Shown here: positions 1 through 64,000 of the stretch, in pieces
Position numbering within the stretch: the stretch's first letter is position 1
Layout of the letters: each line of letters begins with the position of its first letter
From: Candidatus Poribacteria bacterium
GTDB lineage: Bacteria > Poribacteria > WGA-4E > WGA-3G
Reading direction: 5' to 3'
Length of the DNA: 64,000 nt
Assembly (NCBI GenBank): GCA_965197475.1
Contig: CBDANF010000003.1
Span: forward strand, 1,856,001-1,920,000
The notes under the pieces: model-generated
Seen by the model: only the letters and a program-made list of their open reading frames with translations
What the model was told of the DNA's origin: nothing
The model's database searches: none
Translations under genes and position numbers: made by a program

Positions 1-163
1 AACAGTTTGGCAACGTGCTATTACTATGTGTCCGTATTCCCCACGCTTATATATAATACCTCGCCTATAGTATTTAGGGTGTTCCCACAATACTATACCA
101 TATACGACAGTAATTTCTTCAGCATAAATTAATCTTGCGGTATCTACACATTTACTATTATTA

Positions 164-282
164 ACGTGAGCTCGGTGTAAGAGATGTGAAGTTTTTAATG
201 CTTGAATTCTACTTTCACAGCCACGGTAGGTGCGGTTTCTAACCGCACCGATTCCTAAAAATTGCTTATGCCGAGCTCACGT
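164..282. mobile_element. 119-bp MITE (IS982-like ends) carrying a GTAG-type REP hairpin
   Basis: TIR ACGTGAGCTCGG..CCGAGCTCACGT; 8-bp TSD TATTATTA at 156-163 and 283-290; internal GGTAGGTGCGGTTTCTAACCGCACC. Confidence 0.8.
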
Positions 283-365
283 TATTATTAAGTTCAAATC
301 TACATATTTTATCAGGAAAATCTAAATGCCTGAACACTATGGTCATAATAACTATCTCCTTATTT

Positions 366-625
366 TCAACGTGATTTGTCAATTTGTATATGCTCAAGCA
401 GTTTTATCGCATCGTCTTTTCTTTGTCTATCCTCATGCAACATGATTGGGTTATCATTCAAATTAAAATCTAACCACATCATTTTACCGCATTTCTCTAT
501 AGTATCTTTTATTGCAATATCTTTACCTTTATGTAAATTAAGAATTTCTGGTTCGTGTGAGTAAAATAATTTGTAAATCCAATGCTTATCCGATTTAGGA
601 TACGCCTCAAATATTATCTGGTGTT
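366..625 (-). pseudogene. C-terminal half of the IS3-disrupted terminase-ATPase-like gene (joins 10144-10654)
   Basis: HQIIFEAYPKSDKHWIYKLF resembles the NP...HW motif of PBSX-type terminases; joins in frame with 10144-10654 through the AAC duplication. Confidence 0.7.
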
Positions 626-704
626 TGTACTGCCACCGGAAATTCGGGCCGCTCTCTAAGACAAGATTATGGTATAATATCCATCTCCTTGAAAGGAGTA
701 TCCG

Positions 705-995
705 ATGGCGAAACGAAAACGAAGAAACTTCACCCCCGAGTTTAAAGCCGAAGTTGTTCTTGAGGCTCTCAGCGTTGAAAGTTCCCAAGCAGAAGTGTGT
801 CGGCGACATAACCTCATCGATGAACAACTTTCAAAGTGGAAGCGACAGCTTCTTGAAAAAGCGGCGACCCTCTTTGAACCCGCTGATAAACAGTCTGATG
901 CCTCTGCGGAGCGGATCGCCCAACTTGAGCAACTCGTTGGGCGGTTGACCTTGGCACTTGACATCCAAAAAAAAGCCTCAACTTACTTGAGTTAG
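705..995 (+). CDS. IS3 transposase OrfA (HTH)
   Basis: RRNFTPEFKAEVV HTH_Tnp_1 pattern; A8G -1 frameshift motif at 967-975. Confidence 0.92.
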   Translation: MAKRKRRNFTPEFKAEVVLEALSVESSQAEVCRRHNLIDEQLSKWKRQLLEKAATLFEPADKQSDASAERIAQLEQLVGRLTLALDIQKKASTYLS

Positions 996-1000
996 CCTCG

Positions 1001-1831
1001 ATGGAGCAGCGAGAAATGGTTACGGCATTACGGACAGACTTTTCGGTTCGGCAGATATGTGAGACACTCGGTTTCAACCGAAGCAACCTCTATTATCACT
1101 CCAAGCAGGCCCCGTGTGAAGCGGGCCTCCAGGATGAAATAGAGACGTTATCTTTGCTATATCCAACATACGGATATAGGCGTCCCACACAGTTGTTGGT
1201 GCGTAGCGGATACACCATCGGGTATAAACGTGTTGCCCGATTGATGAAGTCCGCCAACCTCTCGGTTTCTGTCAAGCGTGTCTGTCAAACCACGACATCC
1301 GTTGCGGGTGTGCGTCCCTGGAGCAATCGCCTTGAAAACCTTGATGTCTCCCGATGTAATCAGGTCTGGGTGGGCGATATTACCTACGTCCGCCTCAAAG
1401 GACACTTTATCTATGTTTGTCTGCTCATGGATGTCTTCACTCGCATGATCAGAGGGTGGCATATCAGTCAACACTTGACGCAATCTCTGACGTTGAAACC
1501 CTTGGAGACAGCATTATGTCAAAGTGTCCCAGAGATCCATCATTCTGATCAAGGCGTTCAATATCTTTCAAATGCGTCCATCTCACTGCTTAGGCATCAT
1601 GGGATTGAGATTTCAGTCGCCCGGAGAGGGTGTCCTTGGGAGAACGGATATGCTGAAAGACTTATCCGCACGCTCAAGGAAGAAGAAGTTCATCTCAATG
1701 ACTATGAGGACATCCACGAAGCAAGAACCCGCATTGGGCATTTTATTACACAAGTGTATAATCACAAACGCCCTCACTCTGCGTTAGGGTATTTGACACC
1801 TGTGGAATTTGAGCAAAAAAACTTGTCTTAA
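1001..1831 (+). CDS. IS3 transposase OrfB (DDE integrase core)
   Basis: WVGDITY, HHSDQGVQY, ENGYAER, YNHKRPHSALGY motifs. Confidence 0.95.
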   Translation: MEQREMVTALRTDFSVRQICETLGFNRSNLYYHSKQAPCEAGLQDEIETLSLLYPTYGYRRPTQLLVRSGYTIGYKRVARLMKSANLSVSVKRVCQTTTSVAGVRPWSNRLENLDVSRCNQVWVGDITYVRLKGHFIYVCLLMDVFTRMIRGWHISQHLTQSLTLKPLETALCQSVPEIHHSDQGVQYLSNASISLLRHHGIEISVARRGCPWENGYAERLIRTLKEEEVHLNDYEDIHEARTRIGHFITQVYNHKRPHSALGYLTPVEFEQKNLS

Positions 1832-1870
1832 CTTTGCTAAATTTTGGTCTGAATAAACGGTAGCACTTCA

Positions 1871-2199
1871 AAGTTGAAGTTATTGTTATTGACCTTAACC
1901 AACAAAATAGTAAAAAACTCCCTACACTAAGGTTGAAATCCAAGCACGATGAATGGATCTGTAAATTAGACGAGAAGGGATATCGTGAGGGTTCAGAAGT
2001 CCAAGTCACCATCACCGCTATTCATGAAACGCACGGAGCATTTGCCGAACTTGAAGAAGGAGTTTCAGGACTGATGCACCACTCAATTATTCCTCCAGAT
2101 TACTCTAAATTACTGAGCGAAGGTGAAGACATTCTAGCAAGTATATCACGTATTGATCGTGAAAACGAAAAAATAGACTTACGCCCTACCGTTGAGTAA
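1871..2199 (+). pseudogene. 5'-truncated S1 RNA-binding domain protein
   Basis: HGAFAELEEGVSGLMHHS..SRIDRENEKIDL S1 pattern; frame stays open back to the IS3 end. Confidence 0.7.
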
Positions 2200-2313
2200 G
2201 ATTCCATCCGGCAAATTGCAAAAAATATAATTGGTTAGTGATGTTCAAAACTAGTTTATTTTTTCTATTGCTCACAATTACATGATGGGGAAAGGTAGGC
2301 GTTAAAACCACGC

Positions 2314-2354
2314 AAAAGAGACAGGAAGACAAAAATCCTCCTGTCTCTTTTTTT
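2314..2354 (+). terminator. Intrinsic terminator
   Basis: AAAAGAGACAGGA..TCCTGTCTCTTTT stem followed by a T run. Confidence 0.75.
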
Positions 2355-2545
2355 ATTACACGTCAATCCGTTCTGTGCCATCCGATTCCCTACTAAAGTT
2401 TGGACAATTTACGCACTATTCAAGTAAACATCCAAAGAAACTGTCAAAAAATTTCAGTTTGAAAAATCGCTAAAAGTGTGCTAAAATTAATCACAATAAA
2501 TGGCTCCATTGAAAGCACCCCAAATTTTATTATAGGAGAGTTAAC

Positions 2546-2635
2546 ATGCGACCGCTAACGATTTCGTTACCAGATTATCTCTATGAGAAATTGACACAAC
2601 AAGCGCAAGCGTTTGAAACTTCTCTTGCAATTTAA
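2546..2635 (+). CDS. 29-aa ribbon-helix-helix-like peptide or remnant
   Basis: AGGAG RBS; MRPLTISLPDYLYEKLTQQAQ fits the CopG/RHH pattern. Confidence 0.45.
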   Translation: MRPLTISLPDYLYEKLTQQAQAFETSLAI

Positions 2636-2729
2636 CTTGCAGGCGGTTTTGAAATATGTTAAAATCATAATAGCACAAACAGAAAATCAGAGGATTAAAT
2701 TTCATTTTTAAGAAATAAGGAGTTACCTT

Positions 2730-2978
2730 ATGCCAAAACCGAGTGCCTCCAAAAAAAATATATCAAAATTCATAAAACCTGATATGTCTGACCAGGATAA
2801 CACAATAGCAAATACCGATGCGCCACTTCCAAAAAAAGAGGGAGGAGGTGTTCCACCACCAAAATATACGCTTGAACAACTTCTTGCAAACATACCAGAA
2901 CCAGAGCTCAAAGTGTTGATGTCTAATTCTTCCGAGGAAGTGGATACAGGAAAGTCGGTAGGCAAGGAGGTATGGTAA
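2730..2978 (+). CDS. mazE: MazE-like antitoxin
   Basis: C-terminal KYTLEQLLANI..EVDTGKSVGKEVW; directly upstream of mazF. Confidence 0.75.
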   Translation: MPKPSASKKNISKFIKPDMSDQDNTIANTDAPLPKKEGGGVPPPKYTLEQLLANIPEPELKVLMSNSSEEVDTGKSVGKEVW

Positions 2979-2985
2979 ATTTGCC

Positions 2986-3369
2986 ATGTATATTCCACGA
3001 CGTGGTGATATAGTATGGATTAACTTTGATCCTCAAGCAGGACATGAACAAGCAAATGTGCGTCCTGCCCTTGTACTTTCAGATGAACAGTATAATCGTA
3101 GGTTACGTCTTGCAATAATGTGTCCAATTACGACCCGCCGTGCTTCCTATCGAAGAGATCTTGATGTCTCTATCCCTCCAGAAGTAACAATTCGAAACAA
3201 AAACTCTACAGGTTTAATCAAACTCACTGGCGTAATTCAGTCTGATCATATCAAAAGTCTTGATTGGTTGGAAAGAGACGCGAGGTACGCGGGTGATATG
3301 CCCAATGATGCAGTAAATCAGGTTCTACAAATAGTTGGAACACTTGTTAAAATTTGGAATGTCCAATAA
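2986..3369 (+). CDS. mazF: MazF/PemK endoribonuclease toxin
   Basis: MYIPRRGDIVWINFDPQAGHEQ..RPALVLS..DHIKSLDW. Confidence 0.93.
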   Translation: MYIPRRGDIVWINFDPQAGHEQANVRPALVLSDEQYNRRLRLAIMCPITTRRASYRRDLDVSIPPEVTIRNKNSTGLIKLTGVIQSDHIKSLDWLERDARYAGDMPNDAVNQVLQIVGTLVKIWNVQ

Positions 3370-3462
3370 TTCAACTGCCTATTGATGTTGGAAAGGCGTT
3401 GTTATTCGCTTCACGGACATAAAAATAACATATCCGTATATATTCTCTAAGGAGATGGCGAT

Positions 3463-3753
3463 ATGTCTCAACCCACAGACACCCATCGTACAGCGAAAGA
3501 CCTGTCGCCAGAAAAATTAAAGGAATACCTCTTACGTCTTGACGAGCATTCCAAAACCCGTGATTTCTCAAAAGACGTTTGAACTTTTACAAGAACTTTT
3601 AGAGTTTCGTGGTGTTTCAATAATATCTATGGAGAAGAATTGATTTACGAAAGAACAGAGAAAAATGCCAAACAAATTGGCAATTTGTTAAACTGCCTCT
3701 CCAAAGAACTGGATGCCTTCATTACATATCTCAAGCGACAGGAAAATGACTGA
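3463..3753 (+). pseudogene. Decayed MNT-HEPN (HepT-like) toxin-antitoxin remnant
   Basis: Frameshifted fragments VISQKTFELLQELLEFR / NNIYGEELIYERTEKNAKQI resemble a HepT-like C-terminus. Confidence 0.45.
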
Positions 3754-4900
3754 ACACACCTTCCTCCAACAGATCAACGACTTCTGCCGATTGCTCCGAC
3801 AGATGGGTGTCAACGTAACAACAACCAATCAGCTGAGCTGGTGCAGAAGCACTCAGTTGATAGACATCGGTGAACGGGAAACATTTTATCATACAGCACG
3901 AACGAATCTTATCGCTAACGAAACAGACCGTGAGACATTTGATACGGCTTTCAATCTGTTCTGGCGATACCCACGACCCGAATTCCAAGCTGTTGATACG
4001 GGTGGAGAATATCCAGAACCCTCTGCCTTGCAAGACCTTTCTGATGAAAGCGATGCGGAAAACGTAATAGAACAGTGGTTGGATTTTGAGGGAGATGATG
4101 AAGAACAACAGGAAGACGATCCTATCGCGTATAGCGTAGAAGAAGTCCTGACTCGAAAGGATTTTAGCGAATTCACTACGGAGGATATGGAGAAAGCACG
4201 GGATATTGTCGCAAAATTAGCGAAAGTATTGGCAACAAGACTAAGTAGACGAAAGGTGATTAGCAAAAAGAGGAAGACTATCGACTTCCGAAGAAGTTGG
4301 CGGAGAAGTCTTGCACACGGTGGTGAACTGATCGAATTAATGCGAAAACAGCAGAAGATCAAAAAGGCAAAAATTCTACTTCTCTGTGATGTGAGCGGAT
4401 CTATGGATTGTTATGCCAAATTCCTCATCCAATTTATCTACGGGATGCAACAAGAATTAAGAGAAGTAGAGGTAGCAGTTTTCAGCACACACTTGACAAA
4501 CATTACGGGACTTCTGCGACGTAAGGGTTTGGCGGAAGGATTAAATGAAGTAGCGAACGTCGTTCCAGATTGGTCGGGTGGCACAAAGATTGGTGAAAGT
4601 CTGTTAGAATTTTGTCGGCAGTTTGCTCCGTCTTTTTCTGCATATCGTTCAGTTGTAATTCTCATTAGTGATGGTTGGGATAGGGGAGATGCGGATCTGC
4701 TCCGCCGATCTATGGAAATGCTGCATCGGCATGCGTATAAACTTATTTGGCTCAATCCGTTGCTCGGTAGCAATACCTATCAACCGATTTGTCGGGGAAT
4801 CCGCACTGCACTGCCTTATGTAGACTATTTCCTTCCGGCGCATAATTTAGAGAGTTTAGCGCAGCTGACAAAGGTATTAATCCCACTCTGGGCAAAATGA
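3746..4900 (+). CDS. VWA-domain CoxE-like protein
   Basis: LLCDVSGSM MIDAS, WSGGTKIG, ISDGWD, LIWLNPL motifs. Confidence 0.88.
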   Translation: MTEHTFLQQINDFCRLLRQMGVNVTTTNQLSWCRSTQLIDIGERETFYHTARTNLIANETDRETFDTAFNLFWRYPRPEFQAVDTGGEYPEPSALQDLSDESDAENVIEQWLDFEGDDEEQQEDDPIAYSVEEVLTRKDFSEFTTEDMEKARDIVAKLAKVLATRLSRRKVISKKRKTIDFRRSWRRSLAHGGELIELMRKQQKIKKAKILLLCDVSGSMDCYAKFLIQFIYGMQQELREVEVAVFSTHLTNITGLLRRKGLAEGLNEVANVVPDWSGGTKIGESLLEFCRQFAPSFSAYRSVVILISDGWDRGDADLLRRSMEMLHRHAYKLIWLNPLLGSNTYQPICRGIRTALPYVDYFLPAHNLESLAQLTKVLIPLWAK

Positions 4901-4943
4901 GTGGTGTCTGTAAACTATAGAAAACAAGCAAGGAATTCTAACT

Positions 4944-6068
4944 ATGCAAGTTCAAGCAGCGGTGATGCTCCAGCCGGGGCAGATAGAAATCCGCGAATTT
5001 GAGAAACCAACACCCGCAGACGACTCCCTTCTGCTACAGGTTGACAAGGTCGGTATCTGTGGAAGTGATAAGCACATGTACCTTGGACACACGGCACTGA
5101 AATTTCCTGTTATCCCAGGGCACGAAGTCGTCGGCACGGTCGCTGAGATCGGTAAAAATGCAAATCAAGTTATGAATGTGATGGGAGGTCCCATCAAAGC
5201 AGGTGACAGAATCACTGTGGTGCCAGGATCAAAAAACTGTGGCAGATGCTACTACTGTTTGCATGTGCCCGGACGTCCGACCTTGTGTTCTGGGCGAACC
5301 ATTTATGGGTTTAGCAACAGCGAAACACCACCCTATCTAAACGGTGAATTCTCTGAATATACCTATGTTCACGGTAACTCTTGGGTTTACAAGATACCCG
5401 CAGACATCCCAGAAGAAATTTCTGTCCTGACAGAACCTGTTGCAGTTGCAACGCGCGCTGTTGAACGCGCTTGTGCACCCGGATTGCCGCAGGTCGGGGA
5501 CGGATACAGCATCGGAAGCAGCGTTGCCGTGCTCGGGTGCGGTCCGATCGGTCTCCTTGTCATTGCTGTATTGAGGGATAGTGGCGCAGGCATTATCATT
5601 GCCACCGACCTTGTAGATAGCTGTCTGCAGATGGCAGAGCAGATGGGAGCAGACGTAGTCATAAATGTTGGGAAGACCACTCCCGAAGAACGGGTTGAAC
5701 AGATTCAGTCCTTCACAAATGGTGTTGGCGTAGACATCTCGATTGAATGTGCTGGCATACCTGCAGTTTTTTCCGAAGCATTAGATGTCGTAAGACGGGG
5801 TGGGAAGGTTATCGAAGTCGGACACTACACCGATGCTGGTGATACTCAAGTGAGACCGCATCAAATTTGTAACAAAGACCTTGATGTCTGTGGGGTGTGG
5901 GCATATCCACAAATCCAATTTCAGACAGCGTTGGATTTTCTTCAACGCACGCGCGCGCCGCTACACAAGCTGATAACGCATCATCTTCCGTTAAATCAAT
6001 TAGAAGACGGTATTGATATGCTCGGCAAAGAAGGCGTTTACAAGGTCGTGATTGAACCACAATCCTAA
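4944..6068 (+). CDS. Zinc-binding alcohol dehydrogenase (MDR family)
   Basis: GICGSD, GHE, CGRCYYC, GCGPIG motifs. Confidence 0.92.
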   Translation: MQVQAAVMLQPGQIEIREFEKPTPADDSLLLQVDKVGICGSDKHMYLGHTALKFPVIPGHEVVGTVAEIGKNANQVMNVMGGPIKAGDRITVVPGSKNCGRCYYCLHVPGRPTLCSGRTIYGFSNSETPPYLNGEFSEYTYVHGNSWVYKIPADIPEEISVLTEPVAVATRAVERACAPGLPQVGDGYSIGSSVAVLGCGPIGLLVIAVLRDSGAGIIIATDLVDSCLQMAEQMGADVVINVGKTTPEERVEQIQSFTNGVGVDISIECAGIPAVFSEALDVVRRGGKVIEVGHYTDAGDTQVRPHQICNKDLDVCGVWAYPQIQFQTALDFLQRTRAPLHKLITHHLPLNQLEDGIDMLGKEGVYKVVIEPQS

Positions 6069-6127
6069 GGGTGTTTCGTAAAAACGCTGAATTATCATCA
6101 AACTATCAAATGAAATCCAATACATAG

Positions 6128-7123
6128 GTGAAAAAAATGAAAAATCAAAAATGCCTGTTCATTTTACTATGTTGTCAGGTAATGTTGTCCCTCTTCTGCT
6201 TTAACAGTGTGAAGGTCTTTGCCGATGATGGACCATCTAAAAAACCAAAAGAGTCTTCGCTTTACAGAACGATCGAAAATGCAAAAACGTATATTGTGAA
6301 GCACCAAAATAAAGATGGCGGCTGGCCGCTGATACCGGGTGAAGAAAGTGATGTGGAAATTACCGCTCTCGCTATCTGGGCGTTAACCGAAGCCGGTTGG
6401 GGAACCGGATCACGGGTCATTCGCAGCGGAGTCAGGTATTTGAGGAGCAAGCAGCGTGAAAATGGTAGTTGGAACAACAATACTGCTCACACTGCCTTCG
6501 CACTCGTCGCTTTGGCAAATGCAAAAACAGATTCGGATGCAAGATTTAATGGACTGCAGTGGCTTAAGAACGCACAGAATCCCAGTGGTAGTTGGGGGCG
6601 CAAAAGCAAGGGCCCCGGACATGTCCTTTATACTTCTGCAACGCTTGTCGGATTTAAAAAACTTGGTTTCACCCGGACGCGTTTCAACCCTGTTCTTACC
6701 GGCATGGAGTGGCTTGAGGTTCTGGAACATCGAAATTTCGAAGGCTATTGGACTCTACCCAGTGGAACTCAATCAGATATTTTTGTGACATCTTGGGCAC
6801 TGCACGGTTTATCGCCTGACTACGACCTTGATGAAATGATCGCTTGGGTAAAGCAATTCCAGAACAAGGATGGGGGATTCCCCAGATTCAAAGGTAGACC
6901 GAGTGACCCAGAGGTCACTGCTGCTGCTGTGATGACATTTGCCGCTTATAATGACCCACTAAATACGCGCCGCATCGCAGTTTCCTATCTAACAAAAGCA
7001 CAAGAGGCGGATGGTAGTTTTGTGAGCGATATTCCAATAGAACTCAAGGCACCCGCTGCCAACCTACAATCTACCTGTTTCGTACTGATCGCCATCCATG
7101 CGAAAACAGATAGTGATCGTTAA
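6128..7123 (+). CDS. Secreted prenyltransferase/squalene-oxidase repeat protein
   Basis: Signal peptide; repeated QNxDGGW / QxxNGSW (QW) motifs. Confidence 0.8.
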   Translation: MKKMKNQKCLFILLCCQVMLSLFCFNSVKVFADDGPSKKPKESSLYRTIENAKTYIVKHQNKDGGWPLIPGEESDVEITALAIWALTEAGWGTGSRVIRSGVRYLRSKQRENGSWNNNTAHTAFALVALANAKTDSDARFNGLQWLKNAQNPSGSWGRKSKGPGHVLYTSATLVGFKKLGFTRTRFNPVLTGMEWLEVLEHRNFEGYWTLPSGTQSDIFVTSWALHGLSPDYDLDEMIAWVKQFQNKDGGFPRFKGRPSDPEVTAAAVMTFAAYNDPLNTRRIAVSYLTKAQEADGSFVSDIPIELKAPAANLQSTCFVLIAIHAKTDSDR

Positions 7124-7286
7124 ACAACGCAATTAGTAGTTTTGGGATTTGAAATTGCTGTTTTTTGGGCAAAAATTTAATTTTAAAAAATGCTATAAAG
7201 TTAGCCCACATCTATGTTCTCAGGCAATTTTTTCTTGACAAATAAGTTCCTCACCGAATCTGTGCGATTATGAAAGGTCGTTTTCT

Positions 7287-8507
7287 ATGACTATCAATAT
7301 TAAGCCAAAGACGATATTTACTGGGGACAATCTCCCTATCATGCGAGGCATGAATAGCGAATCGGTTGATTTGATATACTTGGATCCGCCGTTCAATAGC
7401 AAAGCGAATTACGCCGCACCGATTGGCTCTGAGGCAGCTGGTGCGGAATTCAAAGATACGTGGACACTTAAGGATGTTGACACTGCTTGGCTTGACCTCA
7501 TCGAAGCGAAACACCCTGCCCTGAACCGAGTGATCCACGCAGCGATGTCAAACTCTGATAAATCCTACCTGATTTACATGGCGGTTCGGTTACTGGAGAT
7601 GCACCGCATTCTGAAAGACACGGGTAGCATTTACCTACATTGCGATCCCACAATGATCCATTATTTGAAGTTGGTTATGGATGCAATTTTTGGTAAACAG
7701 CACTTTCAAAATGAAATTATATGGTGTTATGAAAGAGGGTCACGAAGAAAAAGTCAATTTGGTCGTAAACATGACGTGATTTTCTTTTATTCAAAGACTA
7801 AAAATTATGTTTTTGATTCCGATGCAGTTAGGATAGAGCGTCGGAAAACACACATGAAAGTTGAAACGGATTTAGAAGGTCGCACATGGCAAGTTAAGAA
7901 GGATGCAAAATCAGGAAAAGTCTATCGTTATCCAACCGATGTTGGTGTTCTTTGTCCTGATTGGTGGATTGGTATTCAGCAATTAAATCGCAATGAAAAA
8001 GAGAGGCTTGGCTACCCAACTCAAAAACCGCTTGCGTTGCTTGACCGTATCATCAAAGCATCATCTAACGAAGGCAATGTGGTTTTCGATCCATTTTGCG
8101 GGTGCGCCACAACCCTTGTCGCGGCGGATAGGCTCCAACGTGAATGGATCGGTATTGACATATCAGCGAAAGCCGCTGAATTGGTTGTTGAACGTATCAG
8201 AGACGATCAGGGATTGTTTGAAGACATTATTGCACGCGACGACATACCCAACCGCACGGATTTAGGCAATATTCCCCGCTATAACGCCCCGGAAAACAAA
8301 ACCCAACTCTATAGGGAGCAAGCTGGGAATTGTAACGGATGCGGTGAGCATTTCCAAAAGCAACACCTTGAAATTGATCACATCATTGCAACGTCTGTTG
8401 GGGGAACTGACCATATTGAAAACTTGCAACTGCTCTGTAGCCACTGTAACAGAATCAAAGGTGACCGAGGGCAGGAGTATCTGATCTCAAGACTCAATAA
8501 AGATTGA
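7287..8507 (+). CDS. N4/N6 DNA methyltransferase fused to a C-terminal HNH endonuclease
   Basis: DLIYLDPPF, YPTQKP, DPFCG; CNGC..DHIIA..GG..NLQLLCSHCNRIKG. Confidence 0.9.
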   Translation: MTINIKPKTIFTGDNLPIMRGMNSESVDLIYLDPPFNSKANYAAPIGSEAAGAEFKDTWTLKDVDTAWLDLIEAKHPALNRVIHAAMSNSDKSYLIYMAVRLLEMHRILKDTGSIYLHCDPTMIHYLKLVMDAIFGKQHFQNEIIWCYERGSRRKSQFGRKHDVIFFYSKTKNYVFDSDAVRIERRKTHMKVETDLEGRTWQVKKDAKSGKVYRYPTDVGVLCPDWWIGIQQLNRNEKERLGYPTQKPLALLDRIIKASSNEGNVVFDPFCGCATTLVAADRLQREWIGIDISAKAAELVVERIRDDQGLFEDIIARDDIPNRTDLGNIPRYNAPENKTQLYREQAGNCNGCGEHFQKQHLEIDHIIATSVGGTDHIENLQLLCSHCNRIKGDRGQEYLISRLNKD

Positions 8508-8573
8508 ACTGTAAAAACTAACTTTAAGCAATTCAAAACCACTTATTGCAAATTATTTCAGAAGGAAAAGAGA

Positions 8574-9815
8574 ATGAATAAACAACAAAAAGGTCCAAGA
8601 AGACATCATTGGAGACCACAATGGTATTTAGATGGATTTTCTATATCAGATAATCCAAAGCATTGCCACGGACTTAATGTTGTATCAGGTCAAGCAATAT
8701 GTAGCACTCATATAACAAATTTGGATGTCCAAAAGGATTTTTATAGAGTTTCAGATAATTTTTCGGGTATAGAGACTGAAGTATCACAATTTGATGGTGA
8801 AATGAGCCGCATATTCTCCGAAATTGTTTCAGAGAATAAAATGACATTCAGTAACCAATATGAATATGAACACAAAACAGAAATGATGTTACGTTTTATT
8901 ACACACATGATGGCTTTTGATCCTGCTGTAAGAGAAGGCATAATTAATGCAGCTAAAATTATAGCACCTGAAGATATTACTGATAAGAATGATGTAGAAC
9001 CTATCCCACTGCATATAGCCTTTTACTTAGAGTGTTTAGGAATTATTAGAAATATGGGGAGCAACATTGGATTCAAAACATTTACTGCAAGCGATGATAA
9101 TTTTTTTATTTGTCCAGATGTCATTAATTTTACAACAACTTATGATAACGAATTACACTTATGTTTCCCCTTACATAAAAACCTATGCTTATACGGCTGT
9201 TCTTCAAAAGAAATTTTAGATACACTTAACCCATCTGTTGCAGAAATCAATACAATGCTTCTATTTGAGAGTAGACAATTTGTATATTTTCCCAGTTGGG
9301 ATTTAAAAATACATAATGGGATTGGTGAAATTCCGATTAAAAATTTAATAAATAAAGGCATAGATGAAATGATAGAAATATGGTTGTCCAAAAACCCTGC
9401 TATTGTTAATCCTTTAAGCCGTTGTCCAATTAACTTAGCCCTAAGCTACCACACAATAGAAAAACACACACCTAATGACGCAAAAAAAGAATCATTAGAC
9501 TACATAGAAAAAACAATAAGCGATATTAAATCTGACATATACGCAATGTGCATTATACATGATGGCAATTCTGATAGTCGTAGTCCATTGAGTTTAGATA
9601 AATTCATGGAGATCACACAGGAAGTGTCCAAACTTGCAAACCTAAATATCAAACATTTTTTGTCGGAGAGCATAGCAACTGTATTCTTTAGAATGCATGA
9701 GTCTAATGACGGCTCAAATATGACAATGCGTATAGGAATACGAGAAAATATTAAAACACAGGAAGATGCCTTAAATACACAAGTTGTATGTAAAATTATG
9801 CCAATCAATGGGTAA
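8574..9815 (+). CDS. DUF4238-like protein, probably frameshifted (continues to 10120)
   Basis: N-terminal RRHHWRPQWYLDGF; -1 frame open from ~9794 to 10120. Confidence 0.65.
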   Translation: MNKQQKGPRRHHWRPQWYLDGFSISDNPKHCHGLNVVSGQAICSTHITNLDVQKDFYRVSDNFSGIETEVSQFDGEMSRIFSEIVSENKMTFSNQYEYEHKTEMMLRFITHMMAFDPAVREGIINAAKIIAPEDITDKNDVEPIPLHIAFYLECLGIIRNMGSNIGFKTFTASDDNFFICPDVINFTTTYDNELHLCFPLHKNLCLYGCSSKEILDTLNPSVAEINTMLLFESRQFVYFPSWDLKIHNGIGEIPIKNLINKGIDEMIEIWLSKNPAIVNPLSRCPINLALSYHTIEKHTPNDAKKESLDYIEKTISDIKSDIYAMCIIHDGNSDSRSPLSLDKFMEITQEVSKLANLNIKHFLSESIATVFFRMHESNDGSNMTMRIGIRENIKTQEDALNTQVVCKIMPING

Positions 9816-10143
9816 ATGCTGTTACGGACAGTATTTATGACAATGAAGGAATCCGTATTGCCACAGAACAGGCTAAATCTCTGGAATGCCCGATACATGC
9901 ACGACAATCTCACCTATTTTTATCAGAGTTTGTATCCCATACACAAATGGAATTAAATAATATCCGTGAATTAGCAAGGCAAGGTAATGCGACACCCGAC
10001 ATGAATATCCCATATTCTATATTGTTCCTACCTGAACCCAAAGATGGTGACATAGTGCAAAATTGTAGTATGCAGGATATTGCTAACAAAGTCAATTCCC
10101 TTATCCATGCACAATGGTAACCAATCAAAAAGGAGATACTATT

Positions 10144-10654
10144 ATGAATTCTATTAGTTTAAATGAGATATTCCAATCTGGTAAATTACTTATACCACAT
10201 TCTCTTAACAATTTGAAACTTTTTGTATCTTGGAATCGCCAAATTGAAAATATTTGTATTTCTAAAACAAAGAAATCGGGGGCAACATTTTCTATCTGGT
10301 TACATGTTTTTAATTTGTGCCTTAGCACACCAAGATTTGTAGTATTTGTTGCAATGAAAGAATATTCTACACTTTTAGAAACAATCATAGACGATCTGGA
10401 ACAAGTTATCCTCGGATATAAACTTAGCAATTCAATGCCTGCTATATCTCTTATAGGTAAACCTTCTCGTCCAACAGGGATAAGATTCCCAAACGGTTCA
10501 GAAATAAAATTTCTTGGATTAAGGATTAAAAAAACATTACAAAAAATAGAAAAGGAATCGCCTCAACTATTCTGGCTTAGTGATGCTTCCGAACTCTATG
10601 ATTTTGATATATGGAATCCAATTCATAGAATCTTACTATCACAAAATAAACAAC
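10144..10654 (+). pseudogene. N-terminal half of a degenerate phage terminase-like ATPase, cut by IS3
   Basis: AAGGAG RBS; KKSGAT (degenerate Walker A), RFPNGSEIKFLGL, FWLSDASE (degenerate Walker B). Confidence 0.65.
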
Positions 10655-10693
10655 TGAAGTGCTACCGTTTATTCAGACCAAAATTTAGCAAAG

Positions 10694-11524
10694 TTAAGAC
10701 AAGTTTTTTTGCTCAAATTCCACAGGTGTCAAATACCCTAACGCAGAGTGAGGGCGTTTGTGATTATACACTTGTGTAATAAAATGCCCAATGCGGGTTC
10801 TTGCTTCGTGGATGTCCTCATAGTCATTGAGATGAACTTCTTCTTCCTTGAGCGTGCGGATAAGTCTTTCAGCATATCCGTTCTCCCAAGGACACCCTCT
10901 CCGGGCGACTGAAATCTCAATCCCATGATGCCTAAGCAGTGAGATGGACGCATTTGAAAGATATTGAACGCCTTGATCAGAATGATGGATCTCTGGGACA
11001 CTTTGACATAATGCTGTCTCCAAGGGTTTCAACGTCAGAGATTGCGTCAAGTGTTGACTGATATGCCACCCTCTGATCATGCGAGTGAAGACATCCATGA
11101 GCAGACAAACATAGATAAAGTGTCCTTTGAGGCGGACGTAGGTAATATCGCCCACCCAGACCTGATTACATCGGGAGACATCAAGGTTTTCAAGGCGATT
11201 GCTCCAGGGACGCACACCCGCAACGGATGTCGTGGTTTGACAGACACGCTTGACAGAAACCGAGAGGTTGGCGGACTTCATCAATCGGGCAACACGTTTA
11301 TACCCGATGGTGTATCCGCTACGCACCAACAACTGTGTGGGACGCCTATATCCGTATGTTGGATATAGCAAAGATAACGTCTCTATTTCATCCTGGAGGC
11401 CCGCTTCACACGGGGCCTGCTTGGAGTGATAATAGAGGTTGCTTCGGTTGAAACCGAGTGTCTCACATATCTGCCGAACCGAAAAGTCTGTCCGTAATGC
11501 CGTAACCATTTCTCGCTGCTCCAT
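10694..11524 (-). CDS. IS3 transposase OrfB
   Basis: Protein identical to 1001-1831. Confidence 0.95.
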   Translation of the reverse strand: MEQREMVTALRTDFSVRQICETLGFNRSNLYYHSKQAPCEAGLQDEIETLSLLYPTYGYRRPTQLLVRSGYTIGYKRVARLMKSANLSVSVKRVCQTTTSVAGVRPWSNRLENLDVSRCNQVWVGDITYVRLKGHFIYVCLLMDVFTRMIRGWHISQHLTQSLTLKPLETALCQSVPEIHHSDQGVQYLSNASISLLRHHGIEISVARRGCPWENGYAERLIRTLKEEEVHLNDYEDIHEARTRIGHFITQVYNHKRPHSALGYLTPVEFEQKNLS

Positions 11525-11529
11525 CGAGG

Positions 11530-11820
11530 CTAACTCAAGTAAGTTGAGGCTTTTTTTTGGATGTCAAGTGCCAAGGTCAACCGCCCAACGAGTTGCTCAA
11601 GTTGGGCGATCCGCTCCGCAGAGGCATCAGACTGTTTATCAGCGGGTTCAAAGAGGGTCGCCGCTTTTTCAAGAAGCTGTCGCTTCCACTTTGAAAGTTG
11701 TTCATCGATGAGGTTATGTCGCCGACACACTTCTGCTTGGGAACTTTCAACGCTGAGAGCCTCAAGAACAACTTCGGCTTTAAACTCGGGGGTGAAGTTT
11801 CTTCGTTTTCGTTTCGCCAT
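11530..11820 (-). CDS. IS3 transposase OrfA
   Basis: Protein identical to 705-995. Confidence 0.92.
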   Translation of the reverse strand: MAKRKRRNFTPEFKAEVVLEALSVESSQAEVCRRHNLIDEQLSKWKRQLLEKAATLFEPADKQSDASAERIAQLEQLVGRLTLALDIQKKASTYLS

Positions 11821-11899
11821 CGGATACTCCTTTCAAGGAGATGGATATTATACCATAATCTTGTCTTAGAGAGCGGCCCGAATTTCCGGTGGCAGTACA

Positions 11900-12004
11900 T
11901 TGTGTTATAGTGTCAGATGTATCGTCTCTATCACATCCTAAAGTTATTAAAAGTGCTAGTATAGCAACTAATAATATTGAGGTTTTTATCCCATTGAAGA
12001 ACAT
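11900..12004 (-). pseudogene. N-terminus of a lipoprotein gene truncated by IS3
   Basis: MFFNGIKTSILLVAILALLITLGC lipobox, then runs into the IS end. Confidence 0.6.
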
Positions 12005-12157
12005 AGCTATCTCTCCTATTATAAATCATAACAATGAGGAACAGCTGCCATTCCCCGAACAAAGCAAGCATAGATATGTCCGATAAAATAAAAAGTCAAT
12101 ATTCTGCATGCAGAATTCATGGTACTCGAATAGTACTTAAAATTACAGTACAAAATA

Positions 12158-12186
12158 TTGACAAAATTTAAAGAATATGATATACT
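12158..12186 (+). promoter_or_regulatory. Sigma70-type promoter
   Basis: TTGACA-17-TATACT with extended -10 TG. Confidence 0.65.
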
Positions 12187-12340
12187 TATAATGACGAGGA
12201 ATGGCAAACTGATCTTCAATGTTGTTTTCCTTAGTCTCAGGCAAGTTTGGCAATACCAGTACTAAACTTGTCAACCCGAAAATTAGACTCGTTGTGAGAA
12301 TCTTAAATGTGATGACTCACAACGAGTCATCAACACATCT

Positions 12341-12369
12341 ATTTTAACATAGCAACAATGCAATGTCAA
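12341..12369 (-). promoter_or_regulatory. Sigma70-type promoter convergent with 12158-12186
   Basis: TTGACA-17-TAAAAT with extended -10 TG. Confidence 0.65.
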
Positions 12370-12389
12370 ATAAAATTACGCTTTTTTAA

Positions 12390-12886
12390 TTAATACCTAA
12401 TATAGTTTTTACTATCCTTATCGTCCATAATTTGATCAAACAGTCCTAACTGCTTTGGACCTTGCTGGTTTTCCACGTATTCTTTCAGGACATCCAATGT
12501 CACGCCACCCGTAGATGATACAAATTTAGAAGGTGTCCACAAAGACCGAATACGCCTCAACCATCTAAACTCTCTCCGTAATGTGCGAGATGAATATCCT
12601 TTAATCTTTCCGATAATCTCTGTAACATTGAAATGCGGAGCAATTGACACTAACAGATGTATATGATCTGACATGGTCTCAATTGCGATGACTTCATAAT
12701 TATAATCCTCCTGTTTTTCTTCAATAATCTCTTTCAACCGATCTTGGATTTTAGGCGACAGCCACTTCTTACGATACTTAGTACACCAGATGATGGATAA
12801 TCACAGGCATGTACCGTATGATTGGCACGCTTGTATTCGTTCTTTGTTCGATTAGATTTTGTTTGATATGCATTTCTGTCACTCAT
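12390..12886 (-). pseudogene. tnpA: IS200/IS605 Y1 transposase TnpA with one frameshift
   Basis: DHIHLL HUH motif, LWTPSKFVSSTG, EYVENQ; restoring one base near 12797 gives YHIIWCTKYRKK. Confidence 0.88.
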
Positions 12887-12988
12887 AATTTCCTTCCCTT
12901 TAAAATCAGAAGTGTGAGAACGGTGAACGTCCCCACACACGATAAACCCTTGCCACAGTTGACACGGTTTCAGTTTTATTGTAATATA

Positions 12989-13232
12989 CGGAGTGCAAGT
13001 AAGTCGAAAAACAATAAACCACTTACCCGCACCCCTATGCAGGAAATCATAGACGATGAAAAGGGTCGTCTCATTCCTGCAATTCGGTAACGAAGTAATA
13101 GCAGGATTCAAGATGGCAATCAATGTGCCTGTTTACTCCTTACAAGTTCTAAATCGATCGTTTGACACACCACCGTGTGCCACCCGTCGACACGTTGACC
13201 TAATGTCAACACACGAACACACGTTTGTCAAA
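12989..13232 (-). ncRNA. Putative structured RNA upstream of tnpA
   Basis: Several long stems whose G-U pairs fit only the minus strand, e.g. GGGGTGCGGGTAAGT..ACTTACTTGCACTCC. Confidence 0.4.
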
Positions 13233-13438
13233 TCTATTTTCAATCTATTTTGGCTCGATGGAGGCAATGTCAGAAAGAGTTTATCTGTGGTAACTAATGC
13301 TGATAACTAATGTTTGATTTTTTGTTTTTCTTGATTTTTTCAACAAAAACGGTATACTAGCACTGGTTTATATTGGAATTTTTACCTCAATAAAAATATT
13401 GTATCAATGCAATATTCCACTCGTTATAAAAATACTGT

Positions 13439-14424
13439 GGCTCATGTAAAAAGTAAGTGCTATTTTTTCAAAGTTATGTTAGAGTGTTACCTATGGACTT
13501 TCCAATACAATCTCTCCTGGATGAAGAAAAAACTCAAGCGTGGGTGTTGGATCATTTCCACCTTCAAGGGCTGTGTTGCCCAAAATGCCAAGCGAGCGTG
13601 GCGGAGGCACGCAAGTTCCGTCCGACTGAAACAAGTGGTCTACAAGTGTATCGCTGCAAACACTGTGAGAGCATCTACAACCTCTATACCGGGACGGTCT
13701 TTGCTGGCACGCAGTTTCGTCCCTCACAGGTCGTTCTGCTTTTGCGCGGTGTCTGTCAAGGTGTTTCAAGTGCACAACTCGGGTGTGAACTGGGTCTAAG
13801 TCGTCAAACCGTTCTTTCTATAAGACGTAAACTCCAAACTTCGGCAGAGCAGATACAACCCGAAGCTGCTTTACCTGATGCTGAAGTCGAAACAGATGAG
13901 ATGTTTCAAAACGCCGGTGAAAAAGGCGATAAGCACGTTGATGCTTCGGATCCGCCGCGTCGGCGTGGCAATAAACGCAGGGGACATGGGACTTATGACA
14001 ATGATCGTCCGCCTATTGTTGGGACGAAAGGTCGCGAAAGCGGTCTCCTGAGATTACGTGTTGTGCGGCACACCGATTCTGCGACGCTTTCAACACACGT
14101 TCATCAGTGGACGTTGCCGACTTCAACGGTGTATACGGATGGTTGGCGTGGCTATAACCGTATTCAGCGCGCCCGTGAGATTGTTCTCCATAAGGATGGC
14201 GAGTGGGCAAGAGACGCAGACGGTGATGGTCTTTACGAGATCCATACAAGGACGATTGAAGGTGCCTGGACGACGCTGCGAAACTTCCTTCGTCCCTTTC
14301 GTGGCGTTCATAAAAAGTTCCTCGCCGGTTACGTCGCAATCTGTGAGTTCGTCATGAATCTAAAAGCTGTCAGTGTTGATTTTATAGCAAAACTTGTCAA
14401 AAGCACTTACTCTTGACATGAGCG
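13439..14424 (+). mobile_element. IS1595-family element A
   Basis: IRs GGCTCATGTAAAAAGTAAGTGC / GCACTTACTCTTGACATGAGCG. Confidence 0.9.
13493..14416 (+). CDS. IS1595-family transposase
   Basis: Zn ribbon CPKC..CKHC, HTH, ETDEM, YTDGW, TIEGAW. Confidence 0.9.
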   Translation: MDFPIQSLLDEEKTQAWVLDHFHLQGLCCPKCQASVAEARKFRPTETSGLQVYRCKHCESIYNLYTGTVFAGTQFRPSQVVLLLRGVCQGVSSAQLGCELGLSRQTVLSIRRKLQTSAEQIQPEAALPDAEVETDEMFQNAGEKGDKHVDASDPPRRRGNKRRGHGTYDNDRPPIVGTKGRESGLLRLRVVRHTDSATLSTHVHQWTLPTSTVYTDGWRGYNRIQRAREIVLHKDGEWARDADGDGLYEIHTRTIEGAWTTLRNFLRPFRGVHKKFLAGYVAICEFVMNLKAVSVDFIAKLVKSTYS

Positions 14425-14433
14425 AAGGGAAGT

Positions 14434-15418
14434 GGCTCATGTAAAAAGTAAGTGCTTTTTTCTTTCTTTCTGCTATAGTATAGCATATGGATTTTCCAAT
14501 ACTTTCTTTAATTGATGACGAACGCGCGGCGGAATGGTTGCTAAACCATTTCCATCCCCAGGGTTTACACTGTCCACATTGCGATGTGAGCGTGGCGGAG
14601 GCACGCTATTTTAGAACAACAAAAACAAGTCGCATAAAGGTTTACCGCTGTAAAGTATGTAAGGGTGTATATAACCTCTATAGTGGGACAGTGTTTGCTC
14701 AAAAACAGTATCGTCCTTCACAGGTAGTTCTGCTTTTGCAAGGTGTTTGCAAAGGTTTTTCTTCCGCTCAATTGGCACGCGAACTCAATATCAGTCGTCA
14801 AGCGGTGCTTTCCATACGGCGTGTGCTTCAGGCATCTGCCGAGATGATGCAACCTGAGGTAGCTTTGCCGGACACTGCAACAGAAACAGATGAGATGTTT
14901 CAAAACGCAGGTGAAAAAGGAGAACCGCATAAAGACCTGAAGGATCCACCGCGTCGGCGTGGTAATAAACGCAGAGGTCATGGCACTTATGCGAATGATC
15001 GTCCACCTATAGTCGGCACGATCGGGCGCAAAAGTAAGCGTGTCCGATTGCGTGTGGCACATCATACCGATAGTGCTACACTCTCATCACACGTGCATCA
15101 GTTCACGCTCCCCACTGCTACTGTATATACAGATGGATGGCGAGGCTATAATCGTATTGATCGTTCTCATGCGAGCGTGTGTCATGGTGATGGCGAATGG
15201 GCGAGGGATGACGATGCGGATGGTATTTTTGAAACCCATATCAACACGATTGAAGGTGTGTGGACAACGGTTCGTAACTTTCTCCGCCCATTTCGCGGTG
15301 TTCATAAAAAGTTCCTTTCGGGATATATCGCTATCTGTGAATTTGTTATTAATCTCAAATCTATTACTACTGAGTTTATATCACGACTCGTCCAACGCAC
15401 TCACTCATAACATGAGCC
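14434..15418 (+). mobile_element. IS1595-family element B (diverged tandem partner)
   Basis: Same IRL; IRR GCACTCACTCATAACATGAGCC; 9 bp downstream of element A. Confidence 0.9.
14487..15410 (+). CDS. IS1595-family transposase
   Basis: CPHC..CKVC, ETDEM, YTDGW, HINTIEGVW. Confidence 0.9.
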   Translation: MDFPILSLIDDERAAEWLLNHFHPQGLHCPHCDVSVAEARYFRTTKTSRIKVYRCKVCKGVYNLYSGTVFAQKQYRPSQVVLLLQGVCKGFSSAQLARELNISRQAVLSIRRVLQASAEMMQPEVALPDTATETDEMFQNAGEKGEPHKDLKDPPRRRGNKRRGHGTYANDRPPIVGTIGRKSKRVRLRVAHHTDSATLSSHVHQFTLPTATVYTDGWRGYNRIDRSHASVCHGDGEWARDDDADGIFETHINTIEGVWTTVRNFLRPFRGVHKKFLSGYIAICEFVINLKSITTEFISRLVQRTHS

Positions 15419-15464
15419 AACATCCTCTACAAAAATAGACAACACGTGTCACTCAAGATTTACT

Positions 15465-17582
15465 TTACCTTTCATTTGAAACAACCGGCACATCTTCTTT
15501 TTCAAGGATCGCATGCTTCACAGCTGGGAAAAACGGACTGTTAGAACTTATTGCCATCCATCTTTTCGAAAAGAATTCCATAGCAATGTGAACATTGGAA
15601 TCATTGGTAGACATATCACCTGATTCCTGTGATGGTATCCAATTTTCATAAGTAACTGGATCACCGTTGATCCATTGCAATGATGTGTTCTTTTGTGATG
15701 TTTTCAACCCAATCCAATAGAACAAGTTTTCAGCAAAACGTGCCTCTAACCATCTCTGTTCTGCTTCACTGTTAACACTAACAAGATATGCATCTTCTGC
15801 AGCAGCTTTAGTCTTTGCGTCATTCCAACTGTCGCACTGAATCTTTTTGTAAGCATGTCCATTTTCGGGGTTTACTGTCCACACCGCTTGTTGTTTTTTC
15901 ACCCGCTCATTCTGTTTTTTGCGATGTTTCTCCACATCTTTAAGTCTTAAGACCAGTTTATCGTAATGCTGTCCCTCTTTTAAACGAAACCATCTGGATT
16001 TTGCTGATGCGCCCTCATATCTCACCAACACCGAGTATTCTGCTGCCTCATCCAGTTGATTATACACGAAATAGCCTTGGGAATCAGTTTCAGCACCCCC
16101 GCTTGATGTTGATCTGCTTGAACCACTGGTAAAGAAAAGGAGGAAAGTATCTCGTATGCGTTGCCGAACGGTGAGTCGAATCCCCGCATTGGCAAGGGGT
16201 GTTCCATCCTTTAAAAGAACCCGTCCCCGAATTCGCATCGGCGCAGGTTTCACTGTGACGACTATGTTTTCAAGTGGCATACCCGGTTCAATAGCAAATG
16301 TGGGTTTGCCAAACCAGTTAGGTAAATTTCTATGAGATCCTTTGAAATAAAAAGTCATATCGCCGATTTCAAGGGTAACAATTTCAAAATCGGATCCCCC
16401 TTCAGGCAACATCACCAATTGTGATGGAACGGAATCAATGTTGGCAAAAGAAAAACCTCCTTGTTTATCAGTTTCGACTCGTTTCCAAGAAGATATAGGT
16501 GTGCAAGGGACCACATCATTATTTCGATTAAATTCTACCGGTTTAATTGTGAGTTCAAGCCCAGGAACAGCGTTTCCGTCTGTGTCTACAACCTTACCGG
16601 AAAGGGATGTAGTGCCTTTCTCTGTAATATTATCAGATTTTGAATCCTTTCTCGTATCTGTCTCTGCTGAGTTGACTAATTGTGCATCCGGTTTCTGTGC
16701 AGCATTGTTGTTTCTAATCGGAACATCCGAGTGTCCCGCCCGATTTCGCAACACGGGTTTCTCTGGAGAATCTACAATCTGTTGTGCATCTGTTATCTCA
16801 ACCGTCGGTTCGGATGTCGCGTCAAAACTATACGGTTTCTGAAAACGGTATAGATATTGCGCCCCCACACCCAGCAGTAAAAAAACTAAAATGGCAGAGG
16901 CACTCGAAACTAACCACGGAACCAGAGGTTTATTCCCAGACGGTGCTGCAGGTTTAAGATGTGATATTTCCTTCATAATATTCTCTGTTAATTGTATTGG
17001 CAATTGGAACCCACTAAGTATTTCTTGAATCATTGCTTCTTCCTTCCTTAATCGGTTGCGTGCGCGGTGAAGCCGACTCTTAACTGTGTTCGTTGATACG
17101 CCGAGAAATCTGCCAATCTCTTCACAACTCAAACTAGCAAGATAGTGAAGTGTAACCACTGTCCGATCGCTCTCTCGCAACTTGCTGAGCAGTTTATGAA
17201 CCACCGCGTAACGCTTTTCTTTTGTCACTTCCTCGCGCTGCCAAGACACGTATTCCGAGTAATATGCTTCCTCCAACTCAACAGGATCTGTTCCCTCTAA
17301 AGATTCTGGTTGGGGCTTTTTCTTTCGGTACCACGTGATACACTTGCGATTTGCGATGACATAGAGCCATCCCGCAAAGCAGTTGCGATTTTTGAGGGTC
17401 CCAAGTTTTTGATACGCAGTGATGAATACATCCTGAGTAATCTCTTGTGCAATGTGAAAATCACTGATCTTCTGCCATGCCAACGCGTGTATCTGATCTT
17501 GGTATTTTTCCACAAGTGCTGCGAAAGCATGCTGATCGCCTTCAAGGACGCGTTCAATCAACTCAGCATCACCGTGTTTCAT
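15465..17582 (-). CDS. ECF sigma factor fused to a TM helix, carboxypeptidase-regulatory-like domains and a C-type lectin-like domain
   Basis: Sigma2 (QDVFITAY..FAGWLY), sigma4 (EIGRFLGVSTNTVKSRLHRAR), hydrophobic TM segment, NGHAY..SWNDAK..YLVSVNSEAEQ..YWIGL..W..G..VTYENW. Confidence 0.88.
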   Translation of the reverse strand: MKHGDAELIERVLEGDQHAFAALVEKYQDQIHALAWQKISDFHIAQEITQDVFITAYQKLGTLKNRNCFAGWLYVIANRKCITWYRKKKPQPESLEGTDPVELEEAYYSEYVSWQREEVTKEKRYAVVHKLLSKLRESDRTVVTLHYLASLSCEEIGRFLGVSTNTVKSRLHRARNRLRKEEAMIQEILSGFQLPIQLTENIMKEISHLKPAAPSGNKPLVPWLVSSASAILVFLLLGVGAQYLYRFQKPYSFDATSEPTVEITDAQQIVDSPEKPVLRNRAGHSDVPIRNNNAAQKPDAQLVNSAETDTRKDSKSDNITEKGTTSLSGKVVDTDGNAVPGLELTIKPVEFNRNNDVVPCTPISSWKRVETDKQGGFSFANIDSVPSQLVMLPEGGSDFEIVTLEIGDMTFYFKGSHRNLPNWFGKPTFAIEPGMPLENIVVTVKPAPMRIRGRVLLKDGTPLANAGIRLTVRQRIRDTFLLFFTSGSSRSTSSGGAETDSQGYFVYNQLDEAAEYSVLVRYEGASAKSRWFRLKEGQHYDKLVLRLKDVEKHRKKQNERVKKQQAVWTVNPENGHAYKKIQCDSWNDAKTKAAAEDAYLVSVNSEAEQRWLEARFAENLFYWIGLKTSQKNTSLQWINGDPVTYENWIPSQESGDMSTNDSNVHIAMEFFSKRWMAISSNSPFFPAVKHAILEKEDVPVVSNER

Positions 17583-17812
17583 GGGACACCTCACAAACAG
17601 AATAATCTTTTAATTTATAGACGCGATTTTGAATTGGAAGGTTGCACTTTTGGAAATAAAACCAATATTTAAGGAAGAAGGTTCACCAAAATGATAACAT
17701 AAAGACGATCAACTGCCAATTTAAAATGACTATACTTTGGACATTTTTTAGTGTTTTATCTGAAAGCTTGGTTTATTCAACCTCTTAGACATTAAGACAA
17801 GCTCATCCTTAT

Positions 17813-17927
17813 TATACCAATTCTATAAATTATTTTCTCTTTTGAAAAAATGTAAGAGGCGCAATGAATTGCGCGACTACGAACTGTCTATTTTTTTAAG
17901 AGAAGTTATTTTTGAGAAATGGTATTA
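17813..17927. mobile_element. MITE (TATACC ends) with an internal REP
   Basis: TATACCAATTCT..AGAAATGGTATTA ends; GAGGCGCAATGAATTGCGCGACTACGAAC also at 43433. Confidence 0.65.
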
Positions 17928-18998
17928 TACCAAATTAACTTGATTCATATTGTTTTTCGATTTCACAAATCCATTGAAAGCCGACATGTGCCTGCATAAT
18001 GTCCCAGTTTTTAGCGAACCATTGACACCGATTGACAAGCATCTTTCAAGAGACAAAAGTGTTTGGAATACATGATTGGCAACCATCTCTCGTAACAAAG
18101 GCCAAAGCCGTTCGGCAGGTTGTAGTTCGGGCGAATAAGGAGGTAAATAAAATAACTCAATGCCCGCAGGCACTCACACCGCTTTACTCGTGTGAAACCC
18201 TGCGCGATCTACAAGCAGCACTATCTGTTTCTTTGCTTCGGGGTTTACATCACGCGCAAACTCTGCTAACGCAAGGTTCATCACCTCAACACTGACGGTG
18301 GGCAACAGAAGCCAATAGGTATCACCTGTCTGAGGACGCACAAAACCGAATCCGTAAACCTAAACAGGTTCGTCTTCTACCCAAACTTCTACCGGTTTTC
18401 CGGGTGCTCACTTTCAAGGGCAGCGACGCGCGCTTTTAGTTTTTTAATGCCTGCTGTGCTTTCGGTGTCACAGATACCTGATGTTGTGGACGAGGTGTCT
18501 GTCCAGTCCAACCGAGGCGTTTGAGATACTTCCAACCTGACATGGCACGGACAGGGTGCTGAAGTCTCTCTGATATCCAAGCAGCAACTTTAGGACCTGT
18601 CCAAAGTCCACCATCAGCAGGAGGCGCAGAAAGTGCAGCCTCAAGTGCTGCTTGCTGTGTTTCATCCAGAAAACGGCACCTTCCATTGTTTTTGCGTTTG
18701 TCTCGTAGTGCTTTTTCACCCGCAGCGTTATAGCGTTTGAGTAGTTTGCGAACCCAGTCCGCAGTGCAACCTACAATATCAGCGACTTCGCGGGGTGTCC
18801 TCGGATGTGTGGTGTCAGCAAGAAGCCAAATAATATGCCAATGTGTCCGTTCCCGAGAACATTTACATTCAAGATACCTTTGTCTAAGAACTTCTGTCGT
18901 AAAATGGGGAAAACCCGTTGTTTAGTGTTTTTGTTTTCATGTGTTCACAATAACAATCTAAAAAACAAATACAAGAATATTTACGTTAATATGGTATA
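17926..18998 (-). mobile_element. Decayed IS630-family element
   Basis: IRs TATACCAAATTAAC / GTTAATATGGTATA; fragmented transposase with LPPYSPELQPAERLW. Confidence 0.85.
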
Positions 18999-19078
18999 AC
19001 CTGTAAATATACTTGAATACTATTGACAGTGCGCTTACAAAGCGCGCCTACAGTTAAATGTTTACATTTTTAATGATG

Positions 19079-20281
19079 TCAATTAGGGTTAGAGACAAGA
19101 CCTATCCCCGACGCAATCGCTTTATCCCAATCAGCAGTAAACACCCACCAATTTGTCATATCCGTATTCTTATATTGAATCCCATTCTTATGTCCAGGCA
19201 TATTTTGCATCCAATAGATATACCACTGTGACTCTATTCGTTGCGGAATTTTTTTGGGATCAGAGTCTGGCCATGCATACTTCAATTTTCCATAAGTATT
19301 GACGTTAACTAATTTCTTTGCTCCACTATTATCTGGTGTCCAATCTTCAATATCGCTTTCGACGAGTGTCATCGTTTCAGTATAGTCATAGTGTTTTACC
19401 GTATTTGGTGGCATGTGTGTCCAACCTGCGCGCCCGGTAATGAAGTTCCCATTTTCGTCTTGCCCAACAAATTTTTTCCAAAAGAGATCAGTATTGCCAT
19501 ATTGTAAATGATTGACGTGGCTCAATATTGCTTCTAATTGATGCCCGTGATTGTGTACCGCTTCTGCGTGGCTTCGTCTGAAGTTTTGCCCATAGACGGT
19601 ATAAGTAGAATTGTAGATAGGCAGATCCGTGTTATCTCGGTTGCTGTTGGAGATATCCCCCGTCAGTGGACTTGACATATTCGATTCCCACCAATTTCTA
19701 AAATCTTCAGGTTTATGGATAGCAGGGTCATAACATGGAAAATCAGAATTCACAGCACCCATCCATATCCATATCTCTTTGACACCTAAATCGTTGACAT
19801 AATGTTTCATGTTGAAGCGTTCAAAAATTTTATGATAATCAGGAGCGTAGAGAGGGGTACCATCCTTTAAATGGTCACAGACCGGTCCTTGCGGTGTTTG
19901 TTCATAAACGGTAATGTATTCTACCACACGATAATCGATTGATGGGACAGCAGCAGGATTTTTATAACCTCTGAACCGTGTTCCTTCTTCAAGCATGAAC
20001 TTTACCCGTTTATCAAAAAGATCAATTTTTGTCTTGAGCTCCGCTAAGGTAATTTCACCTAAATCCCAAAAATCGGGTGCTTTTGACACATCCACATTTA
20101 TACCGTCTGTTGTCGGTATAAATCTCATTATGACCACTGGGATTTCATTGATATGCCCTGGGGCGGGGGTAGCTAAATAAGGGTCAATTTTTTCAAATAC
20201 TGGAGGAATTTCCTCTGCAAATCCGTGCGTTGAATTCATTAGCATCATGATGAGCGCGCATCCTAATAAAATAGTCTTCAT
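19079..20281 (-). CDS. Secreted hypothetical protein (possible zincin-like)
   Basis: Signal peptide; EAVHNHGHQLE motif; 400-aa ORF. Confidence 0.75.
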   Translation of the reverse strand: MKTILLGCALIMMLMNSTHGFAEEIPPVFEKIDPYLATPAPGHINEIPVVIMRFIPTTDGINVDVSKAPDFWDLGEITLAELKTKIDLFDKRVKFMLEEGTRFRGYKNPAAVPSIDYRVVEYITVYEQTPQGPVCDHLKDGTPLYAPDYHKIFERFNMKHYVNDLGVKEIWIWMGAVNSDFPCYDPAIHKPEDFRNWWESNMSSPLTGDISNSNRDNTDLPIYNSTYTVYGQNFRRSHAEAVHNHGHQLEAILSHVNHLQYGNTDLFWKKFVGQDENGNFITGRAGWTHMPPNTVKHYDYTETMTLVESDIEDWTPDNSGAKKLVNVNTYGKLKYAWPDSDPKKIPQRIESQWYIYWMQNMPGHKNGIQYKNTDMTNWWVFTADWDKAIASGIGLVSNPN

Positions 20282-20419
20282 TTTGTGTATTGAAACGATA
20301 TCGTATAAAAAGAATCCTCATGTGCCTTGTAGCGCATGAGGATTAAAATAATATCAAATATGGTTAAATAAAAGTTTTCACAAACAGAAATGTGAAAGTA
20401 ATTCCAAATCCTAATCAAT

Positions 20420-20785
20420 TTATTCATCAAGTAGTTGTGCTGTAAAACGAGGCTTTTCACCAACTTCTTCAATTGCTTCAACTGCATCAATTAAAGTTGT
20501 CGTTTTAACTTTGTCTTTCTCAACTTTCAAAACGACCTTTTCGTCTGCTTGTGAAACACTGACGACCTCGGTAACACCTGCAACCTTACTAAGTGCATCC
20601 TGCACTTTACTGGTACAAGCACCTCAGACCATACCTGTTACGGTTAAGCTGATTTCTTCGATTGGAACATTTACCTCAGATTGTTGCGTCTCTTCCGATG
20701 GTTTCTCTGTAGTATCTTTTTGCTGGTTAGCACATCCAAAAACGACTACCAGCGCAAATAGGCAGATAAGTGCTTTTTTTAACAT
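20420..20785 (-). CDS. HMA-domain lipoprotein selenoprotein (GMV-U-GAC)
   Basis: Lipobox VFGC; in-frame TGA at 20626-20624 replaces the first Cys of GMxCxxC; frame continues as an HMA fold; hairpin AAGTGCA-GGA-TGCACTT downstream. Confidence 0.85.
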
Positions 20786-20951
20786 TTCAATAGATTCCTT
20801 CTTAAATATCTGATTTGGCACAAATAGTTAATAAAAATTTTTAAGTCTTATAACGGATATATTTATTGTTGTCCGAATTGTGTTACATACTGGACAATTA
20901 GCACAATATGACAGATGAAGGGCGAGAGACCTCGCCCTTGCAAGTCAGTCG

Positions 20952-21335
20952 TTAGTTTACGACAGAAGCCGTAAAGCGAGGATCTGCTTCAACAGCTTTA
21001 ATCAGAGCATCGTTTGTAACTTTGCCCTTTTCAACTTTAACGACAGCCTTCTTGGTGGATCTGTCAACACTGATAACCTCGGTGACACCCGTGACCTGAC
21101 TGAGTGCAGACTGCACTGCAGGGGGACACGCGCCTCATGTCATGCCCTCCACCAGAAGTGTCACTTCCTGAAAGGCAGCTTTTTGCGGAGTTGGAACCGT
21201 TGTTTCGTCCATCGGTTTTTCATCCGTAGCCATTGTGGTTTCTTCTGGCATTTCTGCCTGCTTACCGACCATACCACAACCCATCAGGAATGCAAAGGTA
21301 ACGAGGGAAATCAGCATTAATCTCGCGATATACAT
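20952..21335 (-). CDS. HMA-domain lipoprotein selenoprotein paralog (GMT-U-GAC)
   Basis: Lipobox LMGC; in-frame TGA at 21137-21135, then GACPPAVQSALSQVTGVTEV..RFTASVVN*; hairpin AGTGCA-GTC-TGCACT. Confidence 0.85.
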
Positions 21336-21554
21336 CGTTTTACCTCCTTCGTAAAATTACATCACCATTTTAACATATTTTAAATTATCATGTCAAGTCC
21401 TTTTTACTATGAACCCGATTTCTAACATCTTACAAGACAAGATGATGTCTACTGTACTGAAATTTAAGGTTGTTATACTTCTATGTATTTAATCTTGATC
21501 GGGGTTTGGGATGATATAAGGATCAGAATCATAGGTTTGGAGAATTATTGACTT

Positions 21555-22337
21555 TTAAGCTTTTTCTCTGTGTGCATCAAGGAATGGAAAGACCTTTTGT
21601 ATCCGTTGAAGCTGCTTGTGAATCGCAGCTGCCCGTTCAAATTGAAGCCTCGCAGAAGCACTATTCCGTTTTGTTACGAGATTAGCCTGTACTTTTTCAT
21701 ACTCTCCCTCCAGTAAGTTTACGATATTCATTATCATTTCTCCGTAGAGTTCGCGAGTGATGAGTGCAGCACAAGGCGCATAGCAACGTTTCATGTCGTA
21801 TTGTAAGCATGCCCGGTAACCTACAAGAGGTGTTATGATTTCTTGACAAGTACGAATCATGAAAATCCGTTGCAACACATCAATCGCCTCATCTGTCCAT
21901 CGCCGACTCGATAACGGACCGAAGTATCTGGCGTTATCTGCTTGAATTTCTGGAACCCTTTCAAGACGTGGAAAATCCTCTCCAACGTCTATCCGAATAT
22001 ACCATGTCTGAATTCCATACTTCAAAGCCGAATTATATGATGGCTGATGCTCTTTAATTAAACGTGATTCTAAGAAGAGTGCCTCTTGTTCTGATTGGCA
22101 AATCTGATAACGGACAGACGTTGTCCATCGAATAAGCCGTTTGATTTTGGAGCGTCGATTTTTCGTATTATGGACGTAGGAACGTACGCGCTTGCGTAAA
22201 CATTTCGCTTTGCCGATATATAGGATTTTGCCCGAAGTACCTTGAAAAAAGTAGACACCCGGATCCGATGGAATGTCTTGGACCATTTCTTTCGTTAGCA
22301 TTTCAGTTTCCGTTAAGGTCTTTACAAGTAAAAACAA
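21555..22337 (-). CDS. UvrC/Cho-like GIY-YIG nuclease (N-terminal UvrC domains only)
   Basis: PGVYFF..LYIGKAKCLRKRVRSY, RYFGP, C..CYAPC, FERAA; true start may be 22301. Confidence 0.85.
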   Translation of the reverse strand: MFLLVKTLTETEMLTKEMVQDIPSDPGVYFFQGTSGKILYIGKAKCLRKRVRSYVHNTKNRRSKIKRLIRWTTSVRYQICQSEQEALFLESRLIKEHQPSYNSALKYGIQTWYIRIDVGEDFPRLERVPEIQADNARYFGPLSSRRWTDEAIDVLQRIFMIRTCQEIITPLVGYRACLQYDMKRCYAPCAALITRELYGEMIMNIVNLLEGEYEKVQANLVTKRNSASARLQFERAAAIHKQLQRIQKVFPFLDAHREKA

Positions 22338-22770
22338 TACATGATGGGGTGGAAATCTGCCTATACAAAATCGTCTAAAGAGGACTTGACATCGTATTGA
22401 GTTTCTGCTAAATTGCTATTTTAGAAATACAAAGTAGTGAAGTGGATTCTTGTATTGTCAACCCAGAAATTCCCTACAACGCCATTGGCAGCATAGTTTC
22501 CCTACTATTCATAAACCTTCTAATTAATGACTACGTTTATTAATTAGAAGTGGTTACAAAATTTTGCATTTTTTTTACGATTTACGCATTTTGCCTGTTT
22601 TCAACCGCCCCCGCGTTTGTAGTAGCACAATTCATTGTGTGTTCGTTAGAGCGAGTGCGTCAAATTTGTCGCACGCTGCATAAGTCCTGTATTTGTAAGA
22701 ATCCCAAAAATACTTGCTGTTGATACCATTTTTATTTCCTGCTAAATTGTTATTTCAAGGAGGATGATCA

Positions 22771-23511
22771 ATGAAATGGATTTTTTGTTTGTTAATTGGA
22801 TGTTTTTGTATTGGCATGAGAGCAGTCTCAGCAAATTTATTGGACGATGCTGTTGGTATTTGGCTATTTGATGAGAGAGAAGGTGGAGTTACTGAGGATA
22901 CATCTGGAAACAAAAACGATGGAACCGTTAGTGGTGCAAAATGGGTGGAAGGAAAATTTGGTGGTGCGTTAGAATTTGAACCTCCACACGTCGTTACGGT
23001 TAAACATTCAGATAGCCTTACTTTCAAAGAACAGATGACCATCGCAACTTGGGTTTACCTGAACGACGGGGTTTCAGATACCGCTATACGTCGTAACGGA
23101 GCGTATCTATTGGAGGTGCAAGGTCCGGGAGAACAGGTGCCTGGTGCCTATGTCTTCGGCATTTGGTCAGGTGGTGGATTTACGGGCGGTGTTTGGAGAA
23201 AAACGGTTGTAGAATCTGAGAAATGGTATCATATTGTCGGTCTTTATGACGGTAAAGAGATGCGACTCTATGTTGATGGCACCTTTGAAGCAACTACTAA
23301 ACAAGTAGGTGACATAGATAATGCTGGCGACCTGCTTTTCGGAACATTTGGAGGCGAAAAATTCATCGGCAGATTGGATGAAGTCATTTTCTTCAATCGA
23401 GCAATAACGGAAGCGGAGATCGCGGAATTGATGCAAGGTGCACATGTTACCCTTCCTGTGTCACCAGAACGGATGCTCACAACTATATGGGGACGACTCA
23501 AAAACCAATAA
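22771..23511 (+). CDS. Secreted LamG/ConA-like domain protein
   Basis: WLFDE..DTSGNKNDG..GKFGGALEF, WYHIVGLYDG..LYVDG; C-terminal TIWGRLK. Confidence 0.9.
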   Translation: MKWIFCLLIGCFCIGMRAVSANLLDDAVGIWLFDEREGGVTEDTSGNKNDGTVSGAKWVEGKFGGALEFEPPHVVTVKHSDSLTFKEQMTIATWVYLNDGVSDTAIRRNGAYLLEVQGPGEQVPGAYVFGIWSGGGFTGGVWRKTVVESEKWYHIVGLYDGKEMRLYVDGTFEATTKQVGDIDNAGDLLFGTFGGEKFIGRLDEVIFFNRAITEAEIAELMQGAHVTLPVSPERMLTTIWGRLKNQ

Positions 23512-23531
23512 ATGAAGGAGGAAAATATCCT

Positions 23532-24386
23532 GTGTTGCGATGGGAACCGAGCACTGAGCAGAAATCACAGTATGAAACCGAAGGGTACTTTATCCTTCGC
23601 AACGTCATTTCGTGTGACCTCGCCGCTGAACTTCGTGGGGTAATTCGTAATGTACTTATGCTTCCAGAACCCGGTGCAAAAGCTGATATTGACCCGATGG
23701 ATCCGATGGAGGATTCTCCACAAGGACGGATTGCGCGCTACCGCAAACTGGGCAACTTCTGTGTTCAATCACCTCTTATTTGGCATAACATTCACGCTGG
23801 TGAAAAATTGCTCAACATTGCGCGCTATTTTCTCGGTGATGATATTATTGTCAAGTTCAACAGTTGTTTCCTCAAACCTGCACGCACTGGTAGTACTACG
23901 CCTTGGCATCAAGATAACGGGCTTTGGCGCGATGGTGAGACAGAACCGTTCAACCTCTGGATGCCGCTTGAACCTGCAACGCGAGAAAATGGATGTATGC
24001 AGTTTATCCCCGGTAGCCACAAAACAGAGATCATTGAGCATGTGTTGTATCCAGATAGCATCCACGGTGAACTTCCACGTGAGGCAGTTAAAAATATGCG
24101 CCAAAAACACGGTGTACATCACATTGAATTGGAGCCCGGTGATGTTGTCTTTTGGCACAGCAGTATGTGGCACTACAGTCCCCCGAATAAAAGTGATCAG
24201 AGTCGTATTGCTGTTGCTGGAGTCTGGACAAACCCTGCGATCGCCAAAACGAGCAAACGTTTCTGGCATAACTTCCGCTGGGCAATGAAAAGCGGTAAAG
24301 TCTGTACCCAATTTCCGCCAGAACCTGTTCCGATGGAAAATAACAATGCTGAAAAACCGAAACCGTTTCTTGCTGTCAAGGAATAA
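23532..24386 (+). CDS. Phytanoyl-CoA dioxygenase (PhyH) family protein
   Basis: PWHQD, ENGCMQFIPGSH, PGDVVFWH..WHYSPPN..SR; AGGAGG RBS before GTG at 23532. Confidence 0.9.
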   Translation: MLRWEPSTEQKSQYETEGYFILRNVISCDLAAELRGVIRNVLMLPEPGAKADIDPMDPMEDSPQGRIARYRKLGNFCVQSPLIWHNIHAGEKLLNIARYFLGDDIIVKFNSCFLKPARTGSTTPWHQDNGLWRDGETEPFNLWMPLEPATRENGCMQFIPGSHKTEIIEHVLYPDSIHGELPREAVKNMRQKHGVHHIELEPGDVVFWHSSMWHYSPPNKSDQSRIAVAGVWTNPAIAKTSKRFWHNFRWAMKSGKVCTQFPPEPVPMENNNAEKPKPFLAVKE

Positions 24387-24389
24387 CAA

Positions 24390-25709
24390 ATGCAAAAACC
24401 GGACATTGTTGTTTACCTGTCTGATGACCATGGGTGGGAATACCTTGGTTGCTACGGAAACACGCATATCCAAACACCGCACTTAGATCGCATTGCAAAA
24501 GAAGGGATGCGTTTTACACATGCTTTTACGCCGACTCCAACGTGTGTTCCTTCCCGTTCGACTCTGTACACCGGACTCTATCCTGCTCGGCATGGGGCAA
24601 TGGGAAATCACACGGAATGTAATTCAACACTTGAAGCGTTGCCGAAAATGCTCAGAAAACTCGGTTATCGTGTGGCAATTGCAGGAAAAACGCATGTGAA
24701 ACCAGAAACGCTTTTTGATTTTGAGTATGTCGGTGGATTTCCTCCGAAGCGTGCAGAACATGCCCGGAAATATCGCGCAGAAGGTCTTGATACCGCACCG
24801 GTTGAAAGTTTTCTTTCAACACATCGGCAAGAAAATCCAGACCAACCAATCTGTCTTATCCTTGGGGATAGCAACTTGCACGTCACATGGGAACCGAATA
24901 AAATCTATAACCCCGATGCTTTGCCACTGCCTCCGTATTTTGCAGATACGCTGATCGCTCGAAAAGCACTTGCTAACTATTATCAGGACATTACTACAAT
25001 GGATATCCGCATCGGTAAAATTGATAGAATGTTGGAAACGCACGGATATGCAGACAACACACTTTTCATTTATACAACCGATCACGGTTCCGAGTGGCCG
25101 CATTGCAAATGGACATTGTATGATACCGGTATTCGTCTACCGTTTATCGCAAGGTGGCGCGGTGTGCTTCCCGCTGCAACCGTTACCGATGCGATGATTT
25201 CCCATATCGATTTTCTGCCAACACTTATAGATATTGCTGGCGGTGAACCGTCAGAAGATTTAGATGGTAGAAGTTTTAAGGATATTTTGTGTGGACAGCA
25301 GGCAACTTTTCGTGATAAAATTTACGGTACGCATACACGTGACGGGGATATGAACGTCTTCCCGCAACGATGCGTCCGAGATAATCAATACAAATATATT
25401 TTGAACCTGATGCCCGAAAATAGATGGACAACTCATTTTACTGAGGTTGAAGGAATTCCAGAAAGCCATGCAGAGGTGTGGAACAGTTGGGTGGAAAAGG
25501 CGAAAAGCGACCCGAAAACTGCTCAACTTGTTTACTTGACACAACACCACCCTGTTGAGGAACTGTATGATGTCCATGCGGATCCGTCCGAATTCAACAA
25601 TTTAGCATTTGAGGCAACATCGCGCCCTACACTTGAAAAAATGCGCGCCGATGTGTTGCAATGGATGCAATCACAAGGAGATAAAGGAGAATCTGAAAAT
25701 GAAAAATAA
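24390..25709 (+). CDS. Sulfatase (sulfamidase-like)
   Basis: SDDHG, CVPSR (CxPxR), GKTH, TDHG. Confidence 0.92.
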   Translation: MQKPDIVVYLSDDHGWEYLGCYGNTHIQTPHLDRIAKEGMRFTHAFTPTPTCVPSRSTLYTGLYPARHGAMGNHTECNSTLEALPKMLRKLGYRVAIAGKTHVKPETLFDFEYVGGFPPKRAEHARKYRAEGLDTAPVESFLSTHRQENPDQPICLILGDSNLHVTWEPNKIYNPDALPLPPYFADTLIARKALANYYQDITTMDIRIGKIDRMLETHGYADNTLFIYTTDHGSEWPHCKWTLYDTGIRLPFIARWRGVLPAATVTDAMISHIDFLPTLIDIAGGEPSEDLDGRSFKDILCGQQATFRDKIYGTHTRDGDMNVFPQRCVRDNQYKYILNLMPENRWTTHFTEVEGIPESHAEVWNSWVEKAKSDPKTAQLVYLTQHHPVEELYDVHADPSEFNNLAFEATSRPTLEKMRADVLQWMQSQGDKGESENEK

Positions 25710-26289
25710 ACTTATTAATGAACTTGTTTACGTTGCGCTAATCGTCGCGACGCTTATGTGTTTGGCTTGTATTGATACTGACGTGCTTATTGATATTACA
25801 AACCCACAGGAGGACACACCGTTACCGCCAGGGGAAGGGTTGGCAGAAGGTGCAACAGCACCAGCATTTTTGCTTCCGGATGCTGATGGCAATTTACTTT
25901 CACTTTCCAACTATGCTGGTCAAAAGTTAGTAATTGTTTTCTATGCCACTGGGACGTGAACGGTCTGTCGATCGCAACTCGGTGAGTTGCAAACAGGATA
26001 TGAAGATATTAAAGCGGGAGGTGTTGAACTGATTGCAATTAGTAGTGATACTCAGTTTGGTACGGGTAATACGCGGCAGGACCTACAAATTACTTTTCCG
26101 CTGCTTTCGGACGGGGACTTGGAAGCTATAACTGATTACAACGTGGTTGAACAAGCTACTCCATTTTTGGCACGTCCTACTACTTACATTATTGATGAAA
26201 GTGGTATAATCGTATGGAAAGACATTGGTGTAAGGTTCGGTCATCGTACTACTTCAGGAGAGATTATCGCAGCATTGCAAGGATTGTAG
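25699..26289 (+). CDS. AhpC/TSA peroxiredoxin-like lipoprotein selenoprotein (U-TVC)
   Basis: Lipobox CLAC; VIVFYATGT-TGA(25957-25959)-TVCRSQLGELQ in frame; perfect hairpin GCAACTC-GGT-GAGTTGC at 25974-25990. Confidence 0.87.
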
Positions 26290-26499
26290 ACGTTATTTAA
26301 AATGATGACAGTACTTTTGATTATTAGTCAAATTTACAATTAGCATTATAATATTGTGTTGTAGGAGGGAACTCCGATTCCCGACTATCAGCGTAACTAC
26401 TTGTTGTTCGGAGATCGCTCCCGTCAAATGCCTATGAACAGACCTTACACAATTATTGTACATAATGATTAGGAATTAACAATCTATCGCGGAATTGAC

Positions 26500-26824
26500 C
26501 CTCTGTCCCTGACAATGATAATGTTGACGTTCAAGTCACCTTCCGAACGGAGAGAATTTCTCTGCAGTCTTTTTCACCCTTCAAAACATTGAAACCTTAA
26601 TGGAACGTTACAAAAAGACTGGAGAATGTGCTGACGGTCTCTATTTTTGGGCATCTGATATGGTAATTGTTCAACAACTTTCTGAAAAAACTATCTGTGC
26701 GACAATTGACAAGCTGTTAGCTGAAGATGAGTTTGAGTCTGTTTTTTCCAAAAATCAAAAATCTACAGAAATTTCTTCTAATAATGAAGAAGTTTATTTC
26801 AGACGCTTCAATGAATCGTTGTAA
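26500..26824 (+). pseudogene. Frameshifted hypothetical protein (immunity-protein-like)
   Basis: DNVDVQVTF / FFTLQNIETLMERYKKTGEC..YFWASDMVIV split across frames. Confidence 0.45.
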
Positions 26825-26936
26825 ACTATGTTGTACACTTTACTGTTTCGTAAAACGCATGTAACGGAGTCTTGTAATCTTTGGGATTCATGGGATTTTT
26901 TGGTTTGCATGTGTTTTGGAAGCACTTAGTTGGATG

Positions 26937-27680
26937 CTATCTCGTTAACAGATCGGGCGTGAAATCCTTGAAAATAATCCTATCAGGCAAATCTGCTATA
27001 TCAACGTACCAAATTTTATCAACTCCGACTGGCAGACCATTTGGGTAAGCTTCCCGTATTGCATTCAGTATTTCCCAACCCTGGACATCCATAAGAGCAA
27101 CATCATTGCTTTCTATGAGAAGTACCGTTATCTTGCTAAGGTCTTTATAACTTTGGAGTTTTTTTGCCTTTATATCAAGTAGCTTCTTGATGCGTTCGGA
27201 AAGATTAGTGTTGTCTGGTGGAAAACGACCAAAGCGAACACATGGTAGCAAGTCATATCCCTTGATAACATGGAACGGAAAGGGGATATCAGGGGCGTTT
27301 TTAACCCAATGAGGACCATTTGCTAAGCGTGAATTATCTATTTCTTGACTAATCCAACTCTTGAATCCCTGGCGAATCTTTCTCCAGTCTTGTCCTTTTG
27401 TGATGACCCCATCGTAAAAGTTAATGTCAAGACGAAACGAAAGTTGATCGGAGAATTCTTCTATAAGACCTCCGGTGACTCGCATGAACCAATCATTATT
27501 GCGACGCTGATTCGGGATTGTATCAATGCTTGTATGCTCAATTGCAAAAGGTCCGGCAATTGCATCTATATCAGAAGAACTTCGATTTTCCTTATCAGGG
27601 TAAGAAGTGACTGTAAGTTCTGGATAACCGTTCTTCCGTAAATGTTTTATGAATGCATCAATGATGTCATAATCCTGCAT
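26937..27680 (-). CDS. Hypothetical protein, possible PD-(D/E)XK fold
   Basis: 247-aa ORF; PD..DIDAIAGPFAIEHT. Confidence 0.65.
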   Translation of the reverse strand: MQDYDIIDAFIKHLRKNGYPELTVTSYPDKENRSSSDIDAIAGPFAIEHTSIDTIPNQRRNNDWFMRVTGGLIEEFSDQLSFRLDINFYDGVITKGQDWRKIRQGFKSWISQEIDNSRLANGPHWVKNAPDIPFPFHVIKGYDLLPCVRFGRFPPDNTNLSERIKKLLDIKAKKLQSYKDLSKITVLLIESNDVALMDVQGWEILNAIREAYPNGLPVGVDKIWYVDIADLPDRIIFKDFTPDLLTR

Positions 27681-27706
27681 AAAATTTTGCTTGGCTTATC
27701 TTGTCT

Positions 27707-28483
27707 CTACCGTAGCAGATCAGGTTTTATTTCTAATTCCAGCTGAAACTTGATTTGCTGCGCTTCCATTATTGTCAGTAGGTGTTGTATCGCCAGCCAT
27801 CCTCCCGCTTTTGGATCTGTTTCTATTAGAAATCTGTCCTCCAGTTCTCCGCACCCCAACTCGTCATCACTAAAAACCCCTTTCGGAATTTCCATCCACT
27901 TCATTACCTGCTCTGATGGGAGGTGATGAAGCTCACTTATCTGTATCTCCAGATCCTGGTCGTTTAGTCCTATATAAGCTGTATCTTCCATTATTTCATT
28001 ACTGTGATTCTCCAGATACCACATCATCAGATCAAGTAAATATAGGCGGTCCTTGCTCCCCGTTCCCGTCAATGGGCGTTTCCAAGCCATTGACGGTATC
28101 TGATAAAAATCGTTAGAATTTTCTGGTACCTGTGTTAGTAGAAATTTTGCTTTCTGGTTAATAGGATGTTTGTTTAGTGCCAAGCGTTCACGACTCTTGG
28201 AGTATAGTTCTTTAAGCAATTCTTTTGCCTTACCCACCGAGCACCTAAAGAATTCTCGATTAGAAGCGACACGGTCCTCTGCAAGTTTACTGTGCATTTC
28301 ACTTTCTAGTCGGATATACTCCTCAGAAGACAATTCAAAGGCAACCTTAAACGGTGTTGGAATTCCAGTTGAATTTGAAAGATCTTTCGCCCGGGTAGAA
28401 CTTTTACGAGCTGTCCTACCAATTTTTATTAGGTCTGGCATTGAGTCATTTACCAAGATATAAACATAGCCCATAACGATCAC
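27707..28483 (-). CDS. GIY-YIG (T5orf172-like) domain protein
   Basis: GYVYILVN..LIKIGRT..STGIPTPF..E..MH..REFF. Confidence 0.85.
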   Translation of the reverse strand: MIVMGYVYILVNDSMPDLIKIGRTARKSSTRAKDLSNSTGIPTPFKVAFELSSEEYIRLESEMHSKLAEDRVASNREFFRCSVGKAKELLKELYSKSRERLALNKHPINQKAKFLLTQVPENSNDFYQIPSMAWKRPLTGTGSKDRLYLLDLMMWYLENHSNEIMEDTAYIGLNDQDLEIQISELHHLPSEQVMKWMEIPKGVFSDDELGCGELEDRFLIETDPKAGGWLAIQHLLTIMEAQQIKFQLELEIKPDLLR

Positions 28484-28595
28484 CTCGAATTTTCAGAAAA
28501 ATATAGTGTAGGCACAGACCTATTGCAATTGAATTGTAGTGTCCAAAATAGCAGAAATATTCTGGACCATTCAGTAGTAGTGTTAATTCTTATTC

Positions 28596-28919
28596 CTATG
28601 GGAAATCTATGGCCTCTGTCAATTCTGATCCGCCTACTAAGATCGGCATACCCCGCAGCACGCCACGATTTGGTGTACAGACAAGATAGGTATTTGACTT
28701 AAGTATTGCAATCACAAGTTCCCCGTTACGCGGATCAGGTTTCCCAACCTCCACATAGTAGTCCTCACCATGCTTATGATAGGCAATACTAAAGATACGC
28801 TGATCTGAAACATCCCATCCTAAGTTTTTTTCTGCAAACTTCTTGACAGATTCCCAGACTTCTTCCGCCTGGGCGTCGTCTTTTGCTTTGGGAATAAAAA
28901 ATTTCACTTCTGTAGTCAT
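28596..28919 (-). CDS. Hypothetical protein
   Basis: GAGGA RBS; 107-aa ORF. Confidence 0.65.
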   Translation of the reverse strand: MTTEVKFFIPKAKDDAQAEEVWESVKKFAEKNLGWDVSDQRIFSIAYHKHGEDYYVEVGKPDPRNGELVIAILKSNTYLVCTPNRGVLRGMPILVGGSELTEAIDFP

Positions 28920-29046
28920 TTTAATTCCTCTTGAAAATTGATACAAGATGGTTATTAGACAATCTGTCACTTAAATCTGAGTCAAGTTTAATTTGTTGTG
29001 ATAGTAAGACAAATGACAATTCTAAAGCAGTGAACTTTTTGATCAG

Positions 29047-29394
29047 TTAAGCAGCTACTTCTTCGGTAAGCAGGCGATTTAACAATTCCTCTAAATTAAA
29101 CAGAGAATCATTTAACAGTAAAGGATTGGTCTTCATTTCCTTCGCTTCAAGGGTAAAACTTTTTAACAGTTCTGATGTAATAACAGTATTGTTTAAATCA
29201 AACAGATAATGATTCAATTCTACAAGGTCCGCTTGCATCTTCTCAAAAAACGCCGTTCTGCTTGAAGCTGCTGCATTCACCATATCCTCAATTTCCAATA
29301 CTAATAACCTTTTTAGCGCACGTTCTGTTACCTCTTCAAGGATACCTTCATCTGCAAGAAAATCCTCAAAGCTGCCACCTTCATACTTATTCAT
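29047..29394 (-). CDS. XRE-type antitoxin (diverged HTH)
   Basis: GGSFEDFLADEGILEEV..KR N-terminus typical of partners of Gp49/HigB-like toxins. Confidence 0.75.
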   Translation of the reverse strand: MNKYEGGSFEDFLADEGILEEVTERALKRLLVLEIEDMVNAAASSRTAFFEKMQADLVELNHYLFDLNNTVITSELLKSFTLEAKEMKTNPLLLNDSLFNLEELLNRLLTEEVAA

Positions 29395-29752
29395 ACAAAG
29401 ATCCTCCACTTTGCCATAATTTTCTTCGATTTCGTGCCAAATTTAAATCCCTCTGTGGGGGTTTTTGAGATTGTTTGATGAAGCCATGCAACAACAGCAT
29501 CTTGTCATCTCTAATGGAAAAAAGAATTCGCGCAATCCGTCTTCCACTAAGATGACTTCGAATTTCCCATAGTTGATCTTCCATTTTCCTAACAAGAGGC
29601 ATACCCAAAGGCCAACGAAATTGCACCAATCTTATGTCTTCACCAATTGCCTTTCTGTCCGCTTTTTCAAGTCCTCTGAGCCATTGCTGCACAGGAGAAT
29701 GTCCAGAATCAGTATGAAAGAAGATGACATTAAGAGTAGGTTCATCGTTCAT
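29387..29752 (-). CDS. RelE/HigB-like (Gp49/DUF891) toxin
   Basis: PVQQWL..WPLGMPLVRKM..LWEIR..LLHGFIKQSQK. Confidence 0.88.
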   Translation of the reverse strand: MNDEPTLNVIFFHTDSGHSPVQQWLRGLEKADRKAIGEDIRLVQFRWPLGMPLVRKMEDQLWEIRSHLSGRRIARILFSIRDDKMLLLHGFIKQSQKPPQRDLNLARNRRKLWQSGGSLYE

Positions 29753-29869
29753 AAAAATATATGCATTGATATCGGATAATCTACCACTGGTTCAAGTTTG
29801 GCACACAAGGTAGAACTTACGATTTACCTCATTGATAGTATATCAGATTAGTAATGATTTTGCAAAGTA

Positions 29870-29896
29870 AAACGGGTGGATATAAATCCACCCGTT
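29870..29896 (-). terminator. Hairpin terminator after the M16 operon
   Basis: AACGGGTGGAT-ATAA-ATCCACCCGTT. Confidence 0.6.
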
Positions 29897-29944
29897 GCAG
29901 ATTAAACAAAAAATTAACTACTACATTCCAACGTCAATATACAA

Positions 29945-30724
29945 CTACTCTGGTAGTCCATCAACCGCCGCAAAGAAATCAGCGTTTGATGCGCTAAAAC
30001 CGTACTGCTGCTCTACCTCCCGAATGGCGATTTCTGTGGTGAATAGGTTATCGTAAGTATCGGGAAACTCTACACCTGTGGTGGCATCGCGAAGTAGAAT
30101 AATGTTATACCCATACCTTGCCATAGAACGGATGCCGTAATCCCTACCTAACACACACCAATTTGTAGCAAAACCAGCAAAGAGCAGATGTAAGATACGC
30201 TTTTCTTCAAGCAACTCGTGCAACTGCTGCCCTGTTGCGATAACAAATTCATCTTCTTGGACATCAATTGCAGGGGACATAGAGAGTTGTGATGCAAGTT
30301 TGTCCCAATGTATACCGATACCCGGTGGTTGACTACGGGGACCTCGGTAAACGGCATAATCTCTTGATCGACTTCGGAAATCAGAAGGTGGCCATGCCGA
30401 AGGTGCGGAGGGTTCAGGCGGTTTGTGTCGTTGGAGTTGTGGATACTGCGCTGCAACGGGCGGCGAAGGAGCATGGACGATTGTCATGCCCACCTTTCGC
30501 GCTGCATCTAATACCGGTACGACGCAGTCAATTGTCACCTGTTTTGCACGTTCAATCCAACTTTCGATGAAATGCACGTTCCATAAATCAACAAGAACCA
30601 ACGCGGTCTCCGCAATCGGCAACGGCATTTCAAACTCACTACGGATGAAGGCGGTTTCACGGCACGGCACATCTGCTGGCGTACTATCTTGGAAGTAGCG
30701 GACACGCAAATTTAAGGTTTTCAT
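29945..30724 (-). CDS. Isochorismatase-family cysteine hydrolase
   Basis: TALVLVDLW, AGFATNWCV, LLRDATT. Confidence 0.85.
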   Translation of the reverse strand: MKTLNLRVRYFQDSTPADVPCRETAFIRSEFEMPLPIAETALVLVDLWNVHFIESWIERAKQVTIDCVVPVLDAARKVGMTIVHAPSPPVAAQYPQLQRHKPPEPSAPSAWPPSDFRSRSRDYAVYRGPRSQPPGIGIHWDKLASQLSMSPAIDVQEDEFVIATGQQLHELLEEKRILHLLFAGFATNWCVLGRDYGIRSMARYGYNIILLRDATTGVEFPDTYDNLFTTEIAIREVEQQYGFSASNADFFAAVDGLPE

Positions 30725-32868
30725 TCTGGCACCTGAAACAGTGATTCGTCAAGTTCAGTGTTCAACTTCACACTACTGACGCGGTTTTCGGTGTAAAGCT
30801 CACCATCTACATTTTGGATAACATGGTGCGCTATTTTCACACCACCAACTTCGCGAAAATCAGAATAAATAGTTTCTTTGTCCATTGTCACACCTTGTTC
30901 TGTTTCGCGAAATGCTAACTTAATCACATAATGTGTTTCTTCACTGATATAGACCTTGACCATTTCACCTGAAGGTTGTTTCACAAGTAAAACAGCTGTG
31001 GGCTTTCCGAGCACATCTTCTGTTCCCGTATATTGAGCTGCCGTACCGTTCTCTGTAAGATTTATTAGGAGTGGAATCGTGTCTTTGAATAGAGCATCTT
31101 TGAGTGAGGTGGTCATTTCTGGAGGCATAGATTGCGCGCCCATGGCGGACACAGCAAAGGCAGCTTTACCATCAAAAATGATACTGACTTCGCCTTGAGG
31201 GGTGGAAATATCTTGTCGCATTTTATTCGGATAGATCTGATATAATACAACTTTTAAGTCCATTGGTCCCATAGGTGTATTAACAGTGACCTGTGCATCT
31301 GAAACAACATTTTTCACCATTTTCAACTTTTCAATTCCACCGTATGCATCCACAGCTGCAGCAACGATTTCCTTGGCTTTTGCAACGTCAGTCTCATTAG
31401 CTTCAGGGATCGGTTCTGCAGGTAGTGGTTCAGGTTGCTTAATATTAATTTCATTTACTTCACCAAATTCACTTAACGGTCGGTCAAAGTTATCTTGGTT
31501 TCCGACAGTGACGATTGTAAGCGCATCAGGGTGAAGATATTTTTTTGCGACTTCCTGCACATCCTCCACAGTAACCTTCGCGATATTGTCTGTAAAGGTT
31601 TCAAGGAAATCAGGTGCGAACCCACGATAGTCAAGTATCATCTGCTGAAAAGCGATTTGCGAACTGCTCTCGAAACCGAACACGAACGAATTGATCAGCG
31701 AATCTTTGGTACGCTGCAGTTCATCATCCGTAACCGGAGTTTTCCGTAAGTCGCGGACGATGTTGATGATAAGCGAGATAGCTTCAGCAGTTTTTTCAGA
31801 GCCTGGTTGGCAATATGCAAACCATTCGCCTGGGTTCGAATATAAACTTGTCTGCATGAGACTGCCCACCATGTAAGCAAGACCGTGCTTTTCGCGCACT
31901 TCCATCATCAAGCGAGAAGTAAAACCACCTTCTCCGAGAATATCATTCATCACACGGAGTGCAAAAAAGTCAGGAAAATCAGGGGTACGCATGATACCAA
32001 AATGTCCAATCAACATTGTTGTCTGCGGTAGATCCTTAGAGATATGGTTGACAGAAGGTTTAGGAACGTTTTCAACCGCAAGTATGATTGGAAAATCTAT
32101 CTCAGTCTTTTCCCAACCTTCAAACACTTTCTTAAGTTGTGCGATCAACGTTTCTGTGTCAAAATCGCCGGTAATCGCAAGCATCATGTTATTGGGATGG
32201 TAGTATTTGGCATGAAAAGCCTTGAGATCCTCTACTGTGATACTCTCAACATGGTCTATTTCAGAATACCATCCGAACGGATGATCTTTTCCGTAAAGAA
32301 TCTCGGAGAAGTTTCGCCATGCTAATTGGATGGGATTGTCATTCCGTCTACGTATTGCTTCAATGGCTTGCTGTTTTCGAAGTTCTAATTTATCTTCACG
32401 GAACGCGGGGTTTCGTAGCACGTCAGCGAAGATTTCTAATCCCTTTTCAATATCCTCCGCCATCGTTGAAAGGCTGATCGAACCGTATTCGGCAGACATG
32501 CTTATTTCAACAGAAGCTGCCATAGATTCGAGTTCTTCGTTCAATGCATCCGGTTCACGGGATACTGTGCCGCCCATTCGCATGACACTCGCGAAAATAG
32601 AGGCTAATCCCACCTTGTCACTTGAATCATAGATAGTGCCTGTCCTAACAAGTCCACTAATGTCAAATACCGGTAATTCGTGGTCCTCAAGAAGGTATAA
32701 CACCATTCCGTTGGAAAGTTCATGTTTTTGTGGTACCGGTGGCTTAAACTGAATGGGTTCAAATGTCAGTTCTTCATGAGGTTTTGCACAAATTGGCATG
32801 CTGCCCAAAACAATAAAACAGGCGATGAGTATACTGATGAAAAGTTTAGTTGTGATCTGTTTCTGCAT
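30721..32868 (-). CDS. M16 peptidase non-catalytic subunit with C-terminal extension
   Basis: LSNGMVLYLLEDHELP, ILGEGGFTSRL..VREKHGLAY; no HxxEH. Confidence 0.88.
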   Translation of the reverse strand: MQKQITTKLFISILIACFIVLGSMPICAKPHEELTFEPIQFKPPVPQKHELSNGMVLYLLEDHELPVFDISGLVRTGTIYDSSDKVGLASIFASVMRMGGTVSREPDALNEELESMAASVEISMSAEYGSISLSTMAEDIEKGLEIFADVLRNPAFREDKLELRKQQAIEAIRRRNDNPIQLAWRNFSEILYGKDHPFGWYSEIDHVESITVEDLKAFHAKYYHPNNMMLAITGDFDTETLIAQLKKVFEGWEKTEIDFPIILAVENVPKPSVNHISKDLPQTTMLIGHFGIMRTPDFPDFFALRVMNDILGEGGFTSRLMMEVREKHGLAYMVGSLMQTSLYSNPGEWFAYCQPGSEKTAEAISLIINIVRDLRKTPVTDDELQRTKDSLINSFVFGFESSSQIAFQQMILDYRGFAPDFLETFTDNIAKVTVEDVQEVAKKYLHPDALTIVTVGNQDNFDRPLSEFGEVNEINIKQPEPLPAEPIPEANETDVAKAKEIVAAAVDAYGGIEKLKMVKNVVSDAQVTVNTPMGPMDLKVVLYQIYPNKMRQDISTPQGEVSIIFDGKAAFAVSAMGAQSMPPEMTTSLKDALFKDTIPLLINLTENGTAAQYTGTEDVLGKPTAVLLVKQPSGEMVKVYISEETHYVIKLAFRETEQGVTMDKETIYSDFREVGGVKIAHHVIQNVDGELYTENRVSSVKLNTELDESLFQVPE

Positions 32869-34385
32869 TATTCACTGTCCTCCTCGTTGCTACTTTCAGA
32901 TGACACGGATTCCTTCTTAACGAGTGTAGCTACGGTACGGTTGCTCTTTTTAAAATAGGTTTGTGCGACCCTCATGATGTCATCGGGCGTAATCTCATAC
33001 ATCTTTTTTCGCCAATTGAGTATGTACCGCCAATCTCCAGCTATACCTTCGTAGAAAGCGAGTTGATTTGCCATTCCGGCGTTTGAGCTGAGGTCGCGGA
33101 TGAACCCAGCGTCAATTTGTTTAAGGATACGTTTAAATTCCTTTTCCGCAACGGGTTCGGTTTTTAGTTTTTCGAGTTGAGCATAGATTGCCTCCTCTAC
33201 TTCAACTGTCGTATTTGGTGAGCGAGGCGTAGCACTAACTACGAATAGATTATCGTAACGTGCACCAGGGTACCCATTTATTGAATCAGCAGAGACGGCT
33301 ATGCCTTCTTCAACGATATTTTTATAAAACCGGGATGTCCGTCCATCCGAAAGGATAGCACTAATCATGTCCAGAACGTAATCGTCAAAATGCGGGATTG
33401 TCGGTTTATGAAATCCAATCATCATCTGTGGTTCAGCGTCAAATTCTACCTCAATCCTGCGTTCCCCTTCCTGAGTAGGTTCTTGCACAGTAACTTCATC
33501 GGGGAGCGGTTGCGATGGAATATCACCAAAATATTTTTCAATCAGTTTGATGGTTTTTTGGACATCAATATCTCCGACAATAACCATCACTGAATTATTT
33601 GGTGCATAATGGATGCGGAAGAATTCTTCTGCTTTTTTTCTATTGAGCATCGCTATGTCGGAAGGCCATCCGATAATTGGCATTCCGTAAGGGTGCGCCG
33701 TGAAAGATGCAGCGATAAACTGTTCGTATAGTTTGCCACCAGGACGCGTATCCACAGCCATCCGGCGTTCCTCTTTGACGGCTTCGCGTTCGACATAAAA
33801 TTGACGAAGTACAGCGTTTTTAAGTCGGTCAGATTCAAGCATTGCCCACAATTCTAATTTGTTAGATGGTAGTTCGACCGTATAAATCGTATAGTCCACT
33901 GAGGTACCCGCGTTGAATCCGGTACTACCGTGTTGGGTATAGATTTCGGTATATTCGCTAGAGACGACCCATTCCTTGGCGATTTCCTGTTGTGCTTTAA
34001 GTGCTTCTTCCAATTCGGTAATTTTTGCTGCGTCTGCCCTTGCACCTTTGGCACGCTCCATGTCAAGCGCGTCACCAATTTTATCTATTTCAGCCAGCAC
34101 AACTTTTTCTTTTTCATAGTCTATTGTGCCGATTGTTTTAGTCCCTTTAAACAGCATGTGTTCAAGCATGTGTGCAATGCCACGCGCATCGTCAGATTCA
34201 TCTACGGAACCTGCTTTGAAAAGAATGTAAGGCGCGACAGTGGGAGAGGTGTGACGTTCAATCATCAACAGTTTTAAACCGTTGGGGAAAGTATGTTCCA
34301 CCACCCGGTCTGCAAGATTTTGTGCTGATGCTATTCCGTGCAATGCAACAAAGAACAGAATCAGCAAATAACGTATCTGTTTCAT
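32868..34385 (-). CDS. M16 zinc peptidase catalytic subunit
   Basis: GIAHMLEHMLFKGT, NAGTS, EERR. Confidence 0.92.
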   Translation of the reverse strand: MKQIRYLLILFFVALHGIASAQNLADRVVEHTFPNGLKLLMIERHTSPTVAPYILFKAGSVDESDDARGIAHMLEHMLFKGTKTIGTIDYEKEKVVLAEIDKIGDALDMERAKGARADAAKITELEEALKAQQEIAKEWVVSSEYTEIYTQHGSTGFNAGTSVDYTIYTVELPSNKLELWAMLESDRLKNAVLRQFYVEREAVKEERRMAVDTRPGGKLYEQFIAASFTAHPYGMPIIGWPSDIAMLNRKKAEEFFRIHYAPNNSVMVIVGDIDVQKTIKLIEKYFGDIPSQPLPDEVTVQEPTQEGERRIEVEFDAEPQMMIGFHKPTIPHFDDYVLDMISAILSDGRTSRFYKNIVEEGIAVSADSINGYPGARYDNLFVVSATPRSPNTTVEVEEAIYAQLEKLKTEPVAEKEFKRILKQIDAGFIRDLSSNAGMANQLAFYEGIAGDWRYILNWRKKMYEITPDDIMRVAQTYFKKSNRTVATLVKKESVSSESSNEEDSE

Positions 34386-34564
34386 TTTTATATTACGGCA
34401 TTTTCACAATCAGTGCGATAAACTGACAATACCGCTCCTTTCTGTTTTTAAGCCTTCGGTGTTAAACCGGACGTTCAGTATTTTAAATATAGATTTTGGT
34501 GTGAAATCAAAACTACAAGTAAGAAAAAAGAAGCTCCGATGGAAAAATCGGAGCTTCCAATCTT

Positions 34565-34822
34565 TTACTCTTTCTGGAGGTCGCCGAGTAAACCAACCAA
34601 GGCAAATCTGATATGCGAGGAGAGGGCAGAATTTTCAGCACGAAGGTCTGCTCCTTCCTCGTCTGGATACATCACATGTGCCGCAACTGAGCGTTTAACC
34701 CAACGTTCCGCTCGGTCATCGTAAGGAATATATTTTTCTTTAGGGGCAGTGCAAGCAGGACATTCGTCAGGGGGTTCATCCGCTTCTTTCCACAAATAAC
34801 CACAAGCTGTACAAACAAACAT
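34565..34822 (-). CDS. Rubredoxin-like domain protein
   Basis: CTACGY..PDECPAC. Confidence 0.8.
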   Translation of the reverse strand: MFVCTACGYLWKEADEPPDECPACTAPKEKYIPYDDRAERWVKRSVAAHVMYPDEEGADLRAENSALSSHIRFALVGLLGDLQKE

Positions 34823-35112
34823 TACAAATTCCTTCCTTTTTTAGCACTTTGAAAGCGCGTTTATGGTAGTAATAAGATCAGATCGTGAATATTGCCATTG
34901 TAGCAAATTTCGTTTTGAAATGCAACGTTTAAATTATATAAGACTTAAACAATTTAGATTATTAGATTAGGTGATTTTAGTTGTTGACAGAGATATTCAG
35001 TTATATCTTTTTGTCTGAATCGCAGATTGTGCCTACAACAATATGAAGAATATGTAAGATGCACAGTGATCTGGCAGAAAGTTACACATCCGCTGAAAAT
35101 TGTCGGAACTCT

Positions 35113-35790
35113 CACTAATTGTCTGGCACATCGTTAATTTGCAAATCTTCAAAAGGTTTTCCATCAGCATCAGTAACCCGCAGTCGGTGATGTACTCCGT
35201 ATTGTATACAGTTCCCACTGTGTTATCAAATAGACCGAGAGCCAGCCTGTATTTTCATAAATGATGCCGGTTTGTTGCATCTGTACCATTGCTTTATCAA
35301 GCATTTTGTTTTTGCTGTAATGTTCAAGCTAAGCCGAGGTTGACATTTACTCGGTAACATTTGCACGAGAACTTGAATATTCTGGTGGAATAGAATTTAT
35401 CAACGCATCTGACATTTGAATGTAACGTTCTTTGTCGTTTGCATTCTTGCTTGCATCAGCGACTTGTTTCCAAAAATAGTCCAATGAAGAATTGGCAGAT
35501 ATGATACTTAAAGCCTACATTCCGCACTTGTTTTGACCAATTTTGGTATTTTTACGACAAACACGCGTCACGAAAGGATTCGCACAGGATAATGGAGATT
35601 TTGAGTTGTGAATTAAGAGTCCATTTTCCACTTGTCTTTTTCTCCTGTTCACCTGAAATTGCTTGCTCAATGTAAGGACCACGCAGGTTTGAGAAATAAA
35701 TACTGAAAATCGGAAATCAGAAGTGCGGAATGTAGGTTAAAGCATATTTGTAATTTCTTAATGCATCATCATAGAGTTCATTCGCAAGGA
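35113..35790 (-). pseudogene. Decayed 3' fragment of a third TPR-LamG paralog
   Basis: Close match to 38930-39135, continuing into sequence resembling the C-terminus of 43570-47427; frameshifts, an internal deletion and a MITE insertion. Confidence 0.8.
35514..35736. mobile_element. 223-bp MITE (IS1634-like ends, family inferred)
   Basis: Perfect 16-bp TIR CCTACATTCCGCACTT; 6-bp TSD TTAAAG; empty site visible in the paralog near 39085. Confidence 0.85.
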
Positions 35791-35824
35791 CAGCGGTTTT
35801 GTTTTCATTGATTTCTTCTCTCCA

Positions 35825-38800
35825 TTACCTATCATCTGGTTTGATTTTTGCTAAGATTTCCTTCCAATCCCACAAAATTAACGTGCCATCCTCAGAGCTG
35901 CTTGCCAACGTCATGCCATCATGAGAAAAAACTAAGGATGTAACATTAGTTGTATGTCCCAATGGTAAAGATAACAGTTCACTTCCCATTTCAGTATCCC
36001 ATAGTAAAAGTTTATCATCTCTGTCCACGGTAAGTAGGATGTGTCCTGCGGGTGAGAAAAGCAGGAGATCGTCATCACCTTTTGCCTTGAATTCATTGAT
36101 TGGAAGAATTTCTTTGGGTGGTGTGATTTCCCATATAACAATCACGTCACCTTTGGTTGCGAGCATAGTACTGTCACGAGAAAACGCTAACACTTCACCA
36201 CCTTCGGGTAATGTCGCAAGTTTTTCACGTTTTTCTATATTCCATACATGTGTAGGACGAAAATGTTTGCCGTTTATTGCAAGCATTGTACCATCAGGAG
36301 AGAATACCAATTTTGTGTCAGTTCCTGAATGTATCTGAACGTCTAATTTGAATAGTTCCTTTCCAGTTCTCACATCATATAAACGTACATCTTGCCATTG
36401 ATCTACACAAGCAAGGGTTTCGGTTGTTGGTGAAAATGCCATATTGATATTTAAGTTACTTTCCTCAAGTGTGAGAGAAGGAAGTGATTCTCCGCTTTCT
36501 AAGTCCAACAAAGTAATAGTGTTTCCAACTCGGGAGAACCTTAAAGCCCTCGGATTTGTTCTGTTGAAAACAATTTTTCCATCTGCGTTTTGAGCAGCAA
36601 AAAGTGTCGCTTGCGTAGATAAAGCAGTTGCCTTAGTAAGGTTAAGATTGTCAGGTATTCTCACAGATACTTCCTGTCCAGTTTTCACATTCCAATTCTG
36701 AACTGTGCCGTTCAACATAACACTGGACAATGTTGTGTCATCTTTAGAAAAAGCAATTGATTTGACCCATTTCGTGTGTTCCGTTGCAAGGGTAGAAATA
36801 CTTTTACCTGTGTTAGCATCCCATAGTTTAATTGTACCATCATCACTTGCACTGACAAGTGTCTGCCTGTCTGGAGAAAAAGCAAGCACAGAGACGTTAC
36901 TACGATGTCCATGGAAAGATACTTGTTTACTACCAGCACTGACATCCCATAATTTAATATTTCCGTATACGTCACCACTTGCAACAGTCCTATCTTCCAT
37001 AGAAAACGCCAAAGCGGATACCCATCCTGTGTGCCCAATCAATGTTCTCAGTTTTTTGCGAGATGCCACATCCCACAATTTGACCAGATTGTCTACTCCC
37101 GATGTAGCAAGCATCTTGCCATCCGTAGAAAATGCTAATGCTTGTATCCCTTGATACTTATGTCTATTATTTTTTTTGAACAAGTTGGAAAGAAACTCAT
37201 TTAGATAAAACTTTGAATGTCCTCCAAGAACATCTAACCTCTTTCCAGTGTCTGAATCCCACAAGCTGATTTTTCCATTATAGTGTCCGAGAGCAAGTGT
37301 GCTTGTGTCACTATGAATTGCTGCTGTTGTTGACTGATCAAGATAACGGTGGTCTGTAAGTTCATCACCGGTTTTGACATCCCAATGTGCGATGGAAATT
37401 GAAATGTGGCTACTAACACCCAATAGTGTTGTTCCATCTTTAGAAAATGCTAATCCCACATTTGAGGCATAGTTATATCTTGAAGCCGCAAATCTATCCT
37501 GTTCATCTGTAGAAGGTCGAAGGGAAGAGATCTCCATTCCTGTTTTTGGATTCCAAAAATGAATAATATTATTGTCATACCCACTGCTTGCGAGGATATT
37601 TCCATCTGGTGAAAACGCCAATGCGTTGACCTGCTTCGGATAAACCATCCTCATGATGTTTTCATTACCAGTGCCTATATCATATACCCACACTCCGATA
37701 CTTGTTCCCACAGTAAGCTGCGAACCGTCAGGTGAAAATCGCAAGGTGTTGATGCCACCCCTTCCAAGTCGTCTTATTGCTTCGGGAAATAGAGCAGCAC
37801 GCGCGTTGTCACCAGTTTCTACGGGTGGAATACCAATATCAATAACCAACCATGATCTTCCCTTCATCAACCTGCGAATTGATGCAAAATCATCTATTGG
37901 ATTATTCTTGATATCAAGTTTTTCTAAGTTCTGGAAGTTCTCAACTATACTAATGTCACTGATATTGTTATTATCAAGTTTTAAAGACATAAGAATTATT
38001 AATTCAGCAAGCGGTGCTATTTCTTGGATTTGATTTCCACTCAGACTTAAGTGCCTAAGGTCTTTTATTCCTGCAAGTGGAGAAATATCGGTAATCCTGT
38101 TATTCGTTAACACAAAGTTGTACGGATGGCGCATATTTGACAGGGGTGTTATATCTGTGATTTTGTTATTACCGATTGTCAATATGTTCATCCTTGTCAT
38201 ACCTTCAAGTGCTGAAATGTCTTCAATCTGATTATGATCAATCCATAATGACCGTAGCTTTTTCATACCAGATAGTGGAGTAATATCAGAAATCTGGTTA
38301 TACATTAGGTCTAACGATGTAAGTTGTGTTAGTCCTGAGAGCGGGGTAATATCACTGATGTTAGTAGTGCCAAGATACAATCTTGTCAGCTGTGTCATTT
38401 CGTTGAACGGGGAAATGTCGCTAACTTTATTTCTTGCTATGGATAATTCCCTAAGTTCCGGCACTTGTGTAAGCGGAGAGATGTCTGATATATCATTATT
38501 ATACAGGTGCAAATTTGTAAGTTGTGGCAGCTCACCTAAAGCAGAAATGTCACTGATTTGATTGTCACCCATTGATATATACGTCAATTTTTTCAAACCT
38601 GCAAGTGGGGTTATGTCACTGATTTGATTAATATTTAACACTATACTGGATAACTCGACCGCATTCTCCAAACCTAATAAGTCCTTAATATCCTTTTGCG
38701 GGGCAGTTAATTCTGTCAATTCTGCAAGTTTCAACTTTGGAATTCTTGAATTGGGTCGCAATTCCAAAGCCTCACGTATCGCTGCTGCTAAATTCTCATC

Positions 38801-38878
38801 TGGTATTTCCACATATTCGCTGGATGAACAACCGTATACTACTGATAGAATCAGAAAAAGTGTCAATAGATATTTCAT
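35825..38878 (-). CDS. Lipoprotein with internalin-like LRRs and WD40 repeats
   Basis: VYGC lipobox; IPDENL cap; NQISDITPL repeats; GH..WD repeats. Confidence 0.92.
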   Translation of the reverse strand: MKYLLTLFLILSVVYGCSSSEYVEIPDENLAAAIREALELRPNSRIPKLKLAELTELTAPQKDIKDLLGLENAVELSSIVLNINQISDITPLAGLKKLTYISMGDNQISDISALGELPQLTNLHLYNNDISDISPLTQVPELRELSIARNKVSDISPFNEMTQLTRLYLGTTNISDITPLSGLTQLTSLDLMYNQISDITPLSGMKKLRSLWIDHNQIEDISALEGMTRMNILTIGNNKITDITPLSNMRHPYNFVLTNNRITDISPLAGIKDLRHLSLSGNQIQEIAPLAELIILMSLKLDNNNISDISIVENFQNLEKLDIKNNPIDDFASIRRLMKGRSWLVIDIGIPPVETGDNARAALFPEAIRRLGRGGINTLRFSPDGSQLTVGTSIGVWVYDIGTGNENIMRMVYPKQVNALAFSPDGNILASSGYDNNIIHFWNPKTGMEISSLRPSTDEQDRFAASRYNYASNVGLAFSKDGTTLLGVSSHISISIAHWDVKTGDELTDHRYLDQSTTAAIHSDTSTLALGHYNGKISLWDSDTGKRLDVLGGHSKFYLNEFLSNLFKKNNRHKYQGIQALAFSTDGKMLATSGVDNLVKLWDVASRKKLRTLIGHTGWVSALAFSMEDRTVASGDVYGNIKLWDVSAGSKQVSFHGHRSNVSVLAFSPDRQTLVSASDDGTIKLWDANTGKSISTLATEHTKWVKSIAFSKDDTTLSSVMLNGTVQNWNVKTGQEVSVRIPDNLNLTKATALSTQATLFAAQNADGKIVFNRTNPRALRFSRVGNTITLLDLESGESLPSLTLEESNLNINMAFSPTTETLACVDQWQDVRLYDVRTGKELFKLDVQIHSGTDTKLVFSPDGTMLAINGKHFRPTHVWNIEKREKLATLPEGGEVLAFSRDSTMLATKGDVIVIWEITPPKEILPINEFKAKGDDDLLLFSPAGHILLTVDRDDKLLLWDTEMGSELLSLPLGHTTNVTSLVFSHDGMTLASSSEDGTLILWDWKEILAKIKPDDR

Positions 38879-38923
38879 AATTATTCCTATACATTTTATT
38901 CTGCCTTCATGAAATCTAAATCA

Positions 38924-41900
38924 TCAATTGGTAGACATTTGCACAAAACTTGAATATTCTGGTGGAATGGAATTTTTCAACGCATCTAACATTTGAATGT
39001 AACGTTCTCTGTCGTTTGCATTCTTGCTTGCATCAACGACTTGTTTCCAAAAATAGTCCAATGAAGAATTAGCAGATATGATACTTAAAGCGTATTTGTA
39101 GTATCTTAAAGCATCATCATAGAGTTCATTCGTAATATACGCATGTCCAAGTGTCATGGGGTAGTAATAACTCGTCCCCGTATCCCCTTGTAACGCACGT
39201 TTCGCATATTTTAGTGTTGTTTCTGGAAAGAGTCCTCTTTCAAGAAGTTCTTCAGCAAACCAACGTTGGTAATATGCACTCTGTCCGTTGACCTCTTTCT
39301 GTCGAAGTTTCAACCACTTAGCGTTGGCAATTTCAGCTTTATCGGAATCACCTATTTTATTGTAGAGATCCCCTAATATTTTGTGCAGGACCACACTCTC
39401 CTGCATTTTAGGTTCTATTTCTTCAAGGATAGCAACGAGTTTGTGCTCTTGTCCTTCGTTAGCGTAAAGTTCGTAGATAGCGCGAATTAATGAATTATGG
39501 GTAACTTGTCTGAAAGGTGCGTCTAATGCTTGCATATATACCGCTTCAGCATCAGAAATCTGGTTCTGTTTTATATATAGATTTGCTATCTTATTGTAGG
39601 ATTGGTATATTCTTGGCTCAAGTTCTATGACTTTTTCATAATAGGCTACTGCTTTTGTCAAGTACTCATTTTCTAAATTTGCCAAAATTGGACGGGTGTA
39701 AGGTTCAAGTTTGGCATTTCCAATGAGTTTGCCATCATTTTTATTCGGCGAACTATCGGAAATGCGTCCCTCCGTTTCTACGTCAAATTTCCAATATCCG
39801 ACCAAACCGGATTCATCTCCCTTCAACTGCTTGTTCATATCGGAACGAATCTGATTTTCTGTGCGCGCGATGTCCCAAATCCGCACTTCATCAATTAGTC
39901 CAGCAAAAGATGCGTGCTCAGATATTTCTTCTTCATGTGAACAACCGATGCGGAATGGCAGTGTGGTTTTACGTAAATTGTTCTGAAGTTTAAAGTTATT
40001 TCTTTGGACTTCAGAACCGTTGAGATATAACTTCATGATGTCATTTTTAGCATCAATGGTTCCCGCAACATGGTACCATTTATTTTTTTCAATCGTATTT
40101 GGCGGAGACCAAATAAATTTTTGTGGATGTCCGCCCGGGGATACATTAAAGAGAATTTTGCCTTCATCAAACAACCAAAGTGTGAATTGACGATGCGAAA
40201 TGTCCGGAATCCGTTTGTCACCTTTGAATAACACAGTCGTATAGGTGTTTAGAAAATCTGTGGGTTTGATCCATGCAGAAATCGTAACTTGTTCGGAGAT
40301 ATTGTTAATGATCTCGCTGTCCACGATTTCGACGTAACTCCCATTTCCGTCTAAGTTTAGTGCTTTGCTTTCTATGACATCTACCTTACGATCCACTCTT
40401 TGCAACAGATCACCCAACTTTATGTACCACCAGGCATTTTCAGGTTGCAGTTTAGTAAGTTTTTGATACTGCTCAATTGCTTGTTTAATTTTATCTGTGG
40501 CTTCATAACTTTCAGCAAGTTGCAAGATTAGGTTGGGATCGTTTGGGTTCATCTCAACCTTCTTCAGTTGTTCTGGTATCCATTTTTCATAGAGTTTTCC
40601 TTCTTTGGCGATTTCACGGATTGCATTTTTTGCCCTATTTCGTGTGGCTGATTCCTGATATATATCATAAGCTTCTACGTAACGTTTTGTCTCACGGTAA
40701 CTTTTGGCAAGCATTTCGCGCAAAGTATCTTGAATCCTACTATTTGTATCGCTATCACTCTTATCAATCGCGGATTTGGATAGTTCAATTGCCGGTTCAT
40801 ACATCCTATTTTCAATGCAGATTGTTGCGAGCGCGCCAAGAAACCACACATTATCTTTTTCGCTATAGGATGCAAGTGCCTGTTTAGCTTGTTTGAGCAT
40901 CTCTTTGGCTAATTCAGGCTGTTTGTTTTTTTTCAATGCAGCCGCAGCATAATAGAAATAACGGACATCGTTAGATTCTGCTTTGCCAAGTGCTTCATAC
41001 ATTTCAGCAGATTTTTGATAATCCTTTTCATCCCAATATATTTTCGCCAATATTGTTCGTGCTACAGGATTCTCTTTATTTTCTCTAAGTTTACCTTCAT
41101 AATGTGTTTTTAACACTTCAAGTTTATCTTGGCTCTTGAAAGCACCAATCAATGAATCGCGTGCAGTCTCCAATTTGTATATCACTGTAATTCTTGCCGA
41201 AGTAAAGGACCTTCGTTTGCTGTTTGTATTCGAATTCGCCTCTGTTTCATAGGGTTCTATTACTGTGTCCATTTCACCGAGTTCCACATATACCTTGAGT
41301 AATTCCGCAGATATTTTTTCTTTCTCATAAGAACTAGTTGTCATAACGAGTGCACGCCTGTAGGCATTAACTGATTTTTCCAATTCGTCATTTTTGTAAA
41401 AGTATTCTGCACGTACTTTCTGCATCTCGAATGTGATTGTACCATCATCTTCTGCCTTTTGTAACTTCTCTTCTAAATTCCCATAATAACGATAGAAATT
41501 GAGCAATTGTCGTTCAATACTTTGCCTGTCCGAATCTGATGTGGAGGATAGAATGGCATTCTTCAATGCTAATTCAGCAGCATCTACGTCCTCATTGAAA
41601 AAATATAGTTTTGCAAGTTTGAGATATGTGTGTTTATCATCTTGTTCTAATTCAATAACTTTTTCATAGTTGGCGATGGCTGCGTCTACATTATCTTCGG
41701 CTGCATAAAGTTTTGCGAGTCGTGCGTAATGGACACCAACTTCCGGCTCCGCTTGGATATATGACTGAGCGAGTTCAAGTGCCTCGTTACGTTTGCCGGC
41801 AGCTTGTAAACTATTAATAAGCGCATCTTGATACTTTGTGTTTTCTGGGTCAACTTCAAGTAGTTTGCTCCAGGTTTGAGCAGCTTTTTCGTGCTGATTT

Positions 41901-42157
41901 ATGCGTGAGTAGAGTGTTGCAAGTTGTACACGATATTCAAAATCTTCAGGTAGCACTTTGACAATTCGTTCGTAGATTTCTATTGCTTTCTCTATTTGGT
42001 TTTGCTTCACGAATTCCTCTGCTTTTTTGACGAATTCTTGTACCATCACACGCTTTTCTTCGGTGCTCACCTCTTGGGATTCAAGTTGTGCAACGAAAGT
42101 AATAACTGAGATTAACATGAGAATGACTAAGAAAAAAGACAATTTTGATCGTGCCAT
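38924..42157 (-). CDS. Secreted TPR-repeat + LamG domain protein
   Basis: Signal peptide, TPR helices, TISAWIKP..WYHVAG..GLIDEVRIWD..GLVGYWKFD. Confidence 0.9.
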   Translation of the reverse strand: MARSKLSFFLVILMLISVITFVAQLESQEVSTEEKRVMVQEFVKKAEEFVKQNQIEKAIEIYERIVKVLPEDFEYRVQLATLYSRINQHEKAAQTWSKLLEVDPENTKYQDALINSLQAAGKRNEALELAQSYIQAEPEVGVHYARLAKLYAAEDNVDAAIANYEKVIELEQDDKHTYLKLAKLYFFNEDVDAAELALKNAILSSTSDSDRQSIERQLLNFYRYYGNLEEKLQKAEDDGTITFEMQKVRAEYFYKNDELEKSVNAYRRALVMTTSSYEKEKISAELLKVYVELGEMDTVIEPYETEANSNTNSKRRSFTSARITVIYKLETARDSLIGAFKSQDKLEVLKTHYEGKLRENKENPVARTILAKIYWDEKDYQKSAEMYEALGKAESNDVRYFYYAAAALKKNKQPELAKEMLKQAKQALASYSEKDNVWFLGALATICIENRMYEPAIELSKSAIDKSDSDTNSRIQDTLREMLAKSYRETKRYVEAYDIYQESATRNRAKNAIREIAKEGKLYEKWIPEQLKKVEMNPNDPNLILQLAESYEATDKIKQAIEQYQKLTKLQPENAWWYIKLGDLLQRVDRKVDVIESKALNLDGNGSYVEIVDSEIINNISEQVTISAWIKPTDFLNTYTTVLFKGDKRIPDISHRQFTLWLFDEGKILFNVSPGGHPQKFIWSPPNTIEKNKWYHVAGTIDAKNDIMKLYLNGSEVQRNNFKLQNNLRKTTLPFRIGCSHEEEISEHASFAGLIDEVRIWDIARTENQIRSDMNKQLKGDESGLVGYWKFDVETEGRISDSSPNKNDGKLIGNAKLEPYTRPILANLENEYLTKAVAYYEKVIELEPRIYQSYNKIANLYIKQNQISDAEAVYMQALDAPFRQVTHNSLIRAIYELYANEGQEHKLVAILEEIEPKMQESVVLHKILGDLYNKIGDSDKAEIANAKWLKLRQKEVNGQSAYYQRWFAEELLERGLFPETTLKYAKRALQGDTGTSYYYPMTLGHAYITNELYDDALRYYKYALSIISANSSLDYFWKQVVDASKNANDRERYIQMLDALKNSIPPEYSSFVQMSTN

Positions 42158-42261
42158 TGAAATATATCTCCTATACTGCTACTGTGTTCATTATAAATAA
42201 ATGTGGTTCATAATTATAGTTTGAAAAAGTAAGGATAATTGGTATCCTTTGATTAAACATA

Positions 42262-42742
42262 ACGTGAGTTTGATATATGGCACATTCTAAAAATATGCGG
42301 ACATTTTCGTAGGGGTTAGGTTGCCTAACCCCTATGGGCGAGGGGAGCTCGCCCCATTAGCGTCAATTTAGGGGTCCCCAACCCGGTAGGTGCGGTTTGC
42401 AACCGCACCGGAACTTATGGAATAAACCCTCTTTAGTCCCGTAGGGACGCAATGTTTATAGAAAACGTGGTACCCCCAATCTCTTCAGCCCCGTCCGGGC
42501 GGAATGTTTATAGCAATGGGTTACCAATCCGGATATGTCGCTCGAATGGAACTAAAGAGATGTGCCTAAACGAGGTACTATAAACATATTGTCCGGACGG
42601 GACTGAATATAAGACAGTTTCAATCCTCATGCATATTGAGGAGCGTTCATAAAAACACAGATATTTCTTAAATTGACGCCTATGGGCGAGGGGACCTCGC
42701 CCCTACGAGAAGCACGAAGTCTCGTTTTTACCAAACTCACGT
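42262..42742. mobile_element. IS982-like MITE containing a nested MITE and several REPs
   Basis: TIR ACGTGAGTTTG..CAAACTCACGT; TSD TAAACATA; inner IR GCGTCAATTTA..TAAATTGACGC; GTAG hairpins. Confidence 0.8.
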
Positions 42743-42770
42743 TAAACATAAACATCAAGGAAATCCAAAT

Positions 42771-43224
42771 GTGACTGCTTCCCACGCTAAAGCGTGAGGT
42801 TTCAACGTGCCGTGCTATTTCGGTTGGGTTCTTGGACAACTCTAAGGTTGCTTCCCGACTTTTGCGAAGTTTCGTCTGGCTTTTTCAGCGTCCAGAAACT
42901 TCATCGGGCGACACAACAGCAATATGTTGCGGGACCAGCCAACGTCCGACTACGGTATAAACAAATATTCTCACGGAATGGACCGATACTTTAGTGCTTT
43001 GGCGTTCTGTCTCTATCGCGGTTGTGTCCGTGTTGGTTTCCTCCACAATCTCTAAAATGCGATTTCAGAACTCATCACAAACAACTGGAGGATCATAACC
43101 TCCGACAACTCATAGGTCTGATTTGTGGTATTGTTGACTTTATCAACATCAACTCTGTCCAAGCAATTGGATTGGATAGGACATTAGCAAGGATGCTAAT
43201 GATTGCTTTCCTATCCAGTTGACA
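42771..43224 (-). ncRNA. Putative ~450-nt structured RNA inside the IS608-type element
   Basis: Promoter at 43230-43258; many stems with minus-strand G-U pairs; no ORF. Confidence 0.5.
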
Positions 43225-43229
43225 TATAT

Positions 43230-43258
43230 ATTATACCATATATCTTGAATGAAATCAA
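43230..43258 (-). promoter_or_regulatory. Sigma70-type promoter inside the element
   Basis: TTGATT-17-TATAAT with extended -10 TG. Confidence 0.65.
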
Positions 43259-43351
43259 CGATTTTTAGGGAGACGTTAGCGGTGTTTCATCCCCGCCTTA
43301 AAAGGCGAGACTTTCACACCGAATATTTGGTAATATCCTGACATAGATGAT

Positions 43352-43503
43352 TATACCAATTCTGATAAATAAAACACCATTACGGAGATTTTATAACATT
43401 TTGAAACTCATCTCATCTCTTGCTGAATGTCCGAGGCGCAATGAATTGCGCGACTACGAACGCTAATTTGGTAATGAGAAGTTTTCGTTCAGAAATGGTA
43501 TTA
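43352..43503. mobile_element. MITE (TATACC ends) with an internal REP
   Basis: TATACCAATTCTGA..TCAGAAATGGTATTA; same REP as 17813-17927. Confidence 0.65.
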
Positions 43504-43569
43504 CATATAAAAACCGTCTTTCAATAATATGATTTATGGACCACCCGCAAATTATTTGAGTAAGAAATT

Positions 43570-46500
43570 TTAATTGGTGTCAGACACTTCGTTAATATGC
43601 AAATCTTCATAAGGTTTTCCATCAGTATCAGTAACTCGCAGATAAAATCCACAGGTCTTTTCCTCATTGCAAACCTTGACAAGAATGGTGTTTTTGCCTG
43701 CTTTGAGAGTAACAGGAATTATGTCTCTATCAAGACTGATACTTTTATCCTGAGTATTTGCGAATATCTCTATACCATTTAGCCATATTTTACCTTGGTC
43801 GTCACTGTCAAAACGGAATTGCACCTTCCGTTCATCAGGAGAGGTTACAGTTGCCCATGCATAGGAAACACGCCAATTAGTGTCACTACCGAAATCAATG
43901 AAACCATTGAAAGTATCATCAGACAATTTTTTCCAACTTATCTGTTCATTCACACCTTCATATTGTCCAGTTAGGTCTATCTGCGTTGTGTCTTCGAGGA
44001 TGTATTCCGTATTGAATCCGACTCCTCCTGTGTTGTCAAATGGTCCGAGAGTTAGCCAAGCATTCTCAGCAATCATACCAGTTTGTTGCATCTGTTCCAT
44101 TGCTTTATCGTACATGTTGTTTTTACTATAATATTCAGCTAAACCGAGTTTGACAATTATTCGGTTAACATTTATCCGAAAACCTGAATATGTTGGTGGA
44201 ATGGAATTTGCCAACGTATCAAGCATTTTATAATAACGTCCTTTGTCGTTAACCCTATTTCCTGCGTCAGTGATTTTTCCCCAGAAATTATCAAATGAAT
44301 ACTCACTGGAAATGACACTGAAGGTATGTTTGTATAGTTTAAGTGCCTCATCATAAAGCCCATTGGCGATACATGCACGTCCAAGCATTTCAGGGAAGCC
44401 AGGGTCTGAATAACTATTTTTTATATATGCGCGTTTCGCTAATTTTAGTGCTGTTTCTGGAAAAAGTTCTTTATCAAGGAGCTCGTTAACAAAATAAAGA
44501 TATTGGTATGTACTCTGTTGTCTATTGAGAGCTTTCTGCCGAATTTGCAACCATTTGGCGTAAGCAATTTCAGCTTTGTCAGTATCACCTACTTTTTTAT
44601 AGAAGTCACCTAAAAGTTTGTGCAGGACAGCACTTTCATCCATTGTCGGTTTGATCTCTTCAAGGAAAGCGATGCGTTTGTTTTCTTGCCCTTCGTCAGC
44701 ATAAAGTGCGGAAATAGCACGCATTGCCGAATCGTGTTCACTCTGTTTAAGGGGCGCGTCCAACGCTTGACGATACGCCGCCTCCGCTTGTGAAGGCTGC
44801 ACGGCTTTTATATAGGTTTTTGCCAATAGGTCGTAGAGTTGGTATGAAGAAGGTTTAAGCTCAACCGCTATTTCGTAAGCCGATATCGACTTCGCTAAAT
44901 GTTCAGATTTCAAACTCTCAAAAATTGGACGGGTGTAAGGTTCAAGTTTGGCATTTCCGATGAGATTGCCATTGTTTTTGTTAGGCGAAGTATCAACGAT
45001 TTTGCCTTCCGTTTCTTCGTCAAATTTCCAATATCCGACTAAACCGGGTTCATCTCCATTCAACTGCTTGTTCATATCGGCACTTATCTCATCTTCAGTG
45101 CGTGCGATATTCCAGATACGCACCTCATCAATTTGTCCGATAAAAGAGGTGGTTTGCACCTGGTCTTTGATATGAGTAACTCCTATACGCAGTGGAAGAC
45201 GACATTTAACGAAACGATCTTTTCCATTATAGTGTCTATGACCAAATTCATGCCCATTAACGAAAATCTTCATGTAATCCTTCTTCGCATCGATGACACC
45301 GGCAATGTGAGTCCATGTGTTTAATTTTATGAGACCCGGCGGAGAATAAAGGGATGCATACCCTCCATCTTCAGGTGACGAAGAAATTTTGAGTTTCCCA
45401 TCCGACCTAATAACAAGGATGTAACTTCGTTGCCTATAATTTTGTTTTTGCTCATCACTTCTGAAGACAATACGTACATAATTATTTGGGAAACTGGTTG
45501 GTTTTATCCAAGCAGACACCGTCACTTGATCCGTAATGTTGTTTAGAGACTCGCTGTCACCGATTTCAACGAAACTCCCATTTCCACTAAGTGTAAGCGC
45601 AGTGCCTTCAACTACTTCACCTGTTTCACGTCTCTCTGGCGGTATATTTTGATAGAGGTCACCAAGTTTTTTGTACCACTGCAAGTCTTCTGGCTCAAGT
45701 TCGGCGAGTCTTTCATATTGCGCAATCGCTTCTTTAATTTTGTCGGTGGCTTCGTAACTTTCGGCAAGTTTCAAGATGGGTTTGGGATCGTTAGGATTCT
45801 CCTCAACCTTCTTCAATTGTTCTGGTATCCACTTTTCATAAAGTTTTCCGACTTTGGCGATTTTCTTCATTTCAGTTTTTGCTCTTCCTCGCTCGTAGTT
45901 ATCGTCAGCAACGTTTGCCATCTGCTGATATGCCGTAAAAGCCTCTTCATAGCGTTTTGCGCCGTGGTAACTTTTCGCAAGAATCGCATAAAAATACTCC
46001 AATCCCCAACTGTTATCTTTACTCTCCTTTTTAGTGACAGCGTTATCAGCGAGTTTAATAGCCGGGTCATACATTTCACTTTCAAGACAGATTGTGGCAA
46101 TTGCCCCGAGGAATGACGAGTCTCGTTTAAATTTGCTGGATGCAAGTGCTGTATCGGCTTCGTTCAATACCGCTTTCACCATGTCAGACTGGTTACTTTT
46201 ATGGAAGGCAGCAGCAGCATAGTAAAAGCTGCGAATATTGCTCGGTTCTGCTTTGCTAAGCATGCGGTATGCTTCAGCAGCTTTTTGATAATCGCTGGCT
46301 TCCCAATAAATCTCAGCGAGTATTTCAATGATAGCAGGATTGTCAGCATCTTTTTCAAGTTTACCTTCAAAAAGGGTTCTCAATACCTCAAGTTCTCCTT
46401 GACTTTTATAGGCATTTATCAAAGTTTTACGTGTGTCATCGCTACCGAAATCGAATGTAATACCGGATGAACCGAAAGACGTTGAGACGTGTTCTGATCT

Positions 46501-47427
46501 GGATTGCTTTGATGCTTCAGCCACGTAGGATTCTAATACTAAGTCTCTCCTGCCTTGTTTGATGTGAACCGCGATCAATTCTTCAGCCACAAAATTTCGC
46601 TCATAAGGATCAGGGGCCATTTCGAGTGCTTTCTTAAAGGCATCAGCAGATTTTTTCAATTCGCTAGTATTGAGAAAGTGTCGTGCACGTTCTTTTTGCA
46701 TCTCGAATGTGATTGTGCCATCATCTGCAGCCTTTTGTAACATCTCTTCTAAATTCCCCTGATAACGATAGAGGTTGACCAATTGCTGTTCAATACTTTG
46801 CCGATCCCATTCTGATGTGGTGTGTAGAATGGCGTTCTTCAATGCTTTTTCAGCACCATCTATGTCCTCATTGACAAAATAAAATTCTGTGAGTTTGAGA
46901 TACGTTTGTTCATCGCCGTATGCTAATTCAATTGCTTTTTCATAGTTAGCGATGGCGGCATTTACGTTATCTTCGTCGGCATAAAGTTTGGCGAGCCGTG
47001 CGTAATGGACACCAACTTCCGGCTGCGTTTGGGTATATGCTTGCGCGAGTTCGAATGCCTCGTTACGTTTGCCGGCAGCTTGTAAACTATTAACGAGTTT
47101 ATCTTGATACTTAATGTTTTCTGGGTCAGTTTCAAGTAGTTCGCTCCAGATTTGAGAAGCTTTTTCGTGCTGATTTATGCGTGAGTAGAGTGTTGCAAGT
47201 CGCACACGATATTCAAAATCTTCAGGTAGTGCTTTGACAATTCGTTCGTAGATTTCTATTGCTTTCTCTATTTGGTTTTGCTTCACGAATTCCTCTGCTT
47301 TTTTGACGAATTCTTGTACCATCACACGCTTTTCTTCGGTGTTTTGGGCTTTAAGTCCTGCCATGAAAGTACCCACTGTGATTAACATTAAAATGACTAA
47401 GAAGAAATACAATTTTGATCGTGACAT
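43570..47427 (-). CDS. Secreted TPR-repeat + LamG protein with an extra C-terminal beta domain
   Basis: Paralog of 38924-42157; C-terminal WLTLGPFDN..DSDDQGKIWLNG..LKAGKNTILVKV. Confidence 0.9.
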   Translation of the reverse strand: MSRSKLYFFLVILMLITVGTFMAGLKAQNTEEKRVMVQEFVKKAEEFVKQNQIEKAIEIYERIVKALPEDFEYRVRLATLYSRINQHEKASQIWSELLETDPENIKYQDKLVNSLQAAGKRNEAFELAQAYTQTQPEVGVHYARLAKLYADEDNVNAAIANYEKAIELAYGDEQTYLKLTEFYFVNEDIDGAEKALKNAILHTTSEWDRQSIEQQLVNLYRYQGNLEEMLQKAADDGTITFEMQKERARHFLNTSELKKSADAFKKALEMAPDPYERNFVAEELIAVHIKQGRRDLVLESYVAEASKQSRSEHVSTSFGSSGITFDFGSDDTRKTLINAYKSQGELEVLRTLFEGKLEKDADNPAIIEILAEIYWEASDYQKAAEAYRMLSKAEPSNIRSFYYAAAAFHKSNQSDMVKAVLNEADTALASSKFKRDSSFLGAIATICLESEMYDPAIKLADNAVTKKESKDNSWGLEYFYAILAKSYHGAKRYEEAFTAYQQMANVADDNYERGRAKTEMKKIAKVGKLYEKWIPEQLKKVEENPNDPKPILKLAESYEATDKIKEAIAQYERLAELEPEDLQWYKKLGDLYQNIPPERRETGEVVEGTALTLSGNGSFVEIGDSESLNNITDQVTVSAWIKPTSFPNNYVRIVFRSDEQKQNYRQRSYILVIRSDGKLKISSSPEDGGYASLYSPPGLIKLNTWTHIAGVIDAKKDYMKIFVNGHEFGHRHYNGKDRFVKCRLPLRIGVTHIKDQVQTTSFIGQIDEVRIWNIARTEDEISADMNKQLNGDEPGLVGYWKFDEETEGKIVDTSPNKNNGNLIGNAKLEPYTRPIFESLKSEHLAKSISAYEIAVELKPSSYQLYDLLAKTYIKAVQPSQAEAAYRQALDAPLKQSEHDSAMRAISALYADEGQENKRIAFLEEIKPTMDESAVLHKLLGDFYKKVGDTDKAEIAYAKWLQIRQKALNRQQSTYQYLYFVNELLDKELFPETALKLAKRAYIKNSYSDPGFPEMLGRACIANGLYDEALKLYKHTFSVISSEYSFDNFWGKITDAGNRVNDKGRYYKMLDTLANSIPPTYSGFRINVNRIIVKLGLAEYYSKNNMYDKAMEQMQQTGMIAENAWLTLGPFDNTGGVGFNTEYILEDTTQIDLTGQYEGVNEQISWKKLSDDTFNGFIDFGSDTNWRVSYAWATVTSPDERKVQFRFDSDDQGKIWLNGIEIFANTQDKSISLDRDIIPVTLKAGKNTILVKVCNEEKTCGFYLRVTDTDGKPYEDLHINEVSDTN

Positions 47428-47512
47428 TGAAATATACCGCCTATTAAGGTTATAGTTATATCTTTGATCTTTTCCACTACGTCTTTCGGTTTTCATTTTT
47501 CTGTCTGTTGTT

Positions 47513-49582
47513 CTATTTCTCGGCAGGGCCCTGTTCTTTCAGCTCTGATATTTGGTCTCGCAATGTCGCTGCCAGTTCAAAATCAAGTTCAACAGAAGCT
47601 TTGTTCATCTGCCGTGTTAAGTCTACAATTATTGTTTCAATATCTTCTATACCAGTGACTTTCTCAATGATGGAGACAGTTTTTTCGGTTTTTTCAGATT
47701 TTTTCGTTACATATTCCTCAGTTGATTCAGAGATGAGTTGCTCAATTGCTTTTTGAATTGTTGCAGGCGTGATGTTATTATCTTCATTGTATTTCACCTG
47801 TATATCACGGCGACGTTGTGTTTCTGCGATTGCATTTGCCATTGCATCGGTTATGGTATCGCCGTATAACAGGACTTCACCATCAACGTTACGCGCAGCA
47901 CGACCGGAAGTTTGCACTAATGAGGTAACAGATCGGAGGAAACCGGGACGATCAGCATCCAGAATTGCAACGAGTGAGACTTCTGGTAAATCAAGCCCCT
48001 CACGTAGTAGGTTTATACCGATGAGTACATCAAATTCACCTTCGCGGAGTTGTCGTAGGATACGCGCACGGTCAAAAACATCAATTTCAGAATGCATGTA
48101 GTTCGCGCGGAGACCTGCCTCAATGAAATATTCGCTTAAATCCTCTGCCATCCGTTTTGTGAGAGTTGTGACAAGAACTCGCTGCTTCTGCTGAACCCGT
48201 TCTCTGATTTTACCTATAAGATGGTCAATTTGTCCACGCACTGGATGGACACTAATTTGAGGGTCAATTAATCCGGTAGGACGAATGATCTGCTCGACGA
48301 TTTGTCCTCCTTTTTTCTCTGCTATCTCATATTTGCCGGGTGTAGCCGAAACAAATATTACTTGTCTTAGGTAAGCCTCTACTTCCTCAAATTGTAGCGG
48401 GCGATTGTCTAATGCTGACAGCAAACGGAATCCGTAATCAACGAGTGTTAGTTTTCTCGTTCTGTCCCCTCGGTACATCCCTTTCAATTGTGGGATTGTC
48501 ACATGTGATTCATCAATGAATAGGAAAAAATCCTCTGGAAAGTAGTTAAGAAGGCAGTATGGGGGTTCGCCAGGCTGTAATCCGGATAGATGTCGAGAAT
48601 AGTTTTCAATTCCTGAGCAATATCCTACCTCGCGTAGCATCTCCAAATCAAAGCGAGTTCGTTGTTCAATACGTTGTGCTTCCAGCAATTTGTTTTCTTT
48701 CTCGTATGTGGCAATCCGTTCATGGAGTTCAAGTTCAATGTTTATGAGAGCTTCTTCAAAGATGTCGGCATCTGTCATAAAATGTTTTGCAGGGTAGATT
48801 TCAAGTGTGTCTTGTTTACTCAGTATTTCACCGGTAGTTGTGTCAATTTCACAAATTCTATCAACCTCATCTCCAAAAAGCTCAATACGGAATGCGCTTT
48901 CGCTATATGCTGGAAATACTTCAACCACATCACCTCGAACACGGAACGTGCCTTGCCAAAAATCGACATCGTTGCGGACATACTGAATATCCACCAAGGA
49001 GCGTAGGAATTCATCACGACGGATAGTTTTTCCAATTTCTAAATCAACTTTCTGACCTTCAAATTCGCGGGGTGATCCAAGACCGTAGAGGCATGAAACA
49101 CTGGCAACAATGATAACGTCACGCCGTGACATTAAGGAAGCAGTTGACGCAAGCCGCATCCGCGTGATTTCCTCGTTTATCCGTACATCTTTCTCAATAA
49201 AAGTGTCCGTTGAGGGAATATATGCCTCTGGTTGGTAGTATTCGTAATCGCTCACGAAATAATGCACGGCGTTGTTCGGGAAAAAGGATTTGAACTCACT
49301 GTAGAGTTGTGCGGAAAGAGTTTTATTTGGAGAGATTACGAGCGTTGGGCGTTGGATATTTTGAATCACGTTTGCCATCGTATAAGTCTTACCTGAGCCA
49401 GTAACGCCCAATAGCGTTTGTGCTCTATCGCCGCGTAGGATTCCGTTAGTCAATTTGTCAATTGCTTGCGGTTGATCTCCCTGCGGGTCGAAATCCGAGA
49501 CCAGCTGAAATGGTTTTGATGGTGTTCCTGGGTCTACATTGATAGGAGAAATTGATGGTCGCGCGTCGAAATGCTCTCTCAT
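47513..49582 (-). CDS. uvrB: Excinuclease ABC subunit B
   Basis: GVTGSGKT, YYQPEAY, DESH, LREGLDLPEVSLVAILDAD, GRAARN. Confidence 0.98.
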   Translation of the reverse strand: MREHFDARPSISPINVDPGTPSKPFQLVSDFDPQGDQPQAIDKLTNGILRGDRAQTLLGVTGSGKTYTMANVIQNIQRPTLVISPNKTLSAQLYSEFKSFFPNNAVHYFVSDYEYYQPEAYIPSTDTFIEKDVRINEEITRMRLASTASLMSRRDVIIVASVSCLYGLGSPREFEGQKVDLEIGKTIRRDEFLRSLVDIQYVRNDVDFWQGTFRVRGDVVEVFPAYSESAFRIELFGDEVDRICEIDTTTGEILSKQDTLEIYPAKHFMTDADIFEEALINIELELHERIATYEKENKLLEAQRIEQRTRFDLEMLREVGYCSGIENYSRHLSGLQPGEPPYCLLNYFPEDFFLFIDESHVTIPQLKGMYRGDRTRKLTLVDYGFRLLSALDNRPLQFEEVEAYLRQVIFVSATPGKYEIAEKKGGQIVEQIIRPTGLIDPQISVHPVRGQIDHLIGKIRERVQQKQRVLVTTLTKRMAEDLSEYFIEAGLRANYMHSEIDVFDRARILRQLREGEFDVLIGINLLREGLDLPEVSLVAILDADRPGFLRSVTSLVQTSGRAARNVDGEVLLYGDTITDAMANAIAETQRRRDIQVKYNEDNNITPATIQKAIEQLISESTEEYVTKKSEKTEKTVSIIEKVTGIEDIETIIVDLTRQMNKASVELDFELAATLRDQISELKEQGPAEK

Positions 49583-49803
49583 TTCTGCTCCTTAAAGTCC
49601 AATGTTAGTGAATAGTCGTTTTCATGTTTGTATCTAACTGCTTTGAGATTGTGCCTTTTAGTATAGCACGTTTTTCTTAAAATTTGTAGGGAGAGAGTCT
49701 ATTTAGGGTGTGTAAATATTTGTCAGTTGGCGTAAAAGTAAAGTGTTCGGTTTAACTTTATTCAACCCAACTATAAACTAAAATGCAGGAAGGCATTGCC
49801 ACA

Positions 49804-52344
49804 CTAATGCTGATCGCAAATTCTTGTAGGTGCCTGTCCCTTACTAAAAGGTTCGTTGCTAATGTTTTCATCAGGACATTTGTCTTTATTTCTTAGTAGA
49901 CCTGTCATTTTATCAATTTCCCAGAATTCAATTTCTTCTGGCACAAGGAATTCCTTTTCTGGGCCGCGGGCTGCTTCATCTATAAAGCGCGCCCAGATTG
50001 GCAGCGCAGCCCATGCTCCTTGCTGGTTATAGTTTTTCAGCTTGCGCCCCTGTCTATCAAGTCCGACCCAAACGCCAACAATCAAGTCCGTGGTATACCC
50101 TACAAACCAAGCATCTACATTTTTGTTGGTGGTGCCTGTTTTACCAGCTATTGGTCGAGTTATTTTATAATCATGATTTATTGATATAGCACGATGTCCC
50201 GTTCCTTGTTTAATAACGCTTTCCAAAAACGAAGTAATCTGGTACGCAACCTTTTCATCTATTACACGGGTTCGGTCTGGCTGATAGTCTCTAGATGGGT
50301 AGATCGGCGATCCATTTTGATCGGTTATATACTCAATGTAACTTGGTTCTACTTTAATACCGCGATTGGCGAATATCCCATAAGCAGAAGTTAATTCAAG
50401 TGTCGTCATACCAAAAGCACCCAAGGTGAGTGCTGGTTTTGCTGGATCCATAGATGTTGAAATACCCATCTTTTTGGCAAGTTCCACGGTCCTAACTATC
50501 CCCTCCTTATAACCGTTCTTGGTTTCTGGTGTTTCCCAAGCTACTCTCGCAGTAGGAACGTTAATAGATTTAGCAAGTATTTGCCTTACTGTGACTGGTC
50601 CATAGTGCTTACCTTCAGTATAGTTGTCAGGTGCCCACCATTGCCCGGGTATATGCTCAATCTCCCAAGGTTCATCAACTATGATTGATGCTGGTTTTAT
50701 TAGGGCAGGTTCCTGCATAAGCGCAGCGAAGACAATCGGTTTAAATGCTGATCCCGGTTGTCGTTTTGATTTTCCTACTGCACGGTTTAGGAAATTGTGA
50801 TTTTTCATTGCCGCGATATGAGGATTCCTACCGTCAATACGATAGTCGCGTCCTCCTACCATCGCTTTTACATGTCCAGTCCGTGGTTGAAATGCAATGA
50901 GTGCTGCCTGCAAATAATTATTTTTGGGGTGAATGCCGTGTGGATTGTCTTTATTTGCTTCATAGTCTGGCAGGTGTGTCCCATATTTTCTATCCAAATA
51001 TCGTAAGTGATCTGCAACAGCATCCATCGCCACAGATTGCATCGACATATCTATTGTCGTGTAGACCTTCAGTCCTTCGTTATACAAAATATTTTTAAGT
51101 TCAGGCATACCTTCAAGTTGAGATGTTATATGTTCTAAAAAATGTCCTGCGGTATTCTGTTTCGCTTTCACAGAAGTATTTGATGGCTTTTGCACTTGTA
51201 TCGGTTGAGCCAGATTCTCATTATACTCTTTGAGATTAATAAATCCTTGATTGTACATAGCCCTGAGTACCACATTGCGGCGATACATAGAATTTTCAGG
51301 ATTTTTAACTGGTGAATAAAGAGTTGTACCTTTTGGAATACCTGCAAGTAAGGCACATTCATGGAATTCAAGTTCAGGCACCTCTTTTCCAAAAAATGCC
51401 ATAGCAGCCTTCTGAACTCCAAAAAGTTGCTGCGCCCCAAATCGTCCGAAGTCGATATAGTTGAGGTATGCTTCCAGAATTTGTGACTTTGATAACTGTT
51501 TCTCGATTCTGAAAGCAAGCAAGATTTCACGAGTTTTTCTGGCAGGAGTTCGTTCCGTTCCCAAGTATATATTCCGCGTTAGCTGCTGTGTCAGTGTGCT
51601 TGTTGCACCAATTCGGTCGCCGCCTCTAAGAGCATCCTTAATCGCCCCTACAAGTCGGATAATATCAATTCCGGAATGCTGATAAAATCGGCGGTCCTCA
51701 ATAGCAATAAACGCATCAACCAATTTTTTAGGCATTTCAACGAGGGGAATAATTTTGCGTGTTGTTCCGTCATCATCTCCGATAGGTCCGCTAGGTTCAG
51801 CGATTAGTTCCGGTTCAAGGTAAAAATTGCGAATTGCGTTTCCTTCTTCGGTGTGAATAGATTCAATTTTTCCGTTTTTTACAGAGAGACGAACGCGTTT
51901 TGCGTCCGTTTCTCCTTCCATAAATGGATATTCAAATTGCCGAAGAAAAATCCGAATTGTCCCACTCTGTTTATCTTTTTCTCCACTCAGTTGCAATAAA
52001 TATTGACCGGGAGAGTTAATGCCTTTCCTTCCTGGCATAATTTCTTCATAATCCAAGCGATGTGGTTGTAGTTTATCTATCAAAAAAACGGCAGTATCTT
52101 TGAGCTGCACTTCGCAAATTGATGAATATACCTCAAGATGCTGCCGCCAAGTTTGTGTATCTTTTTTATATTCTAAGTCTTCAAGATCAAGTGCTGCCAC
52201 ATCTTCCCAACACCCCAGCATAAACCCACCTGCAACACCGATACCGAAACAGATTACGAAAAATACAAGGATTATACCAGCGAAGATTAGGCTTAGAATC
52301 ACTTGGAAGGAATTAGACAAAAAGCGGCGCATTTTAGTCTCCAA
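49804..52344 (-). CDS. Class A penicillin-binding protein (transglycosylase/transpeptidase)
   Basis: EDRRF, STLTQQL, RKTRE, SAFK, SIN, KTG. Confidence 0.95.
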   Translation of the reverse strand: METKMRRFLSNSFQVILSLIFAGIILVFFVICFGIGVAGGFMLGCWEDVAALDLEDLEYKKDTQTWRQHLEVYSSICEVQLKDTAVFLIDKLQPHRLDYEEIMPGRKGINSPGQYLLQLSGEKDKQSGTIRIFLRQFEYPFMEGETDAKRVRLSVKNGKIESIHTEEGNAIRNFYLEPELIAEPSGPIGDDDGTTRKIIPLVEMPKKLVDAFIAIEDRRFYQHSGIDIIRLVGAIKDALRGGDRIGATSTLTQQLTRNIYLGTERTPARKTREILLAFRIEKQLSKSQILEAYLNYIDFGRFGAQQLFGVQKAAMAFFGKEVPELEFHECALLAGIPKGTTLYSPVKNPENSMYRRNVVLRAMYNQGFINLKEYNENLAQPIQVQKPSNTSVKAKQNTAGHFLEHITSQLEGMPELKNILYNEGLKVYTTIDMSMQSVAMDAVADHLRYLDRKYGTHLPDYEANKDNPHGIHPKNNYLQAALIAFQPRTGHVKAMVGGRDYRIDGRNPHIAAMKNHNFLNRAVGKSKRQPGSAFKPIVFAALMQEPALIKPASIIVDEPWEIEHIPGQWWAPDNYTEGKHYGPVTVRQILAKSINVPTARVAWETPETKNGYKEGIVRTVELAKKMGISTSMDPAKPALTLGAFGMTTLELTSAYGIFANRGIKVEPSYIEYITDQNGSPIYPSRDYQPDRTRVIDEKVAYQITSFLESVIKQGTGHRAISINHDYKITRPIAGKTGTTNKNVDAWFVGYTTDLIVGVWVGLDRQGRKLKNYNQQGAWAALPIWARFIDEAARGPEKEFLVPEEIEFWEIDKMTGLLRNKDKCPDENISNEPFSKGQAPTRICDQH

Positions 52345-52388
52345 TGTGTATTATTTGAAGGTAAGATAAAACTTTTCTAACTTCTGCC

Positions 52389-53009
52389 CTAAGGCGTTCG
52401 ATCTAAATCTGCTTTTCTGACCCGTTTAATTAAGCACCCGATAGCACGCGTTTTTTTCTGTTTATCTGGAATAGTCTTTCCCTCTAATATCAGATTCAAC
52501 ACATTCCGGAGATAATGGTTTTCAGGTGTCTTCCGACTATCGTCAATTGCGCCTCTATAACGAAGTGTGTTTTCCGCATCTATAACAAATACCTCTGGTG
52601 TTCTACGTGCTTGAAAATAGTCTGCGATTTCGTTATCTGGGTCCTTAAGAATAGGAAATTCAAAGTTGTGTTTCTCGCGATACTTTTTAATTTCTTCAAT
52701 CGTCTCATGCTTATTGGAATGGATGCCGACAAACTTCACATCTTTCTCCTTGTAATCCTTAAACAGAGCAACGATGCGCTCAACATAATCATCTACCACA
52801 GGACATTGAGTTGCGAGAAATATCAGCACAACCGCTTTTTTCTCCTCACTGAGTTTCTTCAGAGAGTGAGGTTTATTTTCCGTGTCTTTGAGGTTCCAGT
52901 CCTTGACCTTTTCATCAATTTTGACAGGATTTTCTATATCCTTTTCTGCTGCTATCGCGAAAGAGACGAGAGCAAGTATGAGCCCAAAACTTGCGATGAA
53001 TTTCCGCAT
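52389..53009 (-). CDS. Secreted redoxin/thioredoxin-family protein
   Basis: FLATQCP, RTPEVFVID..YRGAIDD, AIGC. Confidence 0.88.
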   Translation of the reverse strand: MRKFIASFGLILALVSFAIAAEKDIENPVKIDEKVKDWNLKDTENKPHSLKKLSEEKKAVVLIFLATQCPVVDDYVERIVALFKDYKEKDVKFVGIHSNKHETIEEIKKYREKHNFEFPILKDPDNEIADYFQARRTPEVFVIDAENTLRYRGAIDDSRKTPENHYLRNVLNLILEGKTIPDKQKKTRAIGCLIKRVRKADLDRTP

Positions 53010-53082
53010 TTTCGTGTCTCCTTTATGTTAAAACGATGCAAACCTAATTTCGTTTATAATCCATCCATTTCGGAATATTCGA

Positions 53083-53835
53083 TTAGGATTTTACGGATGA
53101 TAAAAAATCGGTCAATTCGTGTAAATGGAAGAGTTGAACATCTACAACAGATAGGTCTGGACACGTTTTTGTCTGATCTCCGACCATCCATGCAGTCCAC
53201 ATTCCTACGTTCTTTGCACCGACCATATCTGCTTTATAACTATCGCCTACATAGATAGCTTCGGCGGGGGCAACACTCAATTCCGATAAAGCGGCTTCAA
53301 AAATGCGTGGATCGGGCTTTGCTACGCCGAACACAGTAGAATCAATAATTACTTCAAGCAACGGGGAAACTTGATATTCATTACACCATCCGCGAGTATT
53401 GCCAAAGTTGTTACTAATTACCCCAAGTTTATAGCTGCCGTGAAGCGTTTCAAGCCATCTACGATTTTCTGTAAGACTTTCCGAAACCCCATTACAGAAC
53501 CACTCGACATATTTATTTTTTAATTGCTCGCTTAAGTTAAGTCGTTTAAAAATGCCCGCAGCGATTGCATCAGCAGTTTCTCGCAAAGTGCAGCTCGCTG
53601 CCTCACTATCGGTCGCGGTTGCTCCAACAGGAAGCATTGAACCCTCTTGGTAAGACCATTCAACGGAAGCATCACCAAGTGCAAATTCTGTTACTGCCGC
53701 TTTATCTGCTACATCAAATTCTTCACGAGTGATTTCAGGATGATGTTTATGAATAAACTGGTATGCTCGTTCTAACCAGTGGATGCCGTTTCCATCTAAA
53801 GTGCCGCCAAAGTCAAAGATTAATGCACGGATCAT
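53083..53835 (-). CDS. HAD-family hydrolase
   Basis: IFDFGGTL, ISN, KPDPRIF, VGDS..DMVGA. Confidence 0.9.
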   Translation of the reverse strand: MIRALIFDFGGTLDGNGIHWLERAYQFIHKHHPEITREEFDVADKAAVTEFALGDASVEWSYQEGSMLPVGATATDSEAASCTLRETADAIAAGIFKRLNLSEQLKNKYVEWFCNGVSESLTENRRWLETLHGSYKLGVISNNFGNTRGWCNEYQVSPLLEVIIDSTVFGVAKPDPRIFEAALSELSVAPAEAIYVGDSYKADMVGAKNVGMWTAWMVGDQTKTCPDLSVVDVQLFHLHELTDFLSSVKS

Positions 53836-53868
53836 CTTAATTTGTTATTCCTTCTTTGAAGTTTATGT

Positions 53869-54936
53869 CTAATAGTCAGGATTTTCCTGATTTAACTTTG
53901 TTGCTAACGCTTTTATGACTTCAGTTGTGTTGATTTCCTGCATGCACAAGTGCGGTGTATCTTGCCGATGGCAAGTACGTTTGTAACACGGTCTACACGA
54001 CACAGGTTTCTCAATGACGGTATGTCCTGTGCCGAAAGGTTGATGACGAGTCGGATCTGTTGGTCCGAAGAGTGCGATTGTCGGGGTGCCAACTGCAGCC
54101 GCTATATGCATTGGACCACTATCACAGGTTAGACACACTTCACACCGTTCTAATAACGCACCAAGCTGAAATATATCTGTTTTTCCGACAAGATTTATTG
54201 TTGATTCTGAAAGCGGTAATTCTTTTGCCAGTGCTTTTTCTGTGGTTGAACCGGTTAACACGATTTTGACATCGGGTGCTATACTTGCAATTTGATTGAT
54301 AACTTCGGTAAAATTACTCACGTCCCACTGTTTTGTCCGCCATGTTGTTCCTAAATTTACCCCTATTAGCTGGTCATTAGGAGACACACCTTCACGCTGA
54401 AGCAGGGTTTGAATTGATTGACGATCAGCATCTGTATGCCAAAACTCTAAATGTGAAGGTGTGAGTGATGTGGTCATGCTGGCATCATTAGAAATGGGGA
54501 GGGTGTCAATATTGAGCAGTTCCAAAACACGGAGATATCGATGTACTTCATGTAGATCGGTATTATCAGAATGAGATGCTGTAAGTAAAATTCCGCGCCC
54601 TTTAAAATTTGATCCGACACGTATTGGAACTCTTGCTAAAAAAGGCAACAGCGCGTTGCGGAATGAGGTGGGGTGTAACACAACAGCAATGTCAAAATTA
54701 CTTTGCCGTATCTGGCGCACCAATTTCATAAGTGATCGATAGTGACCTTCAGCTTTGTTATCAATAATGCATCTGTCTACATACGGGTGTGTTTTCATCA
54801 AGTCAACGACAAGTGGTCGCAACAGGAGCGTCAGACAAGATTTGGGATATACTTGTTTCAGCGCGCGCAGTGTAGGCGTGAGTAGGACCATATCACCGAT
54901 CCAAGCACCTGTATGACACACAAGTATTTTTTGCAT
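53869..54936 (-). CDS. waaF: LPS heptosyltransferase II (GT9)
   Basis: WIGDMVL, DSGPMHIAAAVGTPTIALFGPT, CRPC. Confidence 0.85.
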   Translation of the reverse strand: MQKILVCHTGAWIGDMVLLTPTLRALKQVYPKSCLTLLLRPLVVDLMKTHPYVDRCIIDNKAEGHYRSLMKLVRQIRQSNFDIAVVLHPTSFRNALLPFLARVPIRVGSNFKGRGILLTASHSDNTDLHEVHRYLRVLELLNIDTLPISNDASMTTSLTPSHLEFWHTDADRQSIQTLLQREGVSPNDQLIGVNLGTTWRTKQWDVSNFTEVINQIASIAPDVKIVLTGSTTEKALAKELPLSESTINLVGKTDIFQLGALLERCEVCLTCDSGPMHIAAAVGTPTIALFGPTDPTRHQPFGTGHTVIEKPVSCRPCYKRTCHRQDTPHLCMQEINTTEVIKALATKLNQENPDY

Positions 54937-55808
54937 TAGAAAAAAAATGGATTTGACCAAGCTTTCTTACCGGTCTCATCCGTCACTTCAATTCTTACGT
55001 ATTTTGCGCTTTCTGGTATATTATATGTTGCTTCTGTTAGAAGTTCACCGTTCTGTGCAAGGAAACGCCTACCACGACTACATTCAGCTTTAAATACAAT
55101 TGATTGTGCTTCTGAACACTTAACGGTTATTTGGCTATTATGTAGGTCTATATCAAGGATTTCTGGTCCAAGCGTTGAATAAAATGCACCTGTTCGGAGT
55201 GCTTCCATAATTTTATCAAGCGTCAATTCTTGTGCTTTAACCATTATCCATCCGTGGAAACAGTCGTGTTCTGTGCCGTGTGCATCGTCGGAAGCGATGC
55301 CGAGCACTGGTCCACTTCTATCCAATAGGTCATCCCAAGCTTGTTCTGAAAACCCCTTGCCAATAGTCATACAGGTATCGTTGTAAACTTCAACAGCGAA
55401 ATAACCACGTAAAGGTAGATAATCTAAAATTGTATGTCCACACCAGTAGGGATGACATAGAACTGCTTCTCCACCTTGTTCCTTAATGTCATCAATCACA
55501 GCGTTTGGATGCATCTTTGCACAATTCACTGGTTCATGGATATTTATGGCAACAAAATGATATGTACCGCCTCCATAAGGATTTGATGGATGCACTTCAC
55601 TCCCTGATATTGCCAAAAAGTCAGATGTACTGTAAGCCTGTACGTCGTTAACTTTACGGTGATCTGTTAAGACGAGGAAATCGTAACCAGCCTCTTGGTA
55701 AGCCGCGAAACGGTCTGGGATAGAAAGTTTTCCATCGGATTCGGTGCTATGGCTGTGTGTATTACCTCGGTACCACTGCCCCGGTTGCTGAAAAGGATTT
55801 GCGTTCAT
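54936..55808 (-). CDS. PHP-domain (CehA/McbA-like) metallohydrolase
   Basis: GNTHSHSTESDG, TDH, CHP, SDDAH. Confidence 0.85.
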   Translation of the reverse strand: MNANPFQQPGQWYRGNTHSHSTESDGKLSIPDRFAAYQEAGYDFLVLTDHRKVNDVQAYSTSDFLAISGSEVHPSNPYGGGTYHFVAINIHEPVNCAKMHPNAVIDDIKEQGGEAVLCHPYWCGHTILDYLPLRGYFAVEVYNDTCMTIGKGFSEQAWDDLLDRSGPVLGIASDDAHGTEHDCFHGWIMVKAQELTLDKIMEALRTGAFYSTLGPEILDIDLHNSQITVKCSEAQSIVFKAECSRGRRFLAQNGELLTEATYNIPESAKYVRIEVTDETGKKAWSNPFFF

Positions 55809-56064
55809 TGTTTACTCCTTGCATATTGAAATGATTTCTGAATTGTTTGGGATATTGTCAAGTTAGCTGCGTATATTGAATATTCGTAGTTACAGCATCA
55901 CACTATTCAAATTGTAACATATTAAAAAGCCTTTTGTCAATATGGTTAGAATATGAGTTCTCAAGAATAATACTTGACAGAATCATAAATGTGGAGTATG
56001 CTTAAAAACAGATTAAAATAATATACCGATGAAACTTTCAAGTGAGTTTTTAAAAGGAAAAGTG

Positions 56065-57624
56065 ATGACAGGTGGGGTTATTTTTGTCGAATGCCTGAAA
56101 GCGCAAGGCGTTAAGGTGATTTTCGGTCTCCCAGGAAACCACCTTGACACCGTTTATGAGGCGTTGTTCAACAATCAAGATACTATTCGGCACTATGTGA
56201 CGCGACATGAAGGCGGGACGGCTTTCATGGCGGATGGTTATGCACGTGCTACAGGCGATGTCGGTGTTTGCATGACGGTTCCTGGACCGGGCTCAAATAA
56301 TGCTTCTATTGGGATATGTGAGGCATATACAGCGTGTTCACCGGTGCTTTGGATCACAGGACAAAATCCGTCTTACTTGGCACAGAAAGACCCAAGAAAG
56401 AGTTTTCACGGGTTAGACCAAAAAGCTGTCTTTGCCCCGATGACAAAACATATTGAAATTGTGCACCGTGTCGATCAGATTCCGGGTGCTGTCAATCGTG
56501 CTTTCAGCGCGCTGCGATCCGGACGGCCAGGACCCGTGTTGATAGAACTCGCAACAGATGCGTTACAAGCAGGAGTCGATCATCTGCCAATACCCCGAAA
56601 TAACGGCGTTCAGACAATGGGAAGCCCAGAGGATATTGATGCAGCGATAGCGTTAATCAGTGCCTCTGAACGTCCATTGATTATCTCTGGCAGTGGTATT
56701 AATCATACGCGTGCAACGGAAGAATTGCTTGAATTCGCACAGCAACTGGATGCGCCGGTTGCGATGACAGGCATGGGGAAAGGGTCTGTTCCTGAAGATT
56801 CACCCTATTCAATTGGTCTCTTCCGTGATGGCGTGGCACAAGCGGCGATGAAAGCCTCTGACCTCATAATTGCCATCGGTACGCGATTTACCTACCGTGA
56901 CACAGGCAATTGGTCGCTGAAAATCCCACAACCTCTCTTACATATTGAAGCAGATGTTAATGAGATTCATAAGGAATACCCTGCAACCGTTGGAATCGGT
57001 GCGAATCCAAAGTTGGTTTTGCAACAACTGAACGATGCCGTTAGTGCAGAAAAACTGACATGTGGTTGGGGTGAGGACTTACAGCAACTTCGGAACCACT
57101 TCACTTCAATTGAACCGCCGCGTATTCTCAAAGAGATGCGGGATGTTATGCCACGTGATGCTACCTTATCAGTTGATGTCAATATCACTGGCTACGGTGC
57201 GCTGTCACATTTCCCGACCTACTTTCCAGGGAGTTACATTTTTTCAGGAATATCAGTTGCAATGGGAATCGGACTAACGGGTGCTATCGGTGCACAAGTT
57301 GCCTATCCAGATCGGAAGGTTGTTGCCCTCAGTGGGGATGGGGGCTTTTTAATGACCAGTCCTGATCTCGCAACAGCAGTAATGTATGATCTACCTATTG
57401 TTACGCTTGTGATGAATGATAATCAATACACTTCGATTGAGCGGGGACAGTTACGACGGTTCGGTAAGCGCATCGGTGTGGAATTGGTTAATCCTGATTT
57501 TATTCAGTTCGCTGAATCGTTTGGGGCAATCGGATTGCGTGTTGAAGACATGGATGATTTTAAACCGATGTTGGAGAAAGCACTTGCTTTGGATAAGCCA
57601 GTAGTTGTTGAAGTAATAAAATAA
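56065..57624 (+). CDS. Thiamine pyrophosphate-binding protein (acetolactate synthase-like)
   Basis: RHE, GPG, GDGGF..MND motif. Confidence 0.92.
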   Translation: MTGGVIFVECLKAQGVKVIFGLPGNHLDTVYEALFNNQDTIRHYVTRHEGGTAFMADGYARATGDVGVCMTVPGPGSNNASIGICEAYTACSPVLWITGQNPSYLAQKDPRKSFHGLDQKAVFAPMTKHIEIVHRVDQIPGAVNRAFSALRSGRPGPVLIELATDALQAGVDHLPIPRNNGVQTMGSPEDIDAAIALISASERPLIISGSGINHTRATEELLEFAQQLDAPVAMTGMGKGSVPEDSPYSIGLFRDGVAQAAMKASDLIIAIGTRFTYRDTGNWSLKIPQPLLHIEADVNEIHKEYPATVGIGANPKLVLQQLNDAVSAEKLTCGWGEDLQQLRNHFTSIEPPRILKEMRDVMPRDATLSVDVNITGYGALSHFPTYFPGSYIFSGISVAMGIGLTGAIGAQVAYPDRKVVALSGDGGFLMTSPDLATAVMYDLPIVTLVMNDNQYTSIERGQLRRFGKRIGVELVNPDFIQFAESFGAIGLRVEDMDDFKPMLEKALALDKPVVVEVIK

Positions 57625-57756
57625 AGACAATCTCAAAACGGAACGACAAAGTGGTCGCGCCATTCAGAATTAGAACAACACAGTGGTTGTTCAGTACAGC
57701 AATAGAAATCTTTGATTTTATAATCTCGATTATAAATCGGGGAGCAGGAGTTTGAT

Positions 57757-58959
57757 ATGCGAAAAAAGATAGGAGTTTTGACAGGGGGTGGTGATACGAG
57801 CGCACTTAACGCTACCCTCAAAGGCATCGCGTTGAAAGCCGAAGAACTCGGTTTTGAACTGGTCGGATTTATGGAAGGGTGGCGTGGTGTTTTGAAAGGT
57901 GGACGCTACTTTACGCTCACCCCTGACCTGATTGATGAAAATCGCGGTGGAACGCTTTTGAAAAGTTCGCGCACTAACCTTATTGCAATGGATAAATTGG
58001 ATGAAGCGATAGAAAACCTGAAAAAACTAAAGATTAGTGGTCTCATCCCTATTGGCGGGGACGACACGCTGACAGTTGGCACTGCGCTTTCAGAACAAAT
58101 CACAACAGTTTTCGTTACAAAGACGATAGATAATGATGTCGGTATCAATCCGCCTGAAGGCGATGCGGTTGATTATTCAAAGATGGTCAACTATTTCTGT
58201 CCCGGTTTTCCATCCGCTGCAAGTCGAGTGATCAACGCTGTCCGAGATTTGTGGACAACGACCTATTCACACGATCGCGTCATTATCGTGGAGGCAATGG
58301 GCAGAGATGCTGGATGGTTGACGTTATCCGCAGCTTACGGTTTGGCAGACCTTATCGTTGTTCCTGAAGTGCCGTATCAACCTGACAAGTTGGCAGAAGC
58401 AATCCGAGAAAAACATGCTGAGCAGGGAAATGTCATCGTCGTTGTTTCGGAAGGTATCCGAAATGATGCGGGGGAATTAATGATTACCTCACAGGCAGAA
58501 CTTGATGCCTTCGGACACACGAAACCTGGAGGATGTTCTGAAATTATCGTTGAAGCGATGAAGAAACGGCTTCCCGATATATCAAGTTCATCGTTCCGTG
58601 CGTTGATACTTGGATATATGCAAAGATGCGGCAGTCCAACAGGGTTGGATAGAGATGCCGCAATCAAGGCGGGATCGCTTGCTGTGCGATCACTTGCAGA
58701 TGGAATGGTAAATGGGGTCGCTACGATTACTCGGACAGATGCTGGCATTGAACCGATTATGTTGTCTTTGGAACAAGTGCTAAAACGCGACGAAACCGGA
58801 CACGTTATTCGCCGCAGCCTTGATCCGCGGTTTTATGATGCGGAGAACTATCATTTGTCGCCTGCCGGTGCTGGATATTTCCGACCACTTTTTGGGGATT
58901 TGCCCCGCCGTGCGTTAACTTTAGAGGAACGTCATATTGAGATAAGTGAAATTGTGTAA
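57757..58959 (+). CDS. pfkA: 6-phosphofructokinase, probably PPi-dependent
   Basis: TGGGD, GGDDT, KTIDND, MGR. Confidence 0.9.
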   Translation: MRKKIGVLTGGGDTSALNATLKGIALKAEELGFELVGFMEGWRGVLKGGRYFTLTPDLIDENRGGTLLKSSRTNLIAMDKLDEAIENLKKLKISGLIPIGGDDTLTVGTALSEQITTVFVTKTIDNDVGINPPEGDAVDYSKMVNYFCPGFPSAASRVINAVRDLWTTTYSHDRVIIVEAMGRDAGWLTLSAAYGLADLIVVPEVPYQPDKLAEAIREKHAEQGNVIVVVSEGIRNDAGELMITSQAELDAFGHTKPGGCSEIIVEAMKKRLPDISSSSFRALILGYMQRCGSPTGLDRDAAIKAGSLAVRSLADGMVNGVATITRTDAGIEPIMLSLEQVLKRDETGHVIRRSLDPRFYDAENYHLSPAGAGYFRPLFGDLPRRALTLEERHIEISEIV

Positions 58960-59002
58960 TTCATCGTTTATAGTAAAATCTAAAATACATAAACAACCCA
59001 CT

Positions 59003-59031
59003 TGTAGGCGCGCTTACAAAGCGCGCCTACA
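59003..59031. repeat. GTAG-type REP palindrome (second copy near 19030-19051)
   Basis: TGTAGGCGCGCTTACAAAGCGCGCCTACA. Confidence 0.7.
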
Positions 59032-59061
59032 AGAATTATAATTGAATGCGGATAATTCCCG

Positions 59062-60123
59062 CTACAGCGGTAACAAAATTGGGGTGCCTGTTTGTGAGGA
59101 ACGATACGTTGCTTCCGCCAATTCGATGCCATCTCTCCCGATACGTCCGTGTGTTGTCGGTTCTGCCTCACCTGCAATGCACTGTAGCCAATGATCAATG
59201 CTTGTGCCTTTCGCTGCTATGCTCCAGTAGCGTTGATTTCGATGTCCTTCTGGCACGTTGCGGTATGTGTCATCATCCGGCACTGATGCCGTAAATTCCT
59301 CAGCGGATTTCATATCGTGGATTTTCCAGCGCAAACCATGTCTACCCAACGTCGCTGAGCCATTACTCGTAACAAGACCGCTCCCGCTATGGCCAACTTC
59401 GGCAGTCCAACTCTTAATCATCATTCCGACCCCACCATTTTTGAAATGCACGGTTAACAAAGCGTTGTTTTCTACCGCTTGATCAGGCGGCGGATAGGTG
59501 CCGCCGAGAGGAACATGAGTTGTGAACCCGTAGACAGTGGAGGCGGGACCATACAGCCACAACCAGATGTCAAGGTTGTGGATCGCTTGTTCCACAAGCA
59601 TACCACCAGATTCCGCTTTGACGAAAAGCCACGGATGCCGTTCGGGTGAAAAGTATCCTATTTGATTACAATATGCCATTTGCAGCGTGCCGAGTGTGCC
59701 ATCTTCTAACAGCGATTTCAGTTTCATATATCCCGGATCAAATCGCATCATATAGGCTACCATCAGGAGCACACCAGCATTTTCTGCAGCGGCGACCATT
59801 TCGTCCCCCTCAGTGACGTTACAACACATCGGTTTTTCCATCAAAATGTGCTTGCCAGCATCGGCAGCAGCGCGGGTAATTTCAAGGTGTGGACGCGGAT
59901 GAACGCACACATCAACTGCATCTATGTCCTGTCTATCCAAGAGTGCGCAATAATCTGTGTATGCATCTGCGCCAAATCGGTCTGCTTGTTCAGTAGCAGA
60001 TTTTTCGTTTATGTCGGCGATGGCGACGATGTCTGCGCGCCGTGTCGGTTCTTGGTAATACGGGGAATGGAGGTTACGAAAAATACCGCCACATCCGATA
60101 ATACCAACTCTAATTCTGTCCAT
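59062..60123 (-). CDS. Gfo/Idh/MocA oxidoreductase
   Basis: GIIGCGGI, EKP, GGMLVEQAIH. Confidence 0.92.
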   Translation of the reverse strand: MDRIRVGIIGCGGIFRNLHSPYYQEPTRRADIVAIADINEKSATEQADRFGADAYTDYCALLDRQDIDAVDVCVHPRPHLEITRAAADAGKHILMEKPMCCNVTEGDEMVAAAENAGVLLMVAYMMRFDPGYMKLKSLLEDGTLGTLQMAYCNQIGYFSPERHPWLFVKAESGGMLVEQAIHNLDIWLWLYGPASTVYGFTTHVPLGGTYPPPDQAVENNALLTVHFKNGGVGMMIKSWTAEVGHSGSGLVTSNGSATLGRHGLRWKIHDMKSAEEFTASVPDDDTYRNVPEGHRNQRYWSIAAKGTSIDHWLQCIAGEAEPTTHGRIGRDGIELAEATYRSSQTGTPILLPL

Positions 60124-60378
60124 GAAATTCTCCTTTCTGCCTGCTACTTTTGTGTTACGCAATCAAATCAACAATTAATAATTGCGCTTCAACCTTTTCT
60201 GTAGGAACGACCTCGTTGTTGAGATTTCCTTTCCTCTGTAGGAGCGACCTTCGACTAAAACGGATAATAAGTCGACAATTGAATGTCTCTATGGTTTTAC
60301 AGAAGAAATATTGAATTTTGTCAATACATCGTGTATAATTTGCATAAACATTATGTTTTTCCGATACGGAGGTCGCAG

Positions 60379-60585
60379 ATGAACACAGCCTCACAAAACA
60401 TATTGGAAGCATTCAATCAACTGCCCGAGATAGAAAAACATGCGCTCGCCTCTGAAATCATCAAACAAGTGGCTCTGCTGGATTTTCCACCTTTAACAAA
60501 TGACGCACTCACGGAAATTGCGGATGCGCTTTTCGTTGTGCATGATGAAACGGAGGCGAAGGATGCCGAAACACAATCGGGGTGA
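60379..60585 (+). CDS. Small putative antitoxin
   Basis: GGAGG RBS; overlaps the start of a PemK-like toxin. Confidence 0.6.
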   Translation: MNTASQNILEAFNQLPEIEKHALASEIIKQVALLDFPPLTNDALTEIADALFVVHDETEAKDAETQSG

Positions 60586-60880
60586 AGTCTGGCTGGTTGA
60601 CCTGGCATGGTAGCCAAAGTTAGACCTTGCCTCGTCATTAGCACACCCGCCTTGTGCAAGATCGTGCGCTTGTAACCGTTGTAACGCATACAACAAGCAC
60701 ACGCGGTTCAAGGTTTGAAGTCCCTGTGAGAACAAGATATTTGGATGCTGCCGGTGTTTTTGATGCACAAAGTGTATAGTTACCGTACCCGAGGCGAAGT
60801 TCTTGAGGAAATTAGGCACTCTCCAACCCGACCAACTATCTGCGATAGAAGATGCAGTGCGTCAATGGTTGAAACTCTAA
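60563..60880 (+). pseudogene. Frameshifted PemK/MazF toxin
   Basis: RGEVWLVDL / MVAKVRPCLVIS / RGSRFEV / IEDAVRQWL spread across frames. Confidence 0.75.
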
Positions 60881-61623
60881 CCCAACCTACGAGTTCCTTT
60901 CTGCCTGCTAACTTTTAGAATAGGAAGTGTTTCTTCATCCTCTAAGAGTGCAAGTGCCTCTGCAATGAGTGCGTGCTGTAGTATCGGATTATTCGGTTCT
61001 CCAAGCGGATGTCCAAAACCGTACGGAACAAGTAACACACGCGGCGGTTTCACTTTCTTCGCAATGCTTTCAACAAGCGCAATTGAAACTGTGGAAATCC
61101 CTACTTCTTCAACAGCACGTTGTATCAACCCTACAGACTGATTGCACATCGGTCACACAGGAGTTAAAAAAGCGACGTTCACCTCATCTGTTTTAAGCAT
61201 CTGTGCAACCTCTGGTGCGGTTTGTGCAATAAGGGGTTTCGGTTTTGTGATTGACCCCATAAAACTAAAATGCCTATGATTGAGCGAACCGATTTTGCCT
61301 TCGGTCTCCAACTCCCTGAATCTATCAAGTGGAAACGCCAAGTTCACATCATTTTCAATACCGCTGTCATCATAAGCCTCACTTTTATGTCCACTATTTA
61401 GTTCTTGTGTCTGAATAGAATTTGGGATCTCGCGGTACGAACAATCATTCTTCTCAAAGGAATTTTGATTAGAGAGATAAAATCCAGCAGTTGTGATGAG
61501 TGCAACTTTACACTCTTTCAACGGCAAGGACAGCGGTGTGTTAGGAGATGTTTTATAACGCTGAATGCGATAAAACTTCATAAAGAATTGAATTATATGA
61601 TCAATTTTACGTAAAGATGCCAT
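60877..61623 (-). CDS. PrdB/GrdB-like selenoprotein B family protein (PV-U-PMC)
   Basis: VALITTAG, FPLDR, SFMG, AFLTPV-TGA(61155-61153)-PMCNQSVGLIQR, PPR, GHPLG; SECIS-like stem ATCAGTCT-GTA-GGGTTGAT. Confidence 0.9.
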
Positions 61624-61655
61624 AATTATTTTATTGTTGGATTCATGTGCTGCAA

Positions 61656-63998
61656 TTACGCCTCATTTTTGAGTGGCCATCCACCGTGTTCAGCAATTGT
61701 ATTGTCAATATCTTCCATAACTTTTAAGGTTTTTTCAAGTGCGCCGCAGATATGCCGATAATGTTGAATTTCATCAAACGATAGAGTTCGCGAATTGCGG
61801 TCCTTGAGCCATTTTCTTGCAGGTTGGTGTCCACCTACGCGAAATTCCCATACATCCCGTGGGATCGGTGCGAAATACTGGGTTAGATTAATCCAAACGC
61901 GTTGGTCTACCTCTGTCCAACGAATTTCCTCAACATGTACGTTGCCTGTTACTGGAAAAGATGGTAAGTTTACATCTTCGCTTTGAAAGAGCTGCGACTC
62001 CACTAATTGTTCTCCTAACAAAACCAATTTTTGAAACAGCGAGCAATTAGTTGTCAACGGTATATGTGGGAAGTCAATTTTAAGTTGATCAGCATATCGC
62101 TTTCGGTACCCTGGTGCATGCAAAATTGCATAGATATAGTGGAAGATATCCGCTGGTCCAATTGTCGTGTTGCAGTCTCCCTTTCCATGATGAATGAAAC
62201 GCAGTTCAGCAGCATGTTCAATTTCATAATTGAGATGTCGGCATACTTCTTCCCAATATTGTTGTGAAAGGTTATGGAGCCTATGCCCACCTTGTTCTCC
62301 ATAACTGTAGAGCGGAAAAACAACAATTCCTCCGCGTCGGAAGAGATTCAAATTGGCAATTCTTTTGGAGACAGAAACGAGATTCCATATAGCATCCCCT
62401 ACTGCTTGTCCGGCTCTGCCCACACACATTGCAACATTCTCACCCGCGAGAAGATGACGCATCACTTTTACAGTTCTCCTTGCCACCAAAGCATCATGGT
62501 AAAAAATGAATCGTTCATCGTAAGGTCGATATAAGAATGGTTGAATATGTTTATTAAGGTCTTGTTCCGAGCGAAGTGTTTCGCGTGCCTTATCAATATT
62601 CCACTCTTTGTTCATGCGGATAGGTAGTTGCCTACAGAGTTCCTTGTTGGATTCTGTTGAATTGCGAAAGTGGTTTACCCGTTTAAGTATCGGTTCAGGT
62701 TCAAAATCTATTACCATTTTGTCTCGCTTTGTGATAGTACCGCCATTGTTTAAGGGAAAAATGTCAGTAAGTTTCCAGTAGCGTTCGTATTCTTCACTTA
62801 CGCTTTCACTGTGTGGAACAAAAAGATGATTAGGAGATATTGCAGTCAATTCCTTCCACGGGGTTGTGTCAATAATGTTTGCCTCAAGCCAGTTGTATTT
62901 GTCCTCGCGGTTTCCCCACAACTCTGTATGGTAAATACGCGCTGGAGATAGTTTTCCTGAGACATTTTTGACAAAGATACCAATAGACACCCCTTGTTGA
63001 ATTTTAAAAACGTTTTCATCCGAACCTCCATCAGGTGGCTTTTCATTCGTTCGCTTATTTCCGTGCAGGTCAAGGATGTAGATCTTATCAAAGGTTTCCA
63101 TGAGACTTTGTCGCATGCCACGAAACGTAACGTTATTGAGGTAACCGTGATTAGAAATAAAGGCAAGGACTCCGTACCCCGTGCGCGCAATACGCCATTG
63201 AGCAAACCGAATAAACTTGACATAATCATCGTTTAGCCATTTTGAATTGCGTTCATCAAGATCGCGCCCATCAACCTTAAAATAGTCTTCTGTTGTGATG
63301 TCTCCGTCAAGTCCCCGTAATAATCCCATAATCCATTCACCGTTGTTGTCCGACTCCCCGAAATACGGCGGATTTTTGACGATTACCATCACTGGCAGAT
63401 CTCGTTTAACAGTAGCAGCGGATTCGGCTTCTTTGGCAATTTCATCTAAAAAGGTAAACAATCCTTCTTGAGGATCTCTTGCCTCAAGCGTATCCGTGAG
63501 ATAAACATTGAGACGTTCTCCATCTTTCAAATTGTATCCAAGTTGCATAAGTTGATGTGTAAGGGTTAGGTGGCACATCGTGTAAGGTGCGACCATGCGT
63601 TCAAACCCGTGGAGCCGTTGTAAGAGATGCTTTGATACATATTCCTGCCACGCGCCTGCCATCCCACTGGTGATAATGGTGTGATGTATCTGTGCAATCA
63701 CTGATCGGAGAAACGTACCAGTACCAGCGGCCGGATCAAGAATTTGAACCTTCGGCAACTGTGTTCCGTTCACATCAACTTTGCCTGTATGTGCAAGCCC
63801 ATCAGACAAATTGAACTGATCAGTCAATACTTTATCAACGCTTCGAACAATATACGAGACAACTGGTTCGGGGGTATAATAAACACCGCGTTTTCTACGA
63901 ATCTCGGGGTCGTAGTCGCTGAGGAAGTCTTCATAAAAGTGAATAATTGGACCTGCTTGCCTACCTTCTGTTCCAAAATCGGCAATGATACTTTCCAT
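61656..63998 (-). CDS. Type ISP/IIG-like N6-adenine methyltransferase with C-terminal specificity domain (5' end outside the window)
   Basis: GVYYTP, LDPAAGTGTF, NPPY, YRPYDER, KIDFPHIP, VWEFRVGG. Confidence 0.88.
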   Translation of the reverse strand: MESIIADFGTEGRQAGPIIHFYEDFLSDYDPEIRRKRGVYYTPEPVVSYIVRSVDKVLTDQFNLSDGLAHTGKVDVNGTQLPKVQILDPAAGTGTFLRSVIAQIHHTIITSGMAGAWQEYVSKHLLQRLHGFERMVAPYTMCHLTLTHQLMQLGYNLKDGERLNVYLTDTLEARDPQEGLFTFLDEIAKEAESAATVKRDLPVMVIVKNPPYFGESDNNGEWIMGLLRGLDGDITTEDYFKVDGRDLDERNSKWLNDDYVKFIRFAQWRIARTGYGVLAFISNHGYLNNVTFRGMRQSLMETFDKIYILDLHGNKRTNEKPPDGGSDENVFKIQQGVSIGIFVKNVSGKLSPARIYHTELWGNREDKYNWLEANIIDTTPWKELTAISPNHLFVPHSESVSEEYERYWKLTDIFPLNNGGTITKRDKMVIDFEPEPILKRVNHFRNSTESNKELCRQLPIRMNKEWNIDKARETLRSEQDLNKHIQPFLYRPYDERFIFYHDALVARRTVKVMRHLLAGENVAMCVGRAGQAVGDAIWNLVSVSKRIANLNLFRRGGIVVFPLYSYGEQGGHRLHNLSQQYWEEVCRHLNYEIEHAAELRFIHHGKGDCNTTIGPADIFHYIYAILHAPGYRKRYADQLKIDFPHIPLTTNCSLFQKLVLLGEQLVESQLFQSEDVNLPSFPVTGNVHVEEIRWTEVDQRVWINLTQYFAPIPRDVWEFRVGGHQPARKWLKDRNSRTLSFDEIQHYRHICGALEKTLKVMEDIDNTIAEHGGWPLKNEA

Positions 63999-64000
63999 AT

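Follow-up and report, generated by a model that had tools for sequence, protein, structure and literature searches.

Two adjacent genes on the minus strand of the window (the whole 64-kb stretch of Candidatus Poribacteria DNA analysed here) are, on the evidence of their sequences, genuine selenoprotein genes and belong to a real but misannotated family. In each, an in-frame TGA stands at the first metal-binding cysteine of an HMA domain, where we believe it is read as selenocysteine (Sec), and it is therefore that databases hold these genes as broken halves. We put at roughly 80% the probability of the whole reading, in which a SECIS hairpin directs Sec to the UGA and the product is an exported, lipid-anchored, MerP-like protein that binds a soft metal through a U-x-x-C loop; within it, the insertion of Sec, the lipidation and location of the products, the binding of metal and the identity of that metal are all steps that we infer.

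A tandem pair of split genes

Working through the pair in the direction of transcription, we see that gene B (20952..21335, minus strand, as for every feature below) encodes 127 residues including U67 and ends at a TAA (20952–20954), and that gene A (20420..20785) encodes 121 residues including U54, with its own TAA at 20420–20422. The putative Sec codons lie at 21135..21137 in gene B and 20624..20626 in gene A, in both cases at the first Cys of the GMxCxxC motif, which becomes GMT-U-GAC (U67) and GMV-U-GAC (U54). Translated with table 11, the two genes appear as two ORFs each (66 + 54 aa and 65 + 61 aa), just as an earlier note on this DNA had described them: tandem paralogs with a TGA at the first Cys, hidden as split ORFs. 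Both share one architecture—a lipobox signal peptide, followed by a disordered linker and then the HMA domain. We place the start of gene A at the ATG at 20785 rather than at the GTG at 20821, because its homologs begin MLK(K/R)AL and an AAGGA lies upstream.

The tandem pair is also found in 10 related Candidatus Poribacteria genomes (loci L001–L010), orthologs of gene B occupying the first position of the pair throughout and relatives of gene A the second position in L001, L003 and L010. In a tree of 31 domain sequences (73 columns) the two positions separate within each genome group, with 10 of the 28 inner branches unresolved. A profile search against 1.84 billion representatives returned mostly multi-HMA proteins and gained only a few close relatives; in the multi-domain relatives, HMA domains of the TGA and Cys types follow one another, several to a protein. 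In public records the halves are entered separately (61 short matches), the named NCBI rows being hypothetical proteins of Candidatus Poribacteria.

Conservation of the TGA and of the frame beyond it

Our comparison set comprises both genes of the pair in L001–L010 and in the window, 22 genes from 11 assemblies that include several single-contig chromosomes. All 22 carry the TGA at the same codon and the UxxC motif that it creates, and in all of them the 48 codons past the TGA are free of any further stop. Over this stretch pairwise differences number 2334, 2105 and 5515 at codon positions 1, 2 and 3, a bias that marks a sequence under coding constraint. Such constraint is seen on both sides of the TGA, and in both genes the Pfam HMA match extends across the site.

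We read 28 of the 33 matching database proteins. Twelve have W at the TGA column, presumably through gene callers translating TGA under code 4; four stop at GM(T), directly ahead of the TGA, and a further four start directly past it; the remaining eight are full-length Cys forms (GMTCGAC). Cys-type homologs in L011 and L013, and the anammox ones, likewise align C to the TGA, and P0231 is a Cys-type lipoprotein homolog. The two comparisons that the earlier note had put forward—of TGA with Cys in homologs, and of conservation on the far side of the TGA—both came out in its favour: Cys aligns to the TGA, and conservation continues past it in every one of the 22 genes.

A SECIS-like hairpin downstream of each TGA

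Below each TGA the transcript can form a short hairpin resembling a bacterial SECIS. In gene B (21103..21117) it reads A-GUGCA-GUC-UGCAC-U, a 6-bp stem with the loop GUC; in gene A (20591..20607) it reads AA-GUGCA-GGA-UGCAC-UU, a 7-bp stem with the loop GGA. The loop starts 23 nt after the UGA in both, so that its G is base 24 past the TGA, the position given by the earlier note, which had also remarked that the hairpin is kept amid diverging codons. This is what the wider set shows: GUGCA-GNN-UGCAC is present in all 22 TGA genes, pairing holds in 131 of 132 cells, and the loop is invariably G followed by G or U. Of the 48 third-codon positions past the TGA, the only invariant ones fall at codons 7–10, which form the hairpin; at codon 9 the encoded amino acid varies (D/S/G/A) and the T is kept. 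None of 120 Cys-type HMA motifs in L011–L080 pairs at all five hairpin positions, and the poribacterial Cys forms spell V-Q-N-A-L in other codons, with three of the five positions pairing.

The pattern GTGCAGNNTGCAC matches the window at just the two gene A/B hairpin sites; allowing one mismatch gives 6 strand-matches against 0.92 expected, a number reached by none of 100 shuffles, and across 80 loci the exact motif has a single further occurrence away from these genes. The bSECIS model, as set out in the portion of PMC13188914 that describes it, has a loop of 3–9 nt, a stem of 4–16 bp, a spacing of 16–37 nt from the UGA, a G in the first two loop positions and a minimum free energy of at most −7.5 kcal/mol. 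Our hairpins fit this description with a 3-nt loop that opens with G in all 22 genes, a stem of 5–7 bp and a spacing of 23 nt; in their minimal form they reach −7.0 and −7.4 kcal/mol, marginally weaker than the model's −7.5, and folding of the 60 nt that begin at the UGA gives −26.7 and −18.4 kcal/mol in the two genes. The gene A hairpin (−7.4 kcal/mol) has a z of −3.15, with 1 of 200 shuffles as good; that of gene B is unremarkable in single-sequence energy (z −0.52, 53 of 200 shuffles folding as well).

Covariation analysis of the 22 genes (RNAalifold and pair counts) found no pair changed on both sides, because the stem is invariant, and all 500 shuffles equalled the observed score; what speaks for the hairpin is thus its conservation at synonymous sites, together with the fact that the Cys forms lack it. 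Rfam returned no match across the whole window at gathering thresholds, and at E-values of up to 10 gave just five weak matches at the locus, to snoRNA, miRNA and sRNA families. Taken as a candidate SECIS, the GUGCA-GNN-UGCAC hairpin fits the published bacterial model and is, among the sequences compared, specific to TGA forms.

A likeness to the upper stem of the E. coli fdhF SECIS, suggested earlier, is borne out by the K-12 sequence: both have the apical UGCA-G..-UGCA, the loop opening with G. The two differ in that the loop is 3 nt here (UGCA-GUC/GGA-UGCA) as opposed to 4 nt in fdhF (UGCA-GGUC-UGCA) and, counting the U of the UGA as 1, starts at base 27 rather than base 22. The fdhF SECIS also has a bulged U, for which we see no counterpart in the hairpins of genes A and B.

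Export signals and transcription

Each gene opens with a hydrophobic signal peptide whose last residues form a lipobox-like motif, L-M-G-C20 in gene B (21276..21335) and V-F-G-C18 in gene A (20732..20785), both patterns having been judged by eye, and both in accord with what had been claimed before. By the same visual criterion, a hydrophobic N-terminus followed by the lipobox consensus [LVIMFA]-x-[GA]-C is present in all 22 genes, and C20 is invariant in alignment A1. The motif suggests that genes A and B encode lipoproteins.

Upstream of gene B, a Shine-Dalgarno-like AGGAGG (21343..21348) lies 7 nt before the ATG. Above this is a promoter-like TTGACA-18-TAAAAT (21367..21396) with a TG before the second hexamer and 11 of 12 consensus matches; it is a match to consensus only, one of four such sites in the region, with no excess over shuffles (mean 4.5). 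Past the gene B stop, a G+C-rich hairpin (20918..20939) is a possible terminator with no clean U run: the 56-nt stretch folds at −22 kcal/mol (z −3.82), and the terminator scan did not call it. Between gene A and the next gene lies a terminator-like hairpin followed by UUCUUUUUAU (20313..20344; −19.7 kcal/mol, z −5.31, none of 200 shuffles as good). Genes A and B are each provided with a ribosome-binding site, and probably make up two transcription units.

The HMA domain and its relation to known proteins

The HMA fold proposed for both products is recovered by Pfam (PF00403), which scores gene B at 36.4 and gene A at 29.7 bits against a gathering score of 24.8. An AlphaFold2 model of gene B folds residues 55–125 as beta-alpha-beta-beta-alpha-beta (strands 55–63, 84–91, 96–102 and 122–125; helices 70–79 and 108–116), with a pLDDT of about 78–92 over residues 51–127; the linker (residues 24–50) is disordered, at a pLDDT below 50. 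The model positions U67 in the beta1-alpha1 loop (64–69) and C70 at the start of the helix, and leaves the C-terminal half alone without strand 1 and the metal loop. Structure searching gave 65 PDB matches at E-values of up to 0.001, all of the approximately 50 listed being HMA domains. The fold and the likeness to MerP are consistent with a function as an extracytoplasmic, selenolate-based metal binder.

MerP (PDB 1afi, 1osd; TIGR02052) is likewise exported, with one HMA domain and a GMTCxxC-type loop, and is the closest of the known relatives in structure: 1osd is the best PDB match (44% identity, target TM-score 0.90), followed by 1afi (0.84), and MerP is also the best single-domain PDB match by sequence (E 3.6e-10). 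TIGR02052 scores the two products at 50.3 and 28.2 bits, under its cut-off of 92.55. MerP is a soluble periplasmic protein; unlike it, the products of genes A and B have Sec as first ligand, a lipobox anchor and a long linker, with no merT, merA or merR near. Copper chaperones of the CopZ/Atx1 type (NF033795, NF047957; PDB 1cpz, 6ff2) share the single HMA domain and the MxCxxC loop, in both sequence and fold. They are cytosolic and paired with P-type ATPases, in contrast to our pair, which has an export signal and no ATPase neighbour, and all scores against them are under the cut-offs.

Versions of the domain that contain selenium are already catalogued, as the earlier note had allowed, namely NF041115, the MerT/CopZ fusion and P-type ATPases, and genes A and B fall below all of those cut-offs; what we describe is therefore an unlisted family and no new principle. 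NF041115 (UxxU_metal_bind), the best or second-best NCBIfam match at 40.7 and 50.0 bits (cut-off 95), is similarly a small HMA-like domain with selenocysteine in its metal-binding motif, but has UxxU (two Sec) where the present proteins have UxxC, and these add a signal peptide and a linker to its 74-position model. The UxxU protein appears as ‘putative mercuric reductase’ in entries of PMC13188914 and PMC9312934. NF045683, the MerT/CopZ fusion-like heavy metal transport selenoprotein, likewise places Sec in a heavy-metal transport context; its scores are 24.2 and 41 bits, with the cut-off at 375, and only the end of the profile matches (positions 162–220 and 151–229 of 235). The catalogues of Zhang and Gladyshev list, among their entries, a Sec-containing E1-E2 cation ATPase with a UxxC motif, which we assume to lie in its HMA domain. 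Both of these are membrane transporters or fusions, whereas genes A and B encode stand-alone lipoproteins with no MerT membrane part. A GOS ‘MerP’ selenoprotein was rejected as a family member, being a 33-residue fragment without the GMxUxxC motif.

With genes A and B scoring under the cut-offs of the NCBI selenoprotein models and split by automatic annotation, a family-specific model would mend annotation across Poribacteria and related metagenome sequences.

Genomic neighbourhood

Pfam searches of 35 window ORFs and of 46 ORFs from three related loci (L002, L005, L010) found no mer, cop or P-type ATPase gene as a conserved neighbour, the merT, merA and merR families being absent from both sets; the earlier statement that no metal ATPase or mer genes adjoin the pair stands for the window and for these loci. 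Nor does the window or its relatives hold, near the pair, a conserved metal transporter, reductase or regulator that would name the metal. Candidate partners were considered and set aside: a Cation_efflux gene is near the pair in L010 only; a 400-aa neighbour with no family comes after it in just 3 of the 10 loci; and the GIY-YIG gene upstream, although syntenic in all 10, is part of a longer conserved block.

Proposed mechanism and alternatives

In the mechanism that we favour, the in-frame UGA (codon 67 of gene B, codon 54 of gene A) would be decoded as selenocysteine, the hairpin GUGCA-G(G/U)N-UGCAC acting as a bacterial SECIS to recruit SelB carrying Sec-tRNA(Sec). The products would be exported and lipid-modified at Cys20 (gene B) or Cys18 (gene A); a disordered linker of ~30 residues would tether the HMA domain on the periplasmic side, and the MerP-like domain would there display its metal loop, U-x-x-C. 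Selenolate and thiolate could jointly hold a soft metal ion, the candidates being Hg(II), Cu(I), Ag(I) and Cd(II), and the protein may serve as a periplasmic trap or as a hand-over chaperone.

That the TGAs are instead true stops, in pseudogenes, in pairs of small independent ORFs or through assembly errors, or that TGA means Trp or Gly throughout, strikes us as scarcely credible. The halves are indeed annotated publicly as separate hypothetical proteins and W does stand at the site in twelve database proteins, but the recurrence of the TGA at one codon in all 22 genes of the 11 assemblies, the open and constrained frame past it, and a C-terminal half that by itself would lack strand 1 and the metal loop all argue the other way; moreover, TGA is the stop of 6 of the 30 long, ordinary ORFs of the window, which excludes its general reassignment. 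Recoding of the same UGA and hairpin to cysteine, by a Cys-charged, SelC-like tRNA (tRNA-ReC) delivered by SelB and yielding a mature CxxC, we judge very unlikely. PMC13582414, in the passages concerned with such tRNAs, refers to Vargas-Rodriguez et al. 2018 for the SECIS-dependent recoding of UGA to Cys and places them in some Sec-using genomes; the same passages, however, have them enriched in UXXU-type genomes, at ~2.3% in other Sec-type genomes, and the listing labels both tRNAs of a Poribacteria MAG as tRNA(Sec).

A different question is whether real selenoproteins of this kind need bind metal: U-x-x-C, at the start of helix 1, might cycle between selenol/thiol and selenenylsulfide, making the protein a peroxide scavenger or an oxidoreductase of the periplasm. 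Most bacterial UxxC selenoproteins are redox proteins according to the tables in PMC2398784 and PMC13188914, the best structural match (1osd) is the oxidised, disulfide form of MerP, a Sec-type Prx-like gene shares the syntenic block, and no metal-handling gene is among the neighbours. We nevertheless think this unlikely, given that every sequence and fold match is a metal-binding HMA domain with the full GMxCxxC signature, that none is to a thioredoxin fold or known oxidoreductase family, and that metal binding is the annotated role of the HMA families already known to contain Sec.

Read as metal binders, the exported, lipid-anchored UxxC proteins would join the few cases of selenium as a metal ligand rather than a redox centre, and since Cys-type homologs exist alongside them, Sec and Cys metal sites can be compared for affinity and for resistance to oxidation. 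One might go further, and see in the pair a self-contained, Poribacteria-specific, selenium-based periplasmic module that passes on or sequesters a soft metal (Hg, Cu, Ag) without a mer or cop partner, possibly as an adaptation to metal-accumulating sponge tissue or to seawater, the multi-domain relatives being expanded traps; we regard this larger picture as speculative and rather doubtful.

Sec use in the phylum and other selenoprotein candidates

None of selA, selB, selD and tRNA(Sec) lies within the 64-kb window, nor does any of them occur in 12 loci from Poribacteria that we scanned for tRNAs. Elsewhere in the phylum, two tRNA(Sec) genes are listed for one Poribacteria MAG in the supplement of PMC13582414, whose accession columns there we take to be Sel proteins, and PMC5649159 records SelA and SelB for the majority of sponge-symbiont bins.

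The window holds two more selenoprotein candidates, one Prx-like and one PrdB-like, which together with the tRNA(Sec) genes of that MAG lend indirect support to the presence of Sec machinery in this genome. The PrdB-like ORF matches TIGR04483 across its TGA. The Prx-like gene, which sits in the same syntenic block as the tandem pair, has its TGA at the position of the active-site Cys, is spanned there by an AhpC-TSA match and keeps the TGA in at least 7 of 10 loci. The hairpin of this gene is built in the same way (7-bp stem, GGU loop), and in L004 it shows one compensatory change, A-U to G-C. Two unrelated genes would on this evidence share a compact SECIS consensus for the phylum—a 5–7 bp stem and a G(G/U)N triloop, 21–23 nt after the UGA—which could help to find the rest of the poribacterial selenoproteome.

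Tandem HMA genes with an in-frame TGA

The two genes lie 166 bp apart on the minus strand, and on read-through of TGA gene B (20952–21335) encodes 127 residues, with a predicted selenocysteine at U67 in GMT-U-GAC, and gene A (20420–20785) 121 residues, with U54 in GMV-U-GAC. The ATG of gene B has AGGAGG 7 nt to its 5' side and a promoter-like TTGACA-18-TAAAAT further upstream (21396–21367, minus strand; consensus scan), whilst the start ATG of gene A is preceded by AAGGA. Each stop codon is followed by a stable hairpin, for gene A one of −19.7 kcal/mol (z −5.31) that carries a U run and for gene B one of −22 kcal/mol (z −3.82); a terminator scan called neither. ORF calling under table 11 splits each gene in two (66+54 aa and 65+61 aa), and the suggestion of an earlier note, that the pair is hidden as split ORFs, holds for public annotation, where the halves are found: a search among shorter proteins returned 61 fragments, the named NCBI rows being hypothetical proteins of Candidatus Poribacteria.

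An alignment of the two window proteins with 12 close database relatives, run against a single genome for each species, gave 80 loci, of which the best ten (L001–L010) are all from Candidatus Poribacteria; L011 and L013 are two further Poribacteria loci among the 80. The tandem pair is present in all ten, with TGA at the first Cys position of GMxCxxC in every gene (22/22, window included). Within the 48 codons that follow it there is no second stop in any of the 22 genes, and we see that differences concentrate at codon position 3, both after the TGA (2334 / 2105 / 5515 at positions 1/2/3) and in the 12 codons before it (699 / 388 / 1403), indicating coding constraint on both sides. The tree is poorly resolved; it does separate two groups of genomes (the window with L001, L003 and L010; L002 with L004–L009), and within each group the first-position and second-position genes stay apart; the two paralogs have therefore retained selenocysteine from a time before these genomes diverged.

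The same data bear on other readings of the TGA codons. That they reflect decayed genes, sequencing errors or an altered code is contradicted by the constraint on either side of an invariant TGA, and we give this explanation practically no weight; reassignment of TGA throughout the genome is excluded in particular, since TGA serves as the stop codon of 6 among 30 long ORFs of the window (a conserved 400-aa ORF and 29 that match Pfam). A SECIS-dependent decoding of UGA as cysteine, by a tRNA-ReC-like tRNA, would use the same conserved hairpin; it is possible but unlikely. Insertion of selenocysteine is the reading that we prefer.

A SECIS-like hairpin fixed at third-codon positions

With base 1 set at the U of UGA, the stem joins GUGCA (bases 22–26) to UGCAC (bases 30–34) and usually gains a further pair, 21:35; pairing holds in 131 of 132 cells of the 22-gene set and drops to 8–55% if the partner is shifted by one to three columns. 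The loop consists of G, then G (19 genes) or U (three genes), then any base. The bacterial SECIS model, as given in the Fig. 2 legend of PMC13188914, has a loop of 3–9 nt, a stem of 4–16 bp, a G in the first two loop positions, a distance of 16–37 nt from UGA and an energy limit of −7.5 kcal/mol; the hairpins of genes A and B fit its loop, stem, G and spacing constraints (spacing 23 nt), the minimal hairpins falling narrowly short of the energy limit (−7.0 and −7.4 kcal/mol) and the 60-nt stretch from UGA lying within it (−26.7 and −18.4 kcal/mol). The likeness to the fdhF element proposed from the window alone is borne out on the E. coli K-12 sequence, where the fdhF SECIS reads UGCA-GGUC-UGCA with its loop starting from base 22.

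The stem is invariant in the 22 genes and thus shows no covariation, and by folding energy the gene B hairpin is ordinary (z −0.52); the case for the hairpin therefore rests on codon positions, on comparison with cysteine forms and on rarity of the motif. Third-codon positions after the TGA vary in 44 of 48 cases, and the four that do not are codons 7–10, exactly those of the hairpin; codon 9 specifies D, S, G or A, yet its third base is always T, the partner of A26. Amongst Cys-type HMA motifs in L011–L080, none of 120 pairs at all five positions and four pair at four, whilst the Poribacteria Cys forms use different codons for the same V-Q-x-A-L and reach three of the five pairs. The GTGCAGNNTGCAC motif has no further copy in the window and occurs once outside these genes across the 80 loci. 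No Rfam family matches. In L011 and L013 (~10055) a long WD40-repeat protein ends in a Cys-type HMA domain (GMTCGAC), which has other codons at the hairpin position.

Lipoprotein features and a MerP-like fold

Both proteins begin with a hydrophobic signal and a lipobox-like end (L-M-G-C20 in gene B, V-F-G-C18 in gene A), a pattern of [LVIMFA]-x-[GA]-C seen by eye in all 22 genes, followed by a linker rich in E, T, P and Q; the Pfam HMA match scores above gathering in each and spans the TGA. AlphaFold2, run on the 14-protein alignment, returns a confident HMA fold for residues 55–125 (pLDDT ~78–92 over 51–127), with the signal peptide as an N-terminal helix, residues 24–50 disordered, and U67 and C70 placed in the loop and where helix 1 begins. 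The first Foldseek match is MerP (1osd; 44% identity, target TM-score 0.90; also 1afi, 44% and 0.84), ahead of copper ATPase domains and CopZ, and MerP is also the best single-domain PDB match by sequence. No curated NCBIfam model reaches its cut-off for either protein: the UxxU (seleno)protein model NF041115 scores 40.7 and 50.0 bits (cut-off 95), MerP TIGR02052 28.2 and 50.3 (92.55) and the MerT/CopZ fusion-like model NF045683 24.2 and 41 (375), with CopZ models likewise under theirs.

MerP holds Hg(II) between two cysteines. By analogy, the selenolate and the thiolate three residues later would hold a soft metal ion, in a protein that SelB, bound with Sec-tRNA(Sec) to the hairpin, would complete by inserting selenocysteine at UGA, and that, once exported, would carry a lipid on the lipobox Cys and be held at the periplasmic face by its linker. 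The main rival to metal binding is a redox role of the U-x-x-C pair; the closeness to MerP in fold and sequence speaks for metal, and we give the redox reading a small but real chance.

Homologs and known selenoproteins

Near-length matches in the protein database numbered 33, of which 28 were read: 12 have W at the Sec column, four stop at GM(T), immediately 5' of the TGA, four start immediately after it, and eight are full-length Cys forms (GMTCGAC), two of these assigned by their sources to Candidatus Scalindua and Candidatus Wunengus. From the proteins, we infer that in the W-type homologs gene callers working on short contigs had applied code 4 and so translated TGA as Trp. A profile search of 1.84 billion representatives yielded 6782 proteins at E ≤0.001, mainly multi-HMA, and added the lipoproteins P0242 (W-type) and P0231 (Cys-type, same architecture). 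Trp stands at the Sec position in P0009, P0010, P0015, P0016, P0018–P0023, P0025, P0032, P0106, P0107 and P0242; callers probably choose code 4 for short selenoprotein-bearing contigs, which would make this a systematic annotation artefact. Eight multi-HMA relatives (P0011–P0014, P0031, P0036, P0103, P0111) have a predicted start just after a TGA-type first domain and then either continue through between one and three Cys-type domains or break off at a second GMT, so that, as protein predictions, they imply arrays with more than one selenocysteine.

Selenocysteine in HMA-type metal sites is already known: tables of the 2022 and 2026 reviews (PMC9312934, PMC13188914) carry, beside a UxxC cation ATPase and a MerT-type transporter, a UxxU entry named 'putative mercuric reductase / metal-binding protein' (NF041115), and NCBIfam includes a MerT/CopZ fusion selenoprotein. 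PF00403 is absent from the 2026 review, and a full-text literature search, with subscription journals and PDF supplements outside its scope, found neither a stand-alone lipoprotein UxxC HMA family nor a poribacterial selenoproteome described. The 'MerP' of the GOS catalogue was considered as a member and set aside, its supplement showing a 33-residue fragment without the GMxUxxC motif. The family is solid and useful for annotation, but in principle unsurprising.

Probable selenocysteine use by the organism

The window encodes neither a tRNA nor a Sel protein, and the 12 Poribacteria loci are likewise free of tRNA genes. A read-through script found two further selenoprotein candidates there. 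The Prx-like candidate (~25699–26289, plus strand; TGA 25957–25959, T-U-T-V-C) has a lipobox-like N-terminus and an AhpC-TSA match spanning the TGA (103.4 bits). Both its halves are conserved in nine of ten loci, and a sequence pattern locates the TGA in seven of the ten, with no pattern match in L002 and L003 and no hit in L006. Its hairpin, GCAACUC-GGU-GAGUUGC, starts 14 nt after UGA (loop 21 nt after), with a compensatory A-U to G-C change in L004 and one mismatch in L010. The PrdB/GrdB-like candidate (60880–61623, minus strand; TGA 61153–61155, T-P-V-U-P-M-C) matches TIGR04483 over residues 29–232, across U157, at 158.6 bits (cut-off 300); no clear SECIS-like hairpin was seen in it, and no prd or grd partner gene adjoins it. 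Elsewhere, the PMC13582414 supplement records for one Poribacteria MAG a pair of tRNA(Sec) genes, along with protein accessions under columns that we take as SelA, SelB and SelD, and a passage of PMC5649159 reports SelA and SelB together in most sponge-symbiont bins. The two candidates and these records lend indirect support to selenocysteine use by the organism. The in-frame TGA of an IS630-type transposase remnant (17928–18359, minus strand) was taken as the mark of a broken gene rather than as a selenocysteine codon.

Genomic setting

The window codes for, among others, WD40/LRR, TPR-LamG, sulfatase and PhyH proteins. Its neighbouring proteins are 72–87% identical to those of L001–L010, where the order Prx-like, sulfatase, PhyH, LamG, GIY-YIG protein, HMA pair is kept; identity and shared order together point to a Poribacteria bacterium as the source of the window. 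No P-type ATPase, mer, cop or cus family was found among 35 of the window's 41 ORFs of ≥150 aa (the other six being overlapping shadow frames), nor among 46 of 57 ORFs within 10 kb of the pair in L002, L005 and L010 (of the other 11, some had already been assigned by synteny and the rest were shadow frames antisense to the HMA genes); L010 alone has a cation-efflux gene close to the pair.

Directly upstream of the pair, in 10/10 related loci, is the gene for a 260-aa GIY-YIG protein (21555–22337, minus strand), whose match to the UvrC model (TIGR00194; 215.5 bits, cut-off 285.45) is confined to the N-terminal 230 positions of that model. Following the pair, in the window, L001, L003 and L010 only, is that for an exported protein of 400 aa that contains a His-rich stretch (19079–20281, minus strand), separated from gene A by a terminator-like hairpin; it has no Pfam or NCBIfam match, and only unnamed hypothetical clusters in the Atlas. 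Further away, two adjacent IS1595-type transposase ORFs occupy 13457–15410 (plus strand), and rve-type transposase ORFs with identical Pfam scores occur as inverted copies at 1001–1831 (plus) and 10694–11524 (minus); the ~9 kb between them, with genes for a VWA/CoxE protein, a dehydrogenase, a methylase-HNH fusion and a DUF4238 protein, may represent a composite element.

Follow-up and report, generated by a model that had tools for sequence, protein, structure and literature searches.

A protein-less IS200/IS605-type element of Candidatus Poribacteria, probably a stand-alone omega-RNA element with an added structured 5' module

The 64,000-nucleotide stretch of Candidatus Poribacteria DNA analysed here (the window) contains, on its minus strand, a 559-bp feature (42771..43329) that is a discrete insertion and whose interior specifies an RNA of ~460 nt, read from the same strand, with a structure conserved through compensatory changes. 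We consider it probable, at roughly 60%, that this feature descends from a TTAC-targeting TnpB-only (IS1341-like) element of the IS200/IS605 type and is itself non-autonomous and protein-less, that is, a PATE-like stand-alone omega-RNA element. The new part is a pseudoknotted 5' module of ~105 nt together with extra stems. The kind of element is already known: stand-alone, trans-acting omega-RNAs and omega-RNA-encoding PATEs are described in passages of PMC10691335 and PMC10055086, and an initial reading of the DNA from its letters (the sequence-only reading) was too strong in proposing an undescribed RNA system.

The boundaries follow from two related Candidatus Poribacteria genomes, G020 and G003, in which the orthologous intergenic sites (L140 and L141) precisely lack the element and read ...CAGGATATTAC|ATTTGGATTTCCTTGATGTT..., with flanks 95-97% identical to those of the window locus. 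In the window, the 559 bp lie between TTAC (43333-43330) and ATTTGG (42770-) and target-site duplication is absent; the register of the joints is ambiguous by 1 nt because a C flanks both. These limits agree exactly with those proposed from the letters, 42771-43329. The target tetranucleotide TTAC (43330..43333, minus strand) stands directly 5' of the insertion, the empty sites reading TTAC|ATTTGG, and it precedes 25 of the 27 distinct full-length copies that carry the left-end arm GTGTGAA(A/G)G or GTTTGAAAG. IS200/IS605 elements characteristically insert on the 3' side of a defined tetra- or pentanucleotide, make no target duplication, carry subterminal imperfect hairpins at both ends of one strand and lack terminal inverted repeats; all of this was found here, and neither a transposase nor an accessory gene lies inside, ORFs of at least 80 aa being absent from the copies inspected for them. 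The sequence-only reading, which had recognised an ORF-less transposon of the IS608 type, was right about the hairpin ends and about the absence of a protein gene, for no ORF is conserved: among 11 of 32 aligned copies sampled, the longest ORFs span 25-85 aa and vary in place and frame. A candidate small peptide at the conserved loop GTTATGATCC was discarded, because other subfamilies have GTG or ACG in place of its ATG and use different reading frames downstream.

The left end (43272..43329, minus strand), as read from the sequence, has outer arms CGGTGT/ACACCG around AAAG (43314-43311) and the hairpin TCTCGCCTTTTAAGGCGGGG (43310-43291) that it immediately precedes. At the right end, the hairpin CCTCACGCTTTAGCGTGGG (42799-42781) is followed by ...GCAGTCAC and by the terminal tetranucleotide TCAC with the cleavage site (42771..42774, minus strand), placed from copy termini and the empty site; both ends are built as first described. 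All 49 distinct full-length copies terminate in ...GTCA plus one subfamily-specific base (TCAC, TCAT or TCAG). The left end is 77-84% identical to those of the TnpB-only elements L017, L020 and L022, reaching 84% across ~115 nt, promoter region included, in L017, and that of L163 looks similar by eye. Its hairpin core recurs in L145, which carries tnpA, and in L045, which carries tnpB. Hairpin ends are common to these elements (L145, L147, L017, L163, L045), and tnpA elements with identical left-end hairpin cores are present in relatives (L145, L147); the window's own tnpA (12390-13123) has ends that differ from those of the element. Near-identical copies of the element occupy different sites, and a Y1 TnpA made elsewhere would mobilise it in trans.

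A sigma-70-type promoter, TTGATT-17-TATAAT with TG upstream (43230..43258, minus strand), had been proposed at first sight and is borne out. It scored 10 of 12 positions in a promoter scan and was the best among eight promoter-like sites in 1.6 kb (4.9±2.3 in shuffles), a scan that is weak by itself, and a -10 box TG(G/T)TA(T/C)NNT stands at equal offset in 33 of the 37 relatives extracted (the right end being recognisable in 32 of the 37). Lying just inside the left end, this promoter would drive a transcript that runs across the right end and on into the flanking DNA. The element was found in metatranscriptome contigs from three studies, which is presence in RNA libraries and not proof of transcription. 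In these RNA-library contigs the word depth inside the element exceeded that of the adjacent gene in four of four runs (in X10, for example, ~1000 versus ~39); the data are assembled contigs, which cannot give the start, end or strand of an RNA. The breaks in contig pieces at 43333 and 42770/42771 reflect copies of the same element at other sites in those communities, and stretches without coverage carry no weight here.

The covariation expected of a structured RNA is strong. Over the whole RNA, two-sided change affects 34 of 72 pairs, against 20.8±2.1 in shuffles (0/500), with 94.4% of the pairs formed (85.5% in shuffles, 33-45% with partners slid) and a covariation score of 0.287 versus 0.129. 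Sliding the partners, a control that preserves relatedness, reduces the covarying pairs from 34 to 8-11, and subfamilies that share only 70-80% identity retain the helices through two-sided changes. The single window copy has an MFE z-score of -3.43. G-U pairs set the strand, as had been stated from the letters (for example 257:291, with GC 17 and GU 15). Most of the stems first drawn survived this analysis: compensatory changes back TGGATAGGA/TCCTATCCA, CATTAGCA/TGCTAATG, CGCAACA/TGTTGTG and the AAGCAAT/ATTGCTT pseudoknot, and CCCGA[GAAGTTTC..GAAACTTC]TCGGG is backed by reading of the sequences only, type-II copies having CTGGG..CCCAG and GAGTTTTC..GAAAACTC. The stem CCACAA..TTGTGG was abandoned: its pairs lack compensating changes, and both halves covary with other partners.

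The 3' part of this RNA ties the element to TnpB. The last ~220-290 nt, about half of the RNA, are homologous to the 3' end of tnpB and the region downstream of it, with nhmmer matches to the TnpB loci L017 (E 4e-11), L164 (E 5e-11) and L163 (E 5e-5). The scaffold, running from AAGTATC to the right end (42775..42991, minus strand; CM R2 and nhmmer), contains several hairpins, including CCCGA..TCGGG and the right-end hairpin. R2, a covariance model built from 18 ORF-less relatives only, matches directly 3' of the coding part for the tnpB zinc ribbon (TNB domain) in G017 (65 bits), G021 (64), G062 (40) and G003 (four copies at 33). For comparison, most ORF-less copies score 100-145 bits and type-II copies ~60-70; the window copy reaches only 28.4 bits (42991..42872; E 6e-7 in 851 nt). 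Homology to the RNA encoded around the tnpB 3' terminus, together with an end point at the element's right end as in omega-RNAs, identifies this part as a TnpB-type omega-RNA scaffold, in line with the link to TnpB omega-RNAs suggested at the outset.

The absence of a tnpB remnant, also claimed from the letters, stands at the protein level, where tblastn of four TnpBs against the element and 37 copies gave nothing better than E 0.3-1 within the elements, and fails at the nucleotide level, where the last half aligns, with E values down to 4e-11, to the tnpB 3' ends, a stretch with a second role as omega-RNA. Only the sequences flanking L039 and L079, where a copy is inserted within a tnpB, gave good tblastn matches (E ~1e-6), and these do not represent a coding remnant of the element. 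That the interior might be decayed tnpB coding sequence had been named as what would overturn the proposal; the 3' half does align to the tnpB 3' end, but it covaries as RNA and is therefore a retained guide-RNA scaffold rather than decayed coding sequence.

Elements of the presumptive parent type occur in the same genus. The TnpB-only (IS1341-type) elements L017, L164 and L163 share the TTAC target and closely similar left ends (both L017 and L163 lie after TTAC) as well as a homologous RNA, AAAGTATC...TAGTCG...TTGGC...GCTATAAGC..., before the right-end hairpin. They differ in carrying a tnpB of 408-434 aa (Pfam OrfB_IS605 and TNB) and another leader sequence, in the absence of one hairpin seen in the 3' part of ORF-less copies, and in their terminus, ..AGTATGTCA. 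The search for TnpB elements with the same ends yielded closely similar left ends, an identical right end being present on no TnpB element examined. The family's commonest right-end tail, ..AGCCGTCA, occurs at 57 sites in 11 of 40 genomes; a direct check of the six sites not yet explained revealed no tnpB beside it, these being copies, fragments or lone hairpins with neighbouring ORFs for WD40, PD40 and DDE-transposase proteins.

In TnpB systems the guide is reportedly taken from the flank of the right end, a layout said to go back to work by Karvelis and by Altae-Tran in 2021 and also treated in passages of PMC10691335. By analogy, if transcription reads out through the right end, the flank ATTTGGATTTCCTTGATGTT (42751..42770, minus strand) would be the candidate guide segment. 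At empty sites the flank ATTTGGATTTCC... directly follows TTAC, which is the layout of a TAM and its target, and the TTAC 5' of the element would act as TAM for a TnpB-type nuclease. A TnpB encoded by a different element would bind to the scaffold on the 3' side of the RNA, perhaps removing the 5' portion, and would use ~16-20 bases of the flank (ATTTGGATTTCC...) as guide to cut element-free TTAC-ATTTGG... sites; recombinational repair would then restore the element. In this way the element would parasitise both enzymes, TnpB and TnpA, of its relatives.

The ORF-less family is multi-copy and is present in two Poribacteria genera, the second with the full-length relatives L229-L233. Interior matches were detected in 13 of the 40 genomes of the genus, and copies lie in many unrelated contexts and orientations. 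G020 has two copies at other sites that are 96-97% identical, as the search for copies elsewhere had been expected to reveal, and G003 at least five copies of a 585-bp subfamily, mutually 98-99% identical. A scan of 185,579 species genomes with a conserved 19-nt word returned 56 loci, and the family HMM matches 37/37 of those in Poribacteria; none of the 19 loci in other phyla matches it, 19 being about the number expected by chance, and an exact word may miss distant relatives. Genomes rich in ORF-less copies are also rich in tnpB: TNB-domain matches number 91 in G003, 87 in G020, 25 in G019, 21 in G062 and 14 in G021, with one above the cut-off in G000. These genomes are kin, so that counts across them are not independent, and the co-occurrence of ORF-less copies with R2-type tnpB is loose. 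G009 has seven R2 matches that resemble the tnpB-linked ones in size and score (their tnpB link unchecked) and zero ORF-less copies, and in G003 the tnpB-linked R2 matches reach only 33 bits. A gene for an RRXRR protein was seen at one distant locus only (L021), with a 46-nt hairpin match.

The window's genome contains a single copy of the element. A whole-genome search there with R2 gave no match at E<=0.001, and the genome's single true tnpB (L045) targets TTAT-C, differs in its right-end tail and does not match the RNA HMM significantly (E 0.21). No cognate TnpB with a matching scaffold or left end was found in this genome, and the window copy is probably an orphan, intact but idle in its genome.

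Ahead of the scaffold, the RNA is longer than typical omega-RNAs, as had been remarked from its letters, and the excess proved to be composite: a 5' leader module and extra stems precede the omega-RNA-like part. The module, D1 (43124..43229, minus strand; 120 bits with its own covariance model, R1), is closed by the helix GTCAAC/GTTGAT, which encloses P1 (GGATAGGA/TCCTATCC), a P2 hairpin and a small hairpin; base-pairing between the loop of this hairpin, AATTGCTT, and the internal loop AAGCAAT makes the pseudoknot; a second hairpin, GTTGAT/GTCAAC, comes after the closing helix. In 42 aligned matches, 32 of 36 pairs show two-sided change (19.7±1.8 in shuffles, 0/500), and the pseudoknot, left out of the model, is 94% paired with two-sided change in six of seven pairs. 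The ~105 nt of D1 have no match in Rfam. Its layout, a 5' segment complementary to two tandem repeats, is that of the tnpB leaders of relatives. The middle stems, D2 (42992..43123, minus strand; helices 6-9 by RNAalifold and pair counts), begin with CCACAAA/TTTGTG around the hairpin GGAGG-TTATGAT-CCTCC and continue with a nested stem of GTTCTG/CAGAAC, TCGC/GCGA and ATTGTG/CACAAC. This 3' nested stem aligns with the region just inside the tnpB 3' end in L163; the 5' part of D2 has no match among the TnpB loci examined.

D1 is present in 47 of 151 Poribacteria genomes, about a third of those sampled. Where transposon ends are lacking it forms the leader of cellular genes with no evident function in common: in three sister-genus genomes (L221, L222, L224) it precedes a 384-aa TPR gene whose context is the same in all three, and elsewhere it precedes a PLD/helicase-like gene (L189, a place that is also L014) and a 369-aa ORF without annotation (L191). 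It also heads other ORF-less IS605-like families whose downstream RNA is unrelated (L193, L194, L202, L203, L228). In the element, D1 and the extra stems, the 5' ~235 nt, stand where the tnpB ORF would be, and a guide-RNA role leaves these conserved, covarying nucleotides unexplained; most likely they would serve expression, folding or stability of the RNA. We tentatively entertain, at well short of even odds, a further step: that they are a new functional RNA domain fused to the omega-RNA, the D1 core (promoter-proximal, pseudoknotted, with its duplicated pairing segment) being an undescribed regulatory or stabilising class of Poribacteria RNA that transposons use and spread, seeding the leaders of cellular genes.

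The same distribution of D1, in a third of the genomes, before cellular genes and at the head of unrelated ORF-less families, would suit a mobile promoter-and-leader cassette in which outward transcription is what is selected, promoter and D1 driving or regulating the downstream gene and the omega-RNA-like part being baggage kept for transposition or retention. The element is indeed oriented toward the next gene, a TPR/LamG gene on the same strand (42157..38924). However, ~600 bp, a second inserted element included, separate its right end from that gene's start codon, copies elsewhere lie in unrelated contexts and orientations, the genes behind D1 share no evident function, and the 350 nt of downstream RNA conserved by covariation would be needless for a mere promoter; we hold this explanation to be unlikely. 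Still more doubtful is that the element is a functionless deletion relic, a decaying tnpB element with a structure merely inherited from its parent. Its solitary state in the window's genome, with no partner enzymes visible, and the derivation of its 3' part from a tnpB-overlapping region would fit decay, and related sequences may beat shuffles absent any constraint. Against this, the fall in covarying pairs on sliding the partners and the two-sided retention of helices between subfamilies 70-80% identical argue for constraint, helices missing from the TnpB elements (D1 and helix 6) covary too, the promoter is retained across subfamilies, and copies 98-99% identical record recent amplification in several of them.

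If the RNA is functional, it might still act otherwise than in its own homing, as a decoy or competitor that absorbs the TnpB or TnpA of rival elements and so damps or redirects them. Abundance in tnpB-rich genomes is compatible with this, as is a scaffold homologous to omega-RNAs that departs from them in its right-end tail and in one additional hairpin ahead of the right-end one; a functioning guide RNA nevertheless requires just such a scaffold ending at the right end and a TTAC target, nothing observed points directly to a decoy, and we judge it improbable. Most improbable of all is a self-acting ribozyme, whether an IStron-like group I intron or some other catalytic RNA capable of protein-free splicing or cleavage. 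Group I splicing requires U as the last base of the 5' exon and G as that of the intron; with the junctions TTAC| and ...TCAC|, the last base would be C for the upstream exon and C, T or G for the element, and the conserved internal promoter would yield a transcript without a 5' junction. The size, many helices and pseudoknot of the RNA do recall a ribozyme, and introns joined with IS605/IS607 ends are on record as IStrons (in passages of 10.1101/2023.11.20.567912), but none of the 4227 Rfam models, which include group I and II introns, HEARO and small ribozymes, matches: there was nothing at gathering level in the whole window, nothing above chance level at E<=10 in 42100-43700, and nothing at E<=1 at the loci of ten relatives, tnpB elements included. 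The Rfam comparison that the sequence-only reading had proposed accordingly drew a blank on the window, the locus and the ten relatives' loci, and its ribozyme-like option gains no support from this or from ends that do not suit a group I intron. The IscB/IsrB omega-RNA (HEARO) likewise has no Rfam match here, and, as opposed to HEARO, which sits upstream of iscB/isrB and takes a 5' guide from the left flank, no 5' flank is transcribed because the promoter sits inside the left end. The stand-alone omega-RNA element remains our preferred reading.

As a probable stand-alone omega-RNA element, it has close counterparts among known systems. IS608 of Helicobacter pylori inserts 3' of TTAC without target duplication, has AAAG 5' of the left-end hairpin and subterminal hairpins, encodes tnpA and tnpB and ends on the right in TCAA; the Poribacteria element is alike in TTAC, AAAG and hairpins and differs in its terminus (TCAC, TCAT or TCAG) and in having neither tnpA nor tnpB. 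PATEs seem to be smaller than this 559-bp element with its complex RNA. According to portions of Meers et al. 2023 (PMC10055086), PATEs 'often encode omega-RNAs', for which TnpB must come from elsewhere; they are minimal forms of IS200/IS605 elements that retain both ends, lack protein genes and are mobilised in trans, as is proposed for the present element. The differences are the host, Candidatus Poribacteria, and a right-end tail of the element's own that is on no tnpB element examined. Stand-alone, effector-less mobilised omega-RNAs of OMEGA systems are attributed to Altae-Tran et al. 2021 in a section of PMC10691335, and as sketched there they share IS200/IS605 ends, the absence of an effector or transposase gene, genomes that also hold effector loci, a guide expected from the flank and an effector in trans (the last two being predictions for the present element). 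Relative to that account, the Poribacteria RNA comes with a conserved promoter and, ahead of the scaffold, ~235 nt of additional structure that covaries. IStrons, as outlined in parts of 10.1101/2023.11.20.567912, similarly combine a large structured RNA on the left with an omega-RNA at the right end; the Poribacteria element differs in lacking a group I intron signature, in its internal promoter and in junction bases unsuited to splicing. Among the titles and abstracts listed in literature searches, none mentions a Poribacteria omega-RNA or PATE or such a promoter-bearing composite, and the supplements of Meers 2023 and Altae-Tran 2021 might list similar long forms.

The biology of effector-less omega-RNA elements is called unknown in a passage of PMC10691335. 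The present family is a well-defined natural case, with exact boundaries, empty sites, many covariation-rich subfamilies and parent TnpB elements in the same genus, in which an added RNA domain took the place of the nuclease gene. D1 is a strongly supported, unnamed structured RNA and a candidate for a new cis-acting RNA motif; if the tentative view of it as a spreading regulatory domain were true, transposons would use it to obtain guide RNA without a tnpB mRNA, or would gate that RNA by alternative pairing. The RNA and candidate TnpBs with a TTAC TAM are ready material for testing guide use in trans, and the family could show guide-RNA genes living as parasites of TnpB/TnpA elements.

The ORF-less IS200/IS605-type element is a discrete insertion of 559 bp on the minus strand (43329..42771), lying in a 1.4-kb gap between two large TPR/Laminin_G_3 genes (47496..43570 and 42157..38924). 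The orthologous gap is empty in two of the compared genomes, G020 (locus L140) and G003 (L141), where the flanks are 95–97% identical and the sites read ...CAGGATATTAC|ATTTGGATTTCCTTGATGTTTATGTTTAA|TCAAAGG.... These empty alleles are precise: the 559 bp fall exactly between TTAC and ATTTGG, with zero duplicated bases, at the boundaries that the sequence-only reading had proposed. A one-base ambiguity of register remains, since C stands at both joints; relatives terminate in ...GTCA plus one subfamily-specific base, which makes ...TCAC the likelier terminal tetramer of the element.

Read on the minus strand, the left end is CAAATATT-CGGTGT-GAAAG-hairpin TCTCGCCTTTTAAGGCGGGG-ATGAA-ACACCG and the right end GAAA-hairpin CCTCACGCTTTAGCGTGGG-AAGCAGTCAC. 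Among distinct full-length copies with the left arm GTGTGAA(A/G)G or GTTTGAAAG, 25 of 27 follow TTAC, and copies with a CAAAA-type arm are preceded by other words, such as TTTAT. In IS608, target choice is set by the bases 5' of the left hairpin, and the pairing of arm type with target word seen here fits that rule.

The same gap holds a second, unrelated insertion of 479 bp (42741..42263, minus strand), 29 bp downstream of the element, with terminal inverted repeats CGTGAGTTTG.../...CAAACTCACG and the direct repeat TTATGTTTAA on both sides. It is missing at the same empty sites of G020 and G003, and many genus genomes hold repeats of its segments 42686-42424 and 42355-42248. For the 5'-terminal ~400 nt of the upstream TPR/LamG gene (43570-43990), each of the 40 genus genomes has 8–28 matching places at 70–80% identity; this gene is therefore a member of a very large paralogous family.

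The window's own genome carries a single copy of the element, and its interior was matched in 13 of 40 genus genomes, the window's own included (E<=1e-10). Copies stand at other sites: two in G020, 96–97% identical to the window copy, one of them interrupted in its left end by 1.1 kb of inserted sequence; at least five in G003, forming a 585-bp subfamily (98–99% identical to each other, ~71% to the window copy); and full-length relatives in a sister genus (L229-L233). A scan with a 19-nt conserved word (one genome per species, 185,579 species) returned 56 loci, of which the family HMM matches all 37 from Poribacteria and none of the other 19. In two copies of different subfamilies, at L023/L067 and at L075 in G020, the same foreign sequence breaks the left end at nearly the same position; it may be another mobile element targeting the left end. 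The 1.1-kb insert of L023 contains a 149-aa ORF without Pfam match, and eight element bases are repeated at its joints. Two further ORF-less copies (G020:C1:2461652-2462706 and G062:C1:1997126-1997881) lie on the same strand as a tnpB zinc-ribbon region and at most ~300 bp downstream of it, and two (L039, L079) lie inside a tnpB in opposite orientation. Such positions may mean that insertion beside other IS605 elements is preferred, or tolerated.

The element carries its own promoter, TTGATT-17-TATAAT with an upstream TG (43258..43230, minus strand), as first read. It is the top of 8 promoter-like sites found by promoter scan in 1.6 kb (shuffles, 4.9±2.3), and 33 of the 37 relatives extracted keep a -10 box at an identical offset. 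The description as ORF-less is likewise borne out: 11 sampled copies share no ORF, the longest (25–85 aa) differing in frame and place, and tblastn with TnpB proteins found nothing inside the elements. Metatranscriptome libraries of three studies contain contigs with the element, which establishes presence only; word depth inside it exceeded that of the adjacent gene in 4/4 runs, with multi-copy contigs and possible DNA carry-over. Summed RNA-library contig depth rises to ~12,000–17,800 in the flanking stretches 42347-42440 and 43428-43474, presumably other abundant repeats.

The element RNA is real as a structure. In an alignment of 32 RNAs that spans the -10 box through the right end, the RNAalifold fold shows compensatory changes in 27 of 63 pairs. 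For a curated 72-pair structure, 94.4% of cells are paired (85.5% in shuffles, 33–45% with partners slid), and the covariation score is 0.287 (0.129 and up to 0.088, respectively). Changes on both sides affect 34 pairs, against 20.8±2.1 in shuffles, none of 500 reaching 34, and 8–11 with partners slid. G-U pairs fix the strand, as had been claimed, and all the stems originally drawn hold except CCACAA..TTGTGG: CCACAAA pairs instead with TTTGTG (43080-43075), and ATTGTG with CACAAC.

Three parts can be distinguished on the minus strand. The 5' module, D1 (43229..43124), is a closing helix around P1, P2 and a small hairpin, whose loop forms a pseudoknot with the internal loop of P1/P2; a second hairpin, 3' of the closing helix, repeats the strands of that helix. 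D2 (43123..42992) comprises CCACAAA/TTTGTG around a hairpin with the conserved loop GTTATGATCC, then a nested three-part stem. D3-D4 (42991..42775) starts with AAGTATC and forms several hairpins up to that of the right end.

The 3' half can be traced to TnpB elements. The family HMM (434 positions) matches the 3' ends of genus tnpB genes at L017 (E 4e-11, positions 226-365), L164 (E 5e-11, 208-367) and L163 (E 5e-5, 168-365), L017 and L164 being TnpBs by Pfam. R2, a covariance model of 129 positions trained on 18 ORF-less copies only and searched in 40 genomes, finds matches directly 3' of the part of tnpB coding for the zinc-ribbon domain (TNB) in G017 (65 bits) and G021 (64 bits), more weakly in G062 (40 bits) and four G003 copies (33 bits); other genomes hold further matches, 124–125 nt long. 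Two TnpB-only elements, L017 and L163, have likewise inserted after TTAC; over its left end, promoter region included, L017 shares 84% identity with ORF-less copies, and the left end of L163, read by eye, is closely similar. By homology, the 3' half is therefore a TnpB-type omega-RNA scaffold, and the family is a descendant of such elements. The window copy, which scores 28.4 bits against R2 (E 6e-7 in 851 nt, at 42991..42872), is a divergent family member.

Genomes rich in ORF-less copies are also rich in tnpB, counted as TNB matches (G003 91, G020 87, G019 25, G062 21, G021 14), and tnpA elements with the same left-hairpin cores occur at L145 (G003) and L147 (G062). Several observations speak against a simple partnership. 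Co-occurrence of ORF-less copies with R2-type tnpB is only loose. No tnpB element was found with the right-end tail most frequent in the family, ..AGCCGTCA (57 sites, spread over 11 of 40 genomes), six otherwise unexplained sites having been inspected. The own genome's one true tnpB (L045) has a different target and right-end tail, and no R2-type scaffold was found there. The window's tnpA, a Y1 (IS200-type) transposase (12390..13123, minus strand; PF01797, 124 bits), is apparently split into adjacent ORFs (12734-13123 and 12390-12737), and its ends are unrelated to those of the element. The window copy is probably an orphan.

The module D1 is the most interesting loose end. It has zero matches in Rfam, and its covariance model, R1, detects it in 18 of 40 genus genomes and 47 of 151 sampled phylum genomes (by genus, 14/38, 27/56, 1/1 and 4/20). 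In an alignment of 42 matches drawn from varied contexts, two-sided changes affect 32 of 36 pairs (shuffles, 19.7±1.8; 0/500); the pseudoknot, which lies outside the model, is 94% paired and shows such changes in 6 of its 7 pairs. Besides forming the 5' part of the family studied here, D1 heads further ORF-less elements of IS605-like type, whose downstream RNA is unrelated (L193, L194, L202, L203, L228). These run from left-end hairpin through promoter and D1-like module to a different conserved RNA (…GAGACCTTGTAAAACATC…), which suggests several guide-RNA-like cargo families in these genomes. D1 also precedes cellular genes, with promoter and without transposon ends: a 384-aa TPR gene whose context is the same in three sister-genus genomes (L221, L222, L224), a PLD/ResIII/SNF2-like gene (L189) and an unannotated 369-aa ORF (L191); there it may be an exapted leader. 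Two of the D1 loci, L189 and L190, coincide with L014 and L018. Outside the window, at L045 831-938, ~400 nt downstream of the own genome's only tnpB element, lies a weak D1-like match (35 bits, E 2e-5 in 62 kb).

The tnpB leaders of all four relatives examined (L017, L022, L045, L163) have the layout of D1 without sequence similarity: a 5' segment comes first, then a long hairpin and two tandem copies of the segment's complement, with the start codon in the second. The 5' segment can pair with either repeat, and the arrangement looks like a translational gate on tnpB. D1 is, we infer, a more elaborate form of this leader; it could serve as stabiliser, folding aid or switch.

The element is confirmed as originally observed, and membership tests reject an IscB-type omega-RNA, a group I intron and an IStron. 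Were the interior decayed tnpB, it should align to tnpB; it does, but solely over the stretch that also serves as guide RNA, which evolves under RNA constraints. The proposed kind largely stands; its novelty was overstated. One source describes stand-alone omega-RNAs, evidently mobilised, without effector or transposase, which coexist with effector loci and act in trans, and terms their role unknown (PMC10691335); another states that PATEs (palindrome-associated transposable elements) often encode omega-RNAs that need TnpB from other elements (PMC10055086), so the kind is known. New here is a self-promoted, ~460-nt composite RNA with a front 235 nt of new structure. We give a probability of roughly 0.6 to a mechanism in which this RNA would guide TnpB supplied in trans and the element would be moved by TnpA, likewise supplied in trans.
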